Positions 1-64,000 of a DNA stretch of 64,000 nucleotides are shown piece after piece (within the stretch, counting starts at the first letter, position 1; each line of letters opens with the position of its first letter). Location of the stretch: IMG/VR virus record IMGVR_UViG_2547132424_000002; one strand, written 5' to 3'. The position numbers and the translations under genes were made by a program. The DNA is from a virus. Taxonomy: Duplodnaviria; Caudoviricetes. The notes beneath the pieces were generated by a model. The model ran no database searches. It was given only the letters and a program-made list of their open reading frames with translations, and was not told where the DNA came from.

Positions 1-213
1 ATGAGCGACCCCGTCGAGACCGACGTCGACAAGCGCCCGCTCTCCTTCGACCTGGCCGGCGCCATCGCCTACACCGGACTGTCGAAGTTCCGGCTCAACG
101 AGCTGGCCCGCGAAGAGAAGATCGTCGTCCGCAAAGACGGCACCAAAAACCTCTTCATGCGCGCCTCGCTCGACCGGTACGTCCAGAGCCTGCCCGTGCG
201 GGAGGCGTCATGA
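1..213 (+). CDS. Excisionase-like HTH DNA-binding protein
   Basis: 70 aa, Xis/HTH_17-like pattern (AIAYTGLSKFRLNELAREEKIVVRKDG..LF..SLDRY); first gene of the early run. Confidence 0.7.
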   Translation: MSDPVETDVDKRPLSFDLAGAIAYTGLSKFRLNELAREEKIVVRKDGTKNLFMRASLDRYVQSLPVREAS

Positions 214-344
214 ACCGGCCCCTTCCGCACATCGAGTCCGACGTATGGGCGCTGCTGCGGATGATCGCCGCCGCGGCCCTGGTCTTCGGCTTCGGCGCCC
301 TGGTCTTCGTTCTGCTCGTCGCATGGTCGGGAGGCACACCGTGA
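210..344 (+). CDS. Small membrane protein (44 aa)
   Basis: ATGA/GTGA overlaps at both ends; one hydrophobic helix. Confidence 0.6.
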   Translation: MNRPLPHIESDVWALLRMIAAAALVFGFGALVFVLLVAWSGGTP

Positions 345-754
345 CCCGGGACTTTCTCCGCTTCATCGCGCCCGCGGTCGCGCTCGAGGCCATGGGCTGG
401 ATCTTCTACTGCACCGGGCGCCTGAACGCCGACGAGTTCGTGACCCTGCTGTGGCTCACCTTCTGGTACGGCGTCATGGCCGCCGGGGTCGCGATGATCC
501 GGAAAGCCTTGCACCACAACAACTACGACCCGGCCACGCCCGGTTCGTCCATGGTTCCCCTCGGCGACGCGGCTGGTCGCCTCGAGGGTGGGAAGCGCCC
601 GGTCGACCATGCCGCCGGCGGTGCAACGCCCGCGCACCTGGGCGCTTCCCTGCACACCGTCCTCGACACCGTCGAGGGCCCGGCACGTCCAGCGGGCGGA
701 TCCCCCACGCTCCCGCTGGACGTGCCCACCCGGCCACTGCGGTCCGGGACGTGA
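341..754 (+). CDS. Hypothetical membrane protein
   Basis: GTG overlapping upstream stop; two N-terminal hydrophobic segments; high GC3. Confidence 0.6.
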   Translation: MTRDFLRFIAPAVALEAMGWIFYCTGRLNADEFVTLLWLTFWYGVMAAGVAMIRKALHHNNYDPATPGSSMVPLGDAAGRLEGGKRPVDHAAGGATPAHLGASLHTVLDTVEGPARPAGGSPTLPLDVPTRPLRSGT

Positions 755-884
755 AACGCCGACGTCCCGAAGCCGCACGCATGCACGTGCATCTCCGGGA
801 CGTCAGTGGATGTCGATCTGAAGAAGAAACCGGCTGCCGAATTCCCGCTCAGCAGCCGACCAACAACACGAAAAGAGATACTAC

Positions 885-1106
885 ATGCTCGCCAGGTCCG
901 CGGACTGGCAGGACTCCGTCACACTCCTGCAGCACCAGCCGCACAACACCTTCGACCACCGGCTCGGCACCACCCTCGCCGCCTGCGACACCGATTCCCA
1001 GGCCCTCGCCGTGCTCGTCGACATCATCACCGAAGACCCGCCCAGCACCCACGAATACGTCGTGGCCGCCCGCATGTTCAGCCACTTCACCGGGACGACG
1101 CTGTGA
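885..1106 (+). CDS. Hypothetical protein
   Basis: High GC3; coupled to next gene. Confidence 0.65.
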   Translation: MLARSADWQDSVTLLQHQPHNTFDHRLGTTLAACDTDSQALAVLVDIITEDPPSTHEYVVAARMFSHFTGTTL

Positions 1107-1324
1107 ACACTCCCTGCGGCGAGTACGTCACCGCGCTGATCGCCAAACCCGCCGACACCGACGAGCACCGCATCGGTACCTGCGTGCAGCTGCTGCTCGA
1201 CAACCGTGAGGACATCCTCGACTACATCACCACGGTGATGACCACCTCGCGGCCCGGCAGCCGGAAACACGAACTCGCGGAGGAGATCTGGCTGCTCCTC
1301 GACGGTTGCGGGGTGGCGGCATGA
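1103..1324 (+). CDS. Hypothetical protein
   Basis: GTGA/ATGA coupling. Confidence 0.6.
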   Translation: MNTPCGEYVTALIAKPADTDEHRIGTCVQLLLDNREDILDYITTVMTTSRPGSRKHELAEEIWLLLDGCGVAA

Positions 1325-1500
1325 GCGGCCACTCCCTCACCGACGGATTCCTCACCAACTTTCTCGAAGGCGCCATCCACGGCGCCGCCGACCGACTCTT
1401 CCACCGGCCCACCCGCACCGACCCTGCCGTGATCGCGGCCTGGGCCGAATGGCAGACCCCGGACCAGTGGGCCGACCAGCACGGAAGGAGCACCCAGTGA
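1321..1500 (+). CDS. Hypothetical protein
   Basis: ATGA/GTGA coupling. Confidence 0.6.
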   Translation: MSGHSLTDGFLTNFLEGAIHGAADRLFHRPTRTDPAVIAAWAEWQTPDQWADQHGRSTQ

Positions 1501-1802
1501 GTGGATCCGCCTACCGCACCCCTATCCGTCCGCGGACCGAGTTCGGTGCGTTCACCGACGGCGCCGCCGTCTACGCGGTGTATCCGCCGACTCCGTACGT
1601 CACCACCAGCAGTCCGACAGCGCTCGGGGTCACCTCGCACGTGATCGTGTCCATGGCCGCCCGCAAGCACGAGACCGTCGTCTACCCGTGCACCCCGGAC
1701 GGGGAACTGTTGTCGTGGGAGCCGGTCGCGACGGTCGACCTGTGTGACCACGGCCGCGGCCTGCGCGCCACCGGCTACGACATGGAGGTCGTGGCCCGAT
1801 GA
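1497..1802 (+). CDS. Hypothetical protein
   Basis: Coupled both ends; high GC3. Confidence 0.65.
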   Translation: MSGSAYRTPIRPRTEFGAFTDGAAVYAVYPPTPYVTTSSPTALGVTSHVIVSMAARKHETVVYPCTPDGELLSWEPVATVDLCDHGRGLRATGYDMEVVAR

Positions 1803-2017
1803 TCCTCGACGTCCTGAACGTGTTCGCCCGGCTGCTCGTTCTCGGCGGCCTGGGGTTCCTGGCCGGAGTGGCTTACGGCCAGGCGCACAACTACTTCCGC
1901 GGTGAGGCCCCGGCGTGCGCGCCCGGGTGTGACTGCGATGCGCATGTCCCCGTCGAAGAGCTGCTGTTCGACGAGGCCGCGTGGCGGCGCGCGCTCGATC
2001 GGGAGACGGTCCGATGA
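1799..2017 (+). CDS. Small membrane protein
   Basis: N-terminal hydrophobic helix; coupled. Confidence 0.6.
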   Translation: MILDVLNVFARLLVLGGLGFLAGVAYGQAHNYFRGEAPACAPGCDCDAHVPVEELLFDEAAWRRALDRETVR

Positions 2018-2371
2018 GTCGGCCACGGCACCTGAGCGCGGACGCGATCCGGGAAATGGTGAACCGCTACAAGGACCCGAGCGTTCGACAGTCCGACCTG
2101 GCCCGCGACTTCCATGTGTCGCGGGAGATGGTCTCCCAGATCATGTCCGGGCGCCGGTACTCCGACATCAGCGGTATCACCCCGGCGCATTCCAAGGAAT
2201 GCAAGAACTGCAGGTCCCGCGACATCCGCCAGGAGAACGTCGACCTGGTGCGGCATGGTCGAGGTGCTCTGCCACATCTGTCACAGCAAAACCAAGCACC
2301 CCATAGGAACTGTGATGAATCTGCGCGGGGCGGTTCTCTGTGACGCCTGCGCCAACAGACAGGGGCTCTGA
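2014..2371 (+). pseudogene. HTH plus Cys-rich protein, apparently frameshifted near 2245
   Basis: HTH (RQSDLARDFHVSREMVSQIMSG) in one frame. The high-GC3 Cys-rich tail (CHIC...CDAC) ending in a TGATG overlap at 2371 is in the +1 frame; it could instead be a separate 38-aa ORF from 2256. Confidence 0.45.
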
Positions 2372-2919
2372 TGTCCACAGTGCCTGCCACCGCACCGCCG
2401 GACACCGAACCGATCGCGGAAGAGACCATTCGGGGCGCCCGGATGACGGTCGCCCGGTTCGCTACCGACGCCGCCGACTGCGCCGAGCTGCTCGACATGC
2501 TCGGCATCGGCACCGACCCGCGATGCGTTCGATGCGACGGTCTGATGACCAGCCCGGACGGTCTGGGTAAGCAGCACGCTGGCAAGGACGGTGTGTGCTG
2601 GCGGTGCCTGCGCCTGGCCGAGGAGACCGCGAAGTCGAACCCCGCCACGGCGAACTGCGATTGCGGGCGCCCGGCGGTCCGCGGCGAATCCCAGTGCCCG
2701 ATGTGCCGGAACTTGATGTCCGCGGACAAGTTCCGCAGAGCCTACGCCCGTATCCAGGAGGCGACCGGGGAGTCGCGGGCGCAGATTTGCCGCGCGGCCG
2801 GACTGAATACGCAGACCGTCCGGACGATCGTCGTGCCCTCCAGCACCCGCGATCGGGTCACTCGCAAGCTCTACGACCAGTTGGTCGCCGCCTACAAGGA
2901 CGAGGTGGACCTGAATTGA
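2371..2919 (+). CDS. Zn-finger plus C-terminal HTH DNA-binding protein
   Basis: CxxC pairs; C-terminal SRAQICRAAGLNTQTVRTI HTH. Confidence 0.65.
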   Translation: MSTVPATAPPDTEPIAEETIRGARMTVARFATDAADCAELLDMLGIGTDPRCVRCDGLMTSPDGLGKQHAGKDGVCWRCLRLAEETAKSNPATANCDCGRPAVRGESQCPMCRNLMSADKFRRAYARIQEATGESRAQICRAAGLNTQTVRTIVVPSSTRDRVTRKLYDQLVAAYKDEVDLN

Positions 2920-3224
2920 AATACAGCGAGGCTGCCTGCAACAGCAGACCGGACATCGACTTCTTCCCGACCGGAAAACTCGGCGATCTCCCCCGAGCCC
3001 GCCGCACCGCACCCGCGATCGCCTTGTGCCTCAATGAGTGCGGGCGTCGGGTGTCGTGCGCGCGGGACGCGATCAAGATGGGCGTCCTGCACGGTGTGAT
3101 CGCCGGTGTCGATCTTGGCGACATGTCGAGCAACGGCGGATCGCTCAAGTCGCCGGTCTACCGGAAACAGGTCGAAACCCTGTACGCGGTTGCAGGCATC
3201 CCGCTGCCCTCGGCGGTCGCATGA
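2916..3224 (+). CDS. WhiB-like Fe-S transcription factor
   Basis: TTG start; C..D.FFP...C..C..C...GV.aG pattern. Confidence 0.7.
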   Translation: MKYSEAACNSRPDIDFFPTGKLGDLPRARRTAPAIALCLNECGRRVSCARDAIKMGVLHGVIAGVDLGDMSSNGGSLKSPVYRKQVETLYAVAGIPLPSAVA

Positions 3225-3418
3225 GCCGCCCCACGATCACCAACGGCACCCTGCGCGCCCGCGACGGATGGTCCGAGCTGGTGATCGAACACGACCCCGA
3301 CGGCCGTGTCCGCATCAACGTCCACGACGACTCCGGTCCCGGCAATACCGCCACGTTCGGCCGCGAGGCCAGCGCGGTCATCGCCGAGTTCATCACCGAC
3401 GGGGAGGGAGCATCGTGA
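3221..3418 (+). CDS. Hypothetical protein
   Basis: Coupled both ends. Confidence 0.6.
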   Translation: MSRPTITNGTLRARDGWSELVIEHDPDGRVRINVHDDSGPGNTATFGREASAVIAEFITDGEGAS

Positions 3419-4329
3419 CCGGCGTCAACGACATCTGCAACATCACCGACCTGGATCGTGAGATCTGCTGGCACTGCAAGGGCCAGCCCGCAGTCCCTCA
3501 GCCGTTGGTGGCCGCGCCGACCGCGCCCGGCTTGTACCCGGATCTCCCGGAGGATGTGTACCACGGTGACCCGAACAGCCTGTCCAGCACCGGCGTCCGT
3601 CAGCTGTTGAAGCCGGGCGGCCCGGCGAAGTTCCGGTACAGCGAGCCCCAGCACAACGACGATTTCGATATCGGCATCGCCGCGCACACCCTGCTCTTGG
3701 GCACGGGGGCGGGGATCGTGGTGGTCGACGCGAAGACCTGGCAGTCGAGCGCCGCGAAGGCCGCGCGGGCGCAGGCGCGCGCCGAGGGCAAGGTGCCGTT
3801 GCTGACCGCGCAGTATGACGCGACGAAGGCGATGGTCGATGCCGCGATGTCGCGGCCGGAGATCGCGGAGCTGTTCCCGGGCGCCCCGGAGGGGGTCGCG
3901 GAGCTGTCGGCGTACGCGATCGACCCGGTGACGTGGGTGCTGTTACGTGCCCGGTTCGACTACATCGTGTTCATGAGCGACCGGCGTGTCCGGGTCCGGG
4001 ATTACAAGACCGCGAAGGACGCCTCACCGCGCGGATTCGAACGCGCCGCCGCCGACCATGGTTACCACATCCAGTTCGCGCACTACGTCCGTGTCCTGGA
4101 AGCCCTGGGCTACGTCGTCGAGGAATTCCTGTTCGTAGCCCAGGAAAAGACACCCCCGTATCTGCCGAGCGTCCACGAATTCGATACTGCCGCACTGCGT
4201 TCCGGGCAGGAGGAAGTCACCGCCGGAGCGCGGATCTTCGCCGCGTGCCGCGACCGCGACGAATGGCCCGGCTACGGCAGCCAAACCAACCAGATGAGCC
4301 TGCCCGGCTGGGCACGAAAGGGATGGTGA
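3415..4329 (+). CDS. RecE/exonuclease VIII-like PD-(D/E)XK nuclease
   Basis: YH...LSST, G.A.H.LLL, RARFD, DYKT, YHIQ.A.Y, F.FVAQEK motifs. Confidence 0.85.
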   Translation: MTGVNDICNITDLDREICWHCKGQPAVPQPLVAAPTAPGLYPDLPEDVYHGDPNSLSSTGVRQLLKPGGPAKFRYSEPQHNDDFDIGIAAHTLLLGTGAGIVVVDAKTWQSSAAKAARAQARAEGKVPLLTAQYDATKAMVDAAMSRPEIAELFPGAPEGVAELSAYAIDPVTWVLLRARFDYIVFMSDRRVRVRDYKTAKDASPRGFERAAADHGYHIQFAHYVRVLEALGYVVEEFLFVAQEKTPPYLPSVHEFDTAALRSGQEEVTAGARIFAACRDRDEWPGYGSQTNQMSLPGWARKGW

Positions 4330-4332
4330 GCG

Positions 4333-4899
4333 ATGAGCGACACCGAAATCGATCTCAGTGGCTACGTCGACGTCGCGACCCGTATCGCCGAAGTCCGCGA
4401 AAAGATGTACCCGAACGGGTCGTTCCAGCCCGCGCGCATCGACCGCCCGTATTCGATCGAGACCATCGGCGACCAGGCGTATGTGGTTGTCGTGGCCGCG
4501 TTCTACCGCACCGCCGACGACATCATGCCCGGTATCGGGATGGCGTGGGAGCAGGTGCCCGGCCGCACCGCGTTCACCCGGGGCAGTGAGATCCAAAATG
4601 CCGAGACGTCCGCGTGGGGGCGTGCGCTCGTCGCCGCCCTGGCCGCCGACACGAAGAAGGGTGTCGCCTCGGCCGACGAGGTCCGCAACCGGGCGATCAA
4701 CGCCGCCAAGGAACTCGACCCCGCGGACCTCGCCCGCGCCGAGCTCCTCGGCCTGCTGAACCGCCGCAGCATCGAGCCCGCCGCCGCGATGGAGTGGTTC
4801 GCGCAGAACTACCCCGAAGCCGGTGACATCCGCAACAGCGCCGACAACGTCGCACTCCGCGCGGCCATCACACACTTCAGCGGCGGCGATGCCGCGTGA
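4333..4899 (+). CDS. Probable single-strand annealing recombinase (Rad52/Sak-like)
   Basis: YVDVATRI...NAETSAWGRAL motif; directly follows the RecE-like nuclease. Confidence 0.6.
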   Translation: MSDTEIDLSGYVDVATRIAEVREKMYPNGSFQPARIDRPYSIETIGDQAYVVVVAAFYRTADDIMPGIGMAWEQVPGRTAFTRGSEIQNAETSAWGRALVAALAADTKKGVASADEVRNRAINAAKELDPADLARAELLGLLNRRSIEPAAAMEWFAQNYPEAGDIRNSADNVALRAAITHFSGGDAA

Positions 4900-5333
4900 G
4901 CGTGCACCCGACCCCATCGAACCTGGCACGCGAATTCATCCGCCGCGCGGTGCCGAAACCGGGCCCGCGCAAGCGCCGTCCCAGGAACACCGGCGCGGCC
5001 CGGTCGGTCATCGCGATGGTGCGGGCCCGCGCGAGCGGCCGCTGCGAACGTTGCGCCGGGCCGGTGCCGCCGGATACGGATGTGCATCACCGGATTCCGC
5101 GCGGGATGGGCGGCAGCCGTAACGACTCGCGGATCAACCTGCCGTCGAACCTGGTGGTGTTGTGCTCGGACTGTCACCGGTGGATCGAGAGCTACCGGAC
5201 CGAGGCGTATGTCGACGGCTGGCTGGTGCACCGCACCGCGGAGCCGAACGCGACCCCGATCGAGTCCGCCCTCCACGGCCTGGTCCTGCTCGATGATTCC
5301 GGCGGTATCGCCCAGATCGGCGGGGCGCCATGA
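4896..5333 (+). CDS. HNH endonuclease
   Basis: CERC...DVHHRIPRG.GG..N..NLVVLCSDCHRW. Confidence 0.85.
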   Translation: MSVHPTPSNLAREFIRRAVPKPGPRKRRPRNTGAARSVIAMVRARASGRCERCAGPVPPDTDVHHRIPRGMGGSRNDSRINLPSNLVVLCSDCHRWIESYRTEAYVDGWLVHRTAEPNATPIESALHGLVLLDDSGGIAQIGGAP

Positions 5334-5974
5334 GTATCGGCGCCCCGATCCACAGTGGTCTGTCCGGCCGCCGTTACGACGGTGCTCGCGGGATCCATGG
5401 CCGTGTCCCGGTGTCCGGGTCGACCAGGTTGATCATCGCGACGGACGGCAGCTGGAAGGACTGGATCAGCGGCTCCGGATATGTCACCCATAACGGGTAT
5501 TGGGAGCTGTCGGGCCGGATCTTGAAGGGCCCCCGCCAGCTCAACCCGATCCATAACCACGGCACCGGTGCGCTCGCCGCCGAGCTGCGGGCGGTCGGGA
5601 TGGCGTTGGAGCGGTTCCCCGGCCGCGCCGCCCGGATCCTGGTGGATAGCCAGGCCGCGTTGGGGTTCCTGTGGTCGTGGCAGGCCGGTGACATCGACCG
5701 TATGCCGACCGGTTACAGCCTGCGACCGCGTATCAACGGCGACTCCAGGCCCGCGCTGGTGCGGTTCGCCGAATTGATCGCTGGCCGCACTGATCTGCGG
5801 TTCGTGCACGTGCGCGGCCACGACGGGCACGCGATGAACGAGGTCGCTGACAGTCTCGCGAAGATCGGCCGCACCGCGCTGGCGAACCGGCGCCGCGAAC
5901 TCGAAGTCGCTGAACGCGCGACCGCGCTCGTGGCTGCGTTCATGCAGGTGATCCGGGGTGGTGAGGCGGCGTGA
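5330..5974 (+). CDS. Ribonuclease HI-like protein
   Basis: ATDGS, AELRA, VDSQ, HVRGHDGHAMNEVADSLA catalytic motifs. Confidence 0.85.
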   Translation: MSIGAPIHSGLSGRRYDGARGIHGRVPVSGSTRLIIATDGSWKDWISGSGYVTHNGYWELSGRILKGPRQLNPIHNHGTGALAAELRAVGMALERFPGRAARILVDSQAALGFLWSWQAGDIDRMPTGYSLRPRINGDSRPALVRFAELIAGRTDLRFVHVRGHDGHAMNEVADSLAKIGRTALANRRRELEVAERATALVAAFMQVIRGGEAA

Positions 5975-6162
5975 TCACTCGGCAACCGACGTGCTGGCCG
6001 TGCTGGACGCTGCGCCAGCCCGGACTGCGTCCCCTGCGCGTGGTGTCCGCGCACGCCGCGCGCTGCTGCTTCTGCGGGCTTCCCGCGTCTGCCGGGATCT
6101 ACGTGCACGCCGATCCCGCGCTCGTCCCCTACCCGACTGATGAAGGAGTTGCGTCCCGATGA
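5971..6162 (+). CDS. Hypothetical Cys-containing protein
   Basis: Coupled both ends; CWxC and CCFC. Confidence 0.5.
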   Translation: MITRQPTCWPCWTLRQPGLRPLRVVSAHAARCCFCGLPASAGIYVHADPALVPYPTDEGVASR

Positions 6163-6890
6163 TCGACGTTTTCATGTTGCCCGGCACCGGATTTCCCCAC
6201 GGTGGTGACGGCCTGTGTGAGGGCTTCATCGCCCGGCTCGACCCGAAACGGTTCCGCGGCCACGTCGTGGACTATCCGGCCGCGGTGGGCGGCCTGTTGA
6301 TGCCCTACCGCCAGTCTCGCACCGACGGCCGGAAAGCGTTGATCGACGCGATCCGCGCGACCTCGAACCTCGCCCTCATCGGTGGTTTCTCGCAGGGCGC
6401 CGGGATCGCGATGGACCTGGCCGCCGACATCGGGTCCGGTCTGCTGCCCGACCTCGAGATCGTCGGCTGCGCAGCGATCGCCGACCCCGCCCGCCCGGCC
6501 GGTGGTGGCCTGCCCGGCCAGGAACCGACCGGAGGATTCGGCATCACCGGCGAGCGTGCCGTTCCCGGCGTCCCGGCCTGGTGGGCGGCACACCCTGGTG
6601 ATCCGATCACCGCGCTGCCGGGCGGGTCGCCGATTCGCGCGATCGCCGACGCCGTGGAGTATTACTCGCTGGCCAGCCCGGTCGCGATGGCGCAGTGGGG
6701 CGACGACCTGATCGACCGCATCCGCCACAACAGGTGGCAGCGCTGGTGGTCGATCCAGAACTGGCGCGACTGGAGTGACGCGCTCGGGTTCGCGAACAAC
6801 TACCTGGTCGGTGGCTTCCACGGTCCCCGCTATTTCACCGACGGCTACATCGACGCTTTGGCGGCCGCGGTGAACGACTCCGTGTCATGA
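6159..6890 (+). CDS. PE-PPE/cutinase-like serine hydrolase
   Basis: PGT, VDYPA, GFSQG nucleophile elbow, ADP.RP, GDPI, FH. Confidence 0.8.
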   Translation: MIDVFMLPGTGFPHGGDGLCEGFIARLDPKRFRGHVVDYPAAVGGLLMPYRQSRTDGRKALIDAIRATSNLALIGGFSQGAGIAMDLAADIGSGLLPDLEIVGCAAIADPARPAGGGLPGQEPTGGFGITGERAVPGVPAWWAAHPGDPITALPGGSPIRAIADAVEYYSLASPVAMAQWGDDLIDRIRHNRWQRWWSIQNWRDWSDALGFANNYLVGGFHGPRYFTDGYIDALAAAVNDSVS

Positions 6891-7076
6891 GCCGAACTCG
6901 TTGGTTGATCGTCGAGGAGGTGAGTGTGGCGGTGGCGAAACAGATTGAGAGACAAGCAGTTCCCGCAGTAGCGGGCAGGGGCATGGGTTGGTTCAGGGGC
7001 AGTGGAAGGCAGGCACGATGGCGTCGATTGATCGCGCTCTCTCGGGGCTCAGCGAGCTATCGAAGGGGGTGTCCTA

Positions 7077-7445
7077 GTGGGGCTGCCCTGGATCCGTCTC
7101 GATACGAGCACCTTCGATCACCCGAAGATGCTCGAGCTGATGGAGGCGAAGCAGTACCGGGCCATCGTCGTGCACCTGTCCGGGATGGCGTACAGCGGAA
7201 AGCACGGCCTGGACGGATTCATTCCGAAGGCGGCGCTGCGGGTGATCGGCGGAACAGCGGCCGACGTGCGGCATCTGATCGGGGTCGGTCTGTGGGACCT
7301 GGCCGAGAACGGATGGGACGTCCACGGCTGGCGGGACTACCAGTTCTCCAGCGAGGAGCACGAAGCGCGGCGGCAGCGGCTCAGCGAACGGGGTCGCAAG
7401 GCCGCCGAGGCCAAGTGGAAAAACCAGAGGAAACGCGATGAGTGA
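7077..7445 (+). CDS. Phage replication initiator-like protein (N-terminal domain)
   Basis: MGLPWIRLD..FDHPK...DG.IP...L..GLW.....GW.VH.W.DYQ pattern seen in actinophage Rep-like proteins. Confidence 0.6.
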   Translation: MGLPWIRLDTSTFDHPKMLELMEAKQYRAIVVHLSGMAYSGKHGLDGFIPKAALRVIGGTAADVRHLIGVGLWDLAENGWDVHGWRDYQFSSEEHEARRQRLSERGRKAAEAKWKNQRKRDE

Positions 7446-7803
7446 ACCTTCGAGGACGACCGTCTACTTCGTCTTCTGGCCGGCGCGGCGTGTGCTCAAA
7501 ATCGGCGTGACTTTGGCCCAACGTTGGACCGTTTTCACCTCGAATGGCGCGGAGTTGCTGGCCTCGAAGAAGTTCGATCGGGTAGGTGACGCGCTCGATT
7601 TCGAGGAGGCGTGCCACGACGCGCTGGGTGCGGTTTGCAGGCTGGCGTTCGCGAACAAAGCCGCTGCGTCGTCGTCCGGACTGTTGGGTGGGTCCAGTGC
7701 TGGCTACCTCGAATGCTTCGCCGTACCAGGCGATCTCATGCGCTCGGAGCTGACAGCGTTCTGCGATCTGGCCCTGGACTTGGCTGCCGCAGGGGGTGCA
7801 TGA
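7438..7803 (+). CDS. GIY-YIG-like (T5orf172/Mug113-type) endonuclease
   Basis: VYFV...LKIGVT..R...E...H.L...G..ECF; lower GC than neighbours. Confidence 0.5.
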   Translation: MSEPSRTTVYFVFWPARRVLKIGVTLAQRWTVFTSNGAELLASKKFDRVGDALDFEEACHDALGAVCRLAFANKAAASSSGLLGGSSAGYLECFAVPGDLMRSELTAFCDLALDLAAAGGA

Positions 7804-7992
7804 GCAGATGCAACACGCATGCAACAAGCAGTGCAAGATGCAGTGCTTAATTCGTCGATGCTTGAATGCCCACGGACGGACGGACGTACTTACGCAAGAC
7901 GTTTGGAGACTTGAGCGCGGATCGTACGTTTCGTATCGCGCACGAGATTTCGAGATTTCTCCGCGCGGGTGTGAGCGTTCGGCGGTCGCCGT

Positions 7993-8533
7993 ATGAGCGC
8001 GATCGGCGGACACCACTCCACCCGAGCCGACTCGAACGTGTGGCTCACCCCCGAGAAGATCATCACCACTCTCGGACCGTTCGACCTCGACCCGTGCGCC
8101 GCCGCAACCCCGCGTCCGTGGCCGACCGCGAACCACCATATTTGCCCGCCAGATGACGGCCTGAGCGCCGAATGGGCGGGCCGGGTATGGCTGAACGCCC
8201 CCTACCGTCAGGTGGGCGTCTGGGATGGCCAAAATGGCCGACCACGGTCACGGCACCGCGCTCGTCTTCGCCCGGACCGAAACCCGATGGTTCATCGACG
8301 CCGTCTGGGAGCGCGCCACCGCGGTGCTGTTCCTGCACCACCGGCTCCGGTTCTGCCTCCCCGACGGCTCCCCGGCACCAGGAAACGCGGGCGCCCCGTC
8401 CTGCCTCGTGGCCTACGGCACCACCGACGCAATCGCACTGGCCACACCTGACCTTGCAGGCACCTGGATCCCGCTGAAGACCTCCCAGCGCGCCGCCGCG
8501 CGCGATCTCGAATGGACGGTGAACAACCAATGA
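7993..8533 (+). pseudogene. Phage DNA N6-adenine methyltransferase, frameshifted near 8223
   Basis: WLTP..I...GPFDLDPCA...W.GRVWLN(A)PY then ALVFARTET.WF...RL.F in another frame; one extra G in TGGGATGG restores the frame. Confidence 0.8.
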
Positions 8534-8999
8534 CCGATACCCGAGTCCGGTTCCAGGCGCCGGAATTCCGCGGCGCCGACGACCACCCGCGAGCGGACAC
8601 CGTCCAGCCACCCCGGCCGGAACGTCCCTCGCGGCAGTTCGAACGTCTCGTGAACGAAGACCTGCGGGACAAGTTCGCGGCAGGACCGGCGTACAAGGTG
8701 CTGTCCCGCCCGGAGAACCGGATCGCGTGGTTGCAGACGCTGCGCAGCATCCTCGAATCCATTGGCGCGCAGAACGGGCACGACAACGATCTGCTCGCCA
8801 CGCACCCGGCCAGACCACAGCCAGGTGACCATCCGTCCGAGGAGTACCTGGAAGCCAAACGCGAACTCCACGAACGCAAACGTCGCCGCGGCCGCGCCGC
8901 GCAAGCCATCAACGAACGGATCGGCGAAGTCCGCAAACTGACGCGACCCAGAAGATCACGGGAATGCTCCGCGCGCTCACCGCCGAGGAGGAGCCGTGA
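8530..8999 (+). pseudogene. Hypothetical protein, apparent frameshift near 8940
   Basis: Coding-like frame switches near 8940; the alternative frame ends at TGA 8999, overlapping the next GTG. Confidence 0.5.
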
Positions 9000-9205
9000 G
9001 CCCCGACCGGTACGGCGAACCGGATCCCGAAACCCGTTGCCGCGACCCGAAATGCCACCGCGGCTGGCTCGGTCACGACACCGAAGGCCGCCCGATCCCC
9101 TGCCTCACCTGCAAACCCCACCTCAACCGGACCGCGGCCACCAACGACTGCGCCGACCGACCGCCCTCACCCCGCGCGCAACGCGCGATCGACCGCGACA
9201 CCTGA
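8996..9205 (+). CDS. Small Zn-finger protein
   Basis: CRDPKC.RGW...PCLTC. Confidence 0.6.
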   Translation: MSPDRYGEPDPETRCRDPKCHRGWLGHDTEGRPIPCLTCKPHLNRTAATNDCADRPPSPRAQRAIDRDT

Positions 9206-9250
9206 CCACCCGCAGCACCAGACACCACCTCGAACAGAAAGACCACACCA

Positions 9251-9859
9251 ATGATCGAAAACACCAACCGCAGAGACCCTTACGTCCACTTCCTCGGCGG
9301 GATGAGCGACGGGCCGGAGCGCTACATCACCGACATCGAGGCCGCCGGGCAACGCCAGCTCGTCCACGGCTCGGAAATCCCGAAGTCCGGGCCGTGGGAT
9401 CAGCTCGAAGCGCTCGGATTCGTGCGCGGCGCTGACGTGGACGACCTGTTCGTCACCGCGGAACTCCCCGCCGGCTGGTCGAAGCAGGCCTACCACTCGA
9501 TGGGCTCGATCATCGTCGACGACCGCGGTATCGAGCGGGTGAGCATCTTCTACAAGGCCGCGTTCTACGACCGCAAGGCGTCCTTCCACATTGTCGCGGT
9601 AGGTCCCAAGCTCGCCCAGAACGTGACGTGGGGCGACGACCCGGTAACCCTCCCCAGCTGCTGGGATCAGCTCACCGATAGCGAGAAGACCGACTACGCG
9701 GCCGCGATCGAGAACGCGCTCGCCGCCGAGCTCGACCGCCGCGGACGCGTCCCCGACGGCGAAGCCCTCCGCCAGTCCCAGAAGCGGATCGACCGCATCG
9801 CCACCGCGCAAACCCTGCTCGCCCAGGCCGGCATGCGCCCCACCGGCGGCATCCGGTGA
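9251..9859 (+). CDS. Hypothetical protein
   Basis: High GC3; 202 aa. Confidence 0.75.
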   Translation: MIENTNRRDPYVHFLGGMSDGPERYITDIEAAGQRQLVHGSEIPKSGPWDQLEALGFVRGADVDDLFVTAELPAGWSKQAYHSMGSIIVDDRGIERVSIFYKAAFYDRKASFHIVAVGPKLAQNVTWGDDPVTLPSCWDQLTDSEKTDYAAAIENALAAELDRRGRVPDGEALRQSQKRIDRIATAQTLLAQAGMRPTGGIR

Positions 9860-10554
9860 GCAATGGATCTGCGGCGGCGCGAATTGGCATCACCCTCGAC
9901 GAGTATGAGCAGCGTCGGGCAGCCGGGCAAAAGTGGTGCGGGCGATGCAGGGCATGGCATCTGCGGTCGGCCTTCTCTGCTGATCGGTCCCGTGGAGACG
10001 GACTCTCCTCAGCATGTTTGCGGCATCGCCGAGCGGAAGCCGAACCGGCCCCACCTACTCCCGTGATCGAGCTTCCCCCAATCGATTTGGCCTATCTCGC
10101 AGGCATGATCGACGCCGACGGATACATCGGCGCCAACATAAGCCGCACCAAAAGGTACGTCGGCGCCACGGTCGGCATCACCGGATGTAGGCGAGAGCCG
10201 CACGATCTTGCCGTCCAACTGTTCGGCGGTCAGGTGTCGACTTACCTGCCGAAGCACGACCGCGCCGGGCATCGCCCCCAACATCACTGGCAGAGAACCG
10301 GACAGCAGACCGTCCCAGTGATCACTGCGGTTCTGCCATACCTCCGGGTCAAGCGCGATCAGGCGTACGCGGCGCTTGAACTGCAGGAGCGAGTCGCAGA
10401 GCGTCGGCTCGAGCGCACATCCGAAGACCCGTACCCATGGTTCGGTCCGGATTACGACCCGTTCGAGCACCTCGTGGATTTCGCAGTATCCGAAGTGCAG
10501 GTGCGGAATCTGCGGGGTCATGCGCGGCTGGCGGCTATGGGGGCAGGTTCGTGA
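9856..10554 (+). CDS. Free-standing LAGLIDADG endonuclease with N-terminal Zn-finger
   Basis: LAYLAGMIDADGYI; PYLRVKRDQA; N-terminal KWCGRC...DGL..AC. Confidence 0.85.
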   Translation: MSNGSAAARIGITLDEYEQRRAAGQKWCGRCRAWHLRSAFSADRSRGDGLSSACLRHRRAEAEPAPPTPVIELPPIDLAYLAGMIDADGYIGANISRTKRYVGATVGITGCRREPHDLAVQLFGGQVSTYLPKHDRAGHRPQHHWQRTGQQTVPVITAVLPYLRVKRDQAYAALELQERVAERRLERTSEDPYPWFGPDYDPFEHLVDFAVSEVQVRNLRGHARLAAMGAGS

Positions 10555-11012
10555 GGCCCCCCTTCCCTTATTACGAATGGCCCGAGATCGAGCAGGCCTT
10601 GTGGCAGACCGTGTTGACGTTCACGACGCGGCTGCCCGCAGTGCTGGACTCCGAGCTGGGGCGCGAGCATTCGATCACGCATTTCGAGTATCGGGTGCTG
10701 TCGGTACTCGCCGCAGCACCGGATCGCAGACTGCGGTTGAAAGTGCTTGCGCAACAAACGGATGCGTCACTGTCGCGCCTGTCGCACGTGATCCGAAAGC
10801 TGGGTAACCGCGGCTGGCTGACACGCATCGGCCGCCAACGCGATGTCGACGCCGCCCTCACCGACACAGGCCTGGCAGTGGTCGAGAAGGCGGCACCGAC
10901 AGCGCACTCGTTGGCTCGCCACCTGGTACTCGACGCACTCACTCCCGACGAAGCGGTCCAGTTACTGGCGCTGCTGAAAACCGCGACAGCCTCGACGGCG
11001 TCACCCACCTGA
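10551..11012 (+). CDS. MarR family transcriptional regulator
   Basis: L..EH.ITHFEY.VL..L...RLRL..LA.....SLSRLSHVI.KL..RGW...LTDTG winged helix. Confidence 0.85.
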   Translation: MRPPFPYYEWPEIEQALWQTVLTFTTRLPAVLDSELGREHSITHFEYRVLSVLAAAPDRRLRLKVLAQQTDASLSRLSHVIRKLGNRGWLTRIGRQRDVDAALTDTGLAVVEKAAPTAHSLARHLVLDALTPDEAVQLLALLKTATASTASPT

Positions 11013-11073
11013 CCGAATTCTGCCGCCGCGCCGGGATCAGCCTGGCCGACAACCTCGACTTGGAGAGCATGAA

Positions 11074-11754
11074 ATGACAAGCCCCATCGTATTTTTGGAC
11101 ACGGAGACCACAGGTCTGCATGCCGATCGCCGCGCATGGGAGATCGCGATGATCCGGCGAGCCGACGGCCACGACAGCGCTGTCACTCTCCAGGTCACCG
11201 ACGTGGATCTGTCGTCCGCCGAGCTGAAGGGTCTTCAGATCGGCGGCTTCTACGAGCGTCATCACCAGGCTGCACCGGCCGCCGACTACAAGTTCGCGCC
11301 GCTGAACCCGAAGCACCCGTACATGGGGCGAACCGATATCGACGCTTTCGTCGGCACCGAAGCCGACGTCGCCAAGGTGGTCGAGCAGGTCACCCGCGGC
11401 GCCGACATCGTCGGCGTTGTACCGAATTTCGATACCGAAACCCTGGCCGCCATGCTCCGCCGTCACGCCCTGTGTCCGTCCTGGAACTACCACCTCATCG
11501 ATGTCGTTCCACTGGCCGCCGGTTGGCTCCTGGGTGCTGCCGAGGTGTCGATGTGCGCGTCCGACGACGCGGGCGAGCCTCATTCCGAGACCGCGAAAGC
11601 CCGTCTTGCAGCAGCAGAGCTTCCGTGGAAGTCCGACGACCTGTCCCGCGCGGTCGGTATCGATCCGCCGAGCGAGGAATACCGGCACACCGCGATGGGC
11701 GACGCCGACTGGGCGAAGCGCCTGTTCGACCGGATCACCGGCAACAACTGGTGA
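11074..11754 (+). CDS. DnaQ-like (DEDDh) 3'-5' exonuclease
   Basis: FLDTETTG, NFD, HTAMGDA. Confidence 0.85.
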   Translation: MTSPIVFLDTETTGLHADRRAWEIAMIRRADGHDSAVTLQVTDVDLSSAELKGLQIGGFYERHHQAAPAADYKFAPLNPKHPYMGRTDIDAFVGTEADVAKVVEQVTRGADIVGVVPNFDTETLAAMLRRHALCPSWNYHLIDVVPLAAGWLLGAAEVSMCASDDAGEPHSETAKARLAAAELPWKSDDLSRAVGIDPPSEEYRHTAMGDADWAKRLFDRITGNNW

Positions 11755-11791
11755 CGTCGCCCTCTTCCACCCCGAAACCCAGGAGACACAC

Positions 11792-11911
11792 ATGCACGCG
11801 ATGATCGCCCGCTTCCTCATCCACCCGATCGGCACACCCGCCGAACTGCCCGCCGTGTTCGAGGCACCCGCCCTCGTGATCCTGCTGGCCCAGTCCTATG
11901 GCCCGGCATAA
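11792..11911 (+). CDS. Small peptide (39 aa)
   Basis: AGGAG SD upstream; high GC3. Confidence 0.4.
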   Translation: MHAMIARFLIHPIGTPAELPAVFEAPALVILLAQSYGPA

Positions 11912-11955
11912 CCCAATCCTTCCAGGACACAACGCATTCCAGGAGAAGAAGCAAC

Positions 11956-12483
11956 ATGCGCGTCAACTATCAGCCCGCGCTCGACTGGGTGAGACACCAC
12001 CACCTGGTCGTCGCCGCCATCTGCACCCCGTTCTTCATCGCGTCCACGTGGTTCGTCGACGAGAACACGCCCCGATATGTGGCCGTGCTGCAGCTCATCC
12101 CGGTCGTCGCATGGGTGTGGGTTCTCGTCGAGACCTACCTGCACCCACACCGCATGTGTGACCGGTGCATCCACACGTTCATCGTCGATGGCGAGCAGAA
12201 GGCGCTCCGCCGCCGCCGGCTGCTCCGGGCTGAGCACTTCATGATCGACCACAGCAAGGCAGTGCTCGGATACATCCTGGTCGGCCTGATCGCTGGCACG
12301 TTCCTGCCCGCGCCGTGGTGGCAGATCGTGAACACCGTGGTCTCGGTTTCGTGCCTGGTGCTCGTCGCTGTCGGATCCACCCACACCCGCTACCTGCGTT
12401 GGTGCCCGTGGTGCCGCGACGCCGGTGGCGACGGCGATCACGAGTTCATCCCGGACCCCGTCGAACGGGAGCGCGTCCGGTGA
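11956..12483 (+). CDS. Multi-pass membrane protein
   Basis: About four hydrophobic helices; CxxC pairs. Confidence 0.75.
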   Translation: MRVNYQPALDWVRHHHLVVAAICTPFFIASTWFVDENTPRYVAVLQLIPVVAWVWVLVETYLHPHRMCDRCIHTFIVDGEQKALRRRRLLRAEHFMIDHSKAVLGYILVGLIAGTFLPAPWWQIVNTVVSVSCLVLVAVGSTHTRYLRWCPWCRDAGGDGDHEFIPDPVERERVR

Positions 12484-12641
12484 ACGGCCACTCCACGCTG
12501 GCCTACCTCGCCGAGGCCGAACGCCGCGGCGCCGTCGGTACCAGCCTGATCGCCTGGAACGACTGCGGCTGCAGCATCTGCGAAATCCGGTTCCGCCACC
12601 GAGCGAATCCCCTGACCGTGCCCGAGGAGGACGTCGCGTGA
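12480..12641 (+). CDS. Hypothetical protein
   Basis: Coupled both ends. Confidence 0.5.
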   Translation: MNGHSTLAYLAEAERRGAVGTSLIAWNDCGCSICEIRFRHRANPLTVPEEDVA

Positions 12642-13024
12642 CCGTCCAGCAGTTCCGGGCGCGGGCCCGGGTCGAAGCGATCCAGTGGGACGGCAGCGCG
12701 GCCTGCGACGACGAAATCTTCGATTGGGCCATCGACGTGTGGTCCCGTCACGAGGACGGCCGTCCCAAGGCGATCCGGAATCTGTTCCTGTCGTTCCGGC
12801 CCGAGAACGATTTCACCGGAATGGAATTCGACGCCGACCGGATCGCCCAATGGAAAGCGGAAGGGTTCTCGGCCGTCGTCTACGACAACAGCACCGGCCG
12901 ATGGTCGGGTGTCCGCACCGGCGACTGGGTGGTCGCGGTCGAGCCCGAGACCTACCAGCCGATGTCCGTCGACAAATTCCACGCCACCTACGAACGGACC
13001 CCCCAGGAGACCGATCATGCCTGA
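12638..13024 (+). CDS. Conserved phage hypothetical protein
   Basis: VEAIQWDG...GDWVV...F..TYE pattern. Confidence 0.7.
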   Translation: MTVQQFRARARVEAIQWDGSAACDDEIFDWAIDVWSRHEDGRPKAIRNLFLSFRPENDFTGMEFDADRIAQWKAEGFSAVVYDNSTGRWSGVRTGDWVVAVEPETYQPMSVDKFHATYERTPQETDHA

Positions 13025-13352
13025 ACTCACTCCCGTCGATCAGCTGCTGTCCGTGACCGTGCTCGGCAAGCCCGCCTGCCAGCAGTGCACCGCGACCACC
13101 CGCAAGCTCGACAAGCTCGGTGTCCCCTACACCTACCGGGACGTCACCGACCCGGACGATCCCGGCGCCGCCGAACTCGTCCGGAAGCTCGGCTACACCG
13201 GACTGCCCGTCGTCACCGTGGGTGACATCCACTGGACCGGATTCCGCGACGCCCGCATCACGCGCCTCGCTGAAATCCACTCCGGCACCGCCGATATCGC
13301 CAGCCTCGACACGGTCGCGGAGCATTATCTCGAGGAGAACGGTGATGCGTGA
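13017..13352 (+). CDS. nrdH: NrdH-like glutaredoxin
   Basis: KPACQQC.AT.R.LD..GV.Y...DV...LGY..LPVV....W.GFR. Confidence 0.85.
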   Translation: MPELTPVDQLLSVTVLGKPACQQCTATTRKLDKLGVPYTYRDVTDPDDPGAAELVRKLGYTGLPVVTVGDIHWTGFRDARITRLAEIHSGTADIASLDTVAEHYLEENGDA

Positions 13353-13986
13353 TCAGACGATCGAGCAGTCACACCGCGTATTCCGGGCCGGGACCAGCGA
13401 GCACGTCCTGACGATCAAGCACGACGACGGCCTGTACCGGCACCTGCACTGCGCCAAACCCGGCACCGGGATCTACAGCTTCGACATCGTCACCTGGCCC
13501 GGCCATCTGTCGATCGGCGGCGACCTCCAGGGGTACGTGTTCGCCCGCCAGCCAGACATGTTCGACTTCTTCGCCACCCACACTCACACCTTCGCCATCA
13601 ACCCTGGTTATTGGAGTGAGAAAGTCGTGTCCGGGTCGGAGCAGCATCCGGAACGCGACTTCTGCCCCGACGTGTTCAAGGCCACGGTCGTCGAAGAGTT
13701 CATGTCCCAGCGTGACCGGTTCTGGCCGGACTCCGCGGACCTGTTCCGCCGCATCCGCCAGGACGTGATCGAGGCGGGCGGTGAGTACGCCGAGACCGCG
13801 CACGAAGCCTTGCGGACCTTCGAGTTCCATTCCCAGGGGCGCACGTTCTACTTCTCCGATTGGTGGGAGCTGAACACGACGGACTGGTCGCCGCATTTCC
13901 TGCGCGCCTGCCACGCGATCGCCTGGGGCATCACCGAATACCGCAAAGCTAAGGCCAACCCCGAGGCGGTGACCGTCAATGCCTGA
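13345..13986 (+). CDS. Conserved phage hypothetical protein
   Basis: FDIVTWPGHL.I.GD...YVF.R..DMF.FF...INP.YW.EK. Confidence 0.75.
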   Translation: MRDQTIEQSHRVFRAGTSEHVLTIKHDDGLYRHLHCAKPGTGIYSFDIVTWPGHLSIGGDLQGYVFARQPDMFDFFATHTHTFAINPGYWSEKVVSGSEQHPERDFCPDVFKATVVEEFMSQRDRFWPDSADLFRRIRQDVIEAGGEYAETAHEALRTFEFHSQGRTFYFSDWWELNTTDWSPHFLRACHAIAWGITEYRKAKANPEAVTVNA

Positions 13987-14383
13987 CCAGACACGCTCCG
14001 AACACCTCACGGTGCCGACAGCAGCCGAGCGCATAGCCGGGTTGGAAACGCTCGCCGAGCGGCGCCGGATCCGTATGGCCGCGGCCGAGTTGGACGTGAC
14101 CGAGGCACGCGAACGCATCGCCGCACTCGAAGCGCAGCTGCGCGATGAGGGAAACAGGGTCGGCCGACTGGAGGATGCGCTCCGCGCCGCATGCGCTGAG
14201 GGTTCCGACGCCCGCGCCCGCCTCGATGAACTGGAGACCGTCATGTTCCGCGACGTGTCGCGCATGCTCGCCGATCTCGGAATCACCAACCCGCCGCCGC
14301 GGCTTGCTGCACTGCTGCGTGCCGAGGCCGACCAGCGGATGAGCGCGCTGACGCGCGAGCCCGAGGGAGCAGACCGTGACTGA
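13979..14383 (+). CDS. Coiled-coil hypothetical protein (MPDQT family)
   Basis: Coupled; ARERIAALE module. Confidence 0.65.
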   Translation: MPDQTRSEHLTVPTAAERIAGLETLAERRRIRMAAAELDVTEARERIAALEAQLRDEGNRVGRLEDALRAACAEGSDARARLDELETVMFRDVSRMLADLGITNPPPRLAALLRAEADQRMSALTREPEGADRD

Positions 14384-14984
14384 CCAGATACCGGACGCGC
14401 GTAAGCCAGCCCCGTTCAGCGATGGTGATCTCAGAGAGTTCGCCACCGGCCTCACCACGGCGAGCAATTCCTATGCGGCAGTGCAAGACCTGTCGACCGA
14501 ACTGCTCGATGCCCGCGGCCGACTCGACGAAGTTTGCCGCCTCCACGCGAAAGCGGCCGACGGGCTGGCGCAGGCCCGCGGCTGGGCTGCCTGGTTCGCC
14601 GCCGAACGCGACCACATCTACCGGGCGCTCCACGCCATGGAAACGGACCGGAATCAGCTACGCGCCCGGGTCAGCGAACTGTCCGCGGGCCAGGGCGAGT
14701 TGATCCGGAAGCTGTCGAAAGCGTCGGCTCGGCTGTGCGAGCTGGACGACGCCGCAGCTGCCGCTGGCGCTGCGGCGCGTGGCGGACTGTTCGCGGTCCC
14801 TGCCCCGGAGCCCGCACCGTGCCCGACCTGCAACGGCGCAGGGCGAGTAGCGAACACCGACGACCAAGAGCCGTGGTCGGCGTGGTCGAACCTGCCGCCC
14901 GGATCCGACGCCGCGGTCCGTCTCGGCCTGGTGCGACCGATCCCGTGCCCGACCTGCAACAGCGAGGAGAACGACCGTGGATAG
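14376..14984 (+). CDS. Coiled-coil protein with DnaJ-type Zn finger
   Basis: CPTCNGAG ... CPTC. Confidence 0.65.
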   Translation: MTDQIPDARKPAPFSDGDLREFATGLTTASNSYAAVQDLSTELLDARGRLDEVCRLHAKAADGLAQARGWAAWFAAERDHIYRALHAMETDRNQLRARVSELSAGQGELIRKLSKASARLCELDDAAAAAGAAARGGLFAVPAPEPAPCPTCNGAGRVANTDDQEPWSAWSNLPPGSDAAVRLGLVRPIPCPTCNSEENDRG

Positions 14985-15534
14985 TGCTCAGACCGTCTAC
15001 TGCTACGACCTCGAATTCCTCGAGGATGGACGCACCATCGAACTCATCTCCATCGGCCTCGTGTCCGAGACCGGCCGCGAGTACTACGCGGTCAACGCCG
15101 ACATGCCGGTCGATCGGATCAAGAACAACCGCTGGCTGATGAACAACGTGTGGCCGTCGCTGCCTCTGCGCGGGCGCAAGGTGAACACCGGCTATCCGAG
15201 CGGCGAGAGCGTCGGCGTACTCGACACCGCCTCGACGTTGCTGCGCCCCCGCTGGGTGATTGCGAACGAGGTCCGCGAATTCCTCCTCGCCGAGGACGAA
15301 CCCGTGCTGTGGGCGGATTTCGGGGCCTACGACCATGTGGCCCTCTGCCAGCTGTGGGGCCCGATGATCCGGAAGCCGGAAGGCATCCCGATGTTCACCC
15401 ACGACCTCGAGCAGGCTATCGCGCTGGTCCCCGGGTTCGTGAAACCCGAACAGGCCGAAGGCCAGCACAACGCGCTCGAGGATGCCCGCCACAACATGCG
15501 CGTCCTGCGTGCACTGTGGGAGGCCGCTCGATGA
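14977..15534 (+). CDS. 3'-5' exoribonuclease (RNase AS/DUF5051-like, DEDDh)
   Basis: YDLEFLEDG.TIELISIG...AYDHV.LCQLWG...HNALEDA. Confidence 0.85.
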   Translation: MDSAQTVYCYDLEFLEDGRTIELISIGLVSETGREYYAVNADMPVDRIKNNRWLMNNVWPSLPLRGRKVNTGYPSGESVGVLDTASTLLRPRWVIANEVREFLLAEDEPVLWADFGAYDHVALCQLWGPMIRKPEGIPMFTHDLEQAIALVPGFVKPEQAEGQHNALEDARHNMRVLRALWEAAR

Positions 15535-16013
15535 GCGACATCCGTGTAATCGTTACCGGCTCACGGGATTACCCCACCCCGGAGCATGTGCACGCTGCGC
15601 TGACCGCCGCACTGTTTACGTGTTGCGGCGGCCCGTCCGCCACTCTCACCGTCGTGCACGGCGCCTGCCCCACCGGCGCTGACGCCTTCGCGCACGAATG
15701 GTGCCAGCAGACCGACAACATCGTCGCGGGCGTGCTCGAGGAACCGCATCCGGCGGACTGGGACACCTGCACCCCGGCCTGCTACCACCGGCCGCGCACC
15801 AACCCCGACGGCAGCAACCGCTGCCCGGCCGCGGGACCGCGCCGGAACACCGAAATGGTCGAGCGCGGCGCCGATCTGGTCCTCGGATTCCCGCTCGACG
15901 GTCCGCGCAGCAAATCCCGCGGCACCTACGACTGCATGGACAAGGCCATCGGCGTGATCCCGGTCTGGTTCCGCACGCCCAGCGCACACGAATTGACGGA
16001 GGCCCGCCGATGA
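15531..16013 (+). CDS. DUF2493 / SLOG (YspA-like) protein
   Basis: VIVTGSR, VVHGACPTGAD, ADW, AGP.RN..MV. Confidence 0.8.
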   Translation: MSDIRVIVTGSRDYPTPEHVHAALTAALFTCCGGPSATLTVVHGACPTGADAFAHEWCQQTDNIVAGVLEEPHPADWDTCTPACYHRPRTNPDGSNRCPAAGPRRNTEMVERGADLVLGFPLDGPRSKSRGTYDCMDKAIGVIPVWFRTPSAHELTEARR

Positions 16014-16765
16014 CCAGCAACGAGGAACAACGCCACGCCGAGATCATCGAAGTCGACGGCGGCCGAATGCTCATCCACGGCCGCGAGCCGCTGGACGAAG
16101 CGAGCCGCGCCGCGGTGCTCGAGGTCGCCCGGTCAGCGAAGGCGTTGGTGGATGCGGCCCGGCCGACCGACGAGCAGATGCGGAAGTGGTCCGACAAGCT
16201 CGCCGGTATGCCGACCAAGGGGTTGGGTGCGCAGTTCCTGGCCGGGCGGCTGCTCCGCGAGCTGGAAGCCGAGCGCGCCCGGCACGCCGAAACCGAGGCG
16301 AAGTACCAGGAGTGCGAGGCACACCTGACCACGGCACTGGACCACATCGACAAACAGGCTGTGCCGCAACCTGATACGACCCGGATCGAACAGGCTCTGG
16401 TCATCGCCTGGGATGACGGCAACGCCACCGGACTCGACGGCTGGACCGGGCCCGGCCGCGGCGCCGGAGATGTCGACGACGAAGCGATCCGCCGCCGCAA
16501 TCGCTCGCTCCGCAAGCTCCTGACCGAACTCGCCCAGCCAGCCAGCGTCCCACCACCGGTCACGGTCGGGTACCTGGTCGGCTGGCAGGACGACGACAGC
16601 CAGGTCCGCGTCGAGCTGGACGAAGAAGAAAACATCGTGTCCGGCGCGAGCACCAACGCGTACGCCTACATCGGCGACGCGCGGGAGTTCGTTGCCGAGC
16701 TCGGGCCCAGCGACCCCGACACCCAATTCAAGGTCTACGGACTGCGGGAGATGCCCAATGCCTGA
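16010..16765 (+). CDS. Modular hypothetical protein
   Basis: Coupled; high GC3. Confidence 0.7.
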   Translation: MTSNEEQRHAEIIEVDGGRMLIHGREPLDEASRAAVLEVARSAKALVDAARPTDEQMRKWSDKLAGMPTKGLGAQFLAGRLLRELEAERARHAETEAKYQECEAHLTTALDHIDKQAVPQPDTTRIEQALVIAWDDGNATGLDGWTGPGRGAGDVDDEAIRRRNRSLRKLLTELAQPASVPPPVTVGYLVGWQDDDSQVRVELDEEENIVSGASTNAYAYIGDAREFVAELGPSDPDTQFKVYGLREMPNA

Positions 16766-17606
16766 CCAGACACCCGAACCGCCCATCGACATCGAGGATC
16801 TCACCCCCGCTGGCCCGATGTCCGGTAGCCCGAACTATGAAGACAACTGGCGACTTCAGTGGATGCGCGAGCAGGAGGAAGCGCGCGCACGCCAGACTGC
16901 CGACCCGGTCTCCCTGCCATCGGATGCCGCGCTGGCCGATCTGCGTGCCCGGCTCATCGAGGACGGCGTCATCCCGCCTTCGGACGACCCGGCGCCCGAG
17001 ATCACACCTGCCGCACGCAGGTTCGCCGAGGACATGACCACGGCCAACCGGATGCCGTTCGCGGAACTGGTCGTGCGGTACGCCCGTGCCCTGTCCGCGC
17101 TCCGGACCGTGCAGGCATCCCGCTATCAGTGGATGGGCATCGCCCAGCATTTGCAGTCCTACGGCCGGAATATGCAGCAGGTCGCGGCGACCAACGCGGA
17201 CGCTCATGACCGTTTGCGCGATCGTGTCGCCGCGGAGGAACGTCGCACAGGCGAGGCGGCCCGTTTGCTGGCTGCCGAGAGCGCGCAGGTGGCCACCTTG
17301 AAGGCTGATCGCAACGTCATCACCGGGCAGCTTCGGGGGTCGCGGATGCTTGTGTCCGAACGTGATACCGAACTGGCCGTCGCCCGCGCCCGTATCGCCG
17401 AGTTGGAGCGTCTTGTCGACGTCGCCGAGGAGTCGCGCACGGATCTGATTGGGCAACTCGACAGAGCCAATGCTCGCGCCGCCGAGCTGGAGGAGCAGAG
17501 CGGGTTGCAGGCCGCATATGAAGCGTGGCTTCACGGTCAACACGGCATCGACGAGAGCTACTACAGCGACTTCTTGGAATGGCGGAAGGAGGCGACCGGT
17601 GCCTGA
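16758..17606 (+). CDS. Coiled-coil hypothetical protein (MPDQT family)
   Basis: Coupled; ARARIAELE module. Confidence 0.7.
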   Translation: MPDQTPEPPIDIEDLTPAGPMSGSPNYEDNWRLQWMREQEEARARQTADPVSLPSDAALADLRARLIEDGVIPPSDDPAPEITPAARRFAEDMTTANRMPFAELVVRYARALSALRTVQASRYQWMGIAQHLQSYGRNMQQVAATNADAHDRLRDRVAAEERRTGEAARLLAAESAQVATLKADRNVITGQLRGSRMLVSERDTELAVARARIAELERLVDVAEESRTDLIGQLDRANARAAELEEQSGLQAAYEAWLHGQHGIDESYYSDFLEWRKEATGA

Positions 17607-18237
17607 CCAGACACCTAAACCGCTCACCGACGAGCAGTTGCGTCGGCTCACCGAGTACGTCCACCCCGACGAGGACACCGACTACGTGCGTGCGTGGCTG
17701 CATTCGATGGCCCGTGAACTCCTCGCCGCCCGTCACGAGCTGGACGAGCTGCGTGCCAGGCGTGCCGATTCCTGGGCCGCTATCGATGCCCTGGGCGACG
17801 ACCTCGCCGCCGCCCGCGCCCGTATCGCCGAACTCGAAGCGGCACAGGCGAACCGTTCGGAAAATCCGAATAGCTCGCCCCCGGACGCCTACATCGCGGT
17901 GAAGCGTGACCACTCGGTGAACGCTGAAGATCCGGAGTGGTGCGGCGACGCCGCGGTAGTCCCCGCCGGCGATCTTTTCGCCCGGACGCGCGACTACCAC
18001 AAGAAGAACGGTTATCAGCTGTTGCCGATCGTTGCTGACGGGGACGGGACACGGGCGGTCACGGCACAGGGTGAACCGGTCGGGTATGCGGTGCTGTCCC
18101 AGGCGGGTGCCGATCTCTGGGCTGTGCTGCCGTCTGCGGTGCTGCCGGAATCTGTGGCTGCCGAGCGGGCCGCGAACTACCGGGCGGAGTCCGGGAGACA
18201 GACGCTCGTGGTCGAGCTGCGGGAGGTGCAGTCATGA
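17599..18237 (+). CDS. Modular hypothetical protein (MPDQT family)
   Basis: GTG start; ARARIAELE module. Confidence 0.7.
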   Translation: MPDQTPKPLTDEQLRRLTEYVHPDEDTDYVRAWLHSMARELLAARHELDELRARRADSWAAIDALGDDLAAARARIAELEAAQANRSENPNSSPPDAYIAVKRDHSVNAEDPEWCGDAAVVPAGDLFARTRDYHKKNGYQLLPIVADGDGTRAVTAQGEPVGYAVLSQAGADLWAVLPSAVLPESVAAERAANYRAESGRQTLVVELREVQS

Positions 18238-18602
18238 GCTACGGCCACTACTCGACCGATTGTCACGAGCATCATCCGATCGTTTCTGATGTCGCCGCCG
18301 AAGTTGTCACGCTGTGTGGCTCCATGCGGTTCTTCGACCGGATGTTGTCTGTCGCAGCAGAACTCACAAGTCAAGGCGTGATCGTCATTGCGCCCTTCTG
18401 TGTTGTCCCGCCCGGCCATCAGGCCGGCGAAGCCAAGGCCGATCTCGATGCGCTGCACCGCGACAAGATCCGGCTGGCAACGCGACGGATCGTGGTCGTG
18501 AGCGATGAGACCGGTTACATCGGCGACTCGACCCGGTCAGAGATGAAGTTCGCCGAATCGCTCGGCCTCACGATCGATCTGCGGGAGGTGCGCGGTGAAT
18601 GA
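18234..18602 (+). CDS. Nucleoside 2-deoxyribosyltransferase-like (flavodoxin-fold) protein
   Basis: VTLCGS.RF...G.IV..P...H..KI.....VV...GYIG.ST..E..FA. Confidence 0.55.
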   Translation: MSYGHYSTDCHEHHPIVSDVAAEVVTLCGSMRFFDRMLSVAAELTSQGVIVIAPFCVVPPGHQAGEAKADLDALHRDKIRLATRRIVVVSDETGYIGDSTRSEMKFAESLGLTIDLREVRGE

Positions 18603-18945
18603 CCTGTCTGCCTGCCCGTTCTGTGACCGCATCCAGCGCGGCGAATACGACGGACTGTCCGGCGCCGTCGCGCACTTCGAACCACTCAACCCGGTCACGC
18701 CCGGGCACAGGCTGTTCGTGCCCACCGTTCACGTCGAACATCCCAACTGGGGCGCTGTCGGCAATGCGATGAACCACGCCGAACTGCATGCGAGTGGGCA
18801 ACCGTGGGACTTCAACCTCATCACCTCATCCGGCGCGGCGGCCACGCAATCCGTGCCTCACCTTCACATTCACTATGTGCCACGGCGGCCGGACGATGGC
18901 CTGCACCTGCCGTGGACCGGACAGAAACGAGGCCACCATGCCTGA
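18595..18945 (+). CDS. HIT family nucleotide hydrolase
   Basis: CPFC, PLNPVTPGH.L.VP, QSVPHLHIHYVPR histidine triad. Confidence 0.9.
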   Translation: MNDLSACPFCDRIQRGEYDGLSGAVAHFEPLNPVTPGHRLFVPTVHVEHPNWGAVGNAMNHAELHASGQPWDFNLITSSGAAATQSVPHLHIHYVPRRPDDGLHLPWTGQKRGHHA

Positions 18946-19330
18946 TCTGTCTGCCGCCGATATCGCCGAACTCCGCAGCGCGGACGCCGCACTGCCTCCT
19001 GGGCCGTGGTTCCCGCGCCTCAACGACCTGATCGGCGGATGGTGCGTGATGGCGGTGGATTCCCCGCCGTCCGAGGCGCATCCGACTGGCATGATCGCCG
19101 ATTTCACCAGCGATCATGCCGCCGCGCACATCGCACGGATGCGAAACCATCTGGCCGCCCTGCTGGATGCCGCCGAGAAGACTGGCGAGGCGGTGAAGAT
19201 CCTCGAATACGCGCTGCATCTGCGCATGTACGGCGAGCGCGCTCCGGGGGGCAACGAGACCTGGCAGGAGTTCGACCGCCGCTGCGAAACCTTCATCCGG
19301 AGCCTTCAGGAGGCCGACCCCGATGAGTGA
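18938..19330 (+). CDS. Hypothetical protein
   Basis: Coupled; TPGPW-like phage module. Confidence 0.65.
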   Translation: MPDLSAADIAELRSADAALPPGPWFPRLNDLIGGWCVMAVDSPPSEAHPTGMIADFTSDHAAAHIARMRNHLAALLDAAEKTGEAVKILEYALHLRMYGERAPGGNETWQEFDRRCETFIRSLQEADPDE

Positions 19331-19778
19331 CCTTTCCCCCGCCGATATCGCCGACCAGTTCGGCATTCAGGGCCTCGCGGTCAAGGACGGTGTCACCACG
19401 TTGACGACCAAGCCCACCAGCGAGGAAGCCCGGGAACTCGTCCTCGCGATGAGTCTCGCGTGTGGCCGGATGCTCGACGACGACCAGGCGCCGAACTATG
19501 TCGAGTTCGAAGTCCAGCCAGCGGGCCATCCCGGCTACATCGTGCATGTGCGTCGCCAGCCCGGACGGTCCCCGCACAGTTTGCGGCTGGAAGCCGAGAA
19601 GCGGGCCGAACGGGCGGAAGCGATCGTCGAGCGTGTGCGGGAGTACGTGGACGAGTTGACATCCGTGCTTGTGGTGGGTGGCTCCAGTTCCGAACAGCAC
19701 GTGTTCGATACCGAGCGGCGGATCGGACTCATGTTGAACACCCTGATCCGCAAGGAGACCGATACCGATGTCCAGTAA
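19323..19778 (+). CDS. Hypothetical protein
   Basis: Coupled. Confidence 0.65.
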   Translation: MSDLSPADIADQFGIQGLAVKDGVTTLTTKPTSEEARELVLAMSLACGRMLDDDQAPNYVEFEVQPAGHPGYIVHVRRQPGRSPHSLRLEAEKRAERAEAIVERVREYVDELTSVLVVGGSSSEQHVFDTERRIGLMLNTLIRKETDTDVQ

Positions 19779-20079
19779 CCAACCCCGTGACCAGCTCGCC
19801 GAACTGATCGCCTCGCACGAATGGTCGCGTTTTGGCGGCTCGCTCGGCGAGCAGTTGGCCGAGCGGATTTGCGCCGAGGGCTGGCGTCCTCCCGCCGAGA
19901 CGATCTACGACTATGACGATCTCGACGACCTTCCCGACCTGTCGGCGATCCTGCACAACGGTTTCGTCTACCAGCGGTTCGAGGGCTCGTGGTGGTGCGG
20001 GCGCGTCGAGCACCTGTCCGACTGGTTCGCCGGACAGCCCGTGACCGTGATTCACACACCTGGAGAAACCCATGTCTGA
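19768..20079 (+). CDS. Hypothetical protein (paralog of next gene)
   Basis: RDQLA...GWRPP..I...DLD.L. Confidence 0.65.
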   Translation: MSSNQPRDQLAELIASHEWSRFGGSLGEQLAERICAEGWRPPAETIYDYDDLDDLPDLSAILHNGFVYQRFEGSWWCGRVEHLSDWFAGQPVTVIHTPGETHV

Positions 20080-20437
20080 CAACGACTCTCGCGACCAGCT
20101 CGCCAAGTACTGCATGGATTTCGCCGACAATGTCGCGTGGGCGTCCACCGGCGAGGAGGCAGCCAAGCACATCGAAACCGTGCTGGGCTGGCAGCCTCCG
20201 CCCCGCCGCATCGAGACCGCCGAGGAATTGGACGCATTGCAACCGAAAGCCGACATCGGCGTGGTTCCCGCTCTGATCCGATGCGATGACAATTTCGTAT
20301 TCGAGCGGGCAACAGACTTGCTCACCGCCGCCGGTCGGACAGTGTGGTATCGGCCGGGCAGTTCGTTGCAGCGCTACAGCGACGAACTCGCTTATCCGGT
20401 GACCGTGCTGATCGAGCCCGGGCAGGTGAGCTTGTGA
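20072..20437 (+). CDS. Hypothetical protein (paralog of previous gene)
   Basis: RDQLA...GWQPP..I...ELD.L. Confidence 0.65.
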   Translation: MSDNDSRDQLAKYCMDFADNVAWASTGEEAAKHIETVLGWQPPPRRIETAEELDALQPKADIGVVPALIRCDDNFVFERATDLLTAAGRTVWYRPGSSLQRYSDELAYPVTVLIEPGQVSL

Positions 20438-20604
20438 GCGGCAAGTTCCAGTTCACGCCCGGCGCCGCTGTCTGGATCATGCCTGTCGGCTCTGAGGTGC
20501 TCGACGGCGATGGTCTGAACATGACGTGGTCCGACGGTGACGGTGTAACCACCTCGGCGCCACACGGGTTCGTCGCTCCCCCCACCACCGAGGAGGCGCG
20601 ATGA
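20434..20604 (+). CDS. Hypothetical protein
   Basis: Coupled both ends. Confidence 0.5.
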   Translation: MSGKFQFTPGAAVWIMPVGSEVLDGDGLNMTWSDGDGVTTSAPHGFVAPPTTEEAR

Positions 20605-20879
20605 GGTGGCGCAGACGCAAGACCACACCGGAACAAGCCAACGAGATCACCGTGCAGGAAACGCTGATGGCGGCCCGGATCATGAACGGCATCACCCGTG
20701 CCGAACTCGCGTCCAGGTGGGGCGTGACTGTGGAACAGGTGATGGCGTTCGAACGCGGTGAAACCGATCCGCGACTGTCGGAGATCCGGCGGTACGCGCA
20801 CGCTGCCCGCGCGCTGGCGTCCTGGACTCTGACCGGCCTGACCATCGAACCCAATCATGAGGAAGGCGGTGCCCGGTGA
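20601..20879 (+). CDS. XRE-family HTH protein
   Basis: AR...GITRAELA.RWGVT..QV..FERGE.DPRLS.I.RYA. Confidence 0.8.
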   Translation: MRWRRRKTTPEQANEITVQETLMAARIMNGITRAELASRWGVTVEQVMAFERGETDPRLSEIRRYAHAARALASWTLTGLTIEPNHEEGGAR

Positions 20880-21256
20880 GCTGGGACGCAACCCTGTCCG
20901 ACGACCGCGGCCACATCGACGGTGACTGGAATTTCACCCATAACACGAACCAGATGGCGAACGCGATCGTCCACCCCGACGAGAACACCGGCATCGACAC
21001 GATGCACGAGGTCCTGTTCCCGAAAGCTGATGGCCGCGAATGGAAATCGTGGTGGGAAATCCTGAACGGTATGGACGGCCCGACGAGCCGCACCTACCTG
21101 TCGAAGATCATCGACGGTCTCGAAGCCGACCCGCCCCGCTTCCAAGCTATGAACCCACCGAACGGTTGGGGCAGCTACGACACCTTCCTCGAGGTCCTGA
21201 AAGAGATGCGAGACCGGATCCCCGAATGGCCGTGCACCTGGCGGGTGTCCGGATGA
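20876..21256 (+). CDS. Conserved phage hypothetical protein
   Basis: NFTHN..M...L.A.P.RF.AMNPPNGWGSY. Confidence 0.7.
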   Translation: MSWDATLSDDRGHIDGDWNFTHNTNQMANAIVHPDENTGIDTMHEVLFPKADGREWKSWWEILNGMDGPTSRTYLSKIIDGLEADPPRFQAMNPPNGWGSYDTFLEVLKEMRDRIPEWPCTWRVSG

Positions 21257-21449
21257 TGCAGTGGGTTCGCGACACCTACCGTGTGCCGGCGAAACGTGGC
21301 GGCCGTGTCCGCTACACCGGCGACCGCAGCTCGGGACGATCACCGGCATGGTCCACGGGTCGCTCCGCATCCGCCTGGACGGCGAAAAGCATTCGGCGCC
21401 TTACCACCCCACCTGGGAACTCGAATACCTGGAGGCCAACGGTGAGTGA
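21253..21449 (+). pseudogene. Small conserved phage protein, apparent frameshift near 21325
   Basis: VPAKRGGRVRYTG in one frame and GTITG...IRLDG....YHPTWELEYL in another. Confidence 0.6.
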
Positions 21450-21687
21450 AATTCGTACGACCATATGCCAAGGCTGCGGCCGGACGTTCCACGACGATCT
21501 GCCGGAGCGCGCACGCTGCGGCGAATGCCCTCCGCGAAAGTGCGAGAAGTGTGGGCAGATGGACGCGCCCGGGGCATCGTGCTCTTGCTGGATCTCGCTG
21601 GAGGGTATGGCGCTGGCCGACGTCAAGGCCATGTTCGCTCGGGATGGCGGATTCGAGCTGGCTCACGACATTGAGGCTCGGCCGTGA
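21442..21687 (+). CDS. Cys-rich hypothetical protein
   Basis: Several CxxC pairs. Confidence 0.55.
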   Translation: MSEIRTTICQGCGRTFHDDLPERARCGECPPRKCEKCGQMDAPGASCSCWISLEGMALADVKAMFARDGGFELAHDIEARP

Positions 21688-22100
21688 AGCGTGAGGAGCG
21701 TTTCGTCCTGTCGCACCGCCCTTACGCCGTTGACCTGTCCAGTCTGCGCGTAGAGGTCAGCGAGCCATGGGGTGCGATGACCGAAACCCACTACTGGGGC
21801 TACATCGACGCCGTCTGGTTCCGGCGCCGCAAGGGCGTCACGATCGCGTGCACCGGACAGCTGAGAGACCACCAGGACGTGCGCCCGGCGAACGGCCAGG
21901 AGTTCGTGGAGCACGCCACCGATGGCCGATACGGCGGCGACTGCGCGGGCCGCTGGGATGGCGAACGGTATTGGGGTGCACAGGAACCCGAAGTGATCGA
22001 ACAGCACCTCGCCTTGCTCCGGCCGATGCTCGGCAACTATCCGCAAATCCCGGACGGTTGGGACGGCTGGTGGACATTCCCGAAGGAGGCCGACCGGTGA
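21684..22100 (+). CDS. Hypothetical protein
   Basis: Coupled. Confidence 0.65.
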   Translation: MKREERFVLSHRPYAVDLSSLRVEVSEPWGAMTETHYWGYIDAVWFRRRKGVTIACTGQLRDHQDVRPANGQEFVEHATDGRYGGDCAGRWDGERYWGAQEPEVIEQHLALLRPMLGNYPQIPDGWDGWWTFPKEADR

Positions 22101-22246
22101 TTGTGCGAATCGACGGTGTCGAGATCGTCGGCGGCGAAACCGTCGAGCAGTTCGGCAGCGGGTTCGTGGACGTGAAGGACGCCGACGGCAGGGTCCTGGT
22201 GACCTGCCACGGCGTGGAAAAGATCGAGGTGACCCATGACGAATGA
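22097..22246 (+). CDS. Hypothetical protein
   Basis: Coupled; GGAGG SD. Confidence 0.55.
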   Translation: MIVRIDGVEIVGGETVEQFGSGFVDVKDADGRVLVTCHGVEKIEVTHDE

Positions 22247-22463
22247 TCAACCCACACGCGAGAACACTGGTGTCAGCTTCTATATCGCCGCCGCCGATAT
22301 CGCTGACGCCCGTGCACTGTTCGAGCTGTGTGTGCAGAAAGCGGAAACCGGAGAACGGTTCGAAGGCAACCTGGTTCGAGCCTCGGAAGACGGCGGCGCG
22401 GCGCAGGTGTACACGCGCCTGCGCCGAACCCGACGCCGTCGCGAGGTGACCGATGGCCAGTGA
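22236..22463 (+). CDS. Hypothetical protein
   Basis: Coupled. Confidence 0.55.
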   Translation: MTNDQPTRENTGVSFYIAAADIADARALFELCVQKAETGERFEGNLVRASEDGGAAQVYTRLRRTRRRREVTDGQ

Positions 22464-22617
22464 ACCAAACCCCAACGGCTGCCGCTTCTGCGGCATCGAC
22501 GCCGATATCCACTGTCAGCGGTGGGCGCCGGGCGTGGGCTGGCATCGGTGGGCAATACCGACCGATGAGCAACGCAAGCAGCGGATCCTCGCGCGACGAG
22601 AGGCGGTAGTCCAGTGA
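22453..22617 (+). CDS. Hypothetical protein
   Basis: PNGCRFCGI...H..RW....GWH.W..PT motif; coupled. Confidence 0.6.
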   Translation: MASEPNPNGCRFCGIDADIHCQRWAPGVGWHRWAIPTDEQRKQRILARREAVVQ

Positions 22618-22859
22618 GCGAGATCGAGCCCTCGGAGGTGATCCAGGCGGTGGAGTCCTATGTCGGGCGGGAGCTGCGCGACGCCGCGCAGTACAGCAAC
22701 CGGGAGCCGTTCGACCAGTCCGGCATCTGGTCCCTGCATCAGCTCGCCCGCGACATTTACGCGCGCGGTGTGGACGACGGGACACGGCAGGAGGCCGAGC
22801 GTCAGAGGCACCAGCAGAACCGAGACCGGCAAGCAGCCAAGGATGCCCGCGATGTCTGA
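22614..22859 (+). CDS. Hypothetical protein
   Basis: Coupled. Confidence 0.6.
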   Translation: MSEIEPSEVIQAVESYVGRELRDAAQYSNREPFDQSGIWSLHQLARDIYARGVDDGTRQEAERQRHQQNRDRQAAKDARDV

Positions 22860-22998
22860 TCCGTCCACACGCGAGCGCTGCGGCGCCGAGTTCGATTTCT
22901 TCGAGCGCGTCGTGACGATCTGCGTCAGGCCGTCGGGCCATTCGGGCCCGCATCATCCGTGCCAACTGGCTGGAGACGAGGAGACCATCGATGCCTGA
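22852..22998 (+). CDS. Hypothetical protein
   Basis: C....GH.GPH motif; coupled. Confidence 0.5.
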   Translation: MSDPSTRERCGAEFDFFERVVTICVRPSGHSGPHHPCQLAGDEETIDA

Positions 22999-23266
22999 TC
23001 TGTCCACACGCGAGCAGATCCGCGCCGATGCGATCGAGCGGATCGCGCGCAAGATGTTCGAGATTGACCCCAGGGAACGCGAACCGTTCGATTCCGCATA
23101 CCTGCCTCCCGAAGTGCGCGATCACTACCGCAAGTACGCGGGCGTATTCGTCGATGCGCTCGGCGATCTCCTGCCCACCGCCATGGAGGGCCGCTTCATC
23201 GGTCGCGGCCTGGCCCGGCGTACCCGGTACGTGACCGACTGGCGAGAGCCGGAGGTGCCCGAGTGA
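22991..23266 (+). CDS. Hypothetical protein
   Basis: Coupled. Confidence 0.6.
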   Translation: MPDLSTREQIRADAIERIARKMFEIDPREREPFDSAYLPPEVRDHYRKYAGVFVDALGDLLPTAMEGRFIGRGLARRTRYVTDWREPEVPE

Positions 23267-23817
23267 CCATCCAAGACCTCTGCGCTATCTGCCAGCACGG
23301 CGCCACGCACCACGCCAACGGCCTGCTCCTGTGCCCTGAGCACGTGAAGTCGCTGGGCGCCGACCAGCCCCGCGCGGTGCGCCGCGCGGCCGGCTATCAC
23401 GGTGAACGCGCACGCCGGCTGCCTGACCGGATGAAACTGTTCGTGGACGACGAACGCCCGGCACCGCCCGACTGGATGCTGGTCAAAACCCTCCCCGCGG
23501 CCCTCGCGGTGCTGAACGGGTTGCGCCTGTCCGGGTACGGGCTGCTGGCGATCTCGCTCGATCACGACCTGTCCACCCGGATCCAGGACTACCAGGAGGA
23601 CCACACATCACGGCCGATCGTGCTGTGGATGTGCGAGAACGACTGGTGGCCCACCGAGGTGTACGTGCACACGTCGAACCCGGCTGGGGAGGAATGGCTG
23701 ACCGGAATGGTCCGCCGCTACGCCCCGCCGGGCACGCTCTGCGGGTACGGCTCCAACTTCTGGGCCACCTGCCCTATCGACCCTGTCGAACGCAACGTCA
23801 TACGGAAGTTCCGATGA
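23263..23817 (+). CDS. Cyclic-phosphate-processing receiver-domain protein
   Basis: KLFVDDERPAP..W......A...L......ISLDHDL....HTSNP.G. Confidence 0.75.
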   Translation: MTIQDLCAICQHGATHHANGLLLCPEHVKSLGADQPRAVRRAAGYHGERARRLPDRMKLFVDDERPAPPDWMLVKTLPAALAVLNGLRLSGYGLLAISLDHDLSTRIQDYQEDHTSRPIVLWMCENDWWPTEVYVHTSNPAGEEWLTGMVRRYAPPGTLCGYGSNFWATCPIDPVERNVIRKFR

Positions 23818-24287
23818 GCCAAATCCACTCCGCACACCGCCGCGCGCGGGTGCCCTCGATCGTGAACGCGCCGCGGCCACAACGTATTCAGCGCAGCCGC
23901 GCGAAAGGCGCACGCATGCCGGTCAGTGCGACCTACGTCGGCAGGCCGTCTAGGTGGGGAAACCCGTTCCGGATCTACCACAGGCACTCGGTGATCGGCC
24001 CGAAGTGGAGCGTCGTCCGCGCCACGTGGATGCACATCCCCGCCGATCAAGCCATCTACGGCTACATCACGACCAGCTCGCCTTTGCGCAGCGAAGCCGC
24101 GGTGGCTCCGTTCCGGGACCTGCTCGAGGTCCGGCGTCGCGACGAGCCGGACCGGCTGCGGGAATGGCTGGCGCCGCTCTGCGGCCGGGACCTCGCCTGC
24201 TGGTGCCCGCTCACCGACCTCAACGGTGACCGATTCTGCTGCCACGCCGACGTGCTGCTTGAGTTCGCCAACCCGGGGTGGTGCTGA
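23814..24287 (+). CDS. DUF4326 protein
   Basis: PQRIQR.R.KG..MP....YVGRPSRWGNPF...L.GRDLACWC...CHADVLLE.AN. Confidence 0.85.
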   Translation: MSQIHSAHRRARVPSIVNAPRPQRIQRSRAKGARMPVSATYVGRPSRWGNPFRIYHRHSVIGPKWSVVRATWMHIPADQAIYGYITTSSPLRSEAAVAPFRDLLEVRRRDEPDRLREWLAPLCGRDLACWCPLTDLNGDRFCCHADVLLEFANPGWC

Positions 24288-24442
24288 TGGCTGGCTGGAT
24301 TACGTGCTGGGAATGCCAGGGCGACGAAGGCGAGATCGTGAACGGCGAATGGGTCGACTGCTCGTGCTGCCAGGGCGAGGGTGGGCGGCCGGTAGACGAG
24401 ACCTGGCATTGCAGTTGCCAATCGCGAGAGGAGGCACGATGA
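24287..24442 (+). CDS. Small DnaJ-type Zn-finger protein
   Basis: CWECQG...CSCCQGEG; TGATG and ATGA overlaps. Confidence 0.55.
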   Translation: MAGWITCWECQGDEGEIVNGEWVDCSCCQGEGGRPVDETWHCSCQSREEAR

Positions 24443-24594
24443 CCGAGCGTGTCCGGCGGCTGTATATCGTTCCCGATCCGGCGCCTCCGCCTCTGTGGGT
24501 GCCTGCTCCGGAACCATCGGTGTGGCAGGCGGCCGTGGCGCAGCTGCGGGGGATATTCCTGGCCCTGATCGGCCGCCCGCCGCGTGACGGGTGA
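24439..24594 (+). CDS. Hypothetical protein
   Basis: GGAGG SD; coupled. Confidence 0.5.
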   Translation: MTERVRRLYIVPDPAPPPLWVPAPEPSVWQAAVAQLRGIFLALIGRPPRDG

Positions 24595-24974
24595 TTGGAC
24601 TCATGTTGAAGGCGGCGAGTTACTCGCTGACGGCCATGGTGTGCGACATGGTTGACGGGATGCTCGGTGGCGCCGTGGATTTGAGCGGCTGGCGCGACGA
24701 GCTCGGCACTCTCCGCGCACACGTCGCCGGACTGGAGAACCGAATGCCCTCAGGACCGCGCCGATTCGAGGCGTACACGGACTGCCCAGCATGCGGGCGG
24801 ATGGATCATCACTGGCTGCGCGAGCCGCGGCCGAAACCGACACCTGGCCCGGTGCGCGTTCTGCCGGATGGCAGCGAGATCCACCGGTTCGACGGCATGT
24901 CCGGGCCGGACGAATCCATGCACGCGGTGATCCGGATCTGCCGGGACTGCGGACACGAATGGGGCGAGCGATGA
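24591..24974 (+). CDS. Zn-ribbon hypothetical protein
   Basis: CPACG...H ... CRDCGHEW. Confidence 0.6.
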   Translation: MIGLMLKAASYSLTAMVCDMVDGMLGGAVDLSGWRDELGTLRAHVAGLENRMPSGPRRFEAYTDCPACGRMDHHWLREPRPKPTPGPVRVLPDGSEIHRFDGMSGPDESMHAVIRICRDCGHEWGER

Positions 24975-25450
24975 ACACGAGTCTGCTGATCCCTGCGGCG
25001 GTAATCTGTGCTGCCCTCGCTGGCATCCTGATCAGCTGGCTTGGCGAGCGATCGGGTGACAAGGAAGTCCAGCGGCTCGCCACCGCCTCGGAGCCCGACG
25101 GCGTGTACGGGCATCCGTTCGATCCGGTCGTCGAGCTGAAGAAGGAACTGCCGTCCCCGCCGCCGGGATTCATGTGGGAGCTCACCGTGGAGCGATCCGC
25201 CGAATACTGCAACGTCCTGACCCTCGGCCTGCTCCACACCGCGACCGGAAAAGTGGTGGCGTCCAAGACCGCGAACCTGACGAAGAACGGCAACCAGGAA
25301 TGGCGCGCGTTGTACGGCAGCCGCCACCGGCCTGATGTCGCCGCATGGGCGCGAGGCGTCATCGTCGACCACACGGTCGAATGGGCGCAGCGGCAGAAGA
25401 ACATCCACACCCCGCCCGACGGGCCATCACACTACGAGGTGATCGCATGA
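24971..25450 (+). CDS. Membrane-anchored hypothetical protein
   Basis: N-terminal hydrophobic helix. Confidence 0.65.
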   Translation: MNTSLLIPAAVICAALAGILISWLGERSGDKEVQRLATASEPDGVYGHPFDPVVELKKELPSPPPGFMWELTVERSAEYCNVLTLGLLHTATGKVVASKTANLTKNGNQEWRALYGSRHRPDVAAWARGVIVDHTVEWAQRQKNIHTPPDGPSHYEVIA

Positions 25451-25501
25451 GCATCGACAGACGGATCTGATGGCGACCGAGTATCCCGACTACCGACAGG
25501 A

Positions 25502-25840
25502 GTGGACAGCGTGATCGACGTCGAGGCCGTGATGGCCCTGCATTTCGAACGCCTCAAGGTGCCAGCGGACGCCCTGAACGGCGACAACACCTATCACGTG
25601 CAGATTCATTGGCTGCGCGACATCACGCGCCGCCTCGGAATCATCCTCGAAGACGAGAGCATTCCGGACGAGGTCGCCGAACGCATTGTTCGCGGTGTGC
25701 TCTACGGCGCGCCCACCGACGAAGCGGCCCGGCTCCGTATGCGACAGCAGGACGATCGGATGCGCTGGCTTCGCGAGCACACAACCCTGGGCGCCCCCGT
25801 CGTCGATGACCTGCTCGGGAGAAAGAGCGGGCGAGAGTGA
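25502..25840 (+). CDS. Hypothetical protein
   Basis: High GC3; start uncertain (possible frameshifted 5' end from ATG 25470). Confidence 0.6.
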   Translation: MDSVIDVEAVMALHFERLKVPADALNGDNTYHVQIHWLRDITRRLGIILEDESIPDEVAERIVRGVLYGAPTDEAARLRMRQQDDRMRWLREHTTLGAPVVDDLLGRKSGRE

Positions 25841-26202
25841 GTTCAGCAATCACCGACGCGTTCCTCGCCGAGTACGCGCGCGTCTCACCGGAAGGTCGGC
25901 TCGATGTGATCGGCGGCCACACCACCGGCTGGCACACCAATGCCGGGCCCGGCTTACGGCTGGCGGCGGTCTTGTTCCTCACGCCCGACGCGGTCGCTCG
26001 GTGGCGCAAGCGCAGTGTCCAGCTGCGGACGGTAGTGACCTGCCCGGACGGAACCACCCTCGACCACGCCGATCGGATTGACCGCGGTCACCGGTTCATC
26101 GTGGCCCCGTTCGATCTGAGCCCCGCCCAGCACGGCACGTATATCGTGCGCGTCCAGCTCGCCGACGACACCGTCGATCTGCCGTTGGAGGTCAAGCCGT
26201 GA
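25837..26202 (+). CDS. Hypothetical beta-rich protein (DUF6941-like)
   Basis: A.YA.V...GRLDVIGG...G.Y.V.V.L.....LPLEV. Confidence 0.6.
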   Translation: MSSAITDAFLAEYARVSPEGRLDVIGGHTTGWHTNAGPGLRLAAVLFLTPDAVARWRKRSVQLRTVVTCPDGTTLDHADRIDRGHRFIVAPFDLSPAQHGTYIVRVQLADDTVDLPLEVKP

Positions 26203-26307
26203 GCGTGGCCCCCGGACTGTTTGTCGCGGCCGGAGTCCGGCTGCTCGGCCAGGCCGTGAAACGCCGGTGTGAAATCAGTTCGGGGGCAGCGTCGATGATC
26301 CGCTACA

Positions 26308-26417
26308 GTGTCGGCACTTCCGGTGCGGAGATCCGAGGTTCCTTCACTTTTGGTTGAAACCGACACCTCGGGCACTTATTTCTCGGGAGCACAACTTCAG
26401 AGTGTGGTGATCGCCCG
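26308..26417 (+). ncRNA. Two candidate small stem-loop RNAs (possible further Y-like RNAs)
   Basis: Closing stems GTGTCGG/CCGACAC (26308-14/26360-66) and CGGGC/GCCCG (26369-73/26413-17), each opening with CACTT. Confidence 0.4.
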
Positions 26418-26551
26418 GTGTGTTGGAACTGGGGTTACTTCTTGCAGAGAAACGCGGGTTCGAATCCCGTCGGCGGCGACTGGTGTCGTCGTCGTGGCTG
26501 AGCGGCCTAAGGCACTTCCTCGGACCGTTTTTTCTCGGGCGATTCAGCACC
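26418..26551 (+). ncRNA. yrlA: YrlA-type Y RNA (circularly permuted tRNA mimic)
   Basis: T-arm GCGGG-TTCGAAT-CCCGT (26454-70), 10-bp acceptor-like hairpin (26471-94), then class-II-like D-arm TGGCTGAGCGGCCTAAGGC (26495-513); upstream of a Ro60 gene. Ends approximate. Confidence 0.8.
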
Positions 26552-26554
26552 TCG

Positions 26555-26665
26555 TGTGAGGGCCTGGTGCGTGGGCGGTGGATACTTCCTTGGTTGAAAT
26601 CCCTTCGGGGACTGCGGGTTCGAGCCCCGCGTGTGCCATCGCCGATCTTTCTCAGGCTCTTCACA
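26555..26665 (+). ncRNA. Second Y-like RNA with T-arm
   Basis: Outer stem TGTGA-GGGCCTG/CAGGCTC-T-TCACA; inner stem GGCGGTGG/CCATCGCC; cUUCGg hairpin 26600-11; T-arm GCGGG-TTCGAGC-CCCGC 26614-30. Confidence 0.65.
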
Positions 26666-26706
26666 CCACACTCTGGACACGTGCACCCCCTGACCAAGGG
26701 GACAGC

Positions 26707-28269
26707 ATGTCCAAGTTCAATACCGGCACCACCCGTCCCGTCGCGCACGGGCCGATCCGGACCGACACCACCGCCACCGGCACCACCTTCGAAGGTGCGC
26801 CCGGCTACGCGCGTGACGCGCAGTCTGAACTTTTCCTTCTCGCGGTGACGAACATGGTCGGCGAGGACACCTTCTACGAGCAGGCCAGCGACCGCGACAA
26901 CCGGTTCGCTACCCTCGTCCGCCAGGTCGCGCTCACCGACTTCGACTGGCTCACCCGGTTCGCGCATTGGCTGCGCACCGAGGCCAACATGCGGTCCGCG
27001 CCGATCGTGCTCGCCGCCGAGGCCGCGAAGGCGCGTCTCGATGCAGGGGAATCCGGCGGCCGCGACATCATCAAGACGGTGCTGCAGCGCGCCGACGAGC
27101 CCGGCGAGATGCTGTCCTACTGGCACACCCACTACGGGCGGAAGTTGCCGAAGCCGGTCAAGCGTGGCATCGCCGACGCAGCCCGGCGCCTATACCGCGA
27201 GCGCAGCTACCTCAAGTGGGACAGCGACACCCGCGCCATCCGGTTCGCTGACGTCATCCAGCTGACCCACCCCGATCCGGACGGCGCGCAGGCCATCGAC
27301 GACCTGTACCACTATGTCATCGGCCGCCGGATCGGTGTCGAGCATCTCTCCATCCCGGACACCCTGGCGACCCTGCGCGCCAACGCCGAGTTCAAGCGCC
27401 GCACGGGTGAAGACATCGACCGGATGGCCGCCGACGGCAGCCTGGAGCAGGTGCTCGCCGACGCAGGCATGACGTGGGAGGCACTGTCGGCGTTCGGTGC
27501 CTGGACCGCGGCGCGGTGGGAGGCGATGATCCCGTCCATGGGGTACATGGCTCTCCTGCGAAACTTGCGGAACTTCGACCAGGCAGGTGTGTCCGATGTG
27601 GTCGCGGCGACGGTCGCGGCGCGCCTGTCCGACCCGGACGAGGTGGCGCGGTCGCGGCAGTTGCCGATGCGGTTCCTGTCCGCTTACCGGGCAGCGCCGT
27701 CCCTGCGGTGGTCCTATCCGCTGGAGCAGGCGCTCGACGCATCGCTGGCGAATGTGCCGGAGCTGCAGGGCCGCACGCTGATCATGATCGACACCTCGGG
27801 TTCGATGCGCTCGGCGTTCAGCAAGGACGGAACGCTGATGCGGTGGGATGCCGCGGTGGTGTTCGGGCTGGCTCTCGCCCGCCGCTGCCAGACCGCCGAT
27901 GTGGTGTCGTACTCGAACGACGGGATCCGGTTCCAGCTCGAGCCGGGCGAATCGTTGCTACGTTCGATCGAACGGTGGAAGACCGGCGGCTACTTCATCG
28001 GCGGGGGAACCAACACCGCCGGTGTCACGCAGGCCGCGTACGACCGCCACGACCGCGTCGTCATCCTCACCGACGAGCAGGCGTCTGGGCGCGATCCGGG
28101 CGCGGTCATCCCGAAGACGGTTCCGCTGTACACCTGGAACCTCGCCGGACATCGGCTGGGACACACCGGTGGCGCACCGAACCGGCACGCCTTCGGCGGA
28201 CTGTCAGATGCCGCGTTCAAGATGATCCCCCTCCTCGAGCGGGGCCGTGATGCGGAGTGGCCGTTCTGA
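26707..28269 (+). CDS. rsr: Ro60/Rsr TROVE-domain RNA-binding protein with vWA domain
   Basis: ELF.L.......FYE, R...MRS, RADE..E, LPK.VKRG.ADA, KW, MGYMALLRNLRN, PMRFL.AY, IDTSGSM MIDAS, GGT, ILTDEQ; SD AAGGGG. Confidence 0.95.
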   Translation: MSKFNTGTTRPVAHGPIRTDTTATGTTFEGAPGYARDAQSELFLLAVTNMVGEDTFYEQASDRDNRFATLVRQVALTDFDWLTRFAHWLRTEANMRSAPIVLAAEAAKARLDAGESGGRDIIKTVLQRADEPGEMLSYWHTHYGRKLPKPVKRGIADAARRLYRERSYLKWDSDTRAIRFADVIQLTHPDPDGAQAIDDLYHYVIGRRIGVEHLSIPDTLATLRANAEFKRRTGEDIDRMAADGSLEQVLADAGMTWEALSAFGAWTAARWEAMIPSMGYMALLRNLRNFDQAGVSDVVAATVAARLSDPDEVARSRQLPMRFLSAYRAAPSLRWSYPLEQALDASLANVPELQGRTLIMIDTSGSMRSAFSKDGTLMRWDAAVVFGLALARRCQTADVVSYSNDGIRFQLEPGESLLRSIERWKTGGYFIGGGTNTAGVTQAAYDRHDRVVILTDEQASGRDPGAVIPKTVPLYTWNLAGHRLGHTGGAPNRHAFGGLSDAAFKMIPLLERGRDAEWPF

Positions 28270-29447
28270 TGCCGGTGACACAGTACGGCGAGAAGTTGCT
28301 GTCGTGGGCGGTCGAGTTCGACGGCGCCACGATCGAGCAGGCACGCCAGACCGCGAGTATGCCGTTCGTGGCCCCGCACGTCGCGCTCATGCCCGACGCG
28401 CACAGCGGGCGCGGCGCCGCGGTGGGAACCGTCATCCCCACCGTCGGCGCCGTGATCCCTGCGGCGGTCGGTGTCGATGTCGGCTGCGGGATGGCCGGGG
28501 TCGAGACCCGCTACACCGCAGCCGATATCGCCGGGAAGGACCTCGCGCTGCTGCGGGAGGCAATTGAGAAGGCCATCCCGCTCAGTCCCGGCAACTACAA
28601 CGACCGGATCGGCCGTGACCATACCGCGGAGCGGATCACCGAGTTGGAGGAGCTCGCGGCCCGCAACGGTGTCGAGCTGACGCATTCGCCGAAGTGGCGC
28701 GAGCAGCTCGGATCACTCGGGGGCGGCAATCATTTCATCGAGTTGTGCCTCGACGAACGCGATCACGTCTGGCTGTTCCTGCACTCGGGGTCCCGCGGTG
28801 TCGGGAACAAGATCGCCCAACGGCATATCAAGATCGCGCAGAAGCTGTGCAAGCAGTGGTGGATCGATCTGCCCAGCCCAGACCTCGCGTACCTCGTCGA
28901 GGGCACACCTGAGTTCACCAGCTACATCAAGGAACTCGCGTGGGCCCAGAAGTTCGCCGCCCTCAACCGGGCGGACATGCTCGACCGGTTCGCGACCGAG
29001 TTCGCGCGCTGGCTCGGCACCGACGATCACGGCGAGGTCGACCGCATAATTTCGCACCACAATTACACGCGTCGTGAGCGACACATGGGCCGGGACGTGT
29101 GGCTCACCCGCAAGGGCGCCGTCGACGCGCACGCCGGTGTCCGGTCGATGATCCCGGGCAGCATGGGCACCTCCTCGTTCGTCGTCGAGGGCAAGGGCTG
29201 TGTGCCCGCGCTGTGCTCGGCGCCGCACGGCGCCGGTCGTCGCATGTCGCGCACCGAGGCGAAGAAGCGGTTCACCGCCGAGGACCTCGCGGCGCGGATG
29301 CAGGGCATCGAGTACCGGCATGGTGAGGAATGGGTCGATGAAATCCCCGACGCCTACAAACCGATCACCGAGGTGATGGCCGCTGCGGAGCCGCTGGTTT
29401 CGGTACTGCACCAGCTACGCCAATTGCTAAATGTGAAGGGTACATAG
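28269..29447 (+). CDS. rtcB: RtcB RNA ligase (3'-phosphate/2',3'-cyclic phosphate to 5'-OH)
   Basis: MPDAH, VGVDVGCG, GGGNHFIE, HSGSRG, HHNY, RKGA, IPGSMG, SAPHGAGR, DEIP.AYK all intact; TGATG-coupled to Ro. Confidence 0.96.
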   Translation: MPVTQYGEKLLSWAVEFDGATIEQARQTASMPFVAPHVALMPDAHSGRGAAVGTVIPTVGAVIPAAVGVDVGCGMAGVETRYTAADIAGKDLALLREAIEKAIPLSPGNYNDRIGRDHTAERITELEELAARNGVELTHSPKWREQLGSLGGGNHFIELCLDERDHVWLFLHSGSRGVGNKIAQRHIKIAQKLCKQWWIDLPSPDLAYLVEGTPEFTSYIKELAWAQKFAALNRADMLDRFATEFARWLGTDDHGEVDRIISHHNYTRRERHMGRDVWLTRKGAVDAHAGVRSMIPGSMGTSSFVVEGKGCVPALCSAPHGAGRRMSRTEAKKRFTAEDLAARMQGIEYRHGEEWVDEIPDAYKPITEVMAAAEPLVSVLHQLRQLLNVKGT

Positions 29448-29451
29448 GCGA

Positions 29452-30138
29452 ATGGACACCTTGCTCCTTGAGGGCGTGGTCGGGTCGACCGCCTACGGAC
29501 TCGACCACGCGGACAGCGACACCGACTACGCCGGTATCTACCTCGAGCCCACCGAGCGGCTACTCGGTCTGCATCCGCCGAGCCGGGAGCGCGCGACCCG
29601 TAAGGGCCGTGGCGGGGCGGACGCGACCTATCACGAGCTCGGCAAGTCGATGTCGCTGATGCTGTCGTGCAACCCGACCGCGACGGAGATCTTGTGGCTC
29701 GACAATTACACCCTCACAACCGAATTCGGTGAGGAACTGATCGGGCTGCGGCAGGGTTTCCTGTCCGCGAAACGAGTCCGTGACGCGTTCTTCGGGTACG
29801 CGACCAGCCAGTTCCACCGGTTGATCGACCGCGGCCGTTTCCAGGGGTCGCTGGAGACCCGCAGAGAGAAGCACGCCCGGCACACGATGCGGCTGTTGTG
29901 GCAGGGCTACGAGCTGTACACCACCGGTGTGCTGCCGATCCGGGTGCCGGATCCGGGACCGTATTTCGAGTTCGGCCAACGCATCGTGGGCGATCCCGAG
30001 GCGAAGGCCGCGCAGGAGCTGATCACCCACTACCAGCTGAAGTTCGACGCTGCCCGCACCGTGCTGCCCGATGAGCCGGACGAGGCTCCGCTCGAGGATT
30101 TCCTGCAGCGGGTCCGGAAAGCGAACATGGCCGCATGA
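29452..30138 (+). CDS. RlaP-type (RNA repair pathway Pol-beta family) nucleotidyltransferase
   Basis: GSTAYGL....SDTD, HELGK...L...NPT..E.LW, KHA.H.MRLL..G..L..TG.L. Confidence 0.88.
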   Translation: MDTLLLEGVVGSTAYGLDHADSDTDYAGIYLEPTERLLGLHPPSRERATRKGRGGADATYHELGKSMSLMLSCNPTATEILWLDNYTLTTEFGEELIGLRQGFLSAKRVRDAFFGYATSQFHRLIDRGRFQGSLETRREKHARHTMRLLWQGYELYTTGVLPIRVPDPGPYFEFGQRIVGDPEAKAAQELITHYQLKFDAARTVLPDEPDEAPLEDFLQRVRKANMAA

Positions 30139-30737
30139 CGAACGTCTGGTTCACCTCGGACCTGCACATCGGTCATCGCATGGTCGCCGAACTCCGCGGC
30201 TTCACCGACCCGGCCGACCACGATGACGCTCTGGCCGCGAACTGGGACCGGGTCGTGCGGCCGGATCATCAGGTGTGGGTGCTCGGCGATATCTCGGTGG
30301 GCGGAAAGGCCAACGAGATCCGTGCACTGGAATGGATCGCGGCCCGGCCCGGGACGAAACACCTCGTGGCCGGCAACCACGACTCGTGTCACCCGTACCG
30401 CAGCCAGGCGCACAAATGGCAGCGCATCTACCTCGATGCGGCGTTCGCGTCGGTGCAGCAGTCCGCGGTCCGGAAGATCGCCGGGCAGCGGGTGTTACTG
30501 TCGCACTTCCCGTTCCAGGGCAGCGAGGACGGCGACCACACCGCAGAGAATCGGTTCGAGGAATGGCGGCTCCCCCGCATCGGCGAGAACACGTCACGGT
30601 GGCTCCTGCACGGGCACACGCACTCCCGAGACCCGGGCCACGGCCCGCAGCTGCATGTCGGTCTCGACGCGCATGCTCTCGCACCGGTGCCGCTGGATTG
30701 GGTCGAGTACATGATCGAGAGCGACCCGCCGTTCTGA
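30135..30737 (+). CDS. Calcineurin-like metallophosphoesterase
   Basis: SDLHIGH, VLGD, GNHD, SHFP, LHGHTH. Confidence 0.92.
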   Translation: MTNVWFTSDLHIGHRMVAELRGFTDPADHDDALAANWDRVVRPDHQVWVLGDISVGGKANEIRALEWIAARPGTKHLVAGNHDSCHPYRSQAHKWQRIYLDAAFASVQQSAVRKIAGQRVLLSHFPFQGSEDGDHTAENRFEEWRLPRIGENTSRWLLHGHTHSRDPGHGPQLHVGLDAHALAPVPLDWVEYMIESDPPF

Positions 30738-30740
30738 CCG

Positions 30741-30781
30741 GCTACAGATCACCACAGACGAATACAGATCACTACAGATCC
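30741..30781. repeat. Four tandem 10-bp direct repeats (consensus (A/C)TACAGATCA)
   Basis: gctacagatc accacagacg aatacagatc actacagatc. Confidence 0.8.
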
Positions 30782-30801
30782 CTGGAGAGGGCGAACAGAC
30801 C

Positions 30802-30948
30802 GTGAGTTCAGCACCAGAACGAGATCCGATCGCGGACCTGTTCCGTCGTGGCTTCGAGGCGTACGGCGAGCGTCTCGCCGAGGAGTGCCCAGGCGACCCG
30901 GATGCCGGTTGGGAGCGACTCAGAAAGGACATCGAGGGCGGAGTCTGA
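30802..30948 (+). CDS. Possible small protein (48 aa)
   Basis: GGAGAGG SD, GTG start, open frame to TGA. Confidence 0.35.
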   Translation: MSSAPERDPIADLFRRGFEAYGERLAEECPGDPDAGWERLRKDIEGGV

Positions 30949-31006
30949 TCCGGAGCGCGGTGGGCTCGAGATCCTGTCCCGGATCCCGTAGGGTTTCTTC
31001 TCGGCT

Positions 31007-31022
31007 GGGTTGCACCCTTTTT
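31007..31022 (+). terminator. Weak intrinsic terminator candidate
   Basis: GGGT-TGC-ACCC followed by T5. Confidence 0.3.
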
Positions 31023-31087
31023 CGAGGGAGGGATGAGTGCCGCAACTCGCGTGACCCGGTCGCTGCGCCGCAGTTTCTGCGGTTGCC

Positions 31088-31126
31088 CTAGGGCCGCTGC
31101 TCCATTCCCCCGGAGCGCGGCCCTAG
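31088..31126. other. Long inverted repeat/hairpin upstream of moron
   Basis: CTAGGGCCGC-T-GCTCC / GGAGC-GCGGCCCTAG. Confidence 0.6.
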
Positions 31127-31216
31127 TCGCGTCCCGGGGCCGACCGGCTGGACTAGGGGTAGAAACCGACCGGAACCATTCAACATATGGGCTGGCCTCG
31201 GGTTATCGTGGGCGAC

Positions 31217-32362
31217 ATGGGCGAGCAATACAGCGAGAACGAGGCTTCACCCATGCCTGCCTCGCGCGAGTTCGGGGCGTTCAAATTCGCTGGCGGCCGA
31301 TACGACACCGTAGGCCTGCCGGTTCACGCGATGTCTGAGCTGCAGCGTTACGCCAAGCTCGTCGGCATGGTGGCCCACGCTCTGTATCTGGAGCAGAACA
31401 CCGACCGGCGCCGCGTGCCTCAGGGGTTCTCCGAGGCGCTGGATCTTCGCCTGACGGCTATCCACCCGGGCAGCGTGCAAACGGTGCTGGAATGGACCGG
31501 CTTCGACACTGCCGACCAACCGATCGTCGACGCGCATGAAGACGCCCGCGCACTCGTCGACCGAACTTTCGAGGAACTCGCCCATTCCGGCCAGCTCCCG
31601 AAGGAGTTCCCGCCCAAGGCGCTTGGTGTACTCGGTCAGTTCGGCCGCAGCCTGCGCGATGACGAACGCATCGAGCTCGGCACCTACCGGGATCAGCGTG
31701 CGGTCGTGAACACTCACATCCGTGAGCGGCTGGCGGCGGTAGCGAACTTCGAGACCATCGACGTCGAACGGGTGCTGATCGGCCGTATCACGGGGATCGA
31801 GTCATTGCCTCGACACTCGTTCACCCTGGTACTTGCTGGGCCGGACGCCAAACGCTTGGATTGCGGATTCGCCGACCCGGAGACATTCACGGCGATCGAA
31901 GAATTCGTCGGCTATGCCCGCGATGCGCCGTTGTGTGCGCTCACCGTGCTCGCTGAGCAGCGCACCAGCGGCGAACTCACGGTCACCGATGTCCTCGCGG
32001 TCGAGACCGCACTTCCGCCCGACTGGGTCGCGCGTGTAGCTGCCCTGTCGGAAATCAGAGATGGCTGGCTCAACCCCGAGACTCCACGCCCGACCGTCGA
32101 GTCGATCGATGTTCTCGAGCTGCTACTCGCTCGATGCGTGGAGCACAACATTCCTCGCCCGCTGATGTACCCGTCGGCCGAGGGCGGTGTCCAGCTCGAA
32201 TGGCGGCGTGAAGCGAGTGGCCTGGAGATCGAGATCTACAACGCTCGCACTGTCGACGCTTCCTGGTTCGCGCTCGACAGCGAACGCAGCGAAGACGCAT
32301 CGTTCATGTTCACCGATATCGATCAGATCGTCGAATTCATCGTGGGGAATCTGCATGACTGA
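31217..32362 (+). CDS. Hypothetical protein, moron gene 1
   Basis: 381 aa; C-terminal W...L.EI.DGW...P...MYPSAEGGVQLEW domain. Confidence 0.8.
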   Translation: MGEQYSENEASPMPASREFGAFKFAGGRYDTVGLPVHAMSELQRYAKLVGMVAHALYLEQNTDRRRVPQGFSEALDLRLTAIHPGSVQTVLEWTGFDTADQPIVDAHEDARALVDRTFEELAHSGQLPKEFPPKALGVLGQFGRSLRDDERIELGTYRDQRAVVNTHIRERLAAVANFETIDVERVLIGRITGIESLPRHSFTLVLAGPDAKRLDCGFADPETFTAIEEFVGYARDAPLCALTVLAEQRTSGELTVTDVLAVETALPPDWVARVAALSEIRDGWLNPETPRPTVESIDVLELLLARCVEHNIPRPLMYPSAEGGVQLEWRREASGLEIEIYNARTVDASWFALDSERSEDASFMFTDIDQIVEFIVGNLHD

Positions 32363-32798
32363 GAAGGCAGAGGCCGGTGGCGTCGAAGTAGAACTCGACG
32401 ACGCCAACGAACTGGTCTGGCGCAACGTGAATCCGGGTTTCCTGGACAATGGTGTTCTCTCGTCGCAGGCTTTCCGGCCGACGCCGAAGGACAAGTCGAA
32501 GTTGTCGGGCGCCCGGCAGGCGAAGGTGTCGGCGGAGAAGCACTTTCACGAGTTCACCACCGAGCTCAATCTGTCCTCGGCAGGTGTGTGGGCGGTATCG
32601 GTGGCTGAAGCCAATGCGCAAGACGTGCGCTGCGTGTACGACGCCGAAGCGGCCACCCGGCCGCCGGACCCGTGCCCCGCTGGCCATACATATTTCGACT
32701 TCCAGCCCCACGGCACCGGTGCCCGCAAGCGCATCAGCCGCGTCCTGAGCGACAAGGCCGCCGCGCGCGGCTGTCAGCACTCTCGGCCCGAGGAATAG
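32355..32798 (+). CDS. Hypothetical protein, moron gene 2 (possible ART/RES-like toxin)
   Basis: 147 aa, 8-nt overlap with gene 1; LVWR...SSQAF.P...LS...H pattern. Confidence 0.7.
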   Translation: MTEKAEAGGVEVELDDANELVWRNVNPGFLDNGVLSSQAFRPTPKDKSKLSGARQAKVSAEKHFHEFTTELNLSSAGVWAVSVAEANAQDVRCVYDAEAATRPPDPCPAGHTYFDFQPHGTGARKRISRVLSDKAAARGCQHSRPEE

Positions 32799-32862
32799 AC
32801 CTGCGCCGCGAACGGCCCGGTGGTACTCGAGATCGTGTGAAATTGGCCCTAGCCTGTTATCT

Positions 32863-33522
32863 ATGGGCAACTCGATCCGGCCGTGCACGTACCCCGATTG
32901 CGCTGACCGCAACGGCGACCCTGAGCTGACTTCCGAGGGGATGTGTCCGCGGTGCCAGAAACGGTTCGCGAAGCTCCTTGGCTGGCTCGTCATGGACTGG
33001 GTACACCTGGCCGTCGAATTGCCGATGCCGGCTGCCCGCGGTGCTGGGGAACGCCGGACAACGCAGAAGGTGTACGGGCATCCGGCGGAATGGGCATCCG
33101 ATACCGCGGCGGAAATCGTCGCCGTGCTGAACGAAACCCACGATGCGCTCGCTGACCACCTTGGTGCTTCGTCGGCGCCGCATCCGGGGATCACGGAGCG
33201 GGCCCGGGTCCGGGCGGCTTGGAATTTCCTCGAGTGCCGTATCCCCCAGCTCGCCGCCTACGGCGGCGGCCGCGACGCGGCGATCGATTTCCGTGACCTG
33301 CATGGCATGGTCCGCTCCCGCCTCGGTCTCACCCGCCCCCGCCAGCTGCTACCGACGCCATGCCCGTCGTGCGAGTTGAGGACATTGTTCCGGTCGATCG
33401 ATGCGTACAACGACAGTATCGAGTGCGGGAACTGCGGGCACACGATCCGGGAGGCTCATTACCCGTTCTATACGCGGGTGGTGCTCGACACGCTGATCAA
33501 CGGTGAGAGCGCCGCGGCATGA
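32863..33522 (+). CDS. Zn-ribbon protein preceding the late region (possible late regulator)
   Basis: C-terminal CPSC...CGNC; position just upstream of a promoter/hairpin. Confidence 0.7.
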   Translation: MGNSIRPCTYPDCADRNGDPELTSEGMCPRCQKRFAKLLGWLVMDWVHLAVELPMPAARGAGERRTTQKVYGHPAEWASDTAAEIVAVLNETHDALADHLGASSAPHPGITERARVRAAWNFLECRIPQLAAYGGGRDAAIDFRDLHGMVRSRLGLTRPRQLLPTPCPSCELRTLFRSIDAYNDSIECGNCGHTIREAHYPFYTRVVLDTLINGESAAA

Positions 33523-33561
33523 CTTCCCAGCAATCTTCCGGTAGATTTCACACCTGAGCGG

Positions 33562-33567
33562 TAATTT
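33562..33567 (+). promoter_or_regulatory. Candidate late-promoter -10 element
   Basis: TAATTT (TANNNT) in an AT-rich gap just upstream of a hairpin. Confidence 0.35.
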
Positions 33568-33577
33568 TGTCGTGCCC

Positions 33578-33622
33578 AAATCCCCTTCGCAGGTGTTTCA
33601 GCGGAGGGGATTTTGCTGTTTT
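33578..33622 (+). terminator. Intrinsic terminator-like hairpin
   Basis: AAATCCCCT / AGGGGATTT followed by TGCTGTTTT. Confidence 0.5.
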
Positions 33623-33638
33623 GCAGGGAGGTGCCGGG

Positions 33639-33845
33639 ATGCTCGTCACCGACGGCCTGGATTCGCAAATGACCGCCGTGGAAGCATCCAGCGTATTCGG
33701 CGTCTCGGCTGACCTCATCCGCAAATGGGCTTCCCTCGGCAAAATCACAGCGGTCGGTATCGACCCGCGTGGCCGAAAGCTGTACAAGCTCATAGACATC
33801 GCCCGCTACGAGCAGCAAACCCGCCGCGCCGCGGGCCGCTCGTAG
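33639..33845 (+). CDS. MerR-like HTH DNA-binding protein
   Basis: MTAVEA...GVS.DLIRKWA..GKI...G.D.RGRKLY. Confidence 0.75.
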   Translation: MLVTDGLDSQMTAVEASSVFGVSADLIRKWASLGKITAVGIDPRGRKLYKLIDIARYEQQTRRAAGRS

Positions 33846-33860
33846 ACCGGCGAACCGATC

Positions 33861-33977
33861 GTTGCAGCGCGTCAAACCGGCCCCACGATGCAACCCCGGC
33901 AAGCGCCCCTAGACCCTGGCCTCGTAATCCTTTGGGGGTGAGCGAGGTCAGGAGAGGTCACCGCTGCGCGCTGCAAC
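33861..33977. ncRNA. Candidate structured RNA
   Basis: Perfect 11-bp closing helix plus a 10-bp inner helix in an intergenic gap. Confidence 0.45.
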
Positions 33978-34031
33978 AACTCCGGATGGATGTTCCGGGT
34001 ACACCTACCCGAATCCTCTAGGGAGACATCC

Positions 34032-34277
34032 GTGCACAACATCACCATCGGCCGCTACAACGGCGCGGAAGGCACAGCGACCCGTGTCCGCTGCGACGAA
34101 CGTGGGAACGAGCTGTCGCGCGAGAGCTTCAAGGCTCACGCCGGATGGATCGAGGGTGTCCGCGACGACGGGTCGACGTGGATCATGTACCTCGACGGTA
34201 GCGGCAGCCCGGAATGCTTTTGGCCGCGCCGCGAGTCGGACGGTGCTGTGATCGGTGATCCGGTCCGGCTGGATTGA
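34032..34277 (+). CDS. Hypothetical protein
   Basis: GGGAG SD; high GC3. Confidence 0.65.
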   Translation: MHNITIGRYNGAEGTATRVRCDERGNELSRESFKAHAGWIEGVRDDGSTWIMYLDGSGSPECFWPRRESDGAVIGDPVRLD

Positions 34278-34520
34278 CCACCGCCGCAGCGGTGTCTGGT
34301 GGTCGGGGAGCTGCGGTAATCCCCGGCCGCCCGAAAATCTCGCGGGCCGGTTGGTCTGCGGGCTGGACAGTAAGACCCGGTGGTCTCCGGGCGGGGGAAC
34401 AGGCGCGAAGAATTGGGCACGAGCCGCCCCCGGTGGCCGCGAGACGAATCACGAGCCCGACGGGCGATGCCGATACCCGTCCAGCACGCAGACGAACCGG
34501 TCCACACCTCCGATCAACCG
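34277..34520. ncRNA. Candidate large structured RNA with possible pseudoknots
   Basis: 22-bp helix 34347-68/34479-500 with two mismatches; crossing 8-bp and 7-bp complementarities. Confidence 0.55.
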
Positions 34521-34528
34521 AGCTGACG

Positions 34529-34822
34529 ATGTCCAAGACAGACAAGACCGCACCGTTCCTGGTGAAGCTCCGCTGCGGCGATCTCGACACGGTCGAGTAC
34601 CACGATCACCGCGACGGCACGTGCGACCTGGCGGCCGATCCGGACCGCTTCGGGTTCGCTGTACGCGGCTGTTACAAGGCGTTCCACTACACGGGCACGG
34701 TGGTGTGCAGCTGCCCGATGTGCCACGGCCTCGACCCGCGCCGGACCGCGCCTCAGCGGCGGCGCAGGGAGCGGCGTACGGCGAAACAGGCCCTGCGCGC
34801 GGCCGATCCGGCGCAGTGGTGA
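34529..34822 (+). CDS. Cys/Arg-rich hypothetical protein
   Basis: MSKTDKT.PF.V...CSCPMC...RRRERR.AK. Confidence 0.65.
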   Translation: MSKTDKTAPFLVKLRCGDLDTVEYHDHRDGTCDLAADPDRFGFAVRGCYKAFHYTGTVVCSCPMCHGLDPRRTAPQRRRRERRTAKQALRAADPAQW

Positions 34823-34945
34823 GCGCGGTTCAAGTTCCGCGCCGAGGACTTGAGCCGGACGGCCCGCGTTCAAGCCCGCTTGAGAGCCTCAACTCCTAAC
34901 CATCCCCAAATTTGGCCCAAGTTTGGGGTTCGCCGAGGAGGCGTC

Positions 34946-35209
34946 ATGGCGGGGATGATGCGCTCCCGGTCGACGGGCTGCACCTGCTGCGGTGATTGGG
35001 GCCCGGATCGCGCAGCCGAGAAACGCGACTGGCAGCGCCGGGAATGGGCGCAGGCCGACCGACGCCGCACCTGGCAGGGCGACGCCCGGCGACCTGACTA
35101 CTGGCCCGACGTTTTCGGCATGCTCGCCGAGGACTACCTGACCCACGGGTATTGGGCGGTGGAGTCCGCAGACGACTACTGGATGTATCCGACCGGAACG
35201 GAGTCCTGA
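34946..35209 (+). CDS. Hypothetical protein
   Basis: GAGGAGG SD. Confidence 0.55.
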   Translation: MAGMMRSRSTGCTCCGDWGPDRAAEKRDWQRREWAQADRRRTWQGDARRPDYWPDVFGMLAEDYLTHGYWAVESADDYWMYPTGTES

Positions 35210-35712
35210 TGGCGATCGGCAGTTACATGCTTGAGTTCGACAGCCGTCCGGATCAAGGGCCGATGTGGATCGGCCCGTTCGGCTCATCGGAGGCTGCGGA
35301 CCGCGAAGCTCGTCGTATCACCGGCGGCGTCGGCGAGTGGTCTTGGTCGGTCGTTCCGCTCACTGCTCCGGAGGAATCCATCAAGTACCGCAAGAAGCCT
35401 GTCGAGGTCGAGGCTGAGCACTTCTCGAGCCTCAACGGCGAGCGAATCGTCGAGTGGATCAACACCAACGGCGGCACGGCCCGCCTGCACATCATCGACA
35501 AGATGTACGACCGCGACACCGACTCCTTCAAGCCCATCGATGACTATCCGCCATCGATCACGATCGAAACGCTCGAGGGCACCATGTGCGCCAATGTGGG
35601 CGACTGGATGATTCAGGACGCGCTGGGTAACCCGGACCCGGCCGAAGCTCGGCTGGCGATCGACGAGTGGAAGCGGCGGCTGTACGCGAAGGCAGGGGGC
35701 TGTGGTGAGTGA
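35209..35712 (+). CDS. Chimeric hypothetical protein containing a KYRKKPVEVEA...TLEGTM...GDW module
   Basis: TGATG coupling; module truncated after GDWMI. Confidence 0.6.
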   Translation: MAIGSYMLEFDSRPDQGPMWIGPFGSSEAADREARRITGGVGEWSWSVVPLTAPEESIKYRKKPVEVEAEHFSSLNGERIVEWINTNGGTARLHIIDKMYDRDTDSFKPIDDYPPSITIETLEGTMCANVGDWMIQDALGNPDPAEARLAIDEWKRRLYAKAGGCGE

Positions 35713-35893
35713 TCAGCGCATCGCTCGGGCGCGCGCTCGGTTCCGGATCGGTGCCTACTTGTTCGAGTACGACCGGCGGTGGCGGCGCTGGCGCAGCTGG
35801 TCTTGTGAGAGCCATGCGCGCGGTTGCGCGTTCCGGCCGACGCCGGTCCACGCATGGCTCGCGCAACGCCGATTCGAACGCGAATTGCGCTGA
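35705..35893 (+). CDS. Arg-rich hypothetical protein
   Basis: Coupled. Confidence 0.4.
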   Translation: MSDQRIARARARFRIGAYLFEYDRRWRRWRSWSCESHARGCAFRPTPVHAWLAQRRFERELR

Positions 35894-36050
35894 GCGAGGT
35901 CTGCCGGGTGCTCTCGTGATGGCCAGCGCCGCTTGGGAACTGGACCGGTTGCCCGGGGTGTGTGGTGGTTGACCGTTTCGAGCGCGGCTATGTCGCGCTG
36001 CTGCAGCTGCTGCTCCGCCGTCTCGGCGTGATGCGCCGCTGAAAGCTCCC

Positions 36051-36172
36051 CCGCGGCGTGGCGTCCGCGGGTAGTCGTCGCGTGTACGTCCTTCTGCCAG
36101 GTCGTGACTGCACGCGGCGCACCTACTTCGCCGCCGAAAGTGCGGCAAAACAGCTGGTCGCACTCGACCAGC
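36051..36172. ncRNA. Candidate structured RNA
   Basis: Four consecutive hairpins including an 11-bp helix, a GAAA tetraloop and a perfect 8-bp stem. Confidence 0.35.
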
Positions 36173-36207
36173 CCCGCGAATCCGTCCGAACGCACCAGGA
36201 GAACAAC

Positions 36208-36324
36208 ATGCTCGGCACCGTGCTGTCCGCTCTGTGGACCATCATCAGCGCAGGCGACTTCGCTATCCCCCGCTGGGCGTTCCACGAGCTCGGCGAGCTG
36301 GCCGCCTACACCGGATCGGCGTAG
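36208..36324 (+). CDS. Small protein (38 aa)
   Basis: AGGAG SD. Confidence 0.5.
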   Translation: MLGTVLSALWTIISAGDFAIPRWAFHELGELAAYTGSA

Positions 36325-36326
36325 GC

Positions 36327-36635
36327 GTGCCGATGCTGGTGCGGGTTTGGGATGCGTCGATGAAGTTGGCGCACACGGTCGGTCCTGACCAGGTGAGCAC
36401 TCCTCGGCCTGGCCGACGGGTCGTCGCGACGCCCGCAAAGAGCCCGCTCGCGATGTTCGTCCAGAAGCAGGATGCGCAGGGCGGCCCGGTCGCGTACATC
36501 ACGATCGACGGGCCCGGCCCGGACGATCGCTGGCTCGGCCGCCTCAGCGACTACGAGATCACCCGCGGCGCGAAGCACGAGTGCGCGCACTGCCAGCACG
36601 GCCACGAGACGCTCGTGCAGATCGGCTGGGAATGA
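36327..36635 (+). CDS. Hypothetical protein
   Basis: High GC3; coupled to next gene. Confidence 0.55.
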   Translation: MPMLVRVWDASMKLAHTVGPDQVSTPRPGRRVVATPAKSPLAMFVQKQDAQGGPVAYITIDGPGPDDRWLGRLSDYEITRGAKHECAHCQHGHETLVQIGWE

Positions 36636-36862
36636 ATCCGGATGTGTGGGGCGTGGAGGACGTGCGCAGTCGCGAGTTCCACTACGTCATCACCCTGCAG
36701 TATCACGACGAGTCCGGACGGGCGTGGCTGCGCACACAGGAGGGCATCTACCGCGCCGCCCCGGGTTGTACCCGACAGAAGGCGTACAACGTTATCCGAG
36801 ACAGTCTCGGCCATCCCGACTCGAACACCACGTTCTTCAGCCTCGAGCCGAACGAGCTGTGA
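36632..36862 (+). CDS. Hypothetical protein
   Basis: Coupled. Confidence 0.55.
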   Translation: MNPDVWGVEDVRSREFHYVITLQYHDESGRAWLRTQEGIYRAAPGCTRQKAYNVIRDSLGHPDSNTTFFSLEPNEL

Positions 36863-37038
36863 TCATGCATGTCCACACCGACCAGTGCCCGATCCCGCTG
36901 GCGCTGCACCGGCATCCGATGTCGCCGATCCCGATCGCTCCGTTCGCGCGACGAGCATGCGACCCCGACGGGGCTGTCGTAGTCCAGAACCGCAATGGGA
37001 AGGCTTGGGTCGGGCGGATGGCACAGGCAGCCAAGTGA
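36859..37038 (+). CDS. Hypothetical protein
   Basis: Coupled both ends. Confidence 0.4.
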   Translation: MIMHVHTDQCPIPLALHRHPMSPIPIAPFARRACDPDGAVVVQNRNGKAWVGRMAQAAK

Positions 37039-37268
37039 CCGGAGCGGTGTTGACCGACCGGCGCGATGTGAAGGCGCTGCCCGCTGGATCGATCATCTCG
37101 TGGCTCACGTATCCGGACGATCCTGAATCGGAGGTCGTCGCGATCGTCGGGCACGGCGAGGACGGTGATGTGCGTCTGGCTCATACCGGGTCGGCGTACT
37201 GGCTCAGTGATGTCAATTACCTCGTCCAGCTGCCGTGCACGGTGATCCGGTACGGGCGCACCTCGTGA
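37035..37268 (+). CDS. Hypothetical protein
   Basis: Coupled. Confidence 0.55.
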   Translation: MTGAVLTDRRDVKALPAGSIISWLTYPDDPESEVVAIVGHGEDGDVRLAHTGSAYWLSDVNYLVQLPCTVIRYGRTS

Positions 37269-37284
37269 AGTGGAGATCGTCGAA

Positions 37285-38214
37285 TTGAGAATCGCGTTTC
37301 TCGGCAACTTCCAGGTCGACTATTGCTCCGAGGTGCACCACGCGAAGTCGCTGGAGTCCCTTGGGCACACGGTGGTCCGGCTGCAGGAGACTGTCGCCTC
37401 GTCGGACGAGGTCCTCGCCGCAGGATGCGCCGCCGATCTGTTCGTGTGGGTGCATACGCACGGCTGGAACACCCCGGGCGATATCGGGGCCGCGATCCGC
37501 GCGCTCCGCACCGCCGGTGTCCCGACGCTGTCCTATCACCTGGACCGGTGGCTCGGCCTCCGCCGCCAGGCCGACATGCGCGCTACGGAGCCGTATTGGT
37601 CGCTGGATCACTTCTTCACCTGTGATGCGGCACAAGCAGATTGGCTGAACGCGCACACCAACATGCGCGGCCACTACCTACCGGCCGCCGTGTTCGGTCC
37701 GGAGTGCTACATGGCCGCCCCGCGCACCCGTTTCGATGTCGCGTTCGTCGGCAGCAAGGGCTATCACCCGGAGTATCCGTACCGGCCGAAGCTGATCGAC
37801 TGGCTGGCCTCCACGTACGGTGACCGGTTCCGGCACTACGGCGGCGGTGGCCTGCCGACCGTGCGCGGCGCCGACCTCAACGGCGTGTACGCCGACGCCC
37901 GCGTGGTGGTCGGTGACAGCCTGTGCCTGGACCCGGACTATCCGGGCATGTACTGGTCCGACCGGATCTACGAAACCCTCGGCCGCGCAGGTTTTCTCAT
38001 CCATCCGCGGCTCAAGGGCCTGGAGAACCACTTCGGCCCGGAGCATGTCGTGCTGTATGAGCACGGCGACCTCGAGCAGTTGCGCGAACTGATCGACTAC
38101 TACCTCGCCAACCCCAGCGAGCGGGAGACGATCCGGCGCGCCGGGCACGAGCATGTGAAGGCCAACCACACCTACGCGCACCGGTGGCAGACCATCCTGG
38201 AGACGATCGCGTGA
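37285..38214 (+). CDS. Glycosyltransferase (CgeB/DUF3880-like, GT-B)
   Basis: FDVAFVGS...YRPKLIDWL...DLN..YA.A.VV.GD...YWSDRIYE.LG...FLI; TTG start with GGAGA SD (GTG 37270 is an alternative start). Confidence 0.85.
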   Translation: MRIAFLGNFQVDYCSEVHHAKSLESLGHTVVRLQETVASSDEVLAAGCAADLFVWVHTHGWNTPGDIGAAIRALRTAGVPTLSYHLDRWLGLRRQADMRATEPYWSLDHFFTCDAAQADWLNAHTNMRGHYLPAAVFGPECYMAAPRTRFDVAFVGSKGYHPEYPYRPKLIDWLASTYGDRFRHYGGGGLPTVRGADLNGVYADARVVVGDSLCLDPDYPGMYWSDRIYETLGRAGFLIHPRLKGLENHFGPEHVVLYEHGDLEQLRELIDYYLANPSERETIRRAGHEHVKANHTYAHRWQTILETIA

Positions 38215-38798
38215 CCGCGGCCGAGCGCGAGCACTGGCTGTCGATCACCGACGACCCGGACTGGCGCCGCAACTACATCCACGACCCCGCGATCAGCGTC
38301 GACGAGACGGTCGCCGTGATCACCGCGGCCGCCCCGCCGCAGCCGGGCCGGATCCTGGAACTCGGTTGCGGGTACGGGCGCCTCACCCGCGAGATCGGCC
38401 GCGTGTACCCGGAAGCTGTGATCATCGGCCTGGACATCAACCCGGACGTCCTCGACGTCGCCCGCGGCTACGACCCGCGCACCACGTTCCTGTACGACGA
38501 GCGGCTCAGCCACCTCAGCACCACGCTGGACCTCATCTACTCGGTGGCCGTGTTCCAGCATCTCCCCGACGGGGAGAAGCAGGCGTACATCGCGCAGGCA
38601 TCCACCGTGCTGGACGCGGGCGGTGTGCTGCGTGTCCAGTTCATCGCCGGGGACCGCGACGACCACCTCGATCACTGGGTGCCCGCCGACCGCATGATCC
38701 GATGGGCACGGGCCGCTGGATTCGCTGATGTCTCGGTCGATGAAGGCTTGGCGCATCCGCAGTGGGCGTGGCTGACCGCGGTCAAGGCGGCGCGATGA
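38211..38798 (+). CDS. Class I SAM-dependent methyltransferase
   Basis: ILELGCGYGR, GLDIN, DLIYSVAVFQH. Confidence 0.9.
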   Translation: MTAAEREHWLSITDDPDWRRNYIHDPAISVDETVAVITAAAPPQPGRILELGCGYGRLTREIGRVYPEAVIIGLDINPDVLDVARGYDPRTTFLYDERLSHLSTTLDLIYSVAVFQHLPDGEKQAYIAQASTVLDAGGVLRVQFIAGDRDDHLDHWVPADRMIRWARAAGFADVSVDEGLAHPQWAWLTAVKAAR

Positions 38799-39607
38799 GC
38801 TTCCGCGGTCACACGACGCTCACCGCTCGTCTGGCACCGGCATACGCCGAGTTGCCCGACGTTGCGGGGTTCGCGGCTCAATTCCGCAGGGACTTCGATC
38901 TCGATGTGTTCGCTCCGGACTCCGCGGCCAAACCCGGTTACGGCGAATACGACCCGGGTCGCGACGCTGTCACCGAATCCTTGCTCGCGCAAACGGTCTG
39001 GGAGGCTCAGGAATCCACGCTGGCCGCGGATATCCTCGCTCAGACCGCTGGTGTGGTTCTGGATTTCGGGGCGCACATCGGCTGGTACACGGTGCTGGCT
39101 GCCCTGTTCGGCGCGCACCCGGTGATCGCGTTCGAAGAACACGAAGCCACCCGGGAAGTCCTGGAAGCCAACATCCGCCGTCATTCGGTGGCTGCGGACC
39201 TCCGGCCGGGCGTCACCGCATCGACCACGCCGTTCGCGCACGACAGTATCGGCGAAGTCGCGTTGATGAAATGCGACATCGAAGGCGCCGAGGACCTCGC
39301 GGTCGACGCGTGCGCTGAACTGTTCGCAGACCACCGCATCCGCTACGCGCTGATCGAGATCTCCCCGATCTTCACCGCCGACGGACGCTCGAACTGCGAC
39401 TACGTCGCGATGACCGGGCAGCTGCTCGATTGGGGATATCACCTGTTCCGGATACCGCCCAAGGGGTGGGAGCACAACGACGAATACCGGGAGCAGCCGG
39501 TTGCAACGTTGATCCGCCGCTGCGCGGTCGGCGCCGACTGGCCTGCCGTGATCGCGGGCTGCCGACAGGACAATTTCGTGTTCATCCGGAGCGAGGACGC
39601 AGCGTGA
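38795..39607 (+). CDS. FkbM family methyltransferase
   Basis: VLDFGAHIGWYT, VIAFE, LMKCDIEGAE. Confidence 0.85.
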   Translation: MSFRGHTTLTARLAPAYAELPDVAGFAAQFRRDFDLDVFAPDSAAKPGYGEYDPGRDAVTESLLAQTVWEAQESTLAADILAQTAGVVLDFGAHIGWYTVLAALFGAHPVIAFEEHEATREVLEANIRRHSVAADLRPGVTASTTPFAHDSIGEVALMKCDIEGAEDLAVDACAELFADHRIRYALIEISPIFTADGRSNCDYVAMTGQLLDWGYHLFRIPPKGWEHNDEYREQPVATLIRRCAVGADWPAVIAGCRQDNFVFIRSEDAA

Positions 39608-41205
39608 TCCCGGTCGTGCGTCTGGTGCCCGGTGATCAGTGGGATCAGAACATGCTCGATCTGCTTCTGGCCGATGCGCTGTATCCGCACGGTCTGCAGT
39701 TCGAGGCGGCTGAGGTGTGGCCGGACGCGCGGGGCATCGTGCTCGTGGTCCCGGGCCGTTACTGGGCGGACCGCACCGATGAACTCACCGCGGCGCTCGC
39801 CCGCTACGAATGGGTGCTCGCGATCCGCACGTCGGACGAGGAAGCCCTGTTCGAGATCGCGAAGGTCGAGCACCCGAACATCCGCTGGTGGGTACAGACG
39901 CCGCGTGACCGCCGCGACTACGCCGCGACCCGCTACTTGCCGCTCGGCTTCCCGAGCCACTTCAACAAGCTACCGCCCGGCAAGCCCAAGCAGGTCGACG
40001 TGTTCCTGTCCGGGCAGAACACCCACGACCGGCGAGCCCAGTGCTTCGCCGCGCTCGACCGCGTCGATCGCGACAAGATCGTCAACGAGACCGCCGGTTT
40101 CACGCAGGGCATGCCGCGCTACGACTATGCCGGTCGGATGATCGCGGCCCGGGTCGCGCCGTGCCCGTCCGGTGCGGTCAGCCCCGAATCGTTCCGCGTG
40201 TACGAGGCTCTCGAGGCGCACACGATGCCGATCGCCGACGACGTCTCCCCCGTGTACTCGTCGCACGGCTACTGGACCGCGCTGTTCCCCGATGTGCCGT
40301 TCCCGACGATCACCAACTACGCGAGCCTGCCGGGCTACATCGACGACGTGCTCGCCGACTATCCGCGCATCGCGAACCGGATCACTGCCTGGTGGATCGG
40401 TCAGAAACGCCGCCTCGGTGAGTGGCTGATCCGCGATCTCGAAGCCCTCGGCGCCGCGCCCGAACCGCACCGGTCTCCGATCACCGTGCTGGTGTCGTCG
40501 AGTCCGATCCCGTCGCACCCGTCGACCGAGCTGATCGAGGAAACGATCGAGTCGATCCGGGAACGGCTGCCGGACAGCGAGATCATCCTCATGCTCGACG
40601 GCATCCGCCCCGAGCAGGACCACCGGCGCGCGGCCTACGAGGCGTATATCCAGGCCGTGCTCGAGCTGGCCGATCACCAGTGGCGCAACGTGCTCCCGCT
40701 GATCAGCGACGAGCACCAGCACCAAGGCGGCTGCACCGCCCGCGCCCTCGAGCACGTCCGGACACCGCTGATCCTGTACGTGGAGCACGACACCCCACTC
40801 ACCGGCGGAATCCCGTTCGATGACCTCGCCGACGTGGTCCTGGCCGGCGACGCGAACGTGATCCGGTTCCACCACGAAACCCGGATCCTGGACGAACACC
40901 GCTACCTGATGCTCGACCAGGAAACGCAGCTGGTGCGCGGTGTGCCGATGCAGCGCACGATCCAGTGGTCCCAGCGCCCGCACCTCGCCTCCCTGGCCTG
41001 GTACCGCGGCTTCCTCGCCCGCTGCTTCCCGGCCGGTGAGCGCGACTTCATCGAAGACCGCGCGTACGGGCTGCTCGTCAACGACCACGGCCGCGACGGC
41101 GACATGGGCTGGCGCGGCTGGCGCACCTGGATCTACACGCCCGAGGGCAACGTTCAGCGCAGCTACCACACCGACGGACGAGACGGAGAGCGAAAGTATG
41201 GCTGA
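39604..41205 (+). CDS. Two-domain glycosyltransferase (exostosin/GT47-like plus GT-A)
   Basis: CPSG..SPESFRVYEALE...PI in the N-half; ILMLDG...YVEHD in the C-half. Confidence 0.7.
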   Translation: MIPVVRLVPGDQWDQNMLDLLLADALYPHGLQFEAAEVWPDARGIVLVVPGRYWADRTDELTAALARYEWVLAIRTSDEEALFEIAKVEHPNIRWWVQTPRDRRDYAATRYLPLGFPSHFNKLPPGKPKQVDVFLSGQNTHDRRAQCFAALDRVDRDKIVNETAGFTQGMPRYDYAGRMIAARVAPCPSGAVSPESFRVYEALEAHTMPIADDVSPVYSSHGYWTALFPDVPFPTITNYASLPGYIDDVLADYPRIANRITAWWIGQKRRLGEWLIRDLEALGAAPEPHRSPITVLVSSSPIPSHPSTELIEETIESIRERLPDSEIILMLDGIRPEQDHRRAAYEAYIQAVLELADHQWRNVLPLISDEHQHQGGCTARALEHVRTPLILYVEHDTPLTGGIPFDDLADVVLAGDANVIRFHHETRILDEHRYLMLDQETQLVRGVPMQRTIQWSQRPHLASLAWYRGFLARCFPAGERDFIEDRAYGLLVNDHGRDGDMGWRGWRTWIYTPEGNVQRSYHTDGRDGERKYG

Positions 41206-41446
41206 CCGGCCCATTCCCACGATCGGGCGCAACGTCCACTTCCAGACCTACGGCACCCCCGGCGGGGAATTCCCGTCGCAGACGTGTGCCGCGATCATCA
41301 CCCACGTCTACCCCGATGACGAACCCGATAAGGGCGACATGGTCGATCTGAAGGTGATATACCGCAACGGCGACTCGTACAAGACGTTCGTCAATCGTGC
41401 TGACGAGCCCACGCCCGGGTGCTGGAACTGGCCGCCCCGCGTCTGA
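41198..41446 (+). CDS. Small conserved phage protein
   Basis: PTIGR.VH......AAIIT.V.....V.L.V........W.WPPRV. Confidence 0.7.
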   Translation: MADRPIPTIGRNVHFQTYGTPGGEFPSQTCAAIITHVYPDDEPDKGDMVDLKVIYRNGDSYKTFVNRADEPTPGCWNWPPRV

Positions 41447-41564
41447 TGCTCGCTGGATACGCAAAACCCGGCTCACCAACCGTCCGGATGGCTGCCGGGT
41501 CCACTTCCAGGACGCTACGGCGTCCGGCGCACGCGACCGTAGCACTCGAACCGGAAGGACCTCG

Positions 41565-42599
41565 GTGAGGATCGGTCTGATCGCCCGCGCGGACAACACG
41601 GGCCTCGGTGTCCAGACCTACGAATTCGCGCAGCACATGCGGCCCGCGCGGGTGCTGGTCGTCGACATCAGCCACATGAAACGCAACACCCTGTTCCCGA
41701 ACCGGTACCCGGGCGCGGACATCGTGCGCGGCTTCCCCACCGAGCGGCAGTTCGCGCGCTTTCTCGACGATGTCGATGTGGTGTTCACCGCGGAGACACC
41801 GTACGGGCCGTGGCTGTACCCGATGGCCGAGCAGCGGGGCATCCCGACGGTCCAGCAGTACAACTACGAGTTCCTCGATCTCAGCACCGGATCGCCGACT
41901 GTGCTGGCCGCCCCCACCTTGTGGCGCTTCGAGGACGTCGAGCATCCGAACCATCAGCATCTGCCGGTGCCGATCGCCACCGAGCGATTCCCGCGACTGG
42001 GCCACATGCCCACCGCGACCCGCTTCCTTCACGTCGCCGGCCGCCCCGCGGTCCACGACCGCAACGGCACCGCCGATCTACTCGACGCGCTGCGCATGGT
42101 CCGCTCCCCGATCGAGGTGACGATCACCTGCCAGGACCGCCAGTACGTCGGCGGCCTGCTGTCCTCGCGAGCGATGCCAGCGAACGTGCACCTCACGGTC
42201 AAGACGATCGACGTGCAGAACTACTGGGACCTCTACACCGGCCACGACGTGCTGATCATGCCGCGCCGCTTCGGCGGCCTGTGCCTGCCGGTCAACGAAG
42301 CACTCGGCGCCGGAATGCCGGTGATCATGCCCGACGTCAGCCCGAACCACACCATGGTGCCCAGCGAATGGCTGGTACCCGCGACCAGCGGCGGCGAGTT
42401 CAAGGTCAGGCAGATGGTCGATCTGCACACCGTCGACCACCATGCCCTCGCGGACAAGATCGACCAGTTCGCCAGCGACCACGCCTTCTTCCAGCAGTCA
42501 GCCGCGACCGCGCTGGCGCTGGCCGACGTATACAGCTGGCGCGCCCTGAAGCCCCGCTACGAGCAGCTCCTGAACGCCCTGGTGCCCGCCCCGGCATGA
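41565..42599 (+). CDS. Glycosyltransferase (GT4-like, GT-B)
   Basis: FLHVAG...DRNGT, DVL.MP.RFGGL.LP.NEAL.AG.PVI. Confidence 0.88.
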   Translation: MRIGLIARADNTGLGVQTYEFAQHMRPARVLVVDISHMKRNTLFPNRYPGADIVRGFPTERQFARFLDDVDVVFTAETPYGPWLYPMAEQRGIPTVQQYNYEFLDLSTGSPTVLAAPTLWRFEDVEHPNHQHLPVPIATERFPRLGHMPTATRFLHVAGRPAVHDRNGTADLLDALRMVRSPIEVTITCQDRQYVGGLLSSRAMPANVHLTVKTIDVQNYWDLYTGHDVLIMPRRFGGLCLPVNEALGAGMPVIMPDVSPNHTMVPSEWLVPATSGGEFKVRQMVDLHTVDHHALADKIDQFASDHAFFQQSAATALALADVYSWRALKPRYEQLLNALVPAPA

Positions 42600-43231
42600 C
42601 CAGCCTGTCGTGCGCCGTCGTCGCACACACTGACCGCCTCGGCGCCGCCACCGACCTCGCCGCACTCGCTGACGCCCAGATCAGCATTGACGATGGCACG
42701 CTCGGCGCCGAAACCAATCACCTACGTGCATGGGCGATGACCCGCAACCATCCGTCTGATTGGGCGCTGGTCCTCGAGGACGACGCCCGACCGGTACCTG
42801 GCTTCACCGAGCAGGTCCACGCCGCGCTGCGGAAAGCGCCGGCGGCGATCGTGTCGTTGTACCTCGGCCGCACCCGGCCGCGCACATGGCAGCACCGCAT
42901 CGCCCAAGCCCTCGACCAAGCCGACATGCTCGACGCCCACTGGATCACCACCCACCATCTGCTCCACGGCGTCGCGGTCGCCATGCGCACCGAATTGCGC
43001 GACGACTGGATTCAGTGGGCCGCAAGCAGTGAGCTCCCGATCGATGAGCGGTTCGGCGCATGGGCCCGTGAACGCGGCCACCCGATCGCCTACGCTGTCC
43101 CGTCGCTGGTCGAGCACGCGGATTGGCCGACACTTATCCGCCACCGTGACGGCCAACCGCGGGACCAAGGCCGGATCGCGTGGCGCACTGGCACCCGAGA
43201 CATCTGGACCAGCAGATCCGTATTCATTTGA
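42596..43231 (+). CDS. Glycosyltransferase (GT-A, actinophage type)
   Basis: VVAH..R, DDG.LG...NH..AW, LVLEDDA, SLYLG..RP, PSLVEH.D. Confidence 0.8.
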   Translation: MTSLSCAVVAHTDRLGAATDLAALADAQISIDDGTLGAETNHLRAWAMTRNHPSDWALVLEDDARPVPGFTEQVHAALRKAPAAIVSLYLGRTRPRTWQHRIAQALDQADMLDAHWITTHHLLHGVAVAMRTELRDDWIQWAASSELPIDERFGAWARERGHPIAYAVPSLVEHADWPTLIRHRDGQPRDQGRIAWRTGTRDIWTSRSVFI

Positions 43232-43268
43232 CGAATCCTCAGCGATCCCGGGAGGAGGTGGACGCCTG

Positions 43269-43544
43269 ATGGTCGCAGGGCAGGAAGCATCGCCCGGTGA
43301 CGCTCGCAGCACCGAGCGCCTCATGAAGTACTGGGCCGAGGGCGCGGGGGCGGTCAAGATCCAGTGGGGCACGCCGGGCGACTGGTATCGCTGCGTTGCC
43401 GAACTTGGCAAGTACGTGCCCGACAGTCAGGTCAAGGGCCTGTGCGAGAACCTGCACGAGCGGGCGACCGGGATGACGACCGCCGAGCATACGAAGCTGA
43501 TCAACGCCAAGGCGCACAAGCATGGGAGCCACGGCGATGCATAG
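43269..43544 (+). CDS. Conserved actinophage hypothetical protein
   Basis: YW..G.GA.KI.WGTPGD..RC..EL.KY.....GLC.NLH..ATG. Confidence 0.7.
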   Translation: MVAGQEASPGDARSTERLMKYWAEGAGAVKIQWGTPGDWYRCVAELGKYVPDSQVKGLCENLHERATGMTTAEHTKLINAKAHKHGSHGDA

Positions 43545-43764
43545 CCCGATCGCACGGTGGACGGCCAGGCGCCGCTTCCGCCGGCACTGCCCGCACTCTC
43601 GGCTCGTGGCGATCATCGGTGACGAGATCCTGCGGACGCGCGCGTGCTGGCGGCTGCGCTGCCGGGACTGCGGTCAGTTCGTTGACGGGCCGCCCGCGCT
43701 GGCCGATACGCGCGGCCGCGCCGAGGGCGCGCTGATGACTGCGGCTCGGCGGCTCGGCCGTTGA
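43537..43764 (+). CDS. Hypothetical protein
   Basis: CPH...I.GDEI...R..C.DCG. Confidence 0.55.
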   Translation: MHSPIARWTARRRFRRHCPHSRLVAIIGDEILRTRACWRLRCRDCGQFVDGPPALADTRGRAEGALMTAARRLGR

Positions 43765-43922
43765 GCGCGGGGAAGAACCGCGGCCTGGTGTTCGAAGCGC
43801 TGCTGGACTGCGTCGACGAGGACGTGCCGGTGAGCGACGAGACGATCCGCGACTGGAGTCGCTACGTCGTCGAGTACCTGGATCGCAGGGGCCACGCGAT
43901 CCGACCGAAGCCGGACCGCTGA
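43761..43922 (+). CDS. Hypothetical protein
   Basis: TTGA and TGATG coupling. Confidence 0.5.
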   Translation: MSAGKNRGLVFEALLDCVDEDVPVSDETIRDWSRYVVEYLDRRGHAIRPKPDR

Positions 43923-44335
43923 TGCCGCGCGCGCCGCGCAAGTGCCCGGCTGAGGGCTGCGAGACGCGCATCACCGGCCGTGCCTACTGCCCGGAGCACA
44001 CCGAGGTGTGGGCGGGCAGTACCCGCGGGGCGGACGACGCGGAGTGGAGGCGCGTGCGGCTGCGCGTGCTCGACCGCGACGACGGCCGCTGCTGGATGTG
44101 CCGCGGCGACGGAGCCGACACCGTCGACCACCTGACTCCGAAAGCCGCAGGTGGGAGCGACGGCCTGGACAACCTCGCCGCGATCCACGATCGCGCCTGG
44201 CCGCACTGCCACCGCGCCAAAACCGCCCTGGACCGCCTCGCGATGGCCCGCCGATGGCCCCCGGACCGGTACCGGTCCGCCATCGGAAAACTGTGCTCTG
44301 ACCTGCGGAAACGCCGCGAAATCGGTCCTCGCTGA
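43922..44335 (+). CDS. Packaging-associated HNH endonuclease
   Basis: W...R..VL.RD..RCWMC....A.TVDH..P...GG.D..DNL..IH..CH..KT; immediately before the cos-like region. Confidence 0.88.
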   Translation: MPRAPRKCPAEGCETRITGRAYCPEHTEVWAGSTRGADDAEWRRVRLRVLDRDDGRCWMCRGDGADTVDHLTPKAAGGSDGLDNLAAIHDRAWPHCHRAKTALDRLAMARRWPPDRYRSAIGKLCSDLRKRREIGPR

Positions 44336-44339
44336 CGGG

Positions 44340-44420
44340 TGGGGGGACCCCCTGCCCCGGCCGTCAGCCGCCGGAGACAGGTGCTGCAGATGAGGAGCCG
44401 TACGGTTCCCCCAATTTCAG
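44340..44420. other. Candidate cos (cohesive end) region; cut site near 44371-44382
   Basis: GGGGGGACCCCC...CCGGAGACAGG-TGCTGCAG...CGTACGG between HNH and terminase genes, as in cos-type actinophages. Confidence 0.5.
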
Positions 44421-44546
44421 ATCGTTGCAGGTCAGAGGCTTGCGGCGGGGTGCGGGCGCGGCGGACGCCGCGCGCCCCCTCGGACTGTCGAAGCAAATGT
44501 GCTGGTAGGCGAGAAGTAACGTCACACTTCCGGTAGAGTCGGTGGT

Positions 44547-45116
44547 GTGAGTCGAGTGGACACCGAGTGCCAGCAGTGTGGCGAGAAGCTGGATATCCAG
44601 CGCTCGTGCCGCCCTGCGCGGTACTGCTCGGGCCGCTGCCGCACCGCCGCCTACCGGGCGCGCAAAGTGCGCGTCCCGAAGGAACTCCGCACCCAGAAGC
44701 GCTGGGTGCGCTGGACCCGTGGCAAGCGCCCGATCCAGCCCGACGGCAGCCCCGCCTCGACCGGCGTCCCCGGCACCTGGACCTCCTACGCCCGGGTGCG
44801 TGAGCACACCCAGATCGGCTATGTGCTCGGCGACGGGGTCGGCTGCATCGACCTCGACCACTGCCTGACCAGCGACGGAAAGCTCACTGCCGCAGCGGAG
44901 CGGTTCCTCGAGCAGATGCCGTCGACGTGGATCGAAGTCTCGCCGTCCGGCGATGGCCTGCACATCTGGGGTCGCCTGCCCGAATCCGTGGGCAGGCGAA
45001 TCGTCCAGGACGACGGCCTGCACGTGGAGACCTACTCCCGCGGCCGCTACATCACGGTCACCGGCAAGCGCTTCCGCAACGCGCCGTGCCGCCTGGCCGC
45101 TCTCCCGGTTCCCTGA
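44547..45116 (+). CDS. Zn-finger plus primase/polymerase (AEP/Prim-Pol-like) domain protein
   Basis: RYCSGRCR; W......KRP...G..AS...P.TW; IDLDHC; EVSPSGDGLHIWG; VE.YS.GRYITVTG. Confidence 0.75.
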   Translation: MSRVDTECQQCGEKLDIQRSCRPARYCSGRCRTAAYRARKVRVPKELRTQKRWVRWTRGKRPIQPDGSPASTGVPGTWTSYARVREHTQIGYVLGDGVGCIDLDHCLTSDGKLTAAAERFLEQMPSTWIEVSPSGDGLHIWGRLPESVGRRIVQDDGLHVETYSRGRYITVTGKRFRNAPCRLAALPVP

Positions 45117-45200
45117 CCCTGCTGGTCGGCCGCGAAGGGCGTGCCGACCATCCCCCGAAACGGGTGGGTGGCTCTCCATCTCCCGAAACGGGGTCCCGCC

Positions 45201-45647
45201 ATGCCGCAACGCAAAAAGCACCCGGGCACTCGCGCCCGCAGAAACACCGCCTCCACCGCAGCAGTCCTCGCCGGCGACGGTCCGGACGCTGTGATCCGGC
45301 CCGACCTGCCCGACCGCGACGGGGGCTGGCACGCCCAGACCGTGGCCTGGTGGGACGACATGTGGGCATCGCCGATGGCCGGCGAGTACATCGACGCGGA
45401 CAAGCACGCGCTCTACATGCTCGCGGTGCTGATCGACGATTTCTGGCTCGAGCCCAGCCAGAAGCTCGCCGCGGAGATCCGGCTACAGCGCGCCGCGTTC
45501 GGCCTCACCCCGTACGACCGGCGGCGCCTCGAGTGGACGATCGAAACCACCGAGGAGGCCAAGGAACGCGGCGATCGTCGACGGCAGAACGCGGGCGTGC
45601 AACAGCCACCCGAAGCCGCCGACCCGCGCCTAGCCCTCGTGAAGTAG
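45201..45647 (+). CDS. Terminase small subunit
   Basis: W...W.SPMA...EIRLQ...FGLTP.DRRRL; precedes the large subunit. Confidence 0.85.
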   Translation: MPQRKKHPGTRARRNTASTAAVLAGDGPDAVIRPDLPDRDGGWHAQTVAWWDDMWASPMAGEYIDADKHALYMLAVLIDDFWLEPSQKLAAEIRLQRAAFGLTPYDRRRLEWTIETTEEAKERGDRRRQNAGVQQPPEAADPRLALVK

Positions 45648-45654
45648 ACCGCCG

Positions 45655-47301
45655 GTGGCGGTCCTCATCGTTCCGCCTCTCGATCTGACCTACCCGACAC
45701 TCGGGCCCGACCTCGCCGATTTCATCGAGGAACGGATGGTGTTCGGTCCTGGGTCGCTGGCGGGCGAACCGGCGGTCCTCGACGCCGAGAAGCGCGCCGC
45801 GCTGTACCGGCTGTATGAGATCTATCCGCAGGGCCATCCGCTGCAGGGGCGGCGCCGCTTCAACCAGGGCGCGATCGAGTGGCGCAAGGGCATGGCCAAG
45901 ACGGAGTTCGCGGCGTGGGTGTGCGGGCTGGAGCTCCACCCCGAAGCGCCGGTCCGCTGCGACGGCTTCAACGCCGCCGGCGAACCGGTCGGGCGCCCGG
46001 TGAAATTCCCGTACATCCCGATGATGGCGGTCACCGAGGAACAGGTGAGCGAGCTCGCCTACGGCGTGCTCTGCTACGTCCTCGAGCACAGCCCCGACGC
46101 GGACCTGTTCGACATCGGCGCCGACCGGATCATCCGTCTCGGCCGCAACGGCGCCCCGGAGGGCCGCGCGGTGCCGGTGTCGAACGCGCCGGGTAGCCGA
46201 GACGGTGCGCTCACGACCTTCCAGCACTTCGACGAGCCGCACCGGCTGTACCTGCCGTCGCAGGTCGGCGCGCACGAAACGATGATGCAGAACCTGTCGA
46301 AGCGGGCGCTGGAAGATCCGTGGAGCTTCTACACCTCCACCGCGGGCAAGCCCGGACAGAAGAGCATCCAGGAGAGCCTGCGCACGGGCGCCGAACGCAT
46401 CGAGCGCGGCGAGGTCGAGAAGCCGAAGATGTTCTTCTTCGGCCGCTGGGCCGGACCAGAGCACGACGATCTCAGCACCGTCGAGAAACGCGTCGCGGCA
46501 ATTGCGGAGGCAACCGGCCCGGCCGGTGAATACGGCCCCGGGCAGTTCCAGTCGATCGCCGAGGACTACGACCGCGAAGGCTGTGACCGGGCCTACTGGG
46601 AGCGGGTCTACCTCAACCGCTGGCGTGCCGGCGGAAACCAGGCCTTCAACCTCCCCAAGATCCGCGCCAACCTCGTCCGGGCCGCCGGAACTGTCATCCC
46701 GCCGGGCGCCTTCGTCGTCGGCGGGTTCGACGGCGCGCGGATGCGGGACTCGACCGGCCTGGTGCTCACCGACATCCAGACCGGTCTGCAGCAGTGCGTG
46801 GCCCACTGGCAGCGCCCCGAGGGCGTCGAGGAATGGGAGGTCGACGAGGCCGAGGTGACCGCAGCGTTCGAGGACGTCATGGACCGCTACGAGGTCTGGA
46901 AGGTCTACGCCGATCCGCCGCATTGGACCGCGACGCTCGGCGACTTCTCGGTGCGCTGGCCGGAACGGATCGAAGAGTGGTGGACCCACCGGCAGAAGCC
47001 CATGGCCTACGCGCTGCGCGAGTACATCGAGGGCCAGGACGCCGGTCTCGTCTCCTACGGCGGCACCCCGAAGCAGATCGACGTCATGATCGACCACCTC
47101 GGCAACGCCGAACGCAAGGAACTCCGGCTCTACGACGACCAGGGATTTCCGCTGTACATCCTGCAGAAACCCGAAGGCCGCCAGGACTGCAAGATCGACC
47201 TCTCCGTCTGCGGCGTCCTGTCCTGGAAAGCCTGCCTCGACGCCCGCAAAGCGGGTGCGAAACCCCGCCCGAAAGCCCGCGCCCCGAGGCGCCTGTATTG
47301 A
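45655..47301 (+). CDS. Terminase large subunit
   Basis: RKGMAKTE Walker A, FDEPH Walker B, GFDG..RDST, KID nuclease motifs. Confidence 0.95.
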   Translation: MAVLIVPPLDLTYPTLGPDLADFIEERMVFGPGSLAGEPAVLDAEKRAALYRLYEIYPQGHPLQGRRRFNQGAIEWRKGMAKTEFAAWVCGLELHPEAPVRCDGFNAAGEPVGRPVKFPYIPMMAVTEEQVSELAYGVLCYVLEHSPDADLFDIGADRIIRLGRNGAPEGRAVPVSNAPGSRDGALTTFQHFDEPHRLYLPSQVGAHETMMQNLSKRALEDPWSFYTSTAGKPGQKSIQESLRTGAERIERGEVEKPKMFFFGRWAGPEHDDLSTVEKRVAAIAEATGPAGEYGPGQFQSIAEDYDREGCDRAYWERVYLNRWRAGGNQAFNLPKIRANLVRAAGTVIPPGAFVVGGFDGARMRDSTGLVLTDIQTGLQQCVAHWQRPEGVEEWEVDEAEVTAAFEDVMDRYEVWKVYADPPHWTATLGDFSVRWPERIEEWWTHRQKPMAYALREYIEGQDAGLVSYGGTPKQIDVMIDHLGNAERKELRLYDDQGFPLYILQKPEGRQDCKIDLSVCGVLSWKACLDARKAGAKPRPKARAPRRLY

Positions 47302-47319
47302 GCGTGAGGAGGGAGCTCG

Positions 47320-48741
47320 ATGCTCAACAGCCCCGACCGGACACCGGCCGAATGGCTCCCGATCCTGACCCGTCGCCTCGATCTCGATATGTCGCGGATG
47401 CGGCTGCTCGAGCGGTACCTCGAAGGTGATGCACCACTCCCGGAGGCCGCGCGTAGCCAGCGCGCCTCCTGGCAGAAGTTCCAGGCCGAAGCGCGGACCA
47501 ACTGGGCAGAGCTGATCGTCGAATCGAGTGGCGACCGCATCGTCCCGAACGGCATCGAGGTTGCGGGCAGCACCGACAGTCCGGAAGCGAAACGGGCACA
47601 ACGGATCTGGCTGAACAACCGGATGGATCTCGTGTTCGGGTCCGCGGTCCGCGACATGCTCGCCTACGGCGAGGGCATCCTCACCGGCTGGTTCGACCCG
47701 GACGGTCGTAAGGCGGTCATCACTGCGGCGAGCCCGCTGACGACGGTCGCCGCGACCGATCCGCAGCAGCCGTGGCGAGTGCGCGCGGCGTTCAAGTGGT
47801 GGCGCGATCTCGACCTGGCGCAGGACGGGGCGATCGTCTGGATTCACGGCGGCTACCAGCTGTTCTCACGCCCTTGCTACACCGACCAGCAGACCAAGCG
47901 CCGCAGGCTCTACACCACGGCCTCCGGTGGCTGGCGTGAGAACGGTGACGCGGTGATCACGGGCAAGGAACCGCCCGTGGTGTTGCTCCAGAATCCTCGC
48001 GGATTCGGCGAGTACGAAACCCATTTGGACCTGATCAACCGAATCAATCGGGGCATCCTGCACCGGCTGCATATCTCAGCGATGCAGGCATACAAGCAGC
48101 GAGCGCTCAAGACGGCCGAGGGCAGCGAGGGCCTGCCGGACAAGGACGATAAGGGCAACGACATCGACTACGCGAAGCTTTTCGAGCCCGCGCCGGGTGC
48201 GCTGTGGGATCTGCCTCCGGGGATCGACATCTGGGAGTCCGCGGCGACCGATATCCGGCCGCTGCTCGAAGGATCCATGCAGGACATCCGGCAGCTGGCC
48301 GGTGTCACCCGCACTCCGGTGTCGGTGCTGATCCCGGATTCGGCGAACCAGGCGGCCGCGGGCGCGGCGCTGACCAAAGAGGGCCTGATCACCAAGTGCG
48401 GCAAGCTCGTCACCGTCTCCGCGACGGCAGCGGCCGCGATTCTGGTGAAGGCCCTCGATATCGAAGGTGTCGCCCTGGGCGACGAGCAGCCGCTGACTGT
48501 GCTGTTCAAACCGCCGGACCAGGTATCGCTCACCGAGAAGTACGCGGCCGCGCTGCAGGCCCGCAATGCAGGAGAGTCGTGGGCGTCGATCGCGCGCAAC
48601 ATCCTCGGCTACTCGCCGGAGCAGATCGCGCAGGATGCCTTGGACCGTGCGCAGGAACAGCTCGCGCAGGCGCTGTACGCGCCCGCGCCGCCGCCCAACC
48701 CGCAGCCGATCGCGGCCGGAAATGGCGTCCCCGCAGTCTGA
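47320..48741 (+). CDS. Portal protein
   Basis: NWAELIV...DR, W..N.MD, PVV...N..G.GEYE...RIN; position after terminase. Confidence 0.92.
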   Translation: MLNSPDRTPAEWLPILTRRLDLDMSRMRLLERYLEGDAPLPEAARSQRASWQKFQAEARTNWAELIVESSGDRIVPNGIEVAGSTDSPEAKRAQRIWLNNRMDLVFGSAVRDMLAYGEGILTGWFDPDGRKAVITAASPLTTVAATDPQQPWRVRAAFKWWRDLDLAQDGAIVWIHGGYQLFSRPCYTDQQTKRRRLYTTASGGWRENGDAVITGKEPPVVLLQNPRGFGEYETHLDLINRINRGILHRLHISAMQAYKQRALKTAEGSEGLPDKDDKGNDIDYAKLFEPAPGALWDLPPGIDIWESAATDIRPLLEGSMQDIRQLAGVTRTPVSVLIPDSANQAAAGAALTKEGLITKCGKLVTVSATAAAAILVKALDIEGVALGDEQPLTVLFKPPDQVSLTEKYAAALQARNAGESWASIARNILGYSPEQIAQDALDRAQEQLAQALYAPAPPPNPQPIAAGNGVPAV

Positions 48742-49672
48742 TCCGGCCACGGCCTACAGCGACACCACGACACGCACCCGGGCGCAGCTACTCGCCTACG
48801 CGGTTGCGGCGTGGGCGGCGATGCCCGACTACCGCGACACCAACATGGCTGCGTTCATCTCGGCGCTGGTGCCGCGGGTGCGCGCCGGGCAGCTCGCGGT
48901 TGCGAACCTGACCTCGGTGCGGATGGCGCAACTCGCGTCCGGGCCCGCGCACGCACGGCAGCTCTCGCCCGCCCACCAGGTTTCGATCGTGCCGGCGCCT
49001 GTGTCGGGGAGCGAGCCCACTGCCGGGCAGCCGGGCCAGTTCATGGCGGCGCCGGGGCAGTCCGCGACGCCGCGGCTGGTGCACTCGGTGCCGCGGCTGG
49101 TGCGCCCGGCCGGGCAGGTGCATCCGGTGCTGGTGGATCCGACGCTCGTCCAGGGCGGTCGGGGGGTGCCCGCTGAGCAGGTCTATCGGCGTCCGGCGGT
49201 GGAGGTGTACACCGCGCTGTCGAAAGACGTCGCGCTCGAGGAGGCGGTGCAGCGGGGGCAGACCCGGCTGGAATCGCTGATCGCGACGGATCTGCAAATG
49301 GCCAAGGTGCGCCAGGCCGACGCCAGCCTGAAAGCGTCCGGAAAGAAATACTTCCGGCGCGTGCTCAAGGGCGAGCACAACTGCGCGCTGTGCATCATCG
49401 CGTCCACCCAGCGGTACCGCGTCGGCGAACTCATGCCTATCCATCCCGGCTGTGACTGCGAAGTCGAACCCTTGGACGACCCGCACACGCCCCTGATCCT
49501 TGACCGGGAATTGCTCGAAGCCACACACCAGATGGTCAAGGAATTCGGCGCTGACAGCAATCGGTCCGCTAAGGGATATCGGGATCTGATCGTCACCCAC
49601 GAGCACGGCGAAATAGGGCCGGTTATGGCGTGGCGGAAACAGAAATTCGCTGGACCGGCCAGCGTCCACTGA
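48722..49672 (+). CDS. Capsid maturation / MuF-like minor head protein
   Basis: RRV..G..NC.LC..ASTQRY.....PIHP.CDC.VEP. Confidence 0.8.
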   Translation: MASPQSDPATAYSDTTTRTRAQLLAYAVAAWAAMPDYRDTNMAAFISALVPRVRAGQLAVANLTSVRMAQLASGPAHARQLSPAHQVSIVPAPVSGSEPTAGQPGQFMAAPGQSATPRLVHSVPRLVRPAGQVHPVLVDPTLVQGGRGVPAEQVYRRPAVEVYTALSKDVALEEAVQRGQTRLESLIATDLQMAKVRQADASLKASGKKYFRRVLKGEHNCALCIIASTQRYRVGELMPIHPGCDCEVEPLDDPHTPLILDRELLEATHQMVKEFGADSNRSAKGYRDLIVTHEHGEIGPVMAWRKQKFAGPASVH

Positions 49673-49745
49673 CTTTCCGGCCCATTCGGGACGGAATTCG
49701 CGCGGAACGCGCAACCACTCTCACGAAACGTAGGAGTTATTTCGC

Positions 49746-50414
49746 ATGACTAATCCTGCCAACCCCCCCGCGCAGACCGAAACCGCCACCACTGCCGAGC
49801 CGGTGCCCCCGACCGAACCGGCTCAGGTGACGGAACCGGTGAAAGAGCCCGCGGCGCCGGTCGAGCCGGCAACGGGCGAACCTGCCGACCCGGGCGCTGC
49901 GGCGACGGGGACCGATCCGCTGGCCGAGATCCAGCGATTGCAGGCCGAAGCCAACAAGTGGCAGGCCCTGAGCAGGAAGAACGAGGCCCGCGCGAAGGAG
50001 AACGCGGACAAGGCCCAGAAGTACACCGAGATCGAGGAAGCCAACAAGACCGAGGTACAGCGCCTCACCGACCGCGTGCAGAAGGCCGAAACGGAGCTGC
50101 AGCAAGCGCGGACTCTGGCGCTGCGGGCGGAGAAATCCGCTTCCACCGGTGTGCCGATGGCTCTGATCCCGTCGGGGACGGAAGACGAAATGGATTCCGC
50201 CATCGCCGCATATCAGGGTGCTCTTTCCGCCGCTCTGAATTCTCGTAACGCTCAAACCCCACCAGCCGCTCCCGCGAATCTCGTGACCGCTCCCGAAGGG
50301 TCCACGAAAGTCAAGCAGCTGACCCGGGCAGATCTTCAATCCATGTCCCCCCAGGAAATCGTCCAGGCGAAGAACGACGGGCGCTTGAACGAGCTATTGG
50401 GGAAATCCACTTAA
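49746..50414 (+). CDS. Scaffolding protein
   Basis: P/E/T-rich N-terminus, KWQALSRK.E.RAKEN coiled coil. Confidence 0.85.
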   Translation: MTNPANPPAQTETATTAEPVPPTEPAQVTEPVKEPAAPVEPATGEPADPGAAATGTDPLAEIQRLQAEANKWQALSRKNEARAKENADKAQKYTEIEEANKTEVQRLTDRVQKAETELQQARTLALRAEKSASTGVPMALIPSGTEDEMDSAIAAYQGALSAALNSRNAQTPPAAPANLVTAPEGSTKVKQLTRADLQSMSPQEIVQAKNDGRLNELLGKST

Positions 50415-50425
50415 AGGAGTGATAA

Positions 50426-51247
50426 ATGGCTATCACGCATTTCATCCCCGAACTGTGGGCCGCTCAGATGCTCGACCGGTGGACTGCCATGACCATTTTC
50501 GCGAATCTCGTGAATCGCGAATATGAGGGCATCGCCGCGAAGGGCAACACCGTGCACATCACCGGTGTTGTGGCCCCCGCAGTGAAGGACTACAAGGGCA
50601 ACAACCGGACCACGTCAGCTGACGCGATCAGCGACACCGGAATCGACCTGCTCATCGACCAGGAAAAGAATTTCGATTTCTATGTCGATGACATCGACCG
50701 CGTGCAGGCGGCCGGTTCGCTGGACCCCTACACCGACGCCGCCGGCGACGGCCTGGCTCAGGACACCGACCAGTTCCTGGCCAACGTGCTGGTCGACCAC
50801 GGCACCGCGCTGCCGGGCACCGCGCCGAGTGACGGCGACGACGCTTTCGATCTGGTGCGCGATGCGCGCAAGGCACTGAACAAGGCCAACGCGCCCGCCG
50901 ACGGTCGTGTGCTCGTGGTCAACGCCGAATTCGAGGGTTTGCTGCTCGGTGCCAACAGCAAGCTGACCGCGTTCGACACCTCCGGTGATGGCGCCGGTCT
51001 GCGGCAGGGCACCGTGGGCTCGCTGCTCGGTTTCCGGGTGGTGACCTCGAACAACCTGCCCGACACCGACAGCCCGCAGTTCATCGCGTTCTACCCGAGG
51101 GCCGCGGCGTACGTGTCGCAGATCGACACCGTGGAGGGCATGCGGGCCGACAACAAGTTCGCCGACCGAGTGCGTGGCTTGCACGTCTACGGCGGCAAGG
51201 TCGTCAAGCCCGAAGGCGTGCACGTCTTCAACCCGGCGGGTAGCTGA
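50426..51247 (+). CDS. Major capsid protein
   Basis: FIPELW......VNREYEG....GNTVHI, LLIDQ, G.LLGF.V..SN, DRVRGLHVYG.KV. Confidence 0.9.
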   Translation: MAITHFIPELWAAQMLDRWTAMTIFANLVNREYEGIAAKGNTVHITGVVAPAVKDYKGNNRTTSADAISDTGIDLLIDQEKNFDFYVDDIDRVQAAGSLDPYTDAAGDGLAQDTDQFLANVLVDHGTALPGTAPSDGDDAFDLVRDARKALNKANAPADGRVLVVNAEFEGLLLGANSKLTAFDTSGDGAGLRQGTVGSLLGFRVVTSNNLPDTDSPQFIAFYPRAAAYVSQIDTVEGMRADNKFADRVRGLHVYGGKVVKPEGVHVFNPAGS

Positions 51248-51248
51248 C

Positions 51249-51827
51249 TTGGATCCGCTGGCCACGGCGCAGGATGTCGAGACACAGCTCGGGCGAGACC
51301 TGACCGAAACGGAACAGGCCCGCGTGGAGGGCATCCTCGCCAAGGCCTCGGATCTGTTCCGGCGCAAGGCCCGTCAGGACTTCACCCTCGGAGAATCGAC
51401 GGTGCGGCTGAAATCGAACGGTGGTGAGATCCGGCTCGAGCAGGAGCCGGTCACCGCGGTGACGACGGTGGTCGACGACTGCGGTGCCGCGGTCGATCAC
51501 CGATGGGCAGGGCAGCTGCTGTGGGTGACCCGAAACGGGTGCCCGCTCGGCTCCCACGAATTTGTCACCGTCACCTACTCGCATGGCGGTGAGGTGCCGG
51601 ATCTGGTGCGTCAGACCATCGCCGAGGTCGTCGCCCGGGTGCTCAACGTCGACTCGCGCGCGCTGTCGGGCGTGGTCACCGCCACCGAAACCACCGGGCC
51701 GTTCAGCGAAACGCTGACGTATGCCGGGTGGGCGGTGGGTGGCCAGACGATGCTGTCGCCCGCGGATGAAGCGATCGCGTTGTCGTACCGGTATCCGGGC
51801 GGCCAGACGATTGTCCTCCGACCATGA
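51249..51827 (+). CDS. Head-to-tail adaptor
   Basis: LAT..DVE..LGR.LT..E..R...L..AS; position. Confidence 0.8.
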   Translation: MDPLATAQDVETQLGRDLTETEQARVEGILAKASDLFRRKARQDFTLGESTVRLKSNGGEIRLEQEPVTAVTTVVDDCGAAVDHRWAGQLLWVTRNGCPLGSHEFVTVTYSHGGEVPDLVRQTIAEVVARVLNVDSRALSGVVTATETTGPFSETLTYAGWAVGGQTMLSPADEAIALSYRYPGGQTIVLRP

Positions 51828-52165
51828 GTCATGGGATGAATTTCTCGTACGGTGAGACCGTAACGGTCTACAGGCCTGCAAAGGGCGACCGCACAGGAGA
51901 TCCCACCGGCTCACCGGCTCCCCACGATATCGAGAACTGCGCGATCGGGTGGGGCAACACCACCGAGAACCACGACGGCCGGGAAACCGTGCTGGCGTGG
52001 GTCGAAATGTATTGCCCGCCAGGCTCCGACATCAAGAACTCCGATCGCGTGAAGGTGCTGTCCAACGGCCGCACCTACACCGTCGACGGCGATCCGGTCA
52101 CCTGGCGCAGCCCCTACACCGGCAAACAACCCGGCATGGTCGTACGGCTGAAGGGGGTGTTCTGA
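51824..52165 (+). CDS. Head-to-tail stopper
   Basis: Y.PPGSDI...DRV.....Y.VDG.P..W..P; position. Confidence 0.8.
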   Translation: MSHGMNFSYGETVTVYRPAKGDRTGDPTGSPAPHDIENCAIGWGNTTENHDGRETVLAWVEMYCPPGSDIKNSDRVKVLSNGRTYTVDGDPVTWRSPYTGKQPGMVVRLKGVF

Positions 52166-52166
52166 G

Positions 52167-52475
52167 ATGGACGACATCTACATCGAGAACAGCTTCTTCC
52201 AGCTCTACGAGAAGGGCCCGGAGTGCCGGGCCGTGATCTGGCTGTCACTCGAGCTGTACGAGGCGATCTACCGGGAGATCGTGGCGAAACGCACCGGTCG
52301 CCTGGCCGCCTCCACACGCATCTGGACCGAACTCGAAAACGGCCGCTGGATGGGCGTCCTGTCCGCCAACGCCCCGTATACCGCCTCACACGAATTCGGC
52401 TACGACGACGATTCGGAGATCATCGCCGGTCATCACGAGCTCAACCGTGCCCTCGACATCATGGCGCGCGTATGA
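52167..52475 (+). CDS. Neck/tail-completion protein (HK97 gp10-like)
   Basis: KRTGRLA.S...Y...HEFG...H.L.RAL. Confidence 0.7.
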   Translation: MDDIYIENSFFQLYEKGPECRAVIWLSLELYEAIYREIVAKRTGRLAASTRIWTELENGRWMGVLSANAPYTASHEFGYDDDSEIIAGHHELNRALDIMARV

Positions 52476-53026
52476 GCAGCCTCCGGTTCCCCGACTGGTG
52501 GCGGGGAGGTTTCCCCGACCGCGAGCTGGTGGTCATGGATGCCCTGCAGCCGGTGCTGAACGTCATCGACGTCCTCGATGACGACGGAAACCAGGTGTAC
52601 GACAACGGCGTCGCACGACGGCCGCTGGCCTGCACGTGGCTGCCGGCCAACTACCGGGACGTCCTGCCGGTGATCCGCGTCTACCGCGGCGGCGGCGCCG
52701 CGGACACCGGAGCGCTCGCCGACCCGGCCTCGGTGCAGGTCGCCGCGATCGCCGCCACCCGCGCGGCATCGTGGGAGCTGATGGAGTACTGCCGCCAATG
52801 GCTGCTGTCGTATCAGTCCGGCGGCACCGTCTACCGCGCAGACGGGACCAGCACTCTGATCGATTCGGTAGCGGAAATGGTTGGCCCGCAGCAGATCCCG
52901 GAACTCAATCCCGATGACCGGATGGTGCCGCTCACCTTCCGAGTGGTGTGCCGTCGCCCGCGCGGTCTGCCCGATTACCAGAAGGTTCGCGAGGGCCTGC
53001 AGAAACTGTGGGCGCTCGCAAGCTGA
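52472..53026 (+). CDS. Tail terminator
   Basis: FPD.E..V, P.IRV.R.GG; position. Confidence 0.75.
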   Translation: MSSLRFPDWWRGGFPDRELVVMDALQPVLNVIDVLDDDGNQVYDNGVARRPLACTWLPANYRDVLPVIRVYRGGGAADTGALADPASVQVAAIAATRAASWELMEYCRQWLLSYQSGGTVYRADGTSTLIDSVAEMVGPQQIPELNPDDRMVPLTFRVVCRRPRGLPDYQKVREGLQKLWALAS

Positions 53027-53030
53027 CCGG

Positions 53031-53504
53031 TTATTGGACCAGGTTGAGCATGGAGTGGCCGGTCGCGTAGTCGGCGTCCAGGGCGACCGGCGAGTGCTGG
53101 CCGATGCGGACCTGCGCACCGCTGACACCGACCGGTGCCTTCGGGATCTCGAACGACAACTGGCAGGTGTAGCGGGTGTCGGGGCCGGTGCTCGTGTTGG
53201 TCTCGGTGACTTTGCCGGTGGCGATGACCTTGTCCGAGCCGTCCAGCATCGACACGACGGCTCCCTTGGCCACATCGGCGAATGGGCCGATGCCGGTGCA
53301 GCCGAAGCTGAACGGGTTCGCATCCGTCGCGAGTTCGGCGGGCCGGATCAGGCTGCCGTTGTCCTCTTGAAACGCGAATCCGGACGACAGCACGAAGGCC
53401 CCCGTCGTCGTCGCGGTCGGAGTCGATGAATCACCGCACGCCGCGATCACCGTGCACGACATCGCGGCGATCAGTGCAGAAGTCAAGCGGCACGAGGTGC
53501 CCAT
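53031..53504 (-). CDS. Lipoprotein (antisense moron)
   Basis: Signal peptide with lipobox IAA-C23, S/T linker; only well-supported minus-strand gene. Confidence 0.75.
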   Translation of the reverse strand: MGTSCRLTSALIAAMSCTVIAACGDSSTPTATTTGAFVLSSGFAFQEDNGSLIRPAELATDANPFSFGCTGIGPFADVAKGAVVSMLDGSDKVIATGKVTETNTSTGPDTRYTCQLSFEIPKAPVGVSGAQVRIGQHSPVALDADYATGHSMLNLVQ

Positions 53505-53640
53505 AGCGGTGCCCCCAGGAGCTGAGACGGGTCGGCCCAGGGGCCGAAAAGTCCGCTCAGTTTAGCCACCCAGTTCCCTCCCCGCACCGCAATCCCGGTG
53601 TGGGGATTCACGCCCCCATGTCGCGGGGCGGAAGGAGAGC

Positions 53641-54309
53641 ATGATCATGAGTGATTTCGCCAGCGAAGTCCGGCAGGGCAATCCGGATCTCGAACTCGCC
53701 GTACTCGATTGGGCGATCTACCTTGCGCCCAAGAACACGGCGATTCCGGCCGCGTTCACCGATTCGGCCGGCGTGATTCTGCCGCTGCCCGACCTGTATA
53801 TCCCGGTCGGCAACCTCGACAAAAAGGCCGGCGCGAAGATCGCCACGGCGATCAACAGCACCCCGGTCGAGACCTACGGCGAGCAGGGCCCGACTCGCAT
53901 CATCCGCAAGTCCAGGGATACCACCGTCGATTTCACGATGCAGGAAACTTCCGCGGTCAGCCTGGGCGCGTTCTGGGGCCAGGACTTCACGGATGCGAAG
54001 TCCAATCCGTCCTCAGGTGAGGTGAACCTCACCATCAGCGAGTCCGCATTCAATCTCGAGTATTCGCTGATCATGATCGGTTTCGACGGTGAAGTGGACG
54101 CCGAAATCTACACGATTCTCGATTCCGGTCGCGCCACGCTGCAGAAGAGCGGTGACATCACCACCAACGACGACGGGATCCAGATGTACCCCGTCACGCT
54201 GCAGCTGCTCAAGCACAAGACCCTCGGCTACGCGACCCGCATCTCCTACGCGGGCAAGGGCTGGAAGCCGCTCGCGCCCGCCGCGGGCTTCGCCGCGGAC
54301 GCGAGCTGA
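53641..54309 (+). CDS. Major tail protein
   Basis: GAAGGAG SD; position before chaperones. Confidence 0.85.
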   Translation: MIMSDFASEVRQGNPDLELAVLDWAIYLAPKNTAIPAAFTDSAGVILPLPDLYIPVGNLDKKAGAKIATAINSTPVETYGEQGPTRIIRKSRDTTVDFTMQETSAVSLGAFWGQDFTDAKSNPSSGEVNLTISESAFNLEYSLIMIGFDGEVDAEIYTILDSGRATLQKSGDITTNDDGIQMYPVTLQLLKHKTLGYATRISYAGKGWKPLAPAAGFAADAS

Positions 54310-54314
54310 CAGAC

Positions 54315-54353
54315 GCCGTCTGCACCCCGATCCCCGGCAGGGGTGCAGACGGC
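54315..54353 (+). terminator. 14-bp hairpin after the major tail gene
   Basis: GCCGTCTGCACCCC / GGGGTGCAGACGGC. Confidence 0.6.
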
Positions 54354-54394
54354 TCTGATCAGCCGGGGAAATCTATTGCCGGGGAGGCAAACCC

Positions 54395-54742
54395 ATGTCT
54401 ACGACACCGCGTGCACGCACCAGCGCGCCGAAGGAAGCCAGCGCACCGAAGGTCGGCCGCTACTACGAGCTGAAGGAAGAAGTCGCGCCGATCCCGGACT
54501 ACGTGCTCACCGAGAAAATCCGGATCAAGGAACCGACCCGCGAGCAGATGCAGGCCTTCTGGAAGGCGCCTGCCGGCGAGGAATCCGACCGGGTGCTGCT
54601 CGGCGACGCTGCCGACGCCGTCTTCGCGCTCTACGCCAAGCTGCCGCAGCGGCAGTACAACGCGATGACCCGCGATATTTGGAATCACTTCTTCCCGGGC
54701 ACCGGCGGCGACGAGGGAAAATCCGAAGAGTCTTCGAACTAG
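54395..54742 (+). CDS. Tail assembly chaperone (short form)
   Basis: Position; slippery GGGAAAA at 54715-21. Confidence 0.9.
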   Translation: MSTTPRARTSAPKEASAPKVGRYYELKEEVAPIPDYVLTEKIRIKEPTREQMQAFWKAPAGEESDRVLLGDAADAVFALYAKLPQRQYNAMTRDIWNHFFPGTGGDEGKSEESSN

Positions 54743-55167
54743 TCGAAGACTATTGGGACGCAATAGAAATCGACCTCGGCAACGGTCCGCACTGGGATGC
54801 CCTGGACTGGATCGCCGGAAAACGCAGCTGGCCGCAGCTGCTCCGGTGGGCCGATCACTTCGCGCAGGTCCCCGGTAGCGCGTTCAATTCCGCGTTGCTG
54901 CTGAATCCGGACTTGGTCGCCGAGCGCAAGAAGGCGCCGAAGGCGAAGAATCCGCCGCTGCTCGGCTGGACGTCGCAGATGAGTCTGCTCGCCGATATCG
55001 CCGATCTGATCTACAAGCAGCTCACCCGCGACGGCGCCGCGCGTCTTGCGCGGCCTCTCACCGCCGTCGACTTCGTCGATCTGGCGAAACGCCAGGCGGC
55101 CATGAATCGCGTTGTCGCGCAGTTCAGTCCGCGCCACGTCCACCTCACACCGCAACTGGATCCGTGA
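54395..55167 (+). CDS. Tail assembly chaperone (long form, programmed -1 frameshift)
   Basis: G GGA AAA in frame at 54715-21; the -1 frame continues IRRVFELVEDYW to TGA 55167. Confidence 0.88.
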
Positions 55168-55182
55168 CGGAAGGAGGGTCGA

Positions 55183-58100
55183 ATGCCCACATATGACGCC
55201 GGTACCGCCGCGATCCGGGTTCGGCCCTCCTTCAAGGATTTCGTCAACCAGGCAAAGGCCGAGCTCAAGGCCATGGGGCTCGAGGCATCCGTACGCCTCG
55301 ACGCCGACACCGCCGCCGCGCAACTCGAAGTCCAAGGGTTCCGTGCCGAGGCCGAACGGCAGGTCAACGTCACTGTCGACGCAGACGTGGCCGCGGCCGA
55401 AACAGCGGTCGACGGGTTCAAGGCCGAGGCCGGACGCACTGTCGAGGTCAAGGTGGACGCCGATGTCGCCTCGGCGGAGGCAGCAGTCGACGAGTTCAAG
55501 GCCGAGGCCGAACGCACCGTGGACGTCAAGGTGGACGCCGACACCGCAGCGGCGGAGACCGAGACCGAGGCGTTCCGGCAGACACAGCAGAAGCGGCCGG
55601 TCAAGGTGCCGGTGAAGGGAGACCTGGATGCGTTTCAACGTGATCTGATTCGGCAGCTCGATCAGATCACAACCAATGCCCAGCTGAAGGTTCCGCTCAG
55701 CGCCGACGGAGAGAAACTGCGCCGCGATATCCAGCGGACCGCTGACGAGATCCGGCAGGCCCTCTCCAAACCGATCCCGGACGACGCGGGTATCGCGGCA
55801 AACCTGCGGCGCTCACTGCAACAGTCGGTCGTCGATTTCCGGACCGGGATCGAAAACGATCTCCGAGGCCTCGGATCATCTCTGGTGGCCATCGAGCCGA
55901 AAGCCGACACCACCAAGCTGAAGTCCGATCTGTCGTCGCTGAAGAGCAATCTCGGCGAGGCTGCCAGCCTCACGCTGAAGGTGACCGGCGTGATCGGCGC
56001 GGCCGGCGCGATCGCCGATCTGCTGGCCATCGCGGACGCCGCAGGCGTCGCCTCGCGCGCGGTCGGCCTCATCCCGGCGATCGGATTCGCGGGCCTGGCC
56101 GGAATCGGTTCAGCCGCAGTCGGTTTCAAGGGCATCCCGGACGTTTTCAAGGCACTCAAGCAGCAATCCGATGGTGCGAGTGCGTCGGCGAAAAAGCAGC
56201 GCGACAGCACCTTCGACGTATCCGAAGCTCAGTATCGGCTCAAGCAGTCTCAGGACGCCGCCGCCGATTCGGCCCGGAATTCGCTGCGTAGTCAGCAGGA
56301 CCTGAACGAGGCCTACCGCGATGGGTCGCGCTCGCTGCGCGACATGAATGACCAGCTCGAAGACCAGAAATTGGCGACCCAGGACGCGTCGCTCGGGGTC
56401 GAGGAAGCCGCGAAGCGGCTCCAGGAGATCCAGAACGATCCGTCCGCGGACTCCATCACCCGCCGCCGCGCCCTGCTGACTTACCAGCAGAACGTGCAGC
56501 GGCTCAAGGAAGAGCGGAACCACACCCAGGACCTGGCGCAGGACACCGCCGAGGCCAACGCCGCGGGCGTGGAGGGCAGCAAGCAGGTCGTCGACGGCAA
56601 GGACAAGGTCACCGCCTCCGCGAAGGCGCAGGCCGCGGCGGAGCACGAAGTGGTGGCGGCCGCGGAGCAGTTGCGTCGCGCCCAGGAAGAAGCCACCTCG
56701 GCCAGCGGCGGTGGTAACAAGCTCAACGACGCGCTCGCGAAGCTGTCGCCGAACGCGAAAGACCTGGTCGCGGACATTCGTTCGATCGGTCCGGCGTGGA
56801 CCGATGTGAGGAAGTCGGGCCAGGATGCGATCACCGGGCACCTCGGCCCGGACATCCAGTATCTGGCCGATCAGCAGCTGCCCAACGCCAAGGCCGGGAT
56901 CGTCGGGATCAATACCGCCATCAACTCTGGGCTGCGTGGGGTTCTGGCGTCGCTGTCGTCGGAGACCAACAAGCTCGATTTCCGCAAGACGCTGGACAAC
57001 ACCACGGAGGGGTTCGCGAACGCCGCCCGCGGTGCCAAGCCTTTCACGGACGGCCTGACCAAGCTGGTCACCGTCGGTTCGGACTTCCTGCCGCAGATGG
57101 GCCTGTCCGTCGAGCAGATGTCGATCAAATTCGACAACCTCATCCAGCGCACCGCCGCGGACGGCTCGCTGAAGCGGTGGATCCAGTCCGGCATCGACTC
57201 CGGGCGCGAACTGCTGAGGATCACCGAGCACATCGGCTCGTCCATCGCTTCCATCTTCCGTGCCGCCGGTGGTGACGGGGAGACGCTGCGGTCGATCGAC
57301 GAGATGACCGGGCACCTGGCGGCATTCCTGAAATCCGCTGAGGGCCAATCGGATATGCGTCGTCTGTTCGAGGGGATGCGCGCCGAGGCGGCCAAGCTCG
57401 AGCCGATCCTGCGGGACGTCCCGGAACTGTTGGGCGCCGTGTCCTCGGGATTCAGGACCTGGGGCGATATCGCGCTGCCGATCCTGCACGGAATTGCTGA
57501 CCTGCTGGCCGCGCACCCGGGCCTGGTCCAGGCCGCGATCCTCGCCTACGTCGGGTTCAAAACCATCAAGCCGATCATCGACGGCGCATCGACCGCTGTC
57601 GATGCGCTCGCGAGGTCGGCCGGCGACGCGGCGGGTGAAGCCAAGGGCGTCGGCAAGTTGAAGATCGCCGCCAGCGGTCTGGTCGGTTTGCTCGGCAGCC
57701 CGTGGACGATCGCCTTCACCGCCGCGGGCGCGGTGTTCGCTGGGTTCGTCTCCGAGACCGGCAAGGGCAACGATGCCCTCGCCAGGTTCAAGAGCCAGGC
57801 CGAAGGCGCACTGGCCGCGGACCGTGACCTGCAGAAGGCTCTCGGTGCCTCGCACGGAGCGACCGACGAAGGTGTGCTGACGGCGGAGACGAACAGCGTC
57901 AAGCAGCTGCGCGACGCCTGGGCCGCCAACGCCCGGGACATACCGACCTGGCGAGACAAACTGAAGCTCGCCCCCGCGGTCTATGCCGCCCCGTTCGTCG
58001 GCACCGGCGTCTTCGACACCGAGAACACCCGAGAGGACACCGACCGCGCCAGCCAGGCGGCGCAGCGCGCCCTCGACTCGGTCGGTCTCGCCAATGATCA

Positions 58101-60780
58101 ACTCGCACAGAAGATCACGGGATCGAAGCCCGACTTCGATGCTCTGATCGACCGGCTCAGCGGCATGGGCGACGGCGGCCGCGAGGCCGCCCACCAGCTG
58201 ACTGTCCTGCGCGACGAATGGTCACTGGACGCCAGCGCGGTCTCGCCGGTGACCAAGGCGATCGCCGACCTCGGCGACAAGAACAAGGACGCCGCGGGCA
58301 GCATCGACGCGGCGACCCAGGCATTGGAACGGCAGCGCAAGAGCGGCCTGACGCTCGAGGACGCCCAGGTCAAGGTCAACGAGGCACTGGCCGGTTTCGC
58401 GGCCAACTCCGACGCCGCCAGCGGCGCCGTGATCCGCGCCGACGGCAGCATCGACTCCACCACCGCCAAGGGCCGCGAACTCTACGCACTGCTGAACAAC
58501 CAGCTCGGCCCGGCGTGGGAGCAAGTCACCACCGCGGCCTACCGGGACGCGATCCAGCACGGGAAGACCGCCGACGAAGCGAAGGCCGCCGCGCAGCAGA
58601 TGTCCACCGACATCCGCGACTCGGCGCTCAAGCAGATCGAATCCATGGGCTACACCCAGCAGCAAGCCGAAACGCTTCTGCAGCACTACATCCCGCTGTC
58701 GGGGAACTTCAACGCCGTCTTCACCGCGGATACCAGCCAGGCCACCACAGCGATCGGGCAGTACGAGACCTTCCTGAAGGGGGTCATCGACAAGCAGGGC
58801 CAGCTGCCGGTATGGATGCAGCTGCAGACCCTCGGCATCACCGGCACCCAGCACACCCCCGGACTGTCGGTTCAGGGCAATCCGAACGCCGCACCGCCAC
58901 CGTCCTGGTACCAGTACCTCGAGACCGGGCCCGGCCACGCTGCGGGCGGCCGGCTGCCCAGTCGGGGACCCGGGACCGAACGCCGTGACGGCATCCTCGC
59001 GGTCGACGCCGCCGGCATGCCGCGCGCGCGGGTCGACGGCGGCGAGTGGGTCGTCAATTCCGACAGCTCGACGAAATACGACCGGGAACTGCGGCATATC
59101 AATGCGGGCACCTTCCCCAAGCTGCCCGGCTACACCGATGGCGGTGTCATCGGCCAAGATCCAGCGCAGCAGCAGCCTGCCCAGCAGCAGCCCGACAAGA
59201 GTGCCGCCGCGGCCGCCCTGGACCAGTTCGCGCAGTCCCGGGCCGGACAGCCCTACGGCGGTTTCGAGGACTGCTCCGGCTACATCAGCGAGCTGGCGAA
59301 CATCGCGATCGGCCTGCCGCCCGGCGCCGGGCGCATGGGCACCTCGACCGAAGGACCGTGGCTCGGTGCGCACGGATTCCAGTCCGGTGCAGGCGGTTAC
59401 GGCGACTTCCGGGTCGGGTGGATCAACGATCCGTCGATGCCCGAAGGCGGCCACACCGCGGGCACCCTGCCGTCCGGAGTCAACGTGGAGTCGGGCGGGG
59501 CCACCAACACGGTGATGTACGGCGGGGCCGCGATCGGCGCGAACTCGCCGATGTTCACCGACCACATGTACCTGCCGATGATCTCCGGCGGCGCGCAAAC
59601 CAGCGGCGTCGGCGGCCTGGCCACCGGCACAGACGCGAACACCCAGCAGGTGCTGTATCCGCAAGCGCCCCTGCCGAACCGGGTGCCGTCCAAGCAGCTG
59701 CAGAAGCAGCAGAACCAGGCCGCGGTCGACGCTGCCAACAGCGAGCGCAACCGCGTCTACGCCGACCCGAAGTCAACCCCGCAGGACAAACAGGCCGCGG
59801 ACTACAAATACCTCCAGGCGCAGAACACGCTGTCGGAGGGCAACCAGGGCGACGACCAGGATCTGCTGTCGCTGCAGGGAATCTTCACGCGCGCGGCGCC
59901 GATCCTCGCGACCGGTCTGCTGTCGGCGTTCGGGCTCGAAAACTCTGTCCTGTCGTCGAACAATCCGTACAACCGGGCCCTGAACGGCGTCGTCAACTAC
60001 TACGGCATCCCGGGCCTCGACGGCACCGGCGCAGGCGGCGGGTACGCGTATGCGCCGAAGAACCTCCCCAGCCTGGTCACCACGTTCACCCCGCAGGTCC
60101 CGGCCGGCCAGACCGGGGCGGATGCCCAGCCCGGATCCAGCGCAGCGACCGGTGTCGCCGGTGGCGTGGTCGACACCGTGAAACAGGTTGTACGCGACCA
60201 GGGTTGGGATACCGGCCCGGAGTGGAACGCGCTCGACCAGCTGGTGTCGCACGAGTCATCGTGGAATCCGAATGCCCAGAACCCCGCCTCGACCGCGTAC
60301 GGGCTGTTCCAGTTCCTGGACCAGACCTGGGCGACCGTCGGCGGCAGCAAAACCTCGGACCCGGCACTACAGGCCACCTACGGCGAACGCTACATCCAGC
60401 AGCGTTACGGCGACCCGGCCTCGGCATGGGCGTTCTGGCAGAACCAGAGCCCGCATTGGTACGACGACGGCGGCATCGCCAACGGGGTCGGATTCCTCGC
60501 GAAAAATGTCCTGCAGCCGGAGCGGGTGCTCAGCCCGCGCCAGACCGCGACCTTCGATTCGGCCCTGCCGCTGCTGGAGTCGATCAACGCGGCTGCTTGG
60601 TCGACAGACCGCATCCAACCGCACGCATTCGGGCAAGCCTCAGCTGGCGCGCCTAGCGGCGGTTACACGTTTTCGCCGGTCGTGAACGCGCGGGTCGCCG
60701 ATGTAGGTGACCTGGTGGACCGGGTCGCGCGCGAGGGCGACAAGCACGCGATCGGGCGGATGGCGGCGTTGCCGGTATGA
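55183..60780 (+). CDS. Tape measure protein with C-terminal peptidoglycan-hydrolase domains
   Basis: 1865 aa A/G-rich helical protein; DCSG..H (NlpC/P60-like) and ESSWNP.A.N..S.AYGLFQF (lytic transglycosylase-like). Confidence 0.96.
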   Translation: MPTYDAGTAAIRVRPSFKDFVNQAKAELKAMGLEASVRLDADTAAAQLEVQGFRAEAERQVNVTVDADVAAAETAVDGFKAEAGRTVEVKVDADVASAEAAVDEFKAEAERTVDVKVDADTAAAETETEAFRQTQQKRPVKVPVKGDLDAFQRDLIRQLDQITTNAQLKVPLSADGEKLRRDIQRTADEIRQALSKPIPDDAGIAANLRRSLQQSVVDFRTGIENDLRGLGSSLVAIEPKADTTKLKSDLSSLKSNLGEAASLTLKVTGVIGAAGAIADLLAIADAAGVASRAVGLIPAIGFAGLAGIGSAAVGFKGIPDVFKALKQQSDGASASAKKQRDSTFDVSEAQYRLKQSQDAAADSARNSLRSQQDLNEAYRDGSRSLRDMNDQLEDQKLATQDASLGVEEAAKRLQEIQNDPSADSITRRRALLTYQQNVQRLKEERNHTQDLAQDTAEANAAGVEGSKQVVDGKDKVTASAKAQAAAEHEVVAAAEQLRRAQEEATSASGGGNKLNDALAKLSPNAKDLVADIRSIGPAWTDVRKSGQDAITGHLGPDIQYLADQQLPNAKAGIVGINTAINSGLRGVLASLSSETNKLDFRKTLDNTTEGFANAARGAKPFTDGLTKLVTVGSDFLPQMGLSVEQMSIKFDNLIQRTAADGSLKRWIQSGIDSGRELLRITEHIGSSIASIFRAAGGDGETLRSIDEMTGHLAAFLKSAEGQSDMRRLFEGMRAEAAKLEPILRDVPELLGAVSSGFRTWGDIALPILHGIADLLAAHPGLVQAAILAYVGFKTIKPIIDGASTAVDALARSAGDAAGEAKGVGKLKIAASGLVGLLGSPWTIAFTAAGAVFAGFVSETGKGNDALARFKSQAEGALAADRDLQKALGASHGATDEGVLTAETNSVKQLRDAWAANARDIPTWRDKLKLAPAVYAAPFVGTGVFDTENTREDTDRASQAAQRALDSVGLANDQLAQKITGSKPDFDALIDRLSGMGDGGREAAHQLTVLRDEWSLDASAVSPVTKAIADLGDKNKDAAGSIDAATQALERQRKSGLTLEDAQVKVNEALAGFAANSDAASGAVIRADGSIDSTTAKGRELYALLNNQLGPAWEQVTTAAYRDAIQHGKTADEAKAAAQQMSTDIRDSALKQIESMGYTQQQAETLLQHYIPLSGNFNAVFTADTSQATTAIGQYETFLKGVIDKQGQLPVWMQLQTLGITGTQHTPGLSVQGNPNAAPPPSWYQYLETGPGHAAGGRLPSRGPGTERRDGILAVDAAGMPRARVDGGEWVVNSDSSTKYDRELRHINAGTFPKLPGYTDGGVIGQDPAQQQPAQQQPDKSAAAAALDQFAQSRAGQPYGGFEDCSGYISELANIAIGLPPGAGRMGTSTEGPWLGAHGFQSGAGGYGDFRVGWINDPSMPEGGHTAGTLPSGVNVESGGATNTVMYGGAAIGANSPMFTDHMYLPMISGGAQTSGVGGLATGTDANTQQVLYPQAPLPNRVPSKQLQKQQNQAAVDAANSERNRVYADPKSTPQDKQAADYKYLQAQNTLSEGNQGDDQDLLSLQGIFTRAAPILATGLLSAFGLENSVLSSNNPYNRALNGVVNYYGIPGLDGTGAGGGYAYAPKNLPSLVTTFTPQVPAGQTGADAQPGSSAATGVAGGVVDTVKQVVRDQGWDTGPEWNALDQLVSHESSWNPNAQNPASTAYGLFQFLDQTWATVGGSKTSDPALQATYGERYIQQRYGDPASAWAFWQNQSPHWYDDGGIANGVGFLAKNVLQPERVLSPRQTATFDSALPLLESINAAAWSTDRIQPHAFGQASAGAPSGGYTFSPVVNARVADVGDLVDRVAREGDKHAIGRMAALPV
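55291..55600 (+). repeat. About four 78-nt (26-aa) repeats in the tape measure N-terminus
   Basis: V.VDAD.A.A...V..F.AEA.R.V repeated. Confidence 0.8.
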
Positions 60781-61700
60781 GAGGCGTTGACTTCATGCAA
60801 CTGACCCTGATCGGGTGCACCGGCCGCCGGTGGACGATCTCCGGGCCCGGTCAGGGCATGGGTGGTGTCGAGCTCATGCCCAAGCCGAAAGCCTTCTACG
60901 ACTCCCCAGCGGTCACCTACTGGATCAAATCGGGTGGCGCGAAGCAGAAGTACCAGGGGTACTCGTTCAAGCGGCGCGATCCGCTGTTCGGGCTGGTCAT
61001 CTCCGGCGACGACCCGGAAGATGATCTGTACATCGCCGACCAGGTCCGGACCGACCTGGGCATGTACGACGAGACGTTCTGGCTCGAGGCCAAGACCCGC
61101 TACGGCGTGCGCCGTCTCGAGATGCGTCTGCTGGAGGACCCGAAGGCGTTCGAGTCCGGGGACTGGGAGGGGAAGACCCCGGGAATGATGCAGGCCAACA
61201 CCATCATGGTGTCGGCCGCGTGCGAGCAACCCCACTGGGCCGCCGACCCGGTCACCTCCGACTGGGAGGTCACCGCCGGCGGGAACGCGACCAACCCGGA
61301 GTTCGAGCACCCCGGCAATCCCGGTGATGTCGCGATCTTCCCGCGCTGGACGCTCAACGCTCCAGCCGATGAGTGGGAGATCCCGGATCCGTCGTTCGGG
61401 CAGGAGCTCGACTTCCAGCGCCAGCCCGGCGAGGACGCGAACCTCACCTACAAGGTCGTGCAGCTGCTGGCCGGTGAGGACGTCGAGCTCAACACCAACC
61501 CGGACGAGCCGTTCATGCTCACCGTCTCGGGCGGGTTCGGGCCCTGGATGCGTTCGAGCGGAAGGGAACTCATCTACCCGGTGAAGGCCCGCACCGAACC
61601 GTTCGAGACCACGGTGTCGGTGACCGGCGCGGTCGCCGGGGCCACGGCCACGCTCGAGCTGGACCGCTGGTACTCGCGGCCGTTCGGGGCGACGCTGTGA
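60777..61700 (+). CDS. Minor tail protein (distal tail-like)
   Basis: Follows tape measure; L.L.G..GR.W.I.G..G..GVEL pattern. Confidence 0.85.
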   Translation: MRGVDFMQLTLIGCTGRRWTISGPGQGMGGVELMPKPKAFYDSPAVTYWIKSGGAKQKYQGYSFKRRDPLFGLVISGDDPEDDLYIADQVRTDLGMYDETFWLEAKTRYGVRRLEMRLLEDPKAFESGDWEGKTPGMMQANTIMVSAACEQPHWAADPVTSDWEVTAGGNATNPEFEHPGNPGDVAIFPRWTLNAPADEWEIPDPSFGQELDFQRQPGEDANLTYKVVQLLAGEDVELNTNPDEPFMLTVSGGFGPWMRSSGRELIYPVKARTEPFETTVSVTGAVAGATATLELDRWYSRPFGATL

Positions 61701-63409
61701 CCACCGCGACGCTGCCGTCCCACGCCGATATCGCCGCGGGCGCGCAATTGCGGCGCGACGCGCTGAATGCGATGCGTCGCGCACGACCTCTCCCCCGGCT
61801 CTGGACCAACAAAAAGGACGGCTCACCAGGACTCGAATTGATGGGTTCGGCAGAGGATTCCATCACCGGCGCGTTCCCGTTCAAACGGAACCAGTTCGGC
61901 ACCTCCGGAACCCTCACGATCCGACTGGATCACTATCTCGCCAAATGGCTCATCTCCATCCCGGATGATCCCGAAGCGAAAAAAAACGTCGTCATCACCG
62001 TCGACCACTACGGCGGAAAAGTACGCTGGTCAGGGCTACTGAAGTACTTCAAGGCGGTCAAGAAGAACGGCCTGTGGTATTTGGAAGTCACGTTTATTGA
62101 CGACCTGCAGTACCTGCAGTTCCTGTTGGGTGCACCCAATCCTGTTCTCCCAATTTCAATCTTCCAATTTCCGCGCGTACTACCCATTTTCGGGCCCGCG
62201 AAATGGGCAATTTCCATGATGATCCTGCTGAATCTCATCAGGATCGAGGGAAATCTCTGGAATTTGCCAGATGATCCATTTGCGGTGGGGTCGTGGAATG
62301 GATTATTCGATTGGTCGTCGTGGCAGGTTCTGATCAAGGCCAAGGCGATCGACCTCGACGACTCCAGCGTGTGGACGCTGCTCGCGACCCGCATGAACCG
62401 CATGGACCAGGTCATCCAGAACGCCTTGGACGACGCGCAGCTGACCATGCGGTACCGGCGCATCCTCACCGTCGACGGCGAGGTCTCCGATGTGCCCGGC
62501 GTACCCGAGGTCGCCAACGGCGCGTTGGTCCTCGAGGTGGTCGACACCAGCGGCTACTACTCACCGGATGGTGTCGCGACCGGCGGCGGGATCGTCGGCG
62601 GATTCGCCCGCACCGTACAAGGTTTCGCGTCCGGCTTCGTCGAGGACGTGCAGACGATCGCCGGTGACGTCGAGTCCTGGCCTGCCAGCTACTACGACGA
62701 CGGCTACATCGGGCCCGGCGATCCGACACGAACGTGGATCGTCCTACGGGACAGCAAGTATTCGAACATCGAAACATCGGAGTGGACGTGGGGTCCGGCC
62801 ACCGCGGCGCGCGCGATAGCCGGCGGCGACAACCCGCTCATCGACAACCTCGCCCACCTCACGATCGAGTCGATCGGCGCGCTGATCGGATACTTCTGCC
62901 TCGGCGGATTCTCCGGCCTTGGCAGCATCGTCGCGGACGTGGTCATGCCGTTCCTCGTCGGGACCATTTTCGCGTGGGTCGAGTGGCAAAACCACACGCG
63001 CGCACACAATTTGGGCTGGGCACACCTGTGGGAAGTCCTCGCCCAGGGCGCGGAGAACAACGCCTGGTCCCTCGGCACCATCGTCGCGTTGCGCGGCGCG
63101 TTCCTGTCCACCGCCAGCCAGGCATCCCACGTCATGGAAATGGGCTCCGGCGGCAGGTTCCTGCCCGGCCTGATGTTCATGCCCGGCGACCGCGTCGGCT
63201 CCACATTCGAGCAGGCCACGGCCACGATCCGCGTGGACCTGTGCGAAGAGATCGACCTGTCGTGGGACTACGAGTCCGACCGGCCGCACGAGTACCGCGC
63301 GAAGATCGGCCTGGCGCAGGCCACCATGTCGCTCGCCGAGCGGCAAGCCCGCCAGATCTCCTTCGCACTATCGGTCATCGCGAACATCGGCGTCCACCTC
63401 CTGTCCTGA
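61697..63409 (+). CDS. Minor tail protein (baseplate hub-like)
   Basis: 570 aa; position; GDR.G C-terminal motif. Confidence 0.85.
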   Translation: MTTATLPSHADIAAGAQLRRDALNAMRRARPLPRLWTNKKDGSPGLELMGSAEDSITGAFPFKRNQFGTSGTLTIRLDHYLAKWLISIPDDPEAKKNVVITVDHYGGKVRWSGLLKYFKAVKKNGLWYLEVTFIDDLQYLQFLLGAPNPVLPISIFQFPRVLPIFGPAKWAISMMILLNLIRIEGNLWNLPDDPFAVGSWNGLFDWSSWQVLIKAKAIDLDDSSVWTLLATRMNRMDQVIQNALDDAQLTMRYRRILTVDGEVSDVPGVPEVANGALVLEVVDTSGYYSPDGVATGGGIVGGFARTVQGFASGFVEDVQTIAGDVESWPASYYDDGYIGPGDPTRTWIVLRDSKYSNIETSEWTWGPATAARAIAGGDNPLIDNLAHLTIESIGALIGYFCLGGFSGLGSIVADVVMPFLVGTIFAWVEWQNHTRAHNLGWAHLWEVLAQGAENNAWSLGTIVALRGAFLSTASQASHVMEMGSGGRFLPGLMFMPGDRVGSTFEQATATIRVDLCEEIDLSWDYESDRPHEYRAKIGLAQATMSLAERQARQISFALSVIANIGVHLLS

Positions 63410-63461
63410 TCCGCACCCCGGCCGCGATCCCGGGTGCTTCAACGAAAAGGCGGTCACCCCA

Positions 63462-63989
63462 ATGGATTCCAACGGTCTACTGCGTGCCGCACCGATCACG
63501 CAGGAGAACGCCGACCAGACCGACCCACGCCAGAAACACGCATGGGCACTGCGCGCGATGCCAGCGCCGAACAAACAGATGGGCGACGTGCCGCTGTATC
63601 CGTCGGTCAGCGGCGACTTCTCCGAGCGGCTCGAAGCGTTCGGGTACGTCCACGACCCGACCCGGCAGACGCTGTTCGTCATCGAGGGCGACCATCCCGA
63701 AGCGGGCTACCTGAACGTCCCGAAGCTGGTGGACCGCAAGGAATACGACGAATACCTCGCGGCCCGCGCCGATACGGACGCCGCCGCCGATACATGGCGG
63801 GCGACCGCGGAGGCCGCGCTGGAGAAGCTCGACCCGAAGCTGCTGAACCGCATCAACGCGATGACCGACGAGCAGAAGGCCGCCGAGCGGGAGCGGCAGA
63901 AGCAGCAACTCCCGGCCGCGTTCCAGCGGCTCGAGGAAATCGCCGGGAACGCCCAGAAAAAGACCAGCGAGGAGACCGACGGTGACTGA
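63462..63989 (+). CDS. Minor tail-associated protein (DUF2744/gp29-like)
   Basis: DPRQ...WAL..MP.......P......SE.L...G..H. Confidence 0.7.
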   Translation: MDSNGLLRAAPITQENADQTDPRQKHAWALRAMPAPNKQMGDVPLYPSVSGDFSERLEAFGYVHDPTRQTLFVIEGDHPEAGYLNVPKLVDRKEYDEYLAARADTDAAADTWRATAEAALEKLDPKLLNRINAMTDEQKAAERERQKQQLPAAFQRLEEIAGNAQKKTSEETDGD

Positions 63990-64000
63990 ACATCTCCTCC

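What the first reader, a model, noticed from the sequence alone, without database searches (positions are those of the whole stretch)
26308..30737. Phage-encoded Ro60 / Y RNA / RtcB / RlaP / phosphoesterase RNA-repair system
Seen: a tRNA-like ncRNA cluster, then four tightly coupled genes with intact motifs (Ro60-vWA, RtcB, Pol-beta RlaP-type nucleotidyltransferase, metallophosphoesterase). Established: Ro with Y RNAs and RtcB are linked in bacterial operons such as Salmonella rsr-yrlBA-rtcBA, which respond to tRNA cleavage; RtcB seals 2',3'-cyclic or 3'-phosphate ends to 5'-OH; Ro and Y RNA have been noted in a few mycobacteriophages. Inference: this phage carries a compact, complete bind-heal-seal machine, with no RtcA or RtcR here, aimed at host anticodon nucleases or ribotoxin toxin-antitoxin defences. 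The Y RNAs could act as Ro adaptors or as decoys. I am not aware of this five-part phage arrangement having been characterised.
Basis: partly seen in the sequence, partly recalled or inferred. Interest (0 to 1): 0.9.

Follow-up and report, generated by a model that had tools for sequence, protein, structure and literature searches.

The report
Prophage Ro60/Y-RNA/RtcB RNA-repair operon
A dormant phage in an actinobacterial chromosome (probably Nocardia-like) carries one tight operon of three Y-type small RNAs, the RNA-binding ring Ro60, the RNA ligase RtcB, an RNA-end-extending enzyme (RlaP) and a phosphoesterase: a rare, compact build of a known kind of RNA-damage repair kit.

Summary
Window 26308-30737 contains three tandem Y-type RNAs followed by four translationally coupled genes with intact catalytic motifs: Ro60, RtcB, RlaP and a metallophosphoesterase (MPE).

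- **Y RNAs.** Unit 2 is a true YrlA RNA with T arm, acceptor-like hairpin and D arm. It scores 103 bits against a covariance model built here, and that model's helices covary strongly across 21 loci. Unit 3 is the same RNA minus the acceptor-like and D arms. Unit 1 keeps only the closing stem.
- **Setting.** The locus lies in an 87.6-kb prophage bounded by a 48-bp repeat at tRNA-Gly.
- **Rarity.** Of about 200 related Ro60, RtcB and RlaP loci, none repeats this gene order. One complete phage has all parts permuted. Three have Y-Ro60-RlaP-MPE without RtcB. One provirus has Y-Ro60-RtcB.
- **RlaP-MPE pair.** It recurs in 10 lineage-restricted loci.

All pairwise links are already described: Ro60/Y RNA with RtcB, RlaP with RtcB, and Ro60/Y RNA in phages. 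This scan noted similar kits in 73 or more other genomes. I therefore class it as a new variant of a known kind, of moderate interest. "Bind-heal-seal" is oversimplified, because RtcB needs no healing and RlaP's 3'-OH product cannot be sealed by RtcB. Function is inferred; no expression data were obtained.

The parts
26304..26309 (+). Candidate -10 box TACAGT ahead of the Y RNA array (putative operon promoter)
   Evidence: Invariant in the three-way alignment with L086 and L087. The sigma-70 consensus scan found no promoter, so this rests on conservation only.
26317..26389 (+). Y-like RNA unit 1: closing stem and GGUUcCUUC motif, with no tRNA-like module
   Evidence: nhmmer finds homologues upstream of Ro60 in L086 (47 bits), L087, L074 and L006. 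RNAalifold gives the same closing stem (CUUCCGG / CUCGGGAG) with 3 of 15 pairs compensatory. It is not significant with model R1 (-1.7 bits). Its own folding z-score is -0.15.
26391..26550 (+). Y RNA unit 2: full YrlA-type Y RNA. Closing stem 26410-26418 / 26534-26543, T arm 26454-26470, acceptor-like hairpin 26471-26494, D arm about 26495-26513.
   Evidence: Model R1 gives 102.9 bits, E 1e-27. In the 21-sequence alignment, 21 of 30 pairs show compensatory changes, including the closing, V, acceptor-like and D stems. Homologous RNAs lie upstream of Ro60 on the same strand in 79 of 80 genome loci and about 51 of 54 viral loci.
26554..26666 (+). Y RNA unit 3: YrlA derivative with closing stem and T arm (26614-26630) but no acceptor-like or D arm (YrlB-like)
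   Evidence: R1 with filters off gives 28 bits, E 7e-9, aligned end to end with the 37 acceptor-like and D-arm positions deleted. In L086 and L087 the homologous unit still has those arms. The fold is shown.
26707..28269 (+). Ro60 / Rsr (TROVE + vWA with MIDAS), 520 aa
   Evidence: The start ATG and its AAGGGGA ribosome-binding site are conserved with L086 and L087. TROVE 60.5 bits. phrog_850 191 bits. Matches PDB 9KOP/9L5Y at E 8e-30. DTSGS MIDAS motif. 44-47% identical to annotated actinophage Ro-like proteins.
28257..29447 (+). RtcB 3'-phosphate/5'-OH RNA ligase. The likely true start is the ATG at 28269, in a TGATG overlap with the Ro60 stop.
   Evidence: PF01139 at 372.9 bits over the full length. 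phrog_1075 at 501 bits. Metal-binding and GMP-histidine positions are conserved against TTHA1785. Junction sequence. 87% identical to L140, 65% to Mycobacterium phage Chris gp86, and 45% to the host's own RtcB.
29452..30138 (+). RlaP (PF10127) Pol-beta-type RNA 3'-end nucleotidyltransferase, 228 aa
   Evidence: PF10127 at 84.2 bits. phrog_388 at 121 bits. GS...DSDTD motif. The family adds 1-2 NMPs to an RNA 3'-OH in vitro (preprint).
30135..30737 (+). Calcineurin-type binuclear metallophosphoesterase (MPE), 200 aa, translationally coupled to RlaP by an ATGA overlap
   Evidence: Metallophos_2 at 28.4 bits. phrog_547 at 171 bits. Motifs DxH, GD, GNHD, H and GHxH are invariant in 46 homologues. 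AF2 pLDDT 95.3. The only close solved fold is the uncharacterised Aquifex 1XM7 (TM 0.72-0.77). RlaP lies immediately upstream in all 7 close homologues looked up.

Best explanation
This is a prophage-borne RNA-damage-response operon. It is assembled from three modules that recur separately in Nocardia-type actinophages: [Y RNA array + Ro60], [RtcB] and [RlaP + MPE].

**Proposed mechanism.**
1. One transcript starts just upstream of 26310.
2. Its 5' leader is processed into three Y RNAs that share a Ro60-binding bulged stem but differ in their distal module: none, a full tRNA-like T/acceptor/D module, or a T arm only.
3. The Y RNAs load onto the Ro60 ring and gate or tether it.
4. RtcB reseals tRNA or rRNA breaks that carry 2',3'-cyclic-P or 3'-P and 5'-OH ends. 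Such ends are made by metal-independent ribotoxins (MazF-type toxins, PrrC/RloC-type anticodon nucleases).
5. RlaP and the MPE form a 3'-end remodelling pair for ends that lost nucleotides. The MPE removes the terminal phosphate to give a 3'-OH, and RlaP adds back 1-2 nucleotides.

The most likely biological role is counter-defence during lytic growth, keeping the translation apparatus working when the host fires RNA-cleaving abortive-infection or toxin-antitoxin nucleases.

**Shown:** the identities, motifs, coupling, Y RNA structure, prophage setting and comparative distribution.

**Inferred:** co-transcription, Ro60-Y RNA binding, MPE substrate, timing of expression and the targets.
For: - **Identities and intact active sites:**
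- **Translational coupling:**
- **YrlA identity with covariation, and near-universal Y RNA arrays upstream of Ro60:**
- **Precedent for processing:** M. smegmatis YrlA and YrlB are processed from one precursor upstream of rsr, and its YrlB carries only a T arm. That matches units 2 and 3 here.
- **Modules recur in other combinations:**
  - L140, a complete 90.5-kb phage, has RlaP-MPE, three small ORFs, then YrlA-Ro60-RtcB.
  - L204, a provirus, has two YrlA copies, a Ro60 of another subtype, and RtcB with overlapping stop and start.
  - L236 and L240 have YrlA-Ro60-RlaP-MPE. L238 has YrlA-Ro60-RlaP-HNH-MPE.
  - L088 has YrlA-Ro60-RlaP.
- **RlaP-MPE adjacency** holds in 7 of 7 look-ups, plus the window, the host chromosome and L140.
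- **Conflict context:** the chromosomal copy sits between a HIT protein and an Imm49 immunity protein.
- **Published links:** RlaP adds 1-2 NMPs to damaged RNA 3'-OH ends. The Salmonella rsr-yrlBA-rtcBA operon responds to tRNA halves with cyclic-phosphate ends.
- **Possible sources of RtcB-type ends:** the host encodes two MazF/PemK toxins.
- **Prophage borders:**
Against: - No expression or binding data exist for this locus.
- **RlaP and RtcB are chemically incompatible.** RlaP's 3'-OH product is not an RtcB substrate. The genome has no Rnl2-type ligase and no RtcA, so RlaP-MPE may act in a separate pathway.
- **The MPE's role is uncertain.**
  - Its family occurs in 626 phage records, most without RNA-repair genes, for example D29 gp66.
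  - Its only close solved structure is uncharacterised.
  - In a 401-genome class sample, RlaP and this MPE type were never adjacent outside this genome.
- **Ro60 does not depend on RtcB.** The closest Ro60 relatives (L086 at 88%, L087 at 70%) come from phages with no RtcB or RlaP at all.
- **The Ro60-binding motif is degenerate.** Unit 2's Ro motif reads UGUU where the family consensus is CGAA.
Confidence: 0.55

Rival explanations
1. Mosaic of independent RNA-metabolism genes. Ro60 with its Y RNAs acts on its own, for example by recruiting host PNPase for structured-RNA decay (RYPER-like), as proposed for Deinococcus and for Thermus phage phiLo. RtcB, RlaP and the MPE are separate accessory genes that landed in the same variable slot of the phage genome.
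For: - The closest Ro60/Y RNA phages have no RtcB or RlaP.
- Of 134 Ro60 loci, none has this order.
- In L087 a conserved element at window 34344-34502 lies only about 0.8 kb after Ro60. This shows that about 6 kb, including the repair genes and the PDC-M32 cassette, sits in a variable slot.
- phiLo Ro60 assembles with host PNPase in vitro.
- The MPE family is common without any repair genes nearby.
Against: - Stop and start codons overlap at the Ro60-RtcB and RlaP-MPE junctions.
- Ro60 is directly joined to RtcB or to RlaP-MPE in six other independent viral loci, with two different Ro60 subtypes.
- The same associations occur in cellular operons.
Confidence: 0.2
2. Lysogenic-conversion module. 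The operon is expressed from the resident prophage and raises the host's own tolerance to RNA damage (stationary phase, UV or DNA damage, ribosome-targeting antibiotics, toxins from competitors), rather than serving lytic growth.
For: - It has a candidate promoter of its own, conserved with L086 and L087.
- It lies next to a candidate defence cassette, PDC-M32, typical of prophage accessory genes.
- The host keeps separate, diverged copies of Ro60/YrlA, RtcB and RlaP-MPE, so a second set could add dosage.
- Bacterial Ro60 and Rtc systems are stress-induced.
Against: - The operon has the same orientation and codon usage as the flanking lytic-cycle gene array.
- Related modules sit in complete phage genomes with terminal repeats.
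- No expression data are available.
Confidence: 0.15
3. Decoy model. The tRNA-like Y RNAs mainly act as competitive inhibitors or sponges of tRNA-directed nucleases or tRNA-modifying toxins, and Ro60 stabilises them.
For: - Units 2 and 3 carry canonical T arms, and unit 2 a D arm.
- Hughes et al. raise this possibility for Salmonella YrlA, which their anticodon nuclease does not cleave.
Against: - YrlA has no anticodon stem-loop. That position is taken by the Ro60-binding stem.
- ARAGORN sees no tRNA.
- Unit 1 has no tRNA-like part at all.
- The array architecture is the family norm in non-phage chromosomes too.
Confidence: 0.1

Closest known systems
Salmonella Typhimurium rsr-yrlBA-rtcBA operon (Chen 2013/2014; Hughes 2020, PMC7790460)
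   Same: Ro60 orthologue, tandem YrlA/YrlB-type Y RNAs and RtcB lie in one co-oriented unit. The YrlA fold has the same T, acceptor-like and D arm order.
   Different: Here the RNAs precede Ro60. There is no RtcA in the whole genome, and no RtcR was seen in the window (RtcR was not searched genome-wide). RlaP and an MPE stand where rtcA would be. The element is an 87.6-kb prophage.
Mycobacterium smegmatis rsr locus with YrlA and YrlB (Chen 2014, PMC4201824)
   Same: The Y RNAs lie 5' of rsr on one precursor. YrlA has the full tRNA-like module and YrlB only a T arm, like units 2 and 3 here.
   Different: No RtcB, RlaP or MPE is attached there. The window has a third, minimal unit. The acceptor-like stem here is 10 bp, against 7 bp.
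Pseudomonas rtcB-rlaP-rtcA operons under RtcR (Carruthers et al. preprint 10.64898/2025.12.29.696909)
   Same: RlaP lies directly downstream of RtcB.
   Different: Those operons have RtcA and RtcR and lack Ro60 and Y RNAs. Here an MPE follows RlaP instead of RtcA.
Phage Ro60 with Y-like RNAs: mycobacteriophages, CcrColossus, Bacillus phage G, Thermus phage phiLo (PMC4201824, PMC12135203)
   Same: A phage-encoded Ro60 is preceded by Y-like RNAs. The protein matches phiLo Ro60 at E 8e-30.
   Different: In those phages the repair enzymes are not fused into the same operon. phiLo Ro60 is proposed to hijack PNPase.
Phage RNA-repair kits (T4 Pnkp/Rnl1; jumbo-phage RtcB/Rnl/RlaP/TROVE sets, PMC7824862)
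   Same: The logic is the same: phage-encoded ligase plus end-processing enzymes against host ribotoxins.
   Different: Those are usually dispersed genes with ATP-dependent ligases and kinase-phosphatases. Here one RtcB-based operon sits in a temperate siphovirus-type prophage.

Membership tests
YrlA-type bacterial Y RNA | Encoded next to Ro60 on the same strand | tested here: met
   All three units lie 40-400 nt upstream of Ro60 on the + strand. The same holds in 79 of 80 genome loci and about 51 of 54 viral loci.
YrlA-type bacterial Y RNA | tRNA-like domain in the order T arm, acceptor-like hairpin, D arm, closed by a long-range stem | tested here: met
   Unit 2 scores 102.9 bits, and 21 of 30 pairs are compensatory in 21 sequences. 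Unit 3 has only the T arm and unit 1 has none, so units 1 and 3 are Y-like, not YrlA proper.
YrlA-type bacterial Y RNA | 5' GNCGAAN0-1G motif thought to contact Ro60 (Chen 2014) | tested here: inconclusive
   The family consensus here is CCCGGUGCGAAGG. The window's unit 2 reads CCCGGUGUGUUGG, unit 1 CCGGUGCGGAG and unit 3 CCUGGUGCGUGGG. The position is conserved but the CGAA core is degenerate.
YrlA-type bacterial Y RNA | Bound by Ro60 in vivo; carries tRNA-type modifications | not testable with these tools
   Needs RIP/Northern blotting and modification mapping.
Ro60 / Rsr | TROVE (HEAT-repeat ring) domain | tested here: met
   PF05731 at 60.5 bits against a cut-off of 23. Matches PDB 9KOP at E 8e-30.
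Ro60 / Rsr | C-terminal vWA domain with MIDAS | tested here: inconclusive
   VWA_2 (21.2 bits) and vWA_Ro60 (17 bits) are both below the Pfam cut-offs. The DxSxS motif (DTSGS) and later T and D positions are visible in the sequence.
RtcB RNA ligase | Full-length RtcB fold with metal ligands (Asp, Cys, three His) and the GMP-accepting His in HGAGR | tested here: met
   PF01139 at 372.9 bits, covering profile positions 1-426. The residues align with TTHA1785.
RtcB RNA ligase | GTP/Mn-dependent joining of 3'-P or 2',3'-cyclic-P ends to 5'-OH ends | not testable with these tools
   Needs a biochemical assay.
RlaP (PF10127) | Pol-beta NTase core (GS, DxD) and a family HMM match | tested here: met
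   84.2 bits against a cut-off of 23. GS...DSDTD motif.
RlaP (PF10127) | Gene neighbourhood with an RNA ligase | tested here: met
   It lies directly downstream of RtcB with a 4-nt gap.
Calcineurin-like metallophosphoesterase | Five motifs: DxH, GD, GNH(D/E), H, GHxH | tested here: met
   All are present and invariant in 46 homologues. Fold model pLDDT 95, matching 1XM7.
Pnkp-type RNA 3'-end-healing phosphatase (e.g. Clostridium thermocellum Pnkp) | MPE domain fused to or paired with a 5'-kinase and an ATP-dependent ligase; shown 2',3'-cyclic phosphodiesterase / 3'-phosphatase activity | tested here: not met
   There is no kinase domain or neighbouring kinase, and no Rnl2-type ligase in the genome. 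The only lead is structural: Atlas neighbours include viral AAA_33 + MPE fusions (TM 0.77). Activity is untested.
RtcR-regulated rtcBA operon | RtcA cyclase | tested here: not met
   PF01137 has no match in the whole 8.35-Mb genome, while the control genomes do match.
RtcR-regulated rtcBA operon | Divergent RtcR (CARF + sigma-54 activator) | not tested
   The flanking ORFs have no Pfam hit. No genome-wide RtcR search was run.

The most novel reading that the evidence does not exclude
RlaP and the MPE form an obligate two-enzyme 3'-end rebuilding unit that Ro60/Y RNA presents with damaged tRNA. The MPE would supply the chemistry that the RlaP literature says is missing. It either makes the 3'-OH that RlaP needs, or trims an over-extended end back to a 3'-phosphate so that RtcB can seal it. 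This would let the phage reverse 'smart' ribotoxins that excise nucleotides (RloC-type). The Y-Ro60-RlaP-MPE cassette, with or without its own RtcB, would then be a distinct actinophage counter-defence system.
Probability: 0.15. Interest if true: 0.7.

Novelty: new variant of a known kind. Interest (0 to 1): 0.45.

Why it matters
Each pairwise link in Ro60/Y RNA-RtcB-RlaP systems is known, but nobody has shown what Ro60 and the Y RNAs contribute to repair. It is also unresolved how RlaP's 3'-OH product is reconciled with RtcB's need for a 3'-phosphate.

This locus puts all the players into about 4.4 kb of a temperate phage of a culturable actinobacterium. It has natural "deletion series" relatives: Y-Ro60 only, plus RlaP, plus RlaP-MPE, plus RtcB. 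It also points to a tightly conserved RlaP-MPE pair as the next enzyme couple to test.

That makes it a convenient genetic and biochemical model. It does not reveal a new principle.

Tried and rejected
- **ARAGORN** found no tRNA or tmRNA in the window.
- **Rfam** gave nothing at gathering thresholds. In the permissive scan of 25500-31500 only chance-level hits appeared, all outside the RNA array. Rfam gave no help for YrlA, so I built my own model.
- **The sigma-70 consensus scan** found no promoter and no convincing terminator.
- **Megablast against deposited phages** found no close relative. The only hits were RtcB at 73% to Mycobacterium phage Chris and a short Ro60 stretch to Gordonia phage VanLee.
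- **Burroughs and Aravind 2016** (PMC5062991) is not held in the library. What I say about it rests on citing papers and on my own recollection.
- **AF2 from the single MPE sequence** gave an unusable model (pLDDT 38). It was redone with an alignment.
- **The PDB fold search for the MPE** gave only the uncharacterised aq_1665 as a close match. All other hits (LpxH, Mre11, lambda phosphatase and others) were generic MPE folds, so no substrate could be inferred.
- **The class-wide sample** was used to test RlaP-MPE adjacency. No adjacency was found outside this genome, so the pair is lineage-restricted, not general. Those tallies include unpublished genomes G247 and G496.
- **Considered and dropped:**
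  - that the 26578 GTG ORF is the Ro60 start; it overlaps unit 3, and the conserved ATG is at 26707;
  - that unit 3 is a full cloverleaf tRNA; it aligns to YrlA with the acceptor-like and D arms deleted;
  - a complex-prediction job, because I make no binding claim between the proteins.

Full report
**What is there**

The window is 66% G+C. It is part of a single-contig 8.35-Mb chromosome (G000:C1:6500258-6564257). All well-supported genes in it run on the + strand, and it ends in terminase, portal and tape-measure genes. The terminase resembles that of cluster-F-like mycobacteriophages.

A perfect 48-bp direct repeat lies at genome 6489974-6490021 and 6577547-6577594. The second copy overlaps the 3' end of a tRNA-Gly(TCC) gene, and an integrase-sized ORF sits just inside the first copy. 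Together these bound an 87.6-kb prophage. The finding lies in the middle of it. "Phage-encoded" therefore means prophage-encoded. The closest homologues of the phosphoesterase come mainly from Nocardia, which suggests the host.

**The RNAs**

ARAGORN and Rfam see nothing. However, the 400 nt before Ro60 align with the equivalent stretch of two viral contigs, L086 and L087, at about 80% column identity. That alignment shows three repeated units, each framed by the same 5' CCGGUGCG...GGUUACUUC and 3' UUCUCGGG strands.

- **Unit 2.** nhmmer with unit 2 found homologues upstream of Ro60 in 22 loci.
  - A 21-sequence alignment gave a consensus with a long-range closing stem, a variable hairpin, a GGUUCGAAUCC T arm, a 7-bp acceptor-like hairpin and an AGCGGCCUA D arm.
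  - 21 of the 30 pairs show compensatory changes.
  - This is the published YrlA architecture.
  - The covariance model built from the alignment (R1) scores window 26391-26550 at 102.9 bits.
  - R1 finds one to four copies on the Ro60 strand in 79 of 80 genome loci and about 51 of 54 viral loci. Tandem arrays are therefore the norm.
- **Unit 3.** With filters off, unit 3 (26559-26665) aligns end to end with exactly the acceptor-like and D-arm positions missing (28 bits, E 7e-9). L086 and L087 still have those arms.
- **Unit 1.** Unit 1 keeps only the closing stem. It is conserved in four other loci but is not statistically supported as a structure on its own.

A full YrlA followed by a T-arm-only RNA, both 5' of rsr on one precursor, is what was shown experimentally in M. 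smegmatis.

**The proteins**

- **Ro60** starts at the conserved ATG at 26707, not at 26578. It has a TROVE domain and a MIDAS motif and matches phiLo Ro60.
- **RtcB** is full length with all catalytic residues. Its probable ATG at 28269 overlaps the Ro60 stop as TGATG.
- **RlaP** follows after 4 nt, and the MPE overlaps it by ATGA.
- **The MPE** has all five signature motifs and a confident model. It has no characterised close relative. Viral proteins that fuse a PNK-like AAA_33 domain to a similar MPE are a structural lead only.

**How common is the arrangement**

I fetched 134 Ro60 loci, 73 RtcB loci and 8 RlaP loci, five RlaP loci from related genomes, and seven contigs that encode close MPE homologues. 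None repeats Y-Ro60-RtcB-RlaP-MPE. The modules recur in other combinations:

| Locus | Arrangement |
|---|---|
| L140 (complete phage with terminal repeats) | RlaP-MPE, three small ORFs, YrlA-Ro60-RtcB |
| L204 (provirus) | YrlA x2-Ro60-RtcB, with a different Ro60 subtype |
| L236, L240 | YrlA-Ro60-RlaP-MPE |
| L238 | The same, with an HNH homing endonuclease inserted between RlaP and MPE |
| L088 | YrlA-Ro60-RlaP |
| L086, L087 (phages with the closest Ro60) | No RtcB or RlaP at all |

RlaP-MPE is adjacent, usually with a 4-nt overlap, in all seven look-ups, in L140, and in a second, chromosomal copy in this same genome. That copy is flanked by a HIT protein and an Imm49 immunity protein. Some of the other RlaP-MPE pairs also sit in ordinary chromosomal neighbourhoods.

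In a 401-genome class sample the two genes were never adjacent elsewhere, so the pair is lineage-restricted (these tallies include the unpublished genomes G247 and G496).

The host also has its own Ro60 with two YrlA RNAs (58% identity) and its own RtcB (45% identity), each standing alone.

**Mechanism**

The best reading is a three-module RNA-damage operon used by the phage.

- RtcB can directly reseal breaks left by metal-independent nucleases. The host has two MazF-family toxins.
- RlaP adds one or two nucleotides to damaged 3'-OH ends.
- The MPE is the obvious candidate to expose that 3'-OH.
- Ro60/Y RNA may present or sort substrates. It could equally work with PNPase in decay.

RtcB cannot seal RlaP's product, and the genome has neither RtcA nor an Rnl2-type ligase. 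The order of reactions therefore remains open, and the MPE could be the missing link. That is the novel case, and I give it a low probability.

**Comparison and novelty**

The following are all published:
- Ro60/Y RNA next to RtcB (Salmonella);
- RlaP in RtcB operons (Pseudomonas);
- Ro60 with Y RNAs in phages;
- RtcB, RlaP and TROVE proteins in phage repair kits;
- the YrlA-as-decoy idea.

This scan has noted comparable kits in at least 73 other genomes. What is new here is the compact five-part build in a temperate actinophage, the Y-Ro60-RlaP-MPE cassette family, and the conserved RlaP-MPE pair. I class it as a new variant of a known kind, with interest 0.45.

Noticed in passing
window 31187-32362 and 32355-32798 (+): The two overlapping genes just downstream match the PADLOC candidate defence system PDC-M32 (A: 500 bits, B: 129 bits). 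They have no Pfam family. This is a prophage accessory defence cassette next to the repair operon.
   Followed up: partly
window 30742-30782: Four copies of (T/C)ACAGA(T/C), phased every 10 bp, lie directly after the MPE stop. TACAG[AT] occurs only 5 times on the + strand of the 64-kb window. Four of these flank the operon, the other being the candidate -10 at 26304. This may be a regulator-binding array or a promoter cluster.
   Followed up: partly
window 34344-34502 versus L087:7409-7563: A 159-nt intergenic element is 87% identical to a stretch lying only about 0.8 kb downstream of Ro60 in the provirus L087. In the window about 6 kb is inserted between them (RtcB, RlaP, MPE, PDC-M32 and other genes), which marks a variable slot.
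   Followed up: partly
G000:C1:4444253-4446790 (outside the window; L229:7254-9791): A chromosomal HIT-domain gene, RlaP (58% identity), MPE (70% identity) and an Imm49 immunity-protein gene lie in a row among metabolic genes. This is a second RlaP-MPE pair, in a toxin-conflict context.
   Followed up: partly
G000:C1:7063180-7065314 (outside the window; L225/L221): The host has its own Ro60 (58% identical) preceded by two YrlA-type RNAs (108.7 and 41.1 bits). The genome therefore carries two Ro60/Y RNA systems.
   Followed up: partly
G000:C1:6489974-6490021 and 6577547-6577594 (window -10283 and 77290): A perfect 48-bp direct repeat marks attL and attR of an 87.6-kb prophage integrated into the 3' end of tRNA-Gly(TCC). 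An integrase-sized ORF lies at 6490222-6491565.
   Followed up: yes
window 26390-26402 and 26546-26552; alignment A2 columns 1-16: A conserved ACAACUUCAGAG-like spacer precedes the closing stem of YrlA units in many loci. It may be a processing site between tandem Y RNAs.
   Followed up: no
L238:3195-3797: An HNH/NUMOD4 homing endonuclease gene is inserted exactly between RlaP and the MPE in one Ro60-RlaP-MPE cassette.
   Followed up: no
alignment A1 / L086:4825-4993 and L087:4807-4990: In the two closest relatives the third RNA unit is a second complete YrlA, with a D arm of the GUAGCUCAG...GGUAGAGCA type. The window's copy has lost about 35 nt, showing recent turnover of the distal modules of Y RNAs.
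   Followed up: partly

What the first reader, a model, noticed from the sequence alone, without database searches (positions are those of the whole stretch)
34277..34520. About 245-nt intergenic RNA with a 22-bp helix and two crossing pairings
Seen: CCGGTT-G-GTCTGCG-G-GCTGGAC (34347-68) pairs with GTCCAGC-A-CGCAGAC-G-AACCGG (34479-500) around a 110-nt multibranch interior. TCTCGCGG (34338-45) outside the helix matches CCGCGAGA (34437-44) inside it, a possible pseudoknot. The loops of two upstream hairpins, CCGCAGC (34284-90) and GCTGCGG (34310-16), are complementary, a possible kissing loop. The open frame across it has low GC3. I recognise no tRNA, tmRNA, hammerhead, twister or riboswitch core. 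Inference: a possibly undescribed phage ncRNA (ribozyme, antiterminator, protein sponge or packaging-related RNA).
Basis: partly seen in the sequence, partly recalled or inferred. Interest (0 to 1): 0.75.

Follow-up and report, generated by a model that had tools for sequence, protein, structure and literature searches.

The report
New phage-borne structured small RNA
The gap between two prophage genes encodes a roughly 165-nt folded RNA that recurs, with many compensating base-pair changes, in Gordonia phages and uncultured viruses, matches no catalogued RNA family, and has no known function.

Summary
The 22-bp helix is real. It is the basal stem (P1) of a conserved RNA at window 34342-34505, + strand.

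The RNA has a three-way junction. Its arms are P1, a variable hairpin P2, and a long arm (P3, loop A, P4, loop B, P5) capped by a variable hairpin P6. P6 is followed by an invariant single strand, GCGAGACGA.

Thirty other copies were collected: Gordonia phages of two groups, IMG/VR contigs and metagenome contigs at 52-71% G+C. On the 31-sequence alignment, 93.6% of cells pair and 41 of 52 pairs change on both sides. Wobble pairs place the RNA on the + strand.

Rfam 15 and the literature searches gave nothing. The gap lacks a coding signature, and both flanking genes are complete.

The proposed pseudoknot and kissing loops occur only in this window's lineage-specific leader. They have no counterpart in any homologue.

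In two lineages the element lies antisense to both neighbouring genes, behind a -10-like box. It is therefore a stand-alone RNA gene, not a 5' leader.

No phage protein is shared by all carriers. My best guess is a stable trans-acting RNA that binds a conserved host factor, with Y RNAs as the nearest analogue. Ro60 is present in only two related prophages.

This scan already reported the same family on other DNA (e1-5899785).

The parts
34278..34341 (+). Lineage-specific leader with two local hairpins. It is not part of the conserved RNA. GAAAAT at 34332-37 is a weak -10-like hexamer.
   Evidence: No counterpart in any homologue. Fold.
34342..34368 (+). P1, 5' strand.
   Evidence: All 25 model pairs change on both sides.
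34369..34375 (+). J1/2, AGUAAGA: unpaired junction strand, variable in sequence.
34376..34391 (+). P2 hairpin (CCCGG / CCGGG). In some Gordonia phages its loop carries an extra hairpin of about 30 nt.
   Evidence: 6 of 6 pairs change on both sides. Insert seen.
34392..34395 (+). P3, 5' strand (CGGG).
   Evidence: Pair 90:196 shows six standard pair types and no broken cell.
34396..34401 (+). Loop A, 5' strand GGAACA (family: GGAACN).
   Evidence: Identical in 29 of 31 sequences. L055 has GGAAAC and L119 has UAAC.
34402..34407 (+). P4, 5' strand GGCGCG. Its last two bases start the CGAA motif.
   Evidence: Invariant in 30 sequences. L119 keeps the helix through G-C to U-A and G-U to C-G changes.
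34408..34412 (+). Loop B, 5' strand AAGAA.
   Evidence: Invariant in all 31 sequences.
34413..34420 (+). P5, 5' strand UUGGGCAC.
   Evidence: Pair 113:175 is AU 12, CG 7, GC 7, UA 2. U-G becomes C-G in L055.
34421..34438 (+). P6, a variable hairpin (GCCGCC / GGUGGC in this window).
   Evidence: Length ranges from a GNRA-capped 3-4 bp stem to about 45 nt. 4 of 4 modelled pairs change on both sides.
34439..34452 (+). Invariant single strand GCGAGACGA followed by AUCAC (family: CGAGACG, mostly followed by A-N-U-A-A-N).
   Evidence: CGAGACG is invariant in all 31 sequences, including L119.
34453..34460 (+). P5, 3' strand GAGCCCGA.
34461..34464 (+). Loop B, 3' strand CGGG.
34465..34471 (+). P4, 3' strand CGAUGCC with a bulged A.
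34472..34475 (+). Loop A, 3' strand GAUA.
34476..34479 (+). P3, 3' strand CCCG.
34480..34505 (+). P1, 3' strand.
34032..34277 (+). Upstream gene, 81 aa, phrog_7834. It is complete and not split by the element.
   Evidence: Its homologue YungMoney gp81 is also 81 aa.
34529..34822 (+). Downstream gene, 97 aa, Cys-rich. Its start is ATG 34529.
   Evidence: Homology to Asapag gp43 begins exactly at this Met. The frame upstream has GC3 0.62.

Best explanation
Window 34342-34505 (+) is a gene for a stable, stand-alone structured non-coding RNA of about 165 nt. It belongs to a previously uncatalogued family carried by tailed phages; here it sits in a prophage of an 8.35-Mb actinobacterial chromosome.

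Shown: a long basal helix P1 pairs the two ends. A three-way junction carries a variable hairpin P2 and a long arm, P3 / loop A / P4 / loop B / P5. The arm ends in a variable hairpin P6 plus an invariant single strand, GCGAGACGA.

Inferred: the near-invariant internal loops and the single strand form a recognition surface for a factor common to very different hosts, most likely a conserved host protein. The RNA would then act in trans as a protein-binding scaffold or decoy, in the manner of a Y RNA. P1 would protect both ends from exonucleases and, in some lineages, would also serve as the terminator stem.
For: A real, conserved RNA structure (I put this part at about 0.95):
- 31 sequences from at least six lineages at 52-71% G+C.
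- 93.6% of cells pair, against 68.9% in shuffles and 29-45% when partners are slid.
- 41 of 52 pairs change on both sides.
- G-U/U-G cells number 152 against 26 A-C/C-A cells, which places the RNA on the + strand.

Not coding:
- GC3 is 0.62, against 0.80-0.89 in real genes.
- The reading frame differs between lineages, and indels are not multiples of three.
- Both neighbouring genes are complete.

Not catalogued: no Rfam hit and no literature match to its motifs.

Stand-alone gene:
- In L119 the element lies between two opposite-strand genes, a head protein (phrog_240) and phrog_34856. TATAAT sits 8 nt before P1 and CUUUCUAU follows it.
- In L066 it is antisense to phrog_1042 and a PPE gene, with TATCGT before P1.
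- In L033 an extended -10 promoter match, ACGACA-16-TG-TAGAAT, ends 13 nt before the element.

No fixed gene neighbour.

No phage protein shared by the six carrier genomes at BLASTP 1e-8. This points to a host partner or an RNA-only function.

Phage-borne, not chromosomal:
- 1 copy in the own genome and 0 in 150 genomes of the same family.
- The only hit of an exact-motif scan of 185,579 species genomes is a chance match.
Against: - No partner has been identified and no expression data exist.
- In the window and in the Gordonia phages no convincing promoter precedes the element. In the Deejayvirinae phages a terminator-like hairpin lies immediately upstream. The nearest early promoter there is one gene further up, so the RNA must come from read-through or processing.
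- Very strong conservation of unpaired bases would fit a ribozyme or a ligand-binding core equally well.
- Most homologues were found with exact-motif scans, which exaggerates how invariant the first block looks.
Confidence: 0.45

Rival explanations
1. It is a true Y RNA. The P4 / loop B stem-bulge-stem with its CGAA motif would bind a Ro60 (Rsr) protein, either the prophage's own or the host's. It would tether or gate Ro60 together with PNPase, as YrlA and phage phiLo Yrl1/Yrl2 do.
For: - The window prophage encodes Ro60/TROVE, RtcB and a nucleotidyltransferase at 26578-30138 on the same strand.
- In the related provirus G153 the element lies 0.8 kb downstream of Ro60 on the same strand.
- The ends pair in a long stem, and an invariant CGAAG sits at a stem-bulge junction. 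Published Ro-binding motifs are GNCGAAN0-1G, GGUCCGA and CGAA (PMC4201824, PMC12135203).
- The host genome holds a second Ro60 gene.
Against: - Ro60 is absent from eight other carrier records, three of them rated 100% complete or complete phage genomes. None of the 48 Gordonia phages with the RNA is among the listed Ro60-bearing phages (45 of 105 Ro60 records were not listed).
- The element has no tRNA-like T or D arm. ARAGORN and Rfam find nothing.
- The motif is CGCGAAG, not GNCGAAG, and lies deep in an inner arm rather than near the 5' end.
- The window already has T-arm-like sequences directly upstream of Ro60, which are better Y-RNA candidates.
- The second host Ro60 has no copy of the element.
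- The two Ro60-linked cases are related prophages, so they count as one observation.
Confidence: 0.12
2. It is a new class of small ribozyme, self-cleaving or otherwise catalytic. The invariant loops and the GCGAGACGA strand would form its active site.
For: - About 45 near-invariant bases lie in junctions and loops between freely varying helices.
- Distribution is sporadic across unrelated phages, with no fixed gene neighbour. That is the usual pattern for twister, pistol and hatchet ribozymes (PMC6765202, listed; own knowledge).
- Several copies sit inside polycistronic units.
Against: - No match to any Rfam ribozyme model, even at E = 10.
- Copies with their own promoter that lie antisense to their neighbours have no obvious transcript to process.
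- A 20-27 bp closing stem is longer than such ribozymes need.
Confidence: 0.12
3. It is a ligand-binding aptamer. Either it is a riboswitch-like leader for the next gene, or it is a free RNA that sequesters a small molecule.
For: - The architecture is typical of aptamers: a conserved junction and loop core, variable hairpins and a closing P1.
- The element lies 6-35 nt before the next start codon in most copies.
- In low-GC contigs the P1 3' strand contains the Shine-Dalgarno sequence of the next gene.
Against: - Downstream genes are unrelated to one another.
- P1 at 20-27 bp is far too stable to switch.
- The Shine-Dalgarno sequence lies outside P1 in the window and in the Gordonia phages.
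- No terminator or anti-terminator alternative was found.
- Two lineages have no downstream gene on the element's strand.
Confidence: 0.1
4. It is a cis-acting processing or stability element of the mRNA. The long P1 would be an RNase III site that separates upstream and downstream cistrons or exposes the next ribosome-binding site.
For: - P1 is at least 20 bp of near-perfect duplex in every member.
- Most copies are co-oriented with tightly packed genes.
- In Deejayvirinae phages no promoter lies between the upstream hairpin and the element.
Against: - A processing site does not need about 45 invariant unpaired bases or a conserved inner arm.
- There are antisense, promoter-bearing copies.
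- RNase III processing is compatible with the best explanation as the biogenesis route, rather than being an alternative to it.
Confidence: 0.08
5. It acts as DNA: a single-stranded or cruciform signal for replication, recombination or packaging.
For: Several copies lie in recombination or replication modules, next to a Cas4-like exonuclease or a RecA-like ATPase, or next to terminase and portal genes.
Against: - The excess of G-U over A-C cells on one strand (152 against 26) and invariant G-U pairs fit an RNA better than duplex DNA.
- The position relative to replication and packaging genes is not constant.
- Promoter-like boxes sit just before P1 in several lineages.
Confidence: 0.04

Closest known systems
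Bacterial and phage Y RNAs (YrlA; Yrl1/Yrl2 of Thermus phage phiLo; PMC4201824, PMC12135203)
   Same: A stand-alone small RNA whose 5' and 3' ends pair in a long stem. A stem-bulge-stem carries a CGAA motif. The RNA is carried by phages. In this prophage and one relative it lies on the same strand as a Ro60 gene.
   Different: It has no tRNA-like T or D arms and no Rfam or ARAGORN hit. The CGAA motif lies in an inner arm, not near the 5' end. At about 165 nt it is longer than the 80-130 nt of Y RNAs. Ro60 was not found in most carrier genomes checked.
phi29-type packaging RNA (pRNA, Rfam RF00044)
   Same: A phage-encoded RNA of about 170 nt with a three-way junction and a 5'/3' closing helix. 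Two metagenomic copies lie beside terminase and portal genes.
   Different: There is no Rfam match and no conserved pair of interlocking loops. Most copies are far from packaging genes. The carriers are siphovirus-like phages with terminases, which are not known to use an RNA in packaging (own knowledge).
Orphan ornate phage- or prophage-associated RNAs (ROOL, GOLLD, raiA)
   Same: Function unknown; strong covariation; often in phages or prophages; not tied to one neighbouring gene.
   Different: Those RNAs are 200-800 nt and are Rfam families. This one is about 165 nt, with a single three-way junction and no sequence or model match.
Kink-turn Kt-7 (bulged strand GGC-GAA-GAA-CC; recalled from memory)
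   Same: The P4 / loop B 5' strand reads GC-GAA-GAA-UUGG, which is the Kt-7 bulged-strand core.
   Different: The opposite strand (CCGA-CGGG-CG) does not offer the G-A needed for the tandem sheared pairs in the register fixed by P4 and P5. This is a resemblance only.

Membership tests
Y RNA / YrlA | Long stem formed by the 5' and 3' ends | tested here: met
   P1 is 20-27 bp in all 31 members.
Y RNA / YrlA | Ro60-binding motif GNCGAAN0-1G (or CGAA in a stem-bulge-stem) near the 5' end | tested here: inconclusive
   An invariant CGCGAAG sits at the P4 / loop B junction. CGAAG fits, the first G does not, and the motif lies about 60 nt from the 5' end in an inner arm.
Y RNA / YrlA | tRNA-like domain with T and D arms | tested here: not met
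   ARAGORN finds nothing. The element has no GGUUCRANUCC. No Rfam hit at E up to 10.
Y RNA / YrlA | Encoded within about 4 kb of a Ro60 gene on the same strand | tested here: not met
   0.8 kb in provirus G153 and about 6 kb in the window. No Ro60 in G151, G152, G154, G155, Odesza, Suzy, Burley or Mossy.
Y RNA / YrlA | Binds Ro60 | not testable with these tools
   Needs a gel-shift assay or co-purification.
Riboswitch or other 5'-leader regulator | Lies in the 5' UTR of, and on the same strand as, the regulated gene | tested here: not met
   In L119 and L066 the element is antisense to both neighbouring genes.
Riboswitch or other 5'-leader regulator | Expression platform: an alternative terminator or a switchable Shine-Dalgarno pairing | tested here: not met
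   No terminator follows the element. The Shine-Dalgarno sequence lies inside P1 only in the low-GC lineage. P1 is 20-27 bp.
Any Rfam 15 family, including self-cleaving ribozymes, pRNA, 6S, tmRNA and put-like RNAs | Covariance-model match | tested here: not met
   No hit at gathering score on the window. Only chance-level hits at E 0.5 to 5.6, far below the gathering scores, on the window copy and on six other loci.
Intron splitting a gene | Flanking reading frames are two halves of one protein | tested here: not met
   The upstream protein is full length against an 81-aa homologue. Homology of the downstream protein begins at its own Met.
Kink-turn | Tandem sheared G-A pairs next to a 3-nt bulge | tested here: not met
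   The bulged strand fits. The partner strand lacks G-A in the required register (consensus recalled from memory).

The most novel reading that the evidence does not exclude
The RNA acts without a protein. It could be a free-standing aptamer made early in infection that soaks up a universal small molecule, for example a nucleotide second messenger of host immunity. That would be an RNA counterpart of the protein sponges that phages use. Alternatively it could be a new class of small ribozyme. Both readings would explain a nearly invariant loop core across hosts with very different G+C content and the absence of any shared phage protein.
Probability: 0.15. Interest if true: 0.9.

Novelty: categorically new. 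Interest (0 to 1): 0.72.

Why it matters
This is a well-supported new family of structured RNA with no catalogued relative, and it is present in about fifty cultured, genetically tractable Gordonia phages from the SEA-PHAGES collection. Its function can therefore be tested directly by deletion, pull-down and probing experiments. Its core of about 45 bases barely changes between phages from genomes at 52-71% G+C. That implies a universal target: a conserved host protein, a small molecule, or a catalytic centre. Any of the three would add a new RNA-based function to phage biology. It is new as an RNA family. Whether its mechanism is new is not known. A bulk catalogue of 8,495 unnamed candidate viral RNAs (PMC10690425) could contain a fragment of it, and I could not check that.

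Tried and rejected
- Rfam: searched at gathering score on the whole window, and at E up to 10 on the element, on six homologous loci and on 24.5-34.4 kb. Only chance-level hits.
- tRNA or tmRNA: none found.
- Protein-coding extension or split gene: rejected.
- Extra pseudoknots: an all-against-all column scan gave nothing beyond clade noise.
- Mimicry of a host RNA: blastn-short of the core against the 8.35-Mb genome gave only chance 14-15-mers. Complementarity of the conserved blocks to the rRNA operon was no better than chance.
- Fixed gene partner: none. A phrog_1467 protein precedes the element only in three related prophages and is absent elsewhere.
- Shared phage protein: none across six carrier genomes at BLASTP 1e-8.
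- Link to the RNA-based plasmid-prophage origins of cluster A mycobacteriophages (PMC7157519): that paper concerns cluster A parABS phages and does not mention DJ or Terapin phages, so I dropped the lead. I made no direct sequence comparison with those origin RNAs.
- Loose motif scans of IMG/VR: mostly chance hits. The model kept only L055 and L119.
- Literature: word and sequence-string searches found nothing.
- Supplements of PMC4201824 and PMC10690425 are not held.

Full report
**What is at the site**

The window lies in a complete 8.35-Mb chromosome. Around the finding it is a prophage. It carries Ro60, RtcB and a nucleotidyltransferase at 26.6-30.1 kb, and terminase, portal and tape-measure genes from 45.6 kb.

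The finding occupies the gap between an 81-aa gene (34032-34277) and a 97-aa gene that starts at ATG 34529. Both are complete. The upstream protein matches an 81-aa Gordonia-phage protein end to end. Homology of the downstream protein to Asapag gp43 begins exactly at its Met.

The open frame across the gap translates to Arg/Gly/Pro-rich filler. Its GC3 is 0.62 and its GC2 is 0.76. Real genes in the window have GC3 0.80-0.89 and GC2 0.46-0.55. The gap is therefore non-coding and is not an intron in a gene.

**Checking the observation**

- The 22-bp helix is exactly as described. It closes the minimum-free-energy fold of the + strand: z = -3.09, with 0 of 200 shuffles as stable. The minus strand gives z = -2.22.
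- The two 8-mers and the two 7-mers also exist. They depend on the 64 nt between the upstream stop codon and P1, and that stretch has no counterpart in any homologue.
- In 25 other members, the best complement between the region around the P1 start and the GCGAGACG block is 2-6 nt, against 8 nt here.
- In the fold, the first "loop" 7-mer lies mostly inside a stem.

**Homologues**

- A blastn search of the phage records matched the interior of the helix to unannotated gaps in Gordonia phages.
- A second search found 48 records, all Gordonia phages, of the Deejayvirinae (Tanisvirus, Kenoshavirus) and Terapinvirus groups. Two further queries found no other cultured hosts.
- Exact-motif scans added IMG/VR and metagenome contigs, including a group with A+T-rich flanks whose elements are 52-53% G+C.
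- A looser scan, filtered with the covariance model, added a divergent member, L119, at 77 bits.
- Motif hits in L034, L036 and most of L041-L059 are chance matches in coding DNA.
- The element is single-copy in its genome. It was not found in 150 genomes of the same family. The one hit of an exact-motif scan of 185,579 species genomes was chance. It therefore travels with phages.

**Structure**

I combined RNAalifold with manual inspection and built model R1. All copies were then realigned to it.

The consensus, 5' to 3', is:
- P1, 20-27 bp
- a junction strand of about 7 nt
- hairpin P2, whose loop holds an extra hairpin of about 30 nt in some Kenoshavirus phages
- P3, 4 bp
- loop A: GGAACN on the 5' side, opposite G-W-(W)-R
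- P4: GGCGCG pairing with CG(A)UGCC, where the A is bulged
- loop B: AAGAA opposite CGGR
- P5: UUGGxCAC pairing with GAGpCCGA
- hairpin P6, ranging from a GNRA-capped mini-stem to 45 nt
- a single strand, (G/U)CGAGACGA-N-U-A-A-N, which leads back into P5

The pair counts on 31 sequences are:
- 93.6% of 1,588 cells form standard pairs. Column shuffles give 68.9%, and sliding the partners gives 29-45%.
- 41 of 52 pairs show changes on both sides.
- All pairs of P1 (25 of 25) and P2 (6 of 6), and 3 of 4 pairs of P3, change on both sides. One P3 pair shows six pair types and no broken cell.
- The x:p pair of P5 is AU 12, CG 7, GC 7, UA 2.
- P4 is invariant in 30 sequences. In L119 it keeps pairing through G-C to U-A and G-U to C-G changes.

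These sequences are related to one another, so the shuffle counts are not probabilities. The slid controls and the number of pair types are still decisive. G-U/U-G cells outnumber A-C/C-A cells 152 to 26, so the + strand is the functional one.

**What it is not**

- It matches no Rfam family.
- It is not a tRNA or tmRNA.
- It shows no sequence mimicry of a host RNA.
- It is not a 5' leader. In L119 it lies between two genes on the opposite strand, phrog_34856 and a head protein (phrog_240). TATAAT sits 8 nt before P1, and a U-rich run follows P1.
- In L066 it is antisense to a phrog_1042 gene and a PPE gene, with TATCGT before P1.
- In L033 an extended -10 promoter match ends 13 nt before the element.
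- Neighbouring genes elsewhere are unrelated to each other. They include a Cys-rich 97-aa protein here, phrog_6802 in Deejayvirinae, a Cas4-like exonuclease in Terapinvirus, a RecA-like ATPase and nucleases in the low-GC contigs, and terminase and portal in L033.

**How it most likely works**

Shown: it is a compact RNA with fully paired ends, an invariant loop and single-strand core, and freely varying helices. It is carried by unrelated phages. Six carrier genomes share no protein at BLASTP 1e-8.

Inferred: it is a stable trans-acting RNA whose conserved surface recognises something common to all hosts, most simply a conserved host protein. P1 would protect the ends. In L119, P1 together with the U-run looks like the terminator.

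In Deejayvirinae phages the element follows a terminator-like hairpin. The nearest copy of the repeated early promoter (TACACGnCCTATAATGAGACCCC, ten copies in Odesza) is one gene upstream. There the RNA must arise by read-through, and probably by excision, for which the long P1 is a plausible RNase III substrate.

I put the existence of the RNA family at about 0.95 and this mechanism at 0.45.

**The Y-RNA lead**

Evidence for:
- The prophage encodes Ro60 and RtcB.
- In the related provirus G153 the element is 0.8 kb downstream of Ro60 on the same strand.
- The invariant CGAAG at the P4 / loop B junction recalls the Ro-binding motifs GNCGAAN0-1G and CGAA.

Evidence against:
- Eight other carrier records lack Ro60.
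- There is no tRNA-like domain.
- The window has T-arm-like sequences directly upstream of Ro60 that are better Y-RNA candidates.
- The host's second Ro60 gene has no copy of the element.

I therefore treat Y RNA as the closest analogue, not as the family. Ribozyme and aptamer readings remain open and are easy to test.

**Earlier notes of this scan**

The same family was reported on another genome, with the same conclusion and the same nearest analogue (e1-5899785). My searches, model and pair counts were done independently before I saw that note. A note on this window (e1-5916029) proposes cis-acting antiterminator RNAs after a late promoter. The antisense copies argue against that reading for this element.

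Noticed in passing
window 26300-30138: An RNA-repair-type module in the prophage: Ro60/TROVE (ORF 26578-28269, true start probably near 26647), RtcB ligase (28257-29447) and a nucleotidyltransferase (29452-30138). The ORF-poor stretch just upstream holds a perfect tRNA T-arm motif, GGTTCGAATCC, at 26457, two near-matches at 26592 and 26617, and a D-arm-like GGCTGAGCGGCCTAAGGC. These are likely YrlA-type Y RNAs. Neither Rfam nor ARAGORN calls them.
   Followed up: partly
own genome G000:C1:7063683-7065314 (outside the window): A second Ro60 homologue, 58% identical to the prophage copy. It has no copy of the new RNA nearby.
   Followed up: partly
L061 (Gordonia phage Odesza 24000-50000), e.g. 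4776-4815, 11522-11561, 14258-14297: Ten copies of a roughly 40-nt early-promoter-like repeat, TACACGnCCTATAATGAGACCCC. It is often followed by CCCCTATGAAAGGA and an ATG. The copies sit in front of small genes between the tail genes and the primase/polymerase gene.
   Followed up: no
L016 1143-1183 and the same place in all Deejayvirinae phages: A 17-bp terminator-like hairpin with a T-run lies immediately 5' of the RNA. It is almost invariant in sequence among phages whose P1 helices differ freely, which suggests a sequence-specific role beyond termination.
   Followed up: no
L029 858-1065, with L028, L031, L032, L035: In related low-GC contigs the first 10-14 nt of downstream genes (ATGGCTTTAG..., ATGAGAGTATTAG...) are repeated on both sides of inserted cassettes. 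One such cassette is the RNA; another is a DUF2493-like gene that is progressively deleted in sister contigs. This looks like cassette insertion by recombination at gene starts.
   Followed up: partly
window 34822-34900: An inverted repeat right after the downstream gene, GGTTCAAGTTC ... GGACTTGAGCC, followed by a related GTTCAAGCCCGCTTGAGAGCC. It is one of several structured gaps that another note flagged in 33861-36172.
   Followed up: no
L001 about 1520-1540 and other Tanisvirus copies (P6 loop): The P6 loop is pyrimidine-rich, UUCCUCCUUCUCAC. It resembles the anti-Shine-Dalgarno end of 16S rRNA. It is not conserved in other lineages.
   Followed up: no
L066 1709-2722: A PPE-family protein gene (N-terminal MDFAAIPPEINS...) in a viral contig, next to the antisense copy of the RNA.
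   Followed up: no
window 37270-38214 and 41810-43231: Two glycosyltransferase genes (Glyco_trans_1_2; phrog_28745 and phrog_854) and a methyltransferase-like gene (38762-39607) lie between the RNA and the terminase gene.
   Followed up: no
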